Below the pieces are notes generated by a model. The model did not search any database, had not been told where the DNA came from, and saw nothing but the letters and a program-made list of their open reading frames with translations. Shown one piece after another: positions 1 to 15,245 of a stretch of 15,245 nt of DNA (positions are counted from its first letter, which is position 1; each line of letters begins with the position of its first letter). Source of the DNA: Armatimonadota bacterium. GTDB lineage: Bacteria; Armatimonadota; UBA5829; DTLH01. The position numbers and the translations under genes were made by a program. The stretch is from NCBI GenBank assembly GCA_039680575.1, contig JBDKSP010000099.1, forward strand, positions 1-15,245, given 5' to 3'.

Positions 1-275
1 AGTTCAAAGCAGAGGTCTACGTGTTGACGAAGGAAGAGGGAGGAAGACATACTCCGTTCTTCAAGGGATACAGGCCGCAGTTCTACTTCAGGACAACTGA
101 CGTAACAGGGTCAGTAGAGATGCCTGAAGGAGTAGAGATGATAATGCCTGGAGACAACGTAACAATTGAGGCAGAACTCATCCAGCCAATAGCGATGGAA
201 GAGGGACTGAGATTCGCGATCCGAGAAGGTGGTCACACCGTCGGAGCAGGCGTTGTCAGCCAGGTTATTGAATAG
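1..275 (+). CDS. tuf: Elongation factor Tu, C-terminal part (5'-truncated by window edge)
   Basis: Frame from nt 3 reads [36 protein letters not shown]...MPGDN...[16 protein letters not shown], the EF-Tu domain III signature; TAG at 273-275. Confidence 0.99.
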
Positions 276-345
276 CAAAGATCAAGGTAAGGAATGGGGT
301 GTCGGATAAGCCCAACGCCCTACTCCTATCCTTTGAGGAGTTACA

Positions 346-510
346 ATGGCAGGAGCAGATGTCAGAATAATCATTACCCTGGCTTGCCAGGAGTGCAAGC
401 GCAGGAACTATACGACTACCAAAAACAAAAGAAACGACCCGGATCGTTTGGAATTAAAGAAATACTGTAAATGGTGTGGGAAGCACACAGTACACAGAGA
501 GGCCAAATGA
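346..510 (+). CDS. rpmG: 50S ribosomal protein L33, zinc-binding (C+) form, 54 aa
   Basis: Translated by hand (below the ORF-track cutoff): [54 protein letters not shown]. Two CxxC pairs; SD GAGGAG 335-340; usual tuf-rpmG-secE position. Confidence 0.98.
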
Positions 511-516
511 TCAGGG

Positions 517-545
517 TTGGCAGCGCCCGAGACTTGTGGTATAAT
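517..545 (+). promoter_or_regulatory. Sigma70/SigA-type promoter upstream of tRNA-Trp-secE-nusG
   Basis: TTGGCA (517-522), 17-nt spacer, perfect TATAAT (540-545) preceded by extended -10 TG (537-538). Confidence 0.8.
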
Positions 546-589
546 ACCGAAGGCGAAAGCGCCGCAAACTTTAGGAATATGTCTCACGC

Positions 590-666
590 AGGCCCATAGC
601 TCAGTTTGGTAGAGCGCTGGTCTCCAAAACCAGATGTCGTCGGTTCGAGCCCGGCTGGGCCTGCCA
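590..666 (+). tRNA. tRNA-Trp (CCA)
   Basis: Cloverleaf: acceptor AGGCCCA/TGGGCCT, D arm GCTC/GAGC, anticodon stem CTGGT/ACCAG with CCA at 624-626, T arm GTCGG-TTCGAGC-CCGGC, encoded 3' CCA; canonical position before secE. Confidence 0.98.
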
Positions 667-697
667 ATTTTTGATATTAGGGGAACAGTGAATCGCT

Positions 698-1003
698 ATG
701 CCTGACGGAGTTACAGCGAAGGGCGCGGCCAAAGTGAAGGCCGACAAGAATAAGAGCGATAAGGCCAAGGCTGACAAGTCTCGTGTGGAGCGAAAGCCGG
801 ATGGTTTCTTCACAAGGCTCTTCAGGTTTCTGCGGGAGTCTCATACGGAAGTAGTGAAGAAGGCTGCATGGCCTACCTGGGCTGATCTTAAGAAGTCCAC
901 GGCCGTTGTCATCGTAGCCGTCCTTATTGCGATGGTTTGGTTAGGTGGCCTGGACTTTATTATGACTAAGGTCAGCCATCTTATAGGCTTAGGGCCTAGA
1001 TAA
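698..1003 (+). CDS. secE: Preprotein translocase subunit SecE (single-TM type with Lys-rich N-terminus)
   Basis: FLRESHTEVVKKAAWPTWADL matches the SecE E.KKV.WP motif; one hydrophobic helix (AVVIVAVLIAMVWLGGLDF); lies between tRNA-Trp and nusG. Start codon less certain (weak SD). Confidence 0.93.
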   Translation: MPDGVTAKGAAKVKADKNKSDKAKADKSRVERKPDGFFTRLFRFLRESHTEVVKKAAWPTWADLKKSTAVVIVAVLIAMVWLGGLDFIMTKVSHLIGLGPR

Positions 1004-1019
1004 CGAGTAAATTACTCAT

Positions 1020-1547
1020 ATGGCAGAAAAGAACTGGTACGCAATACATACGTATTCGGGCCATGAAAATAAAGTAAAAACGAATATCGAACGTCGAGCC
1101 GAATCGATGAACCTCAAGGATAAGATCTTCCGTATCCTTGTCCCGACGGAGCAGGAGCTCAGGACGAGGGGAGGAAAGAAGCAGGAGGTCCAGCGAAAGG
1201 TCTTCCCTGGTTACGTGCTTATTGAGATGGTGCTTGATGACAGCACTTATCATCTGGTAAAGAGCACTACTGGAGTAACCGGTTTTTTGACCTCAGGTAA
1301 TAAACCTGTTCCGCTCCAGGACAAAGAGGTTCGAGATATCCTGGAACGCATCGAAGCTCCCGATAGAAGGCCCAAGGTTCGATGGCAGAAGGACGAAGTC
1401 ATTCGTGTAACTGCTGGCCCGTTCACAGATTTTACTGGAAAAATAGAGGAAGTCAACCCTCAGAAAGAAACACTGAAGGTGCTTATTTCCATATTTGGCC
1501 GCGATACTCCCGTGGAACTGGAGTTTACGCAGGTCGAACGATTGTAG
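1020..1547 (+). CDS. nusG: Transcription termination/antitermination factor NusG
   Basis: WYAIHTYSGHENKV, FPGYVLIEM, TGVTGF, KOW motif GPFTDFTGKI, IFGRDTPVEL. Confidence 0.99.
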   Translation: MAEKNWYAIHTYSGHENKVKTNIERRAESMNLKDKIFRILVPTEQELRTRGGKKQEVQRKVFPGYVLIEMVLDDSTYHLVKSTTGVTGFLTSGNKPVPLQDKEVRDILERIEAPDRRPKVRWQKDEVIRVTAGPFTDFTGKIEEVNPQKETLKVLISIFGRDTPVELEFTQVERL

Positions 1548-1571
1548 TTTCACTTGGAGGCTAAGGTTTAG

Positions 1572-1997
1572 ATGGCTAAAAAAGTGCTCGGGGTCGTAAA
1601 GCTTCAGATCCCGGCAGGTAAAGCGACTCCCGCTCCTCCTGTTGGTCCGGCGCTTGGACAGTACCAGATCAACATGATGGAGTTCATAAAGTCGTACAAC
1701 GAAAAGACAGCTTCTCAGATGGGGACAATCGTTCCCGTAGAGATAACTGTATTCGAGGACAGGTCTTTTACATACGTTCTGAAGACCCCGCCGGCGGTTG
1801 AGCTTCTTAAAAAGGCTGCAGGTATAGCGACAGCATCCGGAAGGCCGAACACGGAGAAAGTCGGGAAGGTCACAAGGGACCAGGTCCGCGAGATCGCGAA
1901 GATCAAGTTACCTGACTCTAATGCGTCGAGCATCGAATCCGAGATGAGATCGGTAGAAGGCTCCGCGCGAAGCGCAGGTATCGAAGTAGTCGACTAA
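1572..1997 (+). CDS. rplK: 50S ribosomal protein L11
   Basis: [47 protein letters not shown] 1556-1560. Confidence 0.99.
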
Positions 1998-2045
1998 GAC
2001 GAGTATAAAACCTTACTCGTATCGAGCTTATAGCTCGGAATAAAC

Positions 2046-2086
2046 GCAGGCGGCAGGCGAAAGCCATTATCCCGTTTGGGACCTGC
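2046..2086 (+). promoter_or_regulatory. Candidate L1-binding autoregulatory leader upstream of rplA
   Basis: Outer stem GCAGG(2046-2050)/CCTGC(2082-2086), purine-rich GGCAG segment, inner GGC-GAAA-GCC hairpin; L1 operators are known to lie between rplK and rplA in Gram-positive lineages. Confidence 0.5.
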
Positions 2087-2111
2087 AAAATATTAATATT
2101 TGGAGCGATAT

Positions 2112-2819
2112 ATGTCAGTAAGAGGGAAAAGATACCTCGAAGCCGCCAAGACCGTTGGCGACGTGGCTCTTGCAGAGCCTGAAGAGGCCATAAAGCTCGT
2201 AAAGCAAGCAGCGAACACAAAATTCAACGAAACGGTAGACGTAGCGATAAGACTTGGAGTAGATCCTAGGCATGGTGACCAGATGGTCCGTGGAACGACT
2301 ACTCTGCCGCATGGCACAGGCAAGAGCAAGAATGTTGCCGTAGTCGCAAAGGGTGACAAGGCAAAAGAGGCTGAGGAAGCCGGAGCGGACACAGTCGGTG
2401 CAGAAGAGCTAGTGCAGCAGATCCAGCAGGGATGGGCTGACTTTGATGTTCTTTTGGCTACACCGGATGTTATGGGGCTGGTCGGAAGACTCGGTCCTAT
2501 CCTGCGCGCCAGAATGCCTAGCCCTAAGGCCGGAACGGTTACAGCCGATATAGGACGAGCGGTAAAAGAGATCAAGTCCGCTGCCAGAGTAGACTACAGG
2601 GTTGAAAAGGCAGGTATCGTCCATGCTCCGATAGGAAAAGCATCCTACACGGAAGAGCAGTTATTGGAGAACTTTAGAGCACTCATCGCAGCGCTCTTGA
2701 GAGCAAGACCATCTGCTGCTAAAGGCCGATACTTGAAAAAGATTACAATCTCTTCTACAATGGGACCTGGAGTTAATATAGATACACAAAAAGCCCAGCT
2801 CATGGCTGAAAAAGGATAA
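2112..2819 (+). CDS. rplA: 50S ribosomal protein L1
   Basis: [51 protein letters not shown] 2112 with SD GGAG 2102-2105 preferred over the TTG at 2100. Confidence 0.98.
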
Positions 2820-2865
2820 GGTATACTCCGAAGCAACTTGCTTTCGGGCTAATTGAATATAGACG

Positions 2866-3010
2866 CCATAGACAGTAGGCATCCATTATGGATTTAATAC
2901 TCCTAGACAGGAGAGCCGACCGAGGCTGAAATAGTGAATGGTATAGTTGTTGGACTGCACCATAGAGATAATTTCGGGCTCGCCTGTCTAGGGCGGGCCC
3001 GTTGTGTTTT
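2866..3010 (+). promoter_or_regulatory. L10 leader (rplJL autoregulatory RNA) with terminator/antiterminator
   Basis: CCATAGACAGTAGG...TTAAT...CCGACCGAGG matches the L10_leader pattern; followed by a GC-rich hairpin (2975-3001) and TTGTGTTTT. Confidence 0.85.
2975..3010 (+). terminator. Intrinsic terminator (attenuator) in the rplJ leader
   Basis: CGGGCTCGCC (2975-2984) pairs with GGCGGGCCCG (2992-3001, one G-U), then TTGTGTTTT. Confidence 0.7.
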
Positions 3011-3047
3011 AAGTATATTATTGGCTTACCAGATTGGGGGTGAGTAG

Positions 3048-3584
3048 ATGCTGAAGAAAGATAAAGAACCGAGACCTGAGAAAGTTCAGGAGATAGAAGA
3101 TTTACGCGAGATACTCAGTGCTTCAAAAGCTGCAATTATTGCGGACTATCGGGGTCTCAATGTAAAGAGTATGTCGACCCTTCGCAAGCGGCTGAGAGAA
3201 TCAAACGCTGGAATGAGAGTCGTTAAGAATACTCTTCTTAAGAGAGCTGCAGAGGGGCTTCCCGCCGAAAAGCTCTTTGAAGACTTGGATGGCCCGACAG
3301 CTCTCGCCTACAGCACAAATGATCCTGTAGACGTAGCTAAGACGATAACGGCATTTGTGCGTGAGTTCAAGCTTCCCACTCTTAAGGGCGGAGTTGCCGA
3401 AGGGCAATTGATGGATGGTGACCAGATCCAGGCTCTTGCAAAGATGCCGCCTAGAGCCGTTCTATTGGCTCAGGTGGTCGGAGGACTCCAGGGACCTGTT
3501 GCAAACCTCGTTATGACGATGCAGCAGCTCTATGGTGGATTCGTTTATGCGCTTCAGGGCGTTGCCGACAAGAAACAAGGATAA
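3048..3584 (+). CDS. rplJ: 50S ribosomal protein L10
   Basis: ADYRGLNV, LRKRLRE, VVKNTLLKRA, LDGPTALA, LKGGV; SD-like GGGGGTGA upstream. Confidence 0.99.
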   Translation: MLKKDKEPRPEKVQEIEDLREILSASKAAIIADYRGLNVKSMSTLRKRLRESNAGMRVVKNTLLKRAAEGLPAEKLFEDLDGPTALAYSTNDPVDVAKTITAFVREFKLPTLKGGVAEGQLMDGDQIQALAKMPPRAVLLAQVVGGLQGPVANLVMTMQQLYGGFVYALQGVADKKQG

Positions 3585-3739
3585 CGGCAATTATTGGTTT
3601 AAGATCCCAGATTGCAGAATTAACATCTTAAATCTTTAAACATAGGCGTAATTATGGGTAGACTGATATTTGCGCCCATAATTCGCCACTCCTGCCGCGC
3701 AGGCTTAATGGCCAGCGGCTGTAAGGTGAGGTGAAAAAC

Positions 3740-4168
3740 GTGGCAAAAGTAGAAGAAGTAGTACAGAGTGTGCTTGGATTATCTTCAGAAGAGAGAATTG
3801 ATGCGCTGACACAGGTAGTCGAGGGGATGTCGGTTCTCGACCTGAATCAGCTCGTTAAGTCGATGCAGGATAAGTTTGGTGTATCCGCAGCTCCGATGGC
3901 AGTAGCAGCTCCCGCAGCGGGCGGCGCAGCCGAGGCAGCACCTGCAGAGGAAGAGCAGACGTCGTTTGATGTTGTTCTGACATCAGCAGGCGAAAAGAAG
4001 ATCCAGGTTATCAAAGTAGTTCGTGAACTTACTTCTCTGGGGCTCAAAGAGGCTAAGGAATTAGTCGAAGGAGCACCGCAGCCGATCAAGCAGGGCGTTT
4101 CTAAAGAAGAAGCGGAAGGACTTAAGTCCAAGCTTGAGGGAGAGGGCGCGACTGTCGAAATCAAGTAG
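3740..4168 (+). CDS. rplL: 50S ribosomal protein L7/L12 with N-terminal extension
   Basis: [17 protein letters not shown], Ala-rich hinge, [37 protein letters not shown] 3740 chosen because SD GAGGTGA (3728-3734) overlaps the ORF-track start at 3731. Confidence 0.97.
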
Positions 4169-4293
4169 TCAAGTCCTAAGAAGTAGTTACATAACGGAAA
4201 ATGTTTATCGGGGAGTCCATGCTCCCCGACAGACTATCCGGCATGGAGAAATATTATCAGGCAGATGTGAAAGGCGGAAGCTCAGTAGTTTAT

Positions 4294-4324
4294 AGGGCCA
4301 GAGCGGGATTGCTCTGTCCCTTTT
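4294..4324 (+). terminator. Possible intrinsic terminator after rplL
   Basis: GGGCCAGAGCG-GGAT-TGCTCTGTCCC hairpin (one mismatch) followed by TTTT; U-tract is short. Confidence 0.55.
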
Positions 4325-4379
4325 CGGCGTGTACCATAGTATTATTTATATATTATCTATTAATTAAGTCTCAGATCTA

Positions 4380-4408
4380 TTGACGTAAGTCTCTGCATCT
4401 GCTAAACT
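4380..4408 (+). promoter_or_regulatory. Dedicated sigma70/SigA-type promoter for rpoBC
   Basis: TTGACG (4380-4385), 17-nt spacer, TG-n (4400-4402), TAAACT (4403-4408); AT-rich UP-element-like tract at about 4339-4367. Confidence 0.75.
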
Positions 4409-4444
4409 TATATTTTGCGTGTTTTCACTCACCAGGAGGACCAG

Positions 4445-7400
4445 ATGAAGGAAATTCAGCATAGAACCAAGCGTACACCGGGAATTATAGATATTCCGAA
4501 CTTGGTCGAGATCCAGCTTGATTCCTACAAGTGGTTTTTAAGAGAAGGACTTAGAGAACTCTTCCACAGTTTTTCCCCCATCCACGATTTTACGGGCAAT
4601 CTGTCGCTCGAGTTGGTAGATTACACTTTGGGCGACCCGAAGTATTCGGTAGAGGAATGCCGGAATCGAGATATGACATATGAAGCGCCTATCAAGGTCA
4701 AGGTAAGGCTTCAGGCCAAAGAAGGTGAGGTCATAGAGTCCGAGGTTTATCTCGGCGACCTGCCGCTCATGACCGAGAGAGGCACATTCGTGATAAACGG
4801 AGCAGAACGAGTGGTTGTAAGCCAGCTCGCCCGCTCATCGGGTGTATATTTTAAGGATACACTCGACTTTTCGGGACGTGTTCTTTATTTTGCTACGGTT
4901 ATCCCGAACGAAGGTGCATGGGTTGATATAGAGTCAGATGCGAACGATGTGATTTCTGTCCGTGTAGGCCAGACAAAGAAGTTTCCTCTGACTACGCTCC
5001 TGAGAGCGCTCAGTGCGTTTTCGGAGGCCTGCCCGGTAACGGAGATACTTCCGACCCGCGAGACTCAGGGGCGGATGCTCGTAGAGCCGATAGTCGATCT
5101 AGAGACTGGCGAGGTCCTTATAGATGCCGGAAAGACCATTACGGACAAATTGCTCGCTAAACTCGAAGGGCATAAGCTGCCCGAGAAGGCAGCGGTTGCT
5201 GCGGATTCTACCCCGTGCGATACAACGGGTGAGATTCTGGAACTTTTCTCAAAGAAGAAAAAGCTGAAGAACCCTACCAGGGACCAGTTGAGGGGCAGGA
5301 GGCTGTCCCACGAGATTATCGACCCAAAGACTCAGAAAGTCATACTAAAGGCTTATGCCAAGATTACCGAAGAGGCTGCCAAAAAGGTAGAAAACCTCAA
5401 GCTGGATGAAGTCGAAGTCCTCGATACGAACAGGTATGTCGAGGCAACAATCGATCAGGACGGCGCGAACAGCAAAGAAGAAGCGCTGATTGATATATAC
5501 CATAAGGTAAGGCCCGGAGATCCGGCAACACGCGACAGTGCGAAAAGCCTGCTTAACTCCATATTCTTCGATACCAGAAGGTACGACCTTGCCAGAGTCG
5601 GAAGGTATAAATTAAACAAGAAGCTCGGGCTCAACCTTCCCGAGTCCGTCCGCACCCTTACGAAAGAGGACCTGCTAAAGGTAATCGAGTATATAATCGG
5701 GCTGTCGGAATCCGGCGCTTTAGTTACTCACCTGGCTGTTTCGCGGCTGCACTCGCGTATCCCGGAGCTTGAAAAAGCTGTTAAGGATGCCGGAAAGGCC
5801 GCGACGCCCGAAGAGAAGGCAGAGGACGGCAAAATCAGCCGGCTCAAAGAGAGCCTGGAGGTTCTGCGGAACCTCAGGCTGGGCAGTATTTTGACCGAGC
5901 AGAAGATCAAGGGCATCAAAGAGCTTCTTGACCTGGTTCCAAACGGGCGCAGGCTCGTAGCTGAGACACCGGCGGAACTTTTCCCCGAGGAAACGGCTGT
6001 CAGGCTTTCACCATGCGATACCGATGACATCGACCACCTCGAAAACAAGAGAGTGCGGTCGGTCGGTGAGCTTCTCCAGAGCCAGCTCAGGATGGGATTT
6101 CTGAGGATGGAGAAGGTTGCGAAGGAGCGAATGACCAGCCTCGACCCTGAGAACGTAATACCGCAGGTCATCCTGTCGGTCAAGCCGGTCTCAGCGAGCA
6201 TAAAGAGCTTCTTTGGCTCCAGCCAGTTGTCCCAGTTTATGGACCAGACTAACCCGCTGGCCGAGTTGACTCATAAGAGAAGACTTTCAGCCCTGGGGCC
6301 GGGTGGACTTTCCCGCCAGAGCGCAAAACTCGAAGTCAGAGACGTTCACCACAGCCACTACGGCAGAATATGTCCTATCGAGACGCCTGAAGGCCCGAAC
6401 ATTGGGCTTATCGGCTCGATGGCCGTTCACGCCAAGATCGACGACTACGGTTTCATCAGATCTCCATACCGGGTCGTGAAAAACGGCAGGGTAACGAACG
6501 AGATCGTCTTCCTTCCCGCTGATGAGGATGATGAAGAGTACATCGCTCCGGCCAATACGCTTATAGACGAGAAAACCGGCAAGTTCCTGACGGATACCGT
6601 CCTCGTAAGGCACGAGAACGTCTACCCGCAGGTCCCGTCGGACAAAGTTACTTATGTAGACATCGCGCCGATGCAGATTATGTCGGTCGCTACAGCGATG
6701 ATCCCGTTCCTCGAGAACGACGACGCGAATCGCGCTCTTATGGGATCGAACATGCAGAGGCAGGCTGTCCCGCTTCTTCGCGCCGATGCTCCGATTGTGA
6801 GAACAGGCGTAGAGAGCCGCGCAGCACGCGATTCCAAAGCCGTCATCGTAGCAAAGCATGATGGCGTTGTGAAGAGCGTTACGGCCGAGAAGATTCTTAT
6901 CGAGACACTGGACGGGCAGGTAGACGAATACCATATGCTCAATATGCTTCGTTCCAACCAGGCCACCTGTGTTACTCAGAAGCCTATAGTAAAGTCTGGC
7001 AAGAGAGTAAGAGCCGGACAGGTCATAGCGGACGGTCCGTCGACTGATGGCGGCGAGCTTGCCCTCGGACAGAATGTGCTTTGCACCTTTATGCCGTGGC
7101 ATGGCTATAACTATGAAGACGCTATTCTGCTCTCTGAGAGAATGGTAATGGATGATGTCTACACCTCGATCCACATCGAAAAGTATGAGACGGAAGCCAG
7201 AGACACCAAGCTCGGTCCCGAAGAGGTAACAAGGGACATCCCGAATATCGGCGAGGACATGCTGAAAGACCTCGACGAGAACGGGATCATCCGAATCGGT
7301 GCGGAAGTCAGGCCAGAGGACATTCTAGTCGGAAAAGTAGCGCCTAAGGGCCAAGGCGAGCTTACAGCCGAGGAAAGATTGATTATCGCTATCTTCGGTA

Positions 7401-8962
7401 AGAAGGCCGAAGAGACCAGAGACGTTTCGCTCCGCGTTCCACACGGTGAAACGGGCAAGGTAGTCGATGTAAAGGTCTTCTCAAGGTTCAAATATAAGTG
7501 CACCAGGTGCGCTACTGTATATAATTTCTCGAAGAAGCCGGAAAGAACGCTCTGCGAGCGCTGCGACGGCGAGCTTTCGAGAGAGCCCGGAGATGAGTTG
7601 CCGGCAGGAGTCAACCAGCTCGTGCGCGTTTACATAGCCCAAAAACGAAAGGTTATGGAAGGCGACAAGATGGCAGGACGCCATGGCAACAAGGGAGTTA
7701 TCTCGAAGATCCTCCCGATGGAAGATATGCCGTATCTGCCAGATGGGACTCCGGTGGATATAGTCCTGAACCCGTTGGGCGTGCCGAGCCGAATGAATAT
7801 CGGACAGATCCTCGAGACACATCTTGGATTGGTCGGCAGGGAGCTCGGAGTAGCATTCCGCAACCCGATATTCCAGGGTGCTGTCGAGCGCGAGATACTT
7901 GCCGATCTCGATATTATGGCATGGAAACTCAAGTTGAAGGCTCTGAAGAGCTATGTGATATCAGACCTGAAGCTCGAAATCGAGTTCCCTGAGATTGACA
8001 GGCTCCAGTCGATGCTGGACCAAGCGCTGAAGAATGTCCAGGAAGTCTTCAAACAGAGTGATCTGGATGCGATAATGACGCCGTTCTATGACGCCTGGGA
8101 TTCCTGCATCGAGAGGATAAGAGCGAAGGTATCCGAGTTCGACGCGAGAGACCTTGAGATCATGAGCGCGAGAGTCGGAGCTTCTGCTGTAGTTGACGAT
8201 CCCGTGGCGGTTGCCGAGTCGCTTGTTAAGGATGAAAGCGAGGAGGAAACAGAGGAAGACGCTGAAACCGAGGCCAAGACTGAGGATGAAGGTCCGCTTC
8301 CTTACGCAGGTGAGCCTGCTCCCGCGGATTATGACATAACCGGAATAATCGACCATATTATCGATAACGTGATGCAGCGAGTCGGCCTCGAAGAGGTCAG
8401 AGAAGAGAACAAGGACGGCAGTGTAAAACGGCACTTGAGCGGTAAGATTCAACTCCACGATGGTTTGACCGGTCTTCCGTTCAATCAACCGTCTACTGTC
8501 GGTTATATCTACATGCTCAAACTCTCGCACCTTGTCGAAGACAAGATTCACGCCCGGTCGACTGGACCTTACTCGCTTGTGACCCAGCAGCCGCTCGGGG
8601 GTAAGGCGCAGTTCGGCGGACAGAGGTTCGGAGAGATGGAAGTCTGGGCGCTTGAGGCATACGGCGCGGCCTACACTCTCCAGGAGATACTGACTATCAA
8701 GTCCGACGATGTGCTCGGACGTGTCAAGACATATGAGTCAATCGTGAAAGGCGACAGCATGCTTGAGCCGGGCGTGCCGGAGTCATTCAAGATTCTTGTC
8801 AATGAGCTTCAGAGTCTCGGCCTCAAGGTCACCGTCGAGGATGACCGCGAAAGAGCGATCGATCTCAAGGACCATGAAGACGAGTTCGGTGAGGGAGATG
8901 GCGCTGGCAGGATCACTGCAAAGCGCAAACAGAAGGCTCTGGAACTCAAGGAGGATTTCTAA
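4445..8962 (+). CDS. rpoB: DNA-directed RNA polymerase subunit beta, 1505 aa, with several lineage-specific insertions
   Basis: [93 protein letters not shown] 4434-4439 before ATG 4445. Confidence 0.99.
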
Positions 8963-11900
8963 ATGGCTGACGCAAGAACCTTTGATAAGATACGTATAGG
9001 GATTGCATCGCCTGATGAGATAAGGGGATGGTCCTGCGGCGAAGTCAAAAAGCCGGAGACCATAAATTATCGGACGTTCAAGCCCGAACGCGACGGACTG
9101 TTCTGTGAACGGATTTTCGGGCCGGTCAAGGACTGGGAATGCCACTGCGGCCGGTATAAGAAGGTCAAGTTCAAAGGAATCGTATGCGACCGGTGCGGAG
9201 TCGAGGTAACGCGTTCCAAGGTCCGGCGCGAGAGAATGGGACACATCGAGCTTGCGTCTCCGGTATCACATATTTGGTACCTGAAGGGCGTACCGAGCCC
9301 GATGGCTCTGCTTTTGGACATCAGTCCGAGGCCGCTTGAGCGGGTTCTCTACTTTGCGTCCTATATAGTAACGCAGATCGACCGCCAGGCTATAAATGAT
9401 CGCCTGGAAGACATAAGAGGCGCTGCCAACGCAGAGATAGAAGAGATAGAGTCTCAGAAGGACGCGGCTATCGCCAAACTTCGGCGCGATCAGGTCAAAG
9501 ACCAGAAGGAACACGAAGAAGAGTGGTCAGAGGATGATGTCGAAGCCAGTAAAAAGCAGCTTTCCGACCGGATCAAGCAGGAAGAGAAAGATGCTGTCGA
9601 GCGGGTTGAGGAGACGCAGAACACTCTGAAGCTCATTGAGAGCCTTCAGCGAAGGGAACTGATAAACGAAGACCAGTACAGGGCGCTTGAGAGGTTCCTC
9701 GATGCCATCGGCCAAAGGCTGGATGTGAACCTTGCCGCATTGGTGAAAGCCGGCATGGGCGGCACCGCAATCAAGGAACTTCTAATGGAAGTCGATCTTG
9801 AGAAGATGGCTCGCGAACTCCGCAAGGAGATTTCGCAGACGCAGGGACCGAAGAGAGCCCGCGCAATCAAGCGGCTTGAGGTTGCCGATGCGTTCATCAA
9901 CTCTAAGAGCAGGCCGGAATGGATGATTCTCGACTGCATACCGGTCATTTCACCTGAGCTGAGGCCAATGGTACAGCTCGACGGCGGTAGGTTCGCCACA
10001 AGCGACCTGAATGACCTTTACAGAAGGATCATCAACCGGAACAACCGGCTTAAGAAGATCACGGATATTCGCGCTCCTGAGTCGATTATCAACCATGAGA
10101 AGCGGCTTCTGCAGGAGGCCGTGGACGCACTGATCGACAACGGCCGCCGGACAAGACCGGTAGTAGGCTCGAACAACAGGCCGCTCAAGTCACTTTCCGA
10201 TATGCTGAAGGGTAAAGAAGGCCGGTTCCGAAAGAACCTGCTTGGAAAGCGCGTTGACTATTCCGGCCGTTCGGTCATCGTAGTCGGTCCTCACCTGAAG
10301 CTGCATCAGTGCGGTCTTCCTAAGGAAATGGCTCTTGAGCTCTTCAAACCGTTCGTGATGAAGACACTGGTCGAGCGCCAGTACACGTCAAACATCAAGA
10401 CGGCGAAGAGAATGATCGATAAAATGAAACCAGAGGTCTGGGATGCACTCGAAGAAGTGATCCGGGAGCACCCGGTCCTTCTGAACAGAGCGCCGACGCT
10501 TCACAGACTGGGAATCCAGGCATTTGAGCCGGTACTGGTCGACGGTAAAGCGATCCAGGTTCACCCGCTGGTATGTCATGCGTTCAACGCGGACTTCGAC
10601 GGGGACCAGATGGCGGTGCATGTACCGCTCTCGACCACCGCTCAGGCGGAGGCGAGAGTGCTGATGCTTGCAACGCACAACCTGTTCTCTCCCGCGGACG
10701 GGCGGCCCGTCGTTGCACCGACCCAGGACATCGTTTTGGGGGCATATTATCTGACCCAGAAGAAGGATGTCAATGATGATTACGTGCATCCGATATTCGC
10801 CAATCAACAGGAAGCGATGTTCGCCTATAACAGCGGCGCTATCGGCTTGCATGACCCGATAAAAGTCAGGCTGGACTATAACGGCGAGCGGAAGATTTAC
10901 GAGACTGCGGTTGGCCGGTTGATATTCAACCAGATCCTGCCGGAGGGAATGGACTACGTAGACTATGAGATAGACAAGAAAGCGATGTCCAATCTCGTAA
11001 GTGACTGCTATGCCCAGTTCGGTGCAGAGAAGACTATCCTGCTTTTGGATGATCTGAAGGACATCGGGTACCGGTATGCGACGTTTGGTGGAATCACCAT
11101 CTCGATGACGGATATGGATATTCCCGGTAAGAGAGACGAGATCATATCCCGGACTGAAGATGAGGTCAAGAAACACAACAGATACCATCAGCGCGGACAT
11201 ACGACCGCTGCGGAAAGGAAGCAGAAGGTCCTTGACCTCTGGCTTAAAGCATCGGAAGATGTCGCTGAGGCTATTCTTGATAAGATCGATAAATTCAACC
11301 CGATCTATATGATGACCAACTCCGGTGCGAGAGGTAGTAAGAGACAGATCACACAGCTCTCCGGTATGCGAGGCTTGATGAGCGACCCGTTCGGAAACCT
11401 GATCGAGGACCTTCCCATCAAGTCGAACTTCCACGAGGGGCTGAACGTTCTCGAATACTTCATCTCGACACACGGTGCGAGAAAGGGTCTGGCGGACACC
11501 GCTCTTAGGACGGCGGACGCGGGTTACTTGACTCGAAGGCTTGTAGACGTCGCCCAGGATGTCATCGTTCGAGGTGACGACTGCGGTTCGGTCCAGGGTA
11601 TCTACGTAACCCAGATCGAAGAAGGCGGAGATGTCATAGAACAGCTGCACGAACGGATCGCCGGTCGCTATGCGCTTGAGGATATTTATCTTCCTGGTCA
11701 GGACGAGCCGATCGTCCGCGCAAGCGAGGAAATAACGGATGATGCAGCCAAGCAGATTGAAGACGCAGGTATCAAGAAGGTCGGTATACGTTCGCCGCTC
11801 TTCTGCGAACTGAGACACGGAATCTGCGCCAAGTGTTACGGCCGGGATATGGCTCTCGGCAAGTTGATCGAGGCTGGGACTGCCGTTGGTATTATCGCAG

Positions 11901-13288
11901 CGCAGTCTATCGGTGAACCTGGTACGCAGTTGACGATGAGAACCTTCCACACAGGAGGCGTCGCCGGAAAGTACCTGACAGGGGTTGCAGAGGTCAAGAA
12001 AAAGAAACAGGAGTCGCTCCGAGAACTCCACGACGACATTCGCCGCGGACTCGTATCATTCGAGGAAGAGGGAATGCCTGCAAGTGCTGAACGCGAGAGG
12101 GTCCGCGCTGTCCAGGCGGTACTCAAGGTCCTTGAGGACCAGGTGCGAGGACTCCTTCGGGTAGTAGAGCTCTTCGAGGCCAGAAAACCTAAAGGTCAGG
12201 CGATTATTACGGAAGTAGCCGGTAAGGTTGTGGACATCGATACCCGTGGCTTGAAGCGGGTGGTTATTCACTCGACAGCAGCGGGGTCTGATATTGCCGC
12301 GATGGCCGGTGAGGTCGCCGCTGAAGACATCATCGACCCGCAGACCGGCGAAGTGATGGTTTCAGAGGGCACAGACATCACCGAGCGGATAGCTCGAAAG
12401 GTAGCAGAGGCTCAAGTCCAGGAAGTCGTGCTGAGAAAGACCCACCTGGTGCCTCACAGAGGTAAGCTGAACGTCGAAGTCGGCGATGAAGTCCGGCCCG
12501 GCAACAGACTGACTGAAGGTCCGCTCGATCCTCAGAAGGTTCTGGAACTCCAGGGCGTGCACGGTATTATGGAGTATCTCGTTGGAGAGATCCAGAGCGT
12601 GTACAAGAGCCAGGGTGTCGATATCAATGACAAGCATGTCGAGATCATAGTCCGGCAGATGCTGAAGCGCCGCCGTGTTCTCGAAGCCGGAGATTGCAAG
12701 TTCCTTCCGGGACAGGTTGTCGATAAGTTCGACTTCGAGGATGAGAATACCCGGATAAGAGAGCAGGGTGGAGTCGAAGCTACCGCAGACTGGCTACTCC
12801 TCGGTATCACAGAGGCATCTCTTGCTACTGACAGCTTCCTGTCGGCTGCGTCGTTCCAGAAGACGACCAGAGTCCTGACGGATGCTGCCGTAAGGGGTAA
12901 GAGAGACAACCTGGTAGGTCTGAAGGAGAACGTAATTATCGGCCGGTTGATTCCTGCAGGAACAGGTCTGCCTCGCTTCAGGTTGCTTGAAGTCCTGGGT
13001 GAGGATAAAGAGCCGATATTTACGCCGAAGAGCCTCCTTGAGGTGCAACCGGAAGAGGAAGAGGAGCTGTTTGCGATCACTCCCCAGCCTGAGGAGATAG
13101 CTGTGGACAGCCTGCTGCCTGTCGGGGATGAAACCGAGACCGAAGAGGAGGAGCAGGTGGATACCCTGCTCAATGTCGAAGAAGAGATCACTTCGGATGA
13201 GGAAGACCTTGTCATACCCGACATCGACGAGGAAACTCCTGACCTCGACGAATCGACTATAGACGAAGACTCAGAGTCAGCAATCTAG
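8963..13288 (+). CDS. rpoC: DNA-directed RNA polymerase subunit beta', 1441 aa
   Basis: N-terminal Zn finger ([16 protein letters not shown]), catalytic NADFDGD (10586-10606), bridge helix [65 protein letters not shown] 8948-8954 inside the rpoB 3' end. Confidence 0.99.
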
Positions 13289-13301
13289 GGCGAAACAAAC
13301 C

Positions 13302-13333
13302 AAAGGCCGGATCTTTTGATCCGGCCTTTTTTT
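13302..13333 (+). terminator. Rho-independent terminator of rpoBC
   Basis: Perfect inverted repeat AAAGGCCGGATC-TTTT-GATCCGGCCTTT with a T7 run at 13327-13333. Confidence 0.93.
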
Positions 13334-13343
13334 AGCTATCAGC

Positions 13344-13526
13344 CATTCCCGTTTATGCCGCGGGAACGGAAAATATGAGAGTATCTTTCTTATAGTTCCT
13401 AGTTTAGTTCCCGCAGCTCTGGACCACGGGGAGAAGCACGATTTCCACCAATCTTCTCCTGCTGACGGCTAAAACTACTTGTCCGGGCTGCCAATTTCAA
13501 TCAATACGGCCCCGTGTGCGGGAATG
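13344..13526 (+). other. Highly structured intergenic element (candidate ncRNA or decayed REP-pair/MITE)
   Basis: Nested complementary segments: 13344-13352/13518-13526, 13360-13367/13407-13414, 13374-13380/13388-13394, 13413-13424/13481-13491, GGAGAAG/CTTCTCC. Confidence 0.35.
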
Positions 13527-13601
13527 CCCAACTGGATAAAACCATCTTCCGATCTTTTCGAAAAAAATACCATATATTTTGGCATAATTATTGCACACTA
13601 A

Positions 13602-13630
13602 TTGACTGTTGAACTAGATTGCGTTAATAT
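13602..13630 (+). promoter_or_regulatory. Sigma70/SigA-type promoter for the GH130-like gene
   Basis: TTGACT (13602-13607), 17-nt spacer, TAATAT (13625-13630); A/T-rich upstream region. Confidence 0.65.
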
Positions 13631-13643
13631 AGAGCTAATAGAT

Positions 13644-13653
13644 ATAGCGCTAT
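13644..13653. promoter_or_regulatory. Candidate LacI-family operator
   Basis: Perfect palindrome ATAGCGCTAT with central AGCGCT just downstream of the predicted -10. Confidence 0.4.
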
Positions 13654-13738
13654 CGTCGACAAAGATAGCGAAATTGTGTATCTTGTGGTTATATCCCGAT
13701 GGACGGGGAAGTTATCAACGCTGATAAGGATGGTTGAT

Positions 13739-14905
13739 GTGGCGATAAGCTGTTTTACTCGACCCAGTATCGAACGCCTTAATCAAGGCCTGCCGCTGAT
13801 TGCTGCTGATCCGAATGGTTGGGATAACGGTTTTACGTTGAACCCGACTGTTGTTCGGCTGGAGCGGTCCTTAAAAAATGACAAAATCATACAGAGTATA
13901 TTAAGCCGGCACACTCTTGACGATCTACGGCTTAAGGACGGCATCGTCGCCGTCTTCTACAGGGGAATACCTAAGGAGACTCCGGGAAATCCGCTCCTTA
14001 GGTCTGCCGTCGGACTTGCGGTGTTCACACCGAAGTTCGAGCTTCTTGAGAGATTGGGGTATCCACTCGTCGTACCGGAAGATAGCATCCTGGGATACGA
14101 TTATAATGGAGTGGAAGACCAGCGGGTAACTCGGATTGGCGACACATTCTACATGGTGTACTGCGGCTATAATCCGAACTATCCTATCGAGCATAATATT
14201 CATATCTGCATGGCTCAGTCCGACGATTTGCTTCATTGGACCAAGCTTGGGCCTATAAGCGGAAGCGTGAACAATTATCCGAACAAGGATGCGGTCATCC
14301 TGCCGGAACCCGTCAATGGGATGTATGTGATGCTGCACAGACCCATGATCGGACAGCAGGGCAGTTTCAGCATCGCGCTTGCTGCGAGCCATTCACCGAC
14401 GGGAGAATGGCAGGATTACGGCACGATTATGCGGGCGACTCCGAATCCGCGCTACAGGACGTCCTGGCTCGGTGCAGGGTCTGCACCTCTGCCTCTTGGC
14501 GACAATCGTTATCTTGTGGATTATCACACCGGTAATTATTATGCTACAGGAGAGAGAGACTATTATGCGGGATATGCCATACTGAACTTCAGCAAGTTGG
14601 ATATCAACGATCCTGAGTCGATTGTCGAAGCCCGCTGTGATTGCATGCTGGAGCCGGAGACGCCTTATGAACTCAACTCTCCATGGCCCCATGGAAAGAA
14701 CCTTAACTGCGTCTTTCCTGCAGGAAGCTGCGAGTATGGCGATGATCTGATCCTGCTCTATGGCGGAGCGGACGCATACGTGCTTGGAGCGCGGGTCAAG
14801 AAGCGAGAACTGGTTGCGTTTCTTGAGTCGATAGGTAATAATTACAAATTTAATACAGATCCCCTAGGCGAACCGGTAACAAACAGAAGAACAGTATCAA
14901 AATGA
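13739..14905 (+). CDS. GH130-like five-bladed beta-propeller glycoside phosphorylase/hydrolase (beta-mannoside-type), cytoplasmic
   Basis: Motifs LNP, GVEDQRVT (cf. G.EDPR), NKDAVILPE, MLHRP, GAGSAP, YH, EPETPYE, VFPAG, YGGAD; no signal peptide. GTG 13739 is 8 nt after SD TAAGGA (13725-13730); ATG 13730 and GTG 13676 are in-frame alternatives. Confidence 0.8.
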   Translation: MAISCFTRPSIERLNQGLPLIAADPNGWDNGFTLNPTVVRLERSLKNDKIIQSILSRHTLDDLRLKDGIVAVFYRGIPKETPGNPLLRSAVGLAVFTPKFELLERLGYPLVVPEDSILGYDYNGVEDQRVTRIGDTFYMVYCGYNPNYPIEHNIHICMAQSDDLLHWTKLGPISGSVNNYPNKDAVILPEPVNGMYVMLHRPMIGQQGSFSIALAASHSPTGEWQDYGTIMRATPNPRYRTSWLGAGSAPLPLGDNRYLVDYHTGNYYATGERDYYAGYAILNFSKLDINDPESIVEARCDCMLEPETPYELNSPWPHGKNLNCVFPAGSCEYGDDLILLYGGADAYVLGARVKKRELVAFLESIGNNYKFNTDPLGEPVTNRRTVSK

Positions 14906-14936
14906 CCGGGGAGGCCGGTTCTCCACCAATCCGAAA

Positions 14937-14971
14937 GGCGGCTTCGGCGTAGAAAACATGCCGAAGCTGCC
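14937..14971. terminator. Strong 14-bp hairpin downstream of the GH130-like gene (possible terminator or 3' stabiliser)
   Basis: GGCGGCTTCGGCGT-AGAAAAC-ATGCCGAAGCTGCC with two G-U pairs on the + strand; no clear U-tract. Confidence 0.5.
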
Positions 14972-15141
14972 GAAAATTGTACGCCATCCATACCATCTCT
15001 TATCTTCTAAAGAGTTTCAGTTATACCTGAAACTCCATAGTACGGCGTAGCGTGCTAAGTAGTCTCCGTTTCTAGTAGCAATCATAGGTAGAGTCCGGCT
15101 CCTGCGGAGCTCCCCGTGGTCCGGTGGGTCCACAGGGTAGA

Positions 15142-15167
15142 TGGCCGGCACGGAGACCGGCCACTAC
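15142..15167 (-). repeat. GTAG-family REP-like palindrome
   Basis: Minus strand reads GTAG-TGGCCGG-TCTCCGTG-CCGGCCA: GTAG tetranucleotide followed by a GC-rich hairpin. Genome-wide copy number cannot be seen here. Confidence 0.55.
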
Positions 15168-15245
15168 GTCAAGCTGGCCTGCTATTAAGACAGGATGTTA
15201 CTTAGTTATTTCGATAACTCGGCGCGCTGGGTGGGACACTGAACT

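Follow-up and report, generated by a model that had tools for sequence, protein, structure and literature searches.

In Escherichia coli, the base of the RNA polymerase flap carries beta-i9, also called SI2 or beta-DR2, a region of ~105 aa with two long helices that occurs in Proteobacteria, Acidobacteria, Bacteroidetes and others (Opalka et al. 2010, PMC2939025, in the part of the paper available). [quoted passage not shown] Other sources, likewise available in part, report that E. coli SI2 contacts Rho (PMC9908020), that it contacts the 30S ribosomal proteins S2/S3/S5 (10.1101/2020.03.01.972380) and that it shifts with pausing (PMC9378689). The BEAN/HABAS survey covers the RNAP beta subunit of Armatimonadetes, as type 4*, and leaves out insertions of <50 residues; in the available part of that paper, the words 'zinc' and 'ribbon' are absent from the main text (Alvarez-Carreno et al. 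2024, PMC11515920).

Here we analyzed a window (the whole stretch of DNA studied, 15,245 nucleotides from an Armatimonadota bacterium) whose rpoB gene carries a much smaller, cysteine-rich insert at the beta-i9 site. A literature search that extended to neither supplements nor most subscription papers found no published description of this insert.

A 32-aa insert at the beta-i9 site of RpoB

The window contains tuf, rpmG, a tRNA gene, secE, nusG, rplK, rplA, rplJ, rplL, rpoB, rpoC and a GH130 gene, the small genes having been named by reading their translations. The host gene, rpoB (4445..8962, + strand), is intact and encodes 1505 aa when counted from the ATG at 4445, the ORF finder beginning instead at the TTG at 4415. 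The closest named records are from Armatimonadota. Translation, outgroup alignment and an AlphaFold2 (AF2) model together delimit a lineage-specific insert at 7487..7582 (+ strand), which occupies RpoB residues 1015-1046 and is predicted to be a zinc ribbon. Placed against solved structures, its breakpoints fall at B. subtilis beta 895/896 (between R895 and E896), and the match continues from E. coli beta ~1038 and from Thermus beta 810. This is the flap base, Taq 809-814 or E. coli 938-1042, so that the original prediction of an insert at the beta-i9 (SI2) site is borne out, and the insert belongs to the lineage-specific insertions of RNAP beta at this position. The length of exactly 32 aa also held: all 55 non-Armatimonadota loci compared (Actinomycetota, Bacillota) lack the insert and have zero residues between the same flanks.

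In-frame translation confirmed the motif C-x2-C-x14-C-x2-C, for which the chance expectation, at the Cys frequency of this genome, is ~0.0006 per 1505 aa. The first knuckle, CTRC (C1019, C1022; 7499..7510, + strand), has both Cys in 86/86 aligned Zn-type inserts. It is followed by a basic loop, SKKP (7529..7540, + strand), a candidate contact surface that is kept in Zn-type and Cys-free forms alike, and by the second knuckle, CERC (C1037, C1040; 7553..7564, + strand), whose first Cys is replaced by His in family f32. All 30 closest loci retain the four Cys. An assembly or frame artefact was rejected, as the ORF is intact and relatives carry the same insert. An intein or mobile element was likewise rejected on the grounds of the length of only 32 aa, the lack of any such Pfam match and the ordinary GC content. 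With a GC of 0.50 against 0.53 for the gene, the insert shows no sign of recent foreign DNA.

The partner subunit gene, rpoC (8963..13288, + strand), has both canonical Zn motifs intact (beta-prime Cys 60/62/75/78 and Cys 874/948/955/958); the predicted site in RpoB would therefore be a third Zn site. Three smaller features of the window were also recorded on the + strand: rpmG (L33) of the four-Cys type at 346-510, between tuf and the tRNA gene (590-663); an Rfam L10 leader at 2848-3016, before rplJ; and, directly 3' of rpoC at ~13304-13335, a terminator-like inverted repeat followed by a T run, read by eye.

Predicted fold and likeness to the adenylate kinase LID

An AF2 model of the C4 insert in its flap context, which contains no metal, was computed from 75 aligned flap-region rows. 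Over the insert, pLDDT was 88-94; residues 152-156, 162-165 and 180-184 of the model form strands continuous with those of the flap. A 41-residue piece folded alone gave the same three strands at a mean pLDDT of 83. In the predicted model, the two Cys knuckles sit on a beta-hairpin ribbon, the arrangement that defines a zinc ribbon. Foldseek gave no match at E 0.001, its top rows being adenylate kinase (ADK; E 0.13, TM 0.60), MCM (0.17, 0.66) and PolD (0.18). A wide structural search placed MCM first at Z 4.3, followed by Nob1, rubredoxin and aRF1; ADK was not among its best 50 rows, an absence that is uninformative. Zinc ribbons and rubredoxin-like folds account for all the top matches, at the weak scores that are usual for 41 residues. 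An ESM Atlas search yielded no usable match, and a Foldseek search with the whole flap returned RpoB matches only. Strands and fold matches thus bear out, at the level of prediction, the earlier claim of a zinc-ribbon-like fold. We consider the insert very probably a structural zinc ribbon, predicted by the model to be of a generic, three-strand kind that extends the flap-base hairpin. The four Cys would bind one Zn, which likely only holds the fold of the insert.

This architecture differs from that of beta-i9/SI2 proper, which has 105-143 aa and two long ladder helices. The Armatimonadota insert has 32 aa, an all-strand prediction and four Cys, is found here only in Armatimonadota and has no sequence likeness to beta-i9; the ribbon is also far shorter than the SI2 ladder of 60-65 A, and its partner may therefore differ. 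The insert is an independent occupant of the same permissive site and not a homologue of E. coli beta-i9. The beta-i9 site has been colonized independently by an unrelated fold. This extends the range of bacterial RNAP inserts by a new type of domain, and probably by a third structural zinc. The core mechanism of transcription is unchanged by this finding.

The original prediction went further, stating that the insert closely follows the LID of adenylate kinase. Both share two CxxC knuckles, a Tyr or Phe after the first, a loop Pro, a CGGEL-like end and the status of an inserted domain; unlike the LID (PF05191), the insert has neither the His of the lid nor the G ahead of the second knuckle, and is not part of a kinase. 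With FmdB-like Zn_ribbon_8 domains (PF09723) and generic ribbons (MCM, PolD, rubredoxin-like) it shares the Y-x-C-x2-C start and the ribbon fold, although those ribbons are proteins of their own or belong as domains to other enzymes. We asked whether the insert could be a captured copy of the LID, a reading that concerns its origin only and is compatible with the role preferred below. Searches of Pfam, of PDB sequences (E 2e-4) and with Foldseek all ranked ADK first for this insert. The Pfam comparison, which the original prediction had proposed as a check, put ADK_lid first at 20.0 bits, ahead of the SprT ribbon (18.2) and Zn_ribbon_8 (16.5). This score does not reach the curated cut-off of 26.6 for PF05191, and across 64 inserts Zn_ribbon_8 matched more (54) than ADK_lid did (39). 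The ADK lid of the same genome also scores below 26.6, at 18.8 bits, so the PF05191 cut-off is strict for this clade. The Zn_ribbon_8 cut-off of 34.4 was not reached either, the best relative seen (G047) scoring 33.2 bits.

Profile comparisons gave a similarly mixed picture. Scored with the insert profile, 29 ADK lids of the phylum had a median of 21.6 bits and 10 FmdB-like ribbons one of 14.7, while the lids and the FmdB-like ribbons score each other at 8-9 bits, which favours the lids. Against LID capture, profile-profile alignment with hhalign was a near tie (41.7 for ADK lids, 38.6 for FmdB-like ribbons), BLASTP gave no alignment of the insert to the ADK of its own genome, and the Cys spacing is x14 in the insert as opposed to mostly x16 in ADK lids. 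Of 58 matches among 1.84 billion representatives, six were RpoB and several were free-standing ribbons of 40-70 aa, and none of the 58 had the ADK P-loop motif (part of the reading of these matches covered 31/58). The match is also lost in Cys-free inserts, for which the hhalign probability was 7% against ADK lids and 0.2% against FmdB-like ribbons, with no ADK match in PDB or Pfam; convergence of these inserts on Zn-free ADK lids was considered and rejected, no match being found. What stands of the claim is that the LID is the best single named match; its closeness is doubtful, given the score below the Pfam cut-off and the near tie with FmdB-like and MCM ribbons. The likeness is real but modest, and it comes close to being no better than that to a generic zinc ribbon, the result that the original prediction took to speak against an ADK origin. 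Capture of a LID is thus a possible but doubtful origin.

Distribution and cysteine loss across Armatimonadota

The site was examined in 139 genomes of the phylum, of which G166 was set aside for want of a readable anchor. The insert is present in all of the 138 genomes with a readable site (44 family codes) and was never deleted there. A wider search with a 166-aa query matched 290/301 phylum genomes, and the 150 matches listed span 495-510 nt, compared with ~400 expected without the insert. An insert-plus-flank profile retrieved 102 proteins from 8000 candidates, all of them RpoB and, where named, from Armatimonadota, HR17 or unassigned. Searching with the region of a divergent member returned at least 120 proteins; 117 were new, 63 of them with the insert (the named ones from Armatimonadota) and 54 without it (the named ones from Actinomycetota or unassigned). 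The insert forms of f29, f16 and f10 match loci titled Capsulimonadaceae, Armatimonadaceae and Chthonomonadaceae, respectively, and an f13-like C4 form is named Fimbriimonadia. We suggest that the insert would have arisen by a single gain close to the root of the phylum, already with four Cys; for this poorly studied phylum it serves as a clean marker. One locus titled Janthinobacterium lividum (L125:1501-1755) contains an rpoB of Armatimonadota type, its insert being of the f29 form, and is probably mislabelled or part of a mixed bin.

The check for conservation of all four Cys in the clade, proposed with the original prediction, failed in part. Among the 138 genomes, 89 are C4, three are C3H (all f32) and 46 are Cys-depleted (<=1 ligand Cys); the latter fall in six families (f8, f10, f13, f16, f29 and f35), all of which retain the insert and which were oversampled, so that 46/138 is not a phylum frequency. 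In the Cys-free forms, the ligand positions are occupied by Asp, Ser, Thr, Gly and others. Family f8 (L046, L048, L049, L051, L052, L056, L061, L062) has a 48-aa variant in which a charged, helical-looking segment stands in place of the first knuckle, leaving one Cys and replacing half of the ribbon.

Trees built without the insert placed the Cys-depleted forms on separate branches with C4 sisters, and at least 10 state changes are needed on the 119-row tree. Within f13 and f16 (L186-L191, L202-L211, L218-L221), near-identical Cys-free alleles are interspersed with C4 ones on the RpoB tree, and the Cys-free alleles of different f13 genera are 91-97% identical. In AU tests on quick trees, with groups picked after seeing the tree and G248 left out of the f13 group, the Cys-free rows were rejected as one clade (p 0.0006 within f16, 9e-6 within f13), as were the f13 C4 rows (p 2e-5). 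G100, which groups with C4 genomes, has an insert 91-97% identical to other Cys-free alleles and only 47-56% identical to those of its C4 neighbours. In its 50 residues after the insert, identity is 0.96-0.98 to Cys-free and 0.84-0.92 to C4 sequences, and the upstream windows favour a C4 neighbour. These comparisons hint at short-tract recombination inside rpoB, which would fit the pattern in G100, f13 and f16; repeated regain of Cys, or tree error, could also produce such scatter.

The loss of Cys coincides in part with heme-copper oxidases. A COX1-family match was found in 112/112 genomes of f8, f10, f13, f16 and f29 and in 87/189 others, bearing in mind that PF00115 also takes in related NO reductases; the source genome has no such match. 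Among the genomes examined, after seven absent from the oxidase search set had been dropped, the oxidase was found in 46/46 Cys-depleted and 45/85 Zn-type genomes, and all 40 without a match conserve the four Cys. An independent-pairs test gave eight pairs, ~1 same, 0 opposite and 7 unchanged (p 1). The link of Cys loss to oxygen thus fails the phylogenetic test and is only a hint. A genome-wide purge of zinc ribbons was not supported, as the ADK lids of Cys-depleted genomes keep 3-4 Cys in 13/13 cases with a lid read (6 C4, 6 C3+Asp, 1 C3+Gly), in a comparison that matched 28/30 genomes and read 27 lids. Among the ADK loci (L255-L270), Asp occupies the second ligand position in the f10 lids and the fourth in those of G146 and G207.

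Candidate roles of the insert

Residue counts were taken from 86 Zn-type and 33 Cys-free inserts, a set that excludes f8 and inserts >37 aa. Five positions are kept in both forms: K2 (77/86 Zn-type, 32/33 Cys-free), Y/F3 (82/86, 33/33), K16 (75/86, 32/33), K/R17 (70/86, 33/33) and L30 (72/86, 31/33). Their retention without the ligand Cys points to a structural zinc and a selected surface, and not to sensing. Zn-binding (C+) and Zn-free (C-) forms also occur in ribosomal proteins and ADK lids. As in those proteins, the ribbon is kept here while its Cys ligands are replaced; unlike them, the change occurs within a single-copy RNAP subunit without paralogues. Judged from these alignments, the zinc looks structural and the surface of the insert looks to be under selection, and the Cys-free forms would keep the fold through their Asp, Ser, Thr or Gly substitutions. 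The conservation could, however, reflect folding needs alone. Together, the natural C4 and C3H forms and the Cys-depleted ones, of which at least five distinct sequence types exist, constitute a ready series for studying insert function and the loss of metal from a ribbon.

We hypothesize that the ribbon on the flap-base hairpin offers a transcription partner a small surface on which to dock, the zinc only holding the fold, a reading that we regard as somewhat probable. Its exposed aromatic-basic face would bind a factor that acts close to the base of the flap, a contact that is plausible by analogy with E. coli SI2. Among 33 full-length close RpoBs, mean pairwise identity was 0.77 for the insert (0.73 without Cys); the three other RpoB inserts reached 0.52, 0.53 and 0.39, the most conserved core blocks 0.88-0.96 and two further core blocks 0.78 and 0.68. 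That the insert is more conserved than the other three (0.39-0.53) likely supports docking. Against such a surface, net charge varies between forms (mean +2.3 for C4 and +0.5 for Cys-free, range -3 to +3), and f8 has dispensed with half of the ribbon; the partners of SI2 may also be out of reach for a structure so much shorter than the SI2 ladder.

The same conservation bears on whether the ribbon is a passenger, tolerated in a permissive loop without a partner and kept because clean deletion is rare and misfolding harmful. The site is dispensable in E. coli (PMC2939025, in the part available), the 55 outgroup loci manage without any insert, length varies between 30 and 53 aa, and Y3 and L30 may be conserved for the packing of the core. 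We nonetheless consider a passenger rather unlikely, given an identity that exceeds those of the protein's other inserts, the retention of exposed Lys residues in both the Zn-type and the Cys-free forms, and the absence of any loss in 138 genomes. Direct contact with nascent RNA or upstream DNA, in the manner of the beta-prime zinc-binding domain, would explain the conserved aromatic and basic residues and would agree with the many fold matches that are nucleic-acid-associated ribbons (MCM, PolC, ribosomal proteins). [quoted passage not shown]

The original prediction had also raised redox sensing. In a redox or zinc sensor, oxidation of the Cys or loss of Zn would unfold the ribbon and tune RNAP activity, and both the exposed position and the conservation of four Cys in the 40 oxidase-negative genomes are in keeping with this. 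Lineages that bear the oxidase, in which a sensor should be of greatest use, have, however, repeatedly lost the Cys and kept the module; the loss of the Cys from six families argues against sensing as the main job, and we regard this role as very improbable.

Returning to the docking model, a bolder version would have the phylum-diagnostic third zinc module dock a termination or coupling factor, with oxygen-respiring lineages repeatedly swapping in zinc-free versions that spread between genera by short-tract rpoB recombination. We view this combination as unlikely; if true, it would represent an exchangeable, selected cassette inside a core information-processing gene.

The polymerase genes carry further insertions. 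The three other RpoB inserts, which are likewise lineage-specific, lie at ~5021-5420, ~5705-6010 and ~7900-8430 of the window (+ strand; about aa 195-325, 425-530 and 1160-1330), the last containing an acidic low-complexity run. RpoB open frames of 1924 aa (G011:C96:13884-14405) and 1969 aa (G014:C108:65590-66102) exceed those of relatives by ~400 aa. The rpoC trigger loop (~11969-12148, + strand) has ~55 extra residues relative to the beta-prime subunits of B. subtilis and C. difficile, charged and helical-looking, at the site of SI3 in E. coli. This region had a near full-length match in 4/5 phylum genomes tried and a partial one in G221.

Follow-up and report, generated by a model that had tools for sequence, protein, structure and literature searches.

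In Armatimonadota the trigger loop of the RNA polymerase β′ subunit contains an insert that is a real, ancient and phylum-wide remodelling of this element. The insert was found in 141 of 141 loci of the phylum, covering all 42 sampled families (49–112 aa in the 138 loci measured), and in 0 of 78 loci from outside it, where the largest excess was 5 aa. A helical hairpin placed in hinge 2 of the trigger loop and acting like SI3 of E. coli appears to be the best explanation overall, mildly favoured rather than secure. The DNA analysed, called the window below, is a stretch of 15,245 nucleotides from an Armatimonadota bacterium (GenBank assembly GCA_039680575.1, contig JBDKSP010000099.1).

The rpoC locus and its trigger loop

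The gene order in the window is tuf (3′ end), secE, nusG, rplK, rplA, rplJ, rplL, rpoB, rpoC and a GH130-like gene; the names of the ribosomal and translation genes upstream of rpoC are presumed ones, given according to family features of the translations. The rpoC product scored 1695 bits against TIGR02386 (cut-off 963.5), and its membership in the RpoC family is also indicated by five Rpb1 Pfam domains, the NADFDGD motif at residue 542 and the aligned M/R/H residues of the trigger loop. The closest named match to this rpoC is an Armatimonadota MAG (96%), and both named genomes that match across the insert belong to Armatimonadota (96% and 72%). The features relevant to the insert are as follows.

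8963..13288, + strand: rpoC, RNA polymerase β′; ORF of 1441 aa in the tuf-secE-nusG-rplKAJL-rpoBC cluster
11381..11440, + strand: altered F-loop; one extra residue, Phe810, and His824 for Arg764
11519..11521, + strand: bridge helix Ala853 for Ser793, numbering from the alignment to E. coli β′
11927..11950, + strand: trigger helix 1a (TH1a), intact; M992/R993/H996 correspond to E. coli M932/R933/H936 in the alignment to E. coli β′
11960..11983, + strand: VAGKYLTG, probable TH2a equivalent; L1005-T1006-G1007 correspond to I1134-T1135-G1136, judging by spacing and HMM alignment to GEDITQ
11984..12148, + strand: net 55-residue insertion V1008–R1062; probable position in hinge 2, between G1136 and G1137; length relative to the 78 outgroup loci
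11993..12043, + strand: predicted insert helix 1, V1011–R1027; amphipathic, with a basic N-terminal run; AF2 pLDDT about 80 over most of it
12053..12085, + strand: variable tip loop, V1031–S1041; accounts for most differences in length; within-class majority frequency 0.62
12080..12136, + strand: predicted insert helix 2, A1040–L1057; AF2 pLDDT 67–84; ends in the near-invariant LKVLE
12149..12181, + strand: GLL and base helix TH2b (RVVELFEA); from the alignment to E. coli β′; helical in AF2

The insert lies inside the trigger loop, between RTFH and GLxRV. The 60 residues that the earlier note had quoted are indeed encoded in frame in rpoC (11969–12148), and they replace five canonical residues, giving the net insertion of 55 aa. 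Both insert helices are amphipathic (hydrophobic moments 0.53 for helix 1 and 0.42 for helix 2), residues D1025, K1055, E1058 and G1063 are invariant in the 44 core-type rows of the alignment, and tip extensions of about 25 aa occur in family f26. The within-class majority frequency is 0.93 and 0.89 for the insert helices versus 0.72 for the rim, 0.77 for the jaw and 0.70 for the shelf (n = 29), which points to selection; at the level of the phylum the helices reach 0.48, no better than the jaw or shelf (0.50–0.52), in an alignment that includes some misaligned rows.

Several other features of the window deserve mention. The gene 3′ of rpoC (13676–14905) encodes a GH130-like glycoside phosphorylase (Pfam PF04041, E-value 1.7e-22). 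The rpoB product (4415–8962) is a β subunit of 1515 aa with long additional segments, including a CxxC...CxxC loop near residues 1024–1054 and an acidic helical stretch. The β′ subunit has a helical insert around residues 140–260 (window 8963–9800), and its jaw (12299–12427) holds a second BEAN-like domain (HHalign 98.7% against the outgroup shelf BEAN). An apparent charge swap in β′ replaces E. coli K1311 with Glu (12812–12814) and E1327 with Lys (12860–12862); the pair is E,K in 239 of 285 rows and K,E in 36 of 37 outgroup rows. The tip of the rim helices (about 11180–11210), a docking site of secondary-channel factors, reads RGHTT in the window and in a same-genus genome, and GLIT or GQIT in most relatives.

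Distribution of the insert and loss of the hinge proline

The earlier note had made no mention of a spread across the phylum, which emerged here from all the families sampled. The 141 loci comprise 81 (with that of the window among them, and perhaps one or two genomes counted twice), a further 57, and three read by eye; the sampling was non-random, with 60 loci drawn from better-scoring matches and low-scoring families chosen on purpose. Locus L162, with masked bases and a broken frame, and the second-match loci L156, L157, L163 and L164 were left out of the counts. The outgroup is formed by 78 loci among the pattern-scan matches listed, from Bacillota, Actinomycetota, Chloroflexota, Patescibacteria and others, sister phyla lying outside the sample. 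A genome search across the phylum matched 195 of 201 genomes, and every name shown for the 120 listed entries, out of 275 homologous to the insert region, was Armatimonadota or Armatimonadetes. When a quick tree was built from the core with the insert removed, one branch separated 58 Armatimonadota rows from 18 outgroup rows (SH-aLRT 99).

As a separate observation, the NTP-contacting Arg933 is replaced in loci L251 (genome G208) and L254 (G151), which read MMTFH and MQTFH and belong to family f22, genus g83; L257, from the same genus, keeps Arg933, and the replacement is striking if real.

The replacement of the conserved hinge proline by leucine, reported in the earlier note, was confirmed: GGA CTC CTT CGG (12149–12160) encodes G-L-L-R, with CTT at 12155–12157, and G1063-L1064-L1065-R1066 aligns to E. 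coli G1137-L1138-P1139-R1140. The hinge reads GLL in 124 of the 141 Armatimonadota loci, has a proline in five (four SLP in family f18 and one GIP) and differs otherwise in 12; of 119 close database homologues, 118 also have GLL and one could not be parsed. The outgroup has the proline in 78/78 loci (77 GLP, 1 GMP). A sequencing error, CTT for CCT, is ruled out by the occurrence of GLL in relatives and because it is encoded there with six different Leu codons (CTG 39, TTG 10, CTC 8, CTT 7, TTA 2 and CTA 1, for the 67 GLL loci among 81). Since five of the 141 insert-bearing loci have a proline, its loss is not obligatory; the proline-bearing family f18 nests among GLL lineages in the quick tree with weak support (83), which suggests a reversion. 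In yeast Pol II, most P1099 variants are reported to lose function (PMC5127505, in part), implying that loss of the proline is not simply neutral.

HHalign comparisons clearly indicate homology of the core-type insert to the inserts of families f20 and f26 (95% and 98.6%). The similarity to f18, f32/f12 and f35 is weak (2–8%, above reversed controls), and homology to the f13 segments of 102–118 residues was not detected by HHalign (0.2%). Judging by these sequence comparisons, a single origin of the insert followed by divergence is likely, if less firmly so for the families f18, f32/f12, f35 and f13. The f13 (L153, L154, L160, L161) and f35 (L152, L155) inserts are far longer, 88–112 aa, and rich in Lys, Ala and Glu; f13 loci end in GIV. 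An insert-profile search of 1.84 billion representatives revealed 37 matches, 35 of them β′ proteins or fragments and two repeat artefacts; of the 19 longer matches, one could not be aligned and the other 18 were nearer to Armatimonadota than to the outgroup. No stand-alone homologue of the insert was found in this search, and a 55-aa helical pair may have remote homologues; searches of Pfam, NCBIfam and the ESM Atlas gave no match over the Pfam cut-off, no NCBIfam match and no usable Atlas match.

Predicted fold and site of insertion

The AF2 model of the insert in its context (644 residues, 116-row alignment; pLDDT 83, pTM 0.81) has TH1 helical through H996, followed by uncertain coil at 997–1010, insert helices at 1011–1027 (H318–334) and 1040–1057 (H347–364) with pLDDT mostly about 80, a break at E1058–R1062 and TH2b from G1063 (H370–378). 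It is highly probable, on the strength of this modelling, that the insert consists of two helices with a break before TH2b, and an antiparallel hairpin with a variable tip is the most likely arrangement, with a presumed packing of the two helices. The fold search with the isolated model gave 50 listed matches, all generic helical pairs with Z up to 7.3 and none of at least 8, so that the hairpin is inferred and a new fold is not shown by the search itself. Foldseek with the long model listed RNA polymerases in all 50 rows. When the free insert and the β′ core were modelled as a complex, the score was 0.00, uninformative either way. The top covariation pairs (284 rows, Neff 99) were V1008–L1065 and A1009–V1061; they were not counted, since these columns hardly vary except in 15 divergent rows and the signal is confounded by phylogeny.

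The helical, non-SBHM character of the insert, proposed in the earlier note, is borne out by both AF2 models, which contain helices and no strands, and by profile comparison. The identity of the insert with SBHM/SI3 was rejected: HHalign gave 0.07% (E-value 0.69) against E. coli SI3 and 0.74% against the jaw SBHM, while the positive control, the jaw SBHM against SI3, matched with 78% (E-value 1.8e-5). The further proposal that the helices could extend the trigger helices did not hold in the 644-residue model with its break at E1058–R1062, and appears only in the low-confidence isolated model (106 residues; pLDDT 58, pTM 0.31), where helix 2 runs unbroken through GLL from residue 64 to 97. This continuous helix would agree with an insert at the SI3 site, whose helix 2 (LEDQVR) replaces TH2a, continues into TH2b now that the proline is lost, and pre-orders the folded state. 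Such an arrangement, judged rather improbable, fits the position of LKVLE-x-x-V-x-G as the most conserved block and the treatment of VAGKYLTG by AF2, which left it unfolded as low-confidence coil (pLDDT 54–58); it is disfavoured by the residues found at 1060 (Pro in 5 of 44 rows) and 1062 (Gly in 12 of 44), and by the similarity of the segment before GLL to the canonical motif, the lowest of the candidates considered below. Moreover, the E. coli 6Ala enzyme, in which both hinges are stabilised, is reported to add nucleotides 25–300-fold more slowly (PMC4227799, in part), which also speaks against a stiffened helix.

Three segments are candidates for the canonical xDITxG: KYLTG after GGVAG, EDQVR before GLL, and the internal DDIRR-G. 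The earlier note held that DIT is missing at its normal place, which proved incorrect, since Asp alone is lost and KYLTG stands at the canonical spacing; relatives have KDLTG, KTITG or KSIAG there, and the HMM places VAGKYLTG opposite the canonical segment. Counting from FH, a triplet of a hydrophobic residue, [T/A/V] and [G/A/S] follows at a distance of 8 or 9 residues in 129 of 138 Armatimonadota loci (nine not matched); in the outgroup, 77 of 78 loci have I-T-x at one of these two positions, and the split between them is the same. The canonical spacing of KYLTG means that the insert most likely splits hinge 2 and does not occupy the site of SI3, which is described as lying between the loop and TH2a (PMC4227799, in part); unlike in SI3-bearing enzymes, the I-T-G equivalent precedes the insert in those 129 loci, and DIT-x-GLP is absent after it. 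Sequence alignment therefore gives reasonable preference to the hinge-2 register, with KYLTG as the TH2a equivalent, and the insertion site is probably new compared with SI3. Glycine at the 1136 position, present in 43 of 44 rows, has been reported to be linked to the carriage of trigger-loop inserts (PMC4756841, in part); the link is merely suggestive here because it was drawn from SI3-bearing enzymes.

The internal DDIRRGL was found where the earlier note had located it (12032–12052), and its resemblance to the canonical motif is the basis of another reading, in which it represents the true or a duplicated TH2a–hinge 2, and the insert arose either when trigger helix 2 was duplicated in tandem or through two insertions on either side of the motif. 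The motif coincides with the end of insert helix 1, D1025-I-x-x-G1029, with D in 44/44, G in 43/44 and Ile in 28/44 core-type rows, and xDIxxG has the best mean BLOSUM score of the three registers (10.3, against 3.4 for KYLTG and 1.9 for the segment before GLL; the 95th percentile for insert 5-mers is 4.8). Nevertheless, the duplication that the earlier note had hinted at is unproven: the motif was picked for its D and G, its surroundings do not match, the canonical downstream sequence was not found after it, and no DNA repeat linking it to the other hinge-like motifs was detected in window positions 11700–12400. Helix 1 would in any case be expected to end in a glycine cap, and the tip of the rim helices likewise fits hydrophobic-x-x-Gly-hydrophobic, a general helix cap motif, which may make the resemblance a generic one. 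This reading is quite unlikely, and the hinge-2 register is retained below.

The comparison with the rim extends to the whole insert, which might be copied from the hairpin of the rim helices (RGLIT..ER...V) or imitate it, and so give Gre an additional place to dock or a decoy, or else serve as a built-in proofreading aid. The rim helices were the best of eight β′ regions in HHalign, at merely 1.4–2.2% (E-value 0.02–0.04) over 15 columns, and a sub-threshold HMM alignment (0.4 bits) linked the insert to the rim helices of two PDB sequences. The many genomes with two Gre paralogues, one of them with a Glu-type tip, would suit such a role, but Gre is kept in most genomes and Asp-type tips are common, unlike in cyanobacteria (PMC10895346, in part). 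Overall, a mimic of the rim is very improbable.

Proposed role and comparison with known trigger-loop inserts

Two neighbouring elements differ in the same enzymes. The F-loop, described as atypical in the earlier note, has one extra residue in 78 of 81 Armatimonadota loci (three not parsed), and the shorter length is found in 72 of 78 outgroup loci (six not parsed); His stands for Arg764 in 61/81 Armatimonadota versus 0/78 outgroup loci. At bridge helix position 793, Ala is present in 45 of 46 Armatimonadota rows and Ser in 35 of 37 outgroup rows.

The Gre N-terminal domain (PF03449) was found in 113 of 121 genomes, which rules out loss of Gre or its replacement by the insert; accordingly, there is no Gre trade-off of the cyanobacterial type, cyanobacteria being reported to have no secondary-channel factors (PMC10895346, in part). 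A PF01258 zinc finger was found in 34 of 61 and not in genome G000. Among the 40 Gre tips parsed from 46 loci the Asp type is the commonest (GDLSEN 14, GDLREN 5), and many genomes have a second paralogue with a Glu-type tip. The single Gre factor found in G000 (G000:C3:11951-12163) has the Glu-type tip GEVTENAEY; the Asp-type paralogue, present in most relatives, is perhaps missing from this 96.8% complete assembly.

In the proposed scenario, an ancestral Armatimonadota RNA polymerase would have acquired an insertion of ~50 residues in hinge 2, between VAGKYLTG and TH2b. Its junction EDQVR would take over the helix break that is supplied elsewhere by Gly-Leu-Pro, so the proline would have become free to change to Leu, which may pack on the base of the hairpin. 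Because TH2a folds for fast catalysis, a hairpin at its end would have to move or be accommodated during each nucleotide addition; it may lie as a mobile element at the entrance to the secondary channel and bias the folding of the trigger loop, with consequent effects on elongation rate, on pausing and on how readily the retained Gre factors gain access. Along with the insert, the F-loop and bridge helix would have changed. In E. coli, blocking TH2a is reported to cost 1–2 × 10^3-fold in kcat, and SI3 to inhibit trigger-loop folding and to aid hairpin pausing (PMC4227799, in part); the defects of TH2a, hinge and P1099 mutants make it unlikely that an insert at hinge 2 is inert. By analogy, the insert probably tunes the speed and pausing of the polymerase, and an SI3-like function of the hairpin seems slightly favoured.

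The same hairpin could instead be a structural fixture, docked rigidly and kept for folding or assembly, with little part in regulation, having been fixed by drift and later become entrenched. The tolerance of the tip for long extensions, the very divergent inserts of some families and a sequence that suggests no specific partner are consistent with that, but the insert is kept in all 141 loci and interrupts a segment reported to change conformation at each nucleotide addition (PMC4227799, in part), and this explanation is considered unlikely. The mobile hinge-2 hairpin can also be developed into a broader proposal, put forward only tentatively: the phylum would have rebuilt the C-terminal half of its trigger loop, with the hairpin replacing Gly-Leu-Pro and moving through the secondary channel at each addition, and forming, together with the remodelled F-loop and the second Gre paralogue, a regulatory module independent of SI3.

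SI3 (β′ In6) of E. coli comprises 188 aa and two SBHMs, and cyanobacterial Si3 has 645 aa. What SI3 and the Armatimonadota insert have in common is a lineage-specific domain in the trigger loop, Gly at 1136 and an intact TH1a; unlike SI3, the Armatimonadota insert has about 55 aa, is predicted to be helical, probably follows TH2a and is accompanied by the loss of Pro1139. Cyanobacterial Si3 accompanies the loss of secondary-channel factors, whereas Armatimonadota keep Gre. Engineered changes of the same hinge-2 residues include the 6Ala, DIPP, GGPP and G1136M/S variants of E. coli and the yeast Rpb1 P1099 variants; these hinge and TH2a mutants are slower or functionally altered, while the Armatimonadota change occurs in nature, is close to fixation throughout a phylum and comes together with an insert. 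Trigger-loop insertion domains of non-SBHM type are reported for phage RNA polymerases (PMC7618050, in part), namely phiKZ (gp74 396–533) and the AR9 nvRNAP; they have about 138 aa, belong to phage enzymes and provide a precedent for independent gains at the trigger loop. These gp74 and AR9 domains were not among the 50 listed structural matches of the insert.

Bacterial trigger-loop inserts are treated as SBHM-type, with several large phyla listed as having none, in the relevant passages of PMC11077087 and PMC10895346. A BEAN/HABAS survey assigned two Armatimonadetes β′ subunits to type 2, which has no insert in the trigger loop (PMC11515920, Table S2, in part). The insert is not mentioned in the available sections and passages of PMC11515920 or in its Table S4, nor in the available part of PMC7203096, and the name Armatimonadota does not occur in the supplement of PMC11077087. 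In the literature searched, no description of the Armatimonadota insert was found. As modelled, a helical trigger-loop insert is of a kind not seen in solved bacterial enzymes, and is a new fold type for bacteria.

The insert is a candidate sequence signature for Armatimonadota. It represents a second, independent solution to the placing of a domain in the trigger loop, with a different fold, probably a different site, and the loss of a proline that all 78 outgroup loci keep. Armatimonadota enzymes are a naturally occurring experiment on the part played by hinge 2 and TH2a in catalysis, translocation and pausing, and could show whether the secondary channel can be gated by an appendage regardless of its fold.
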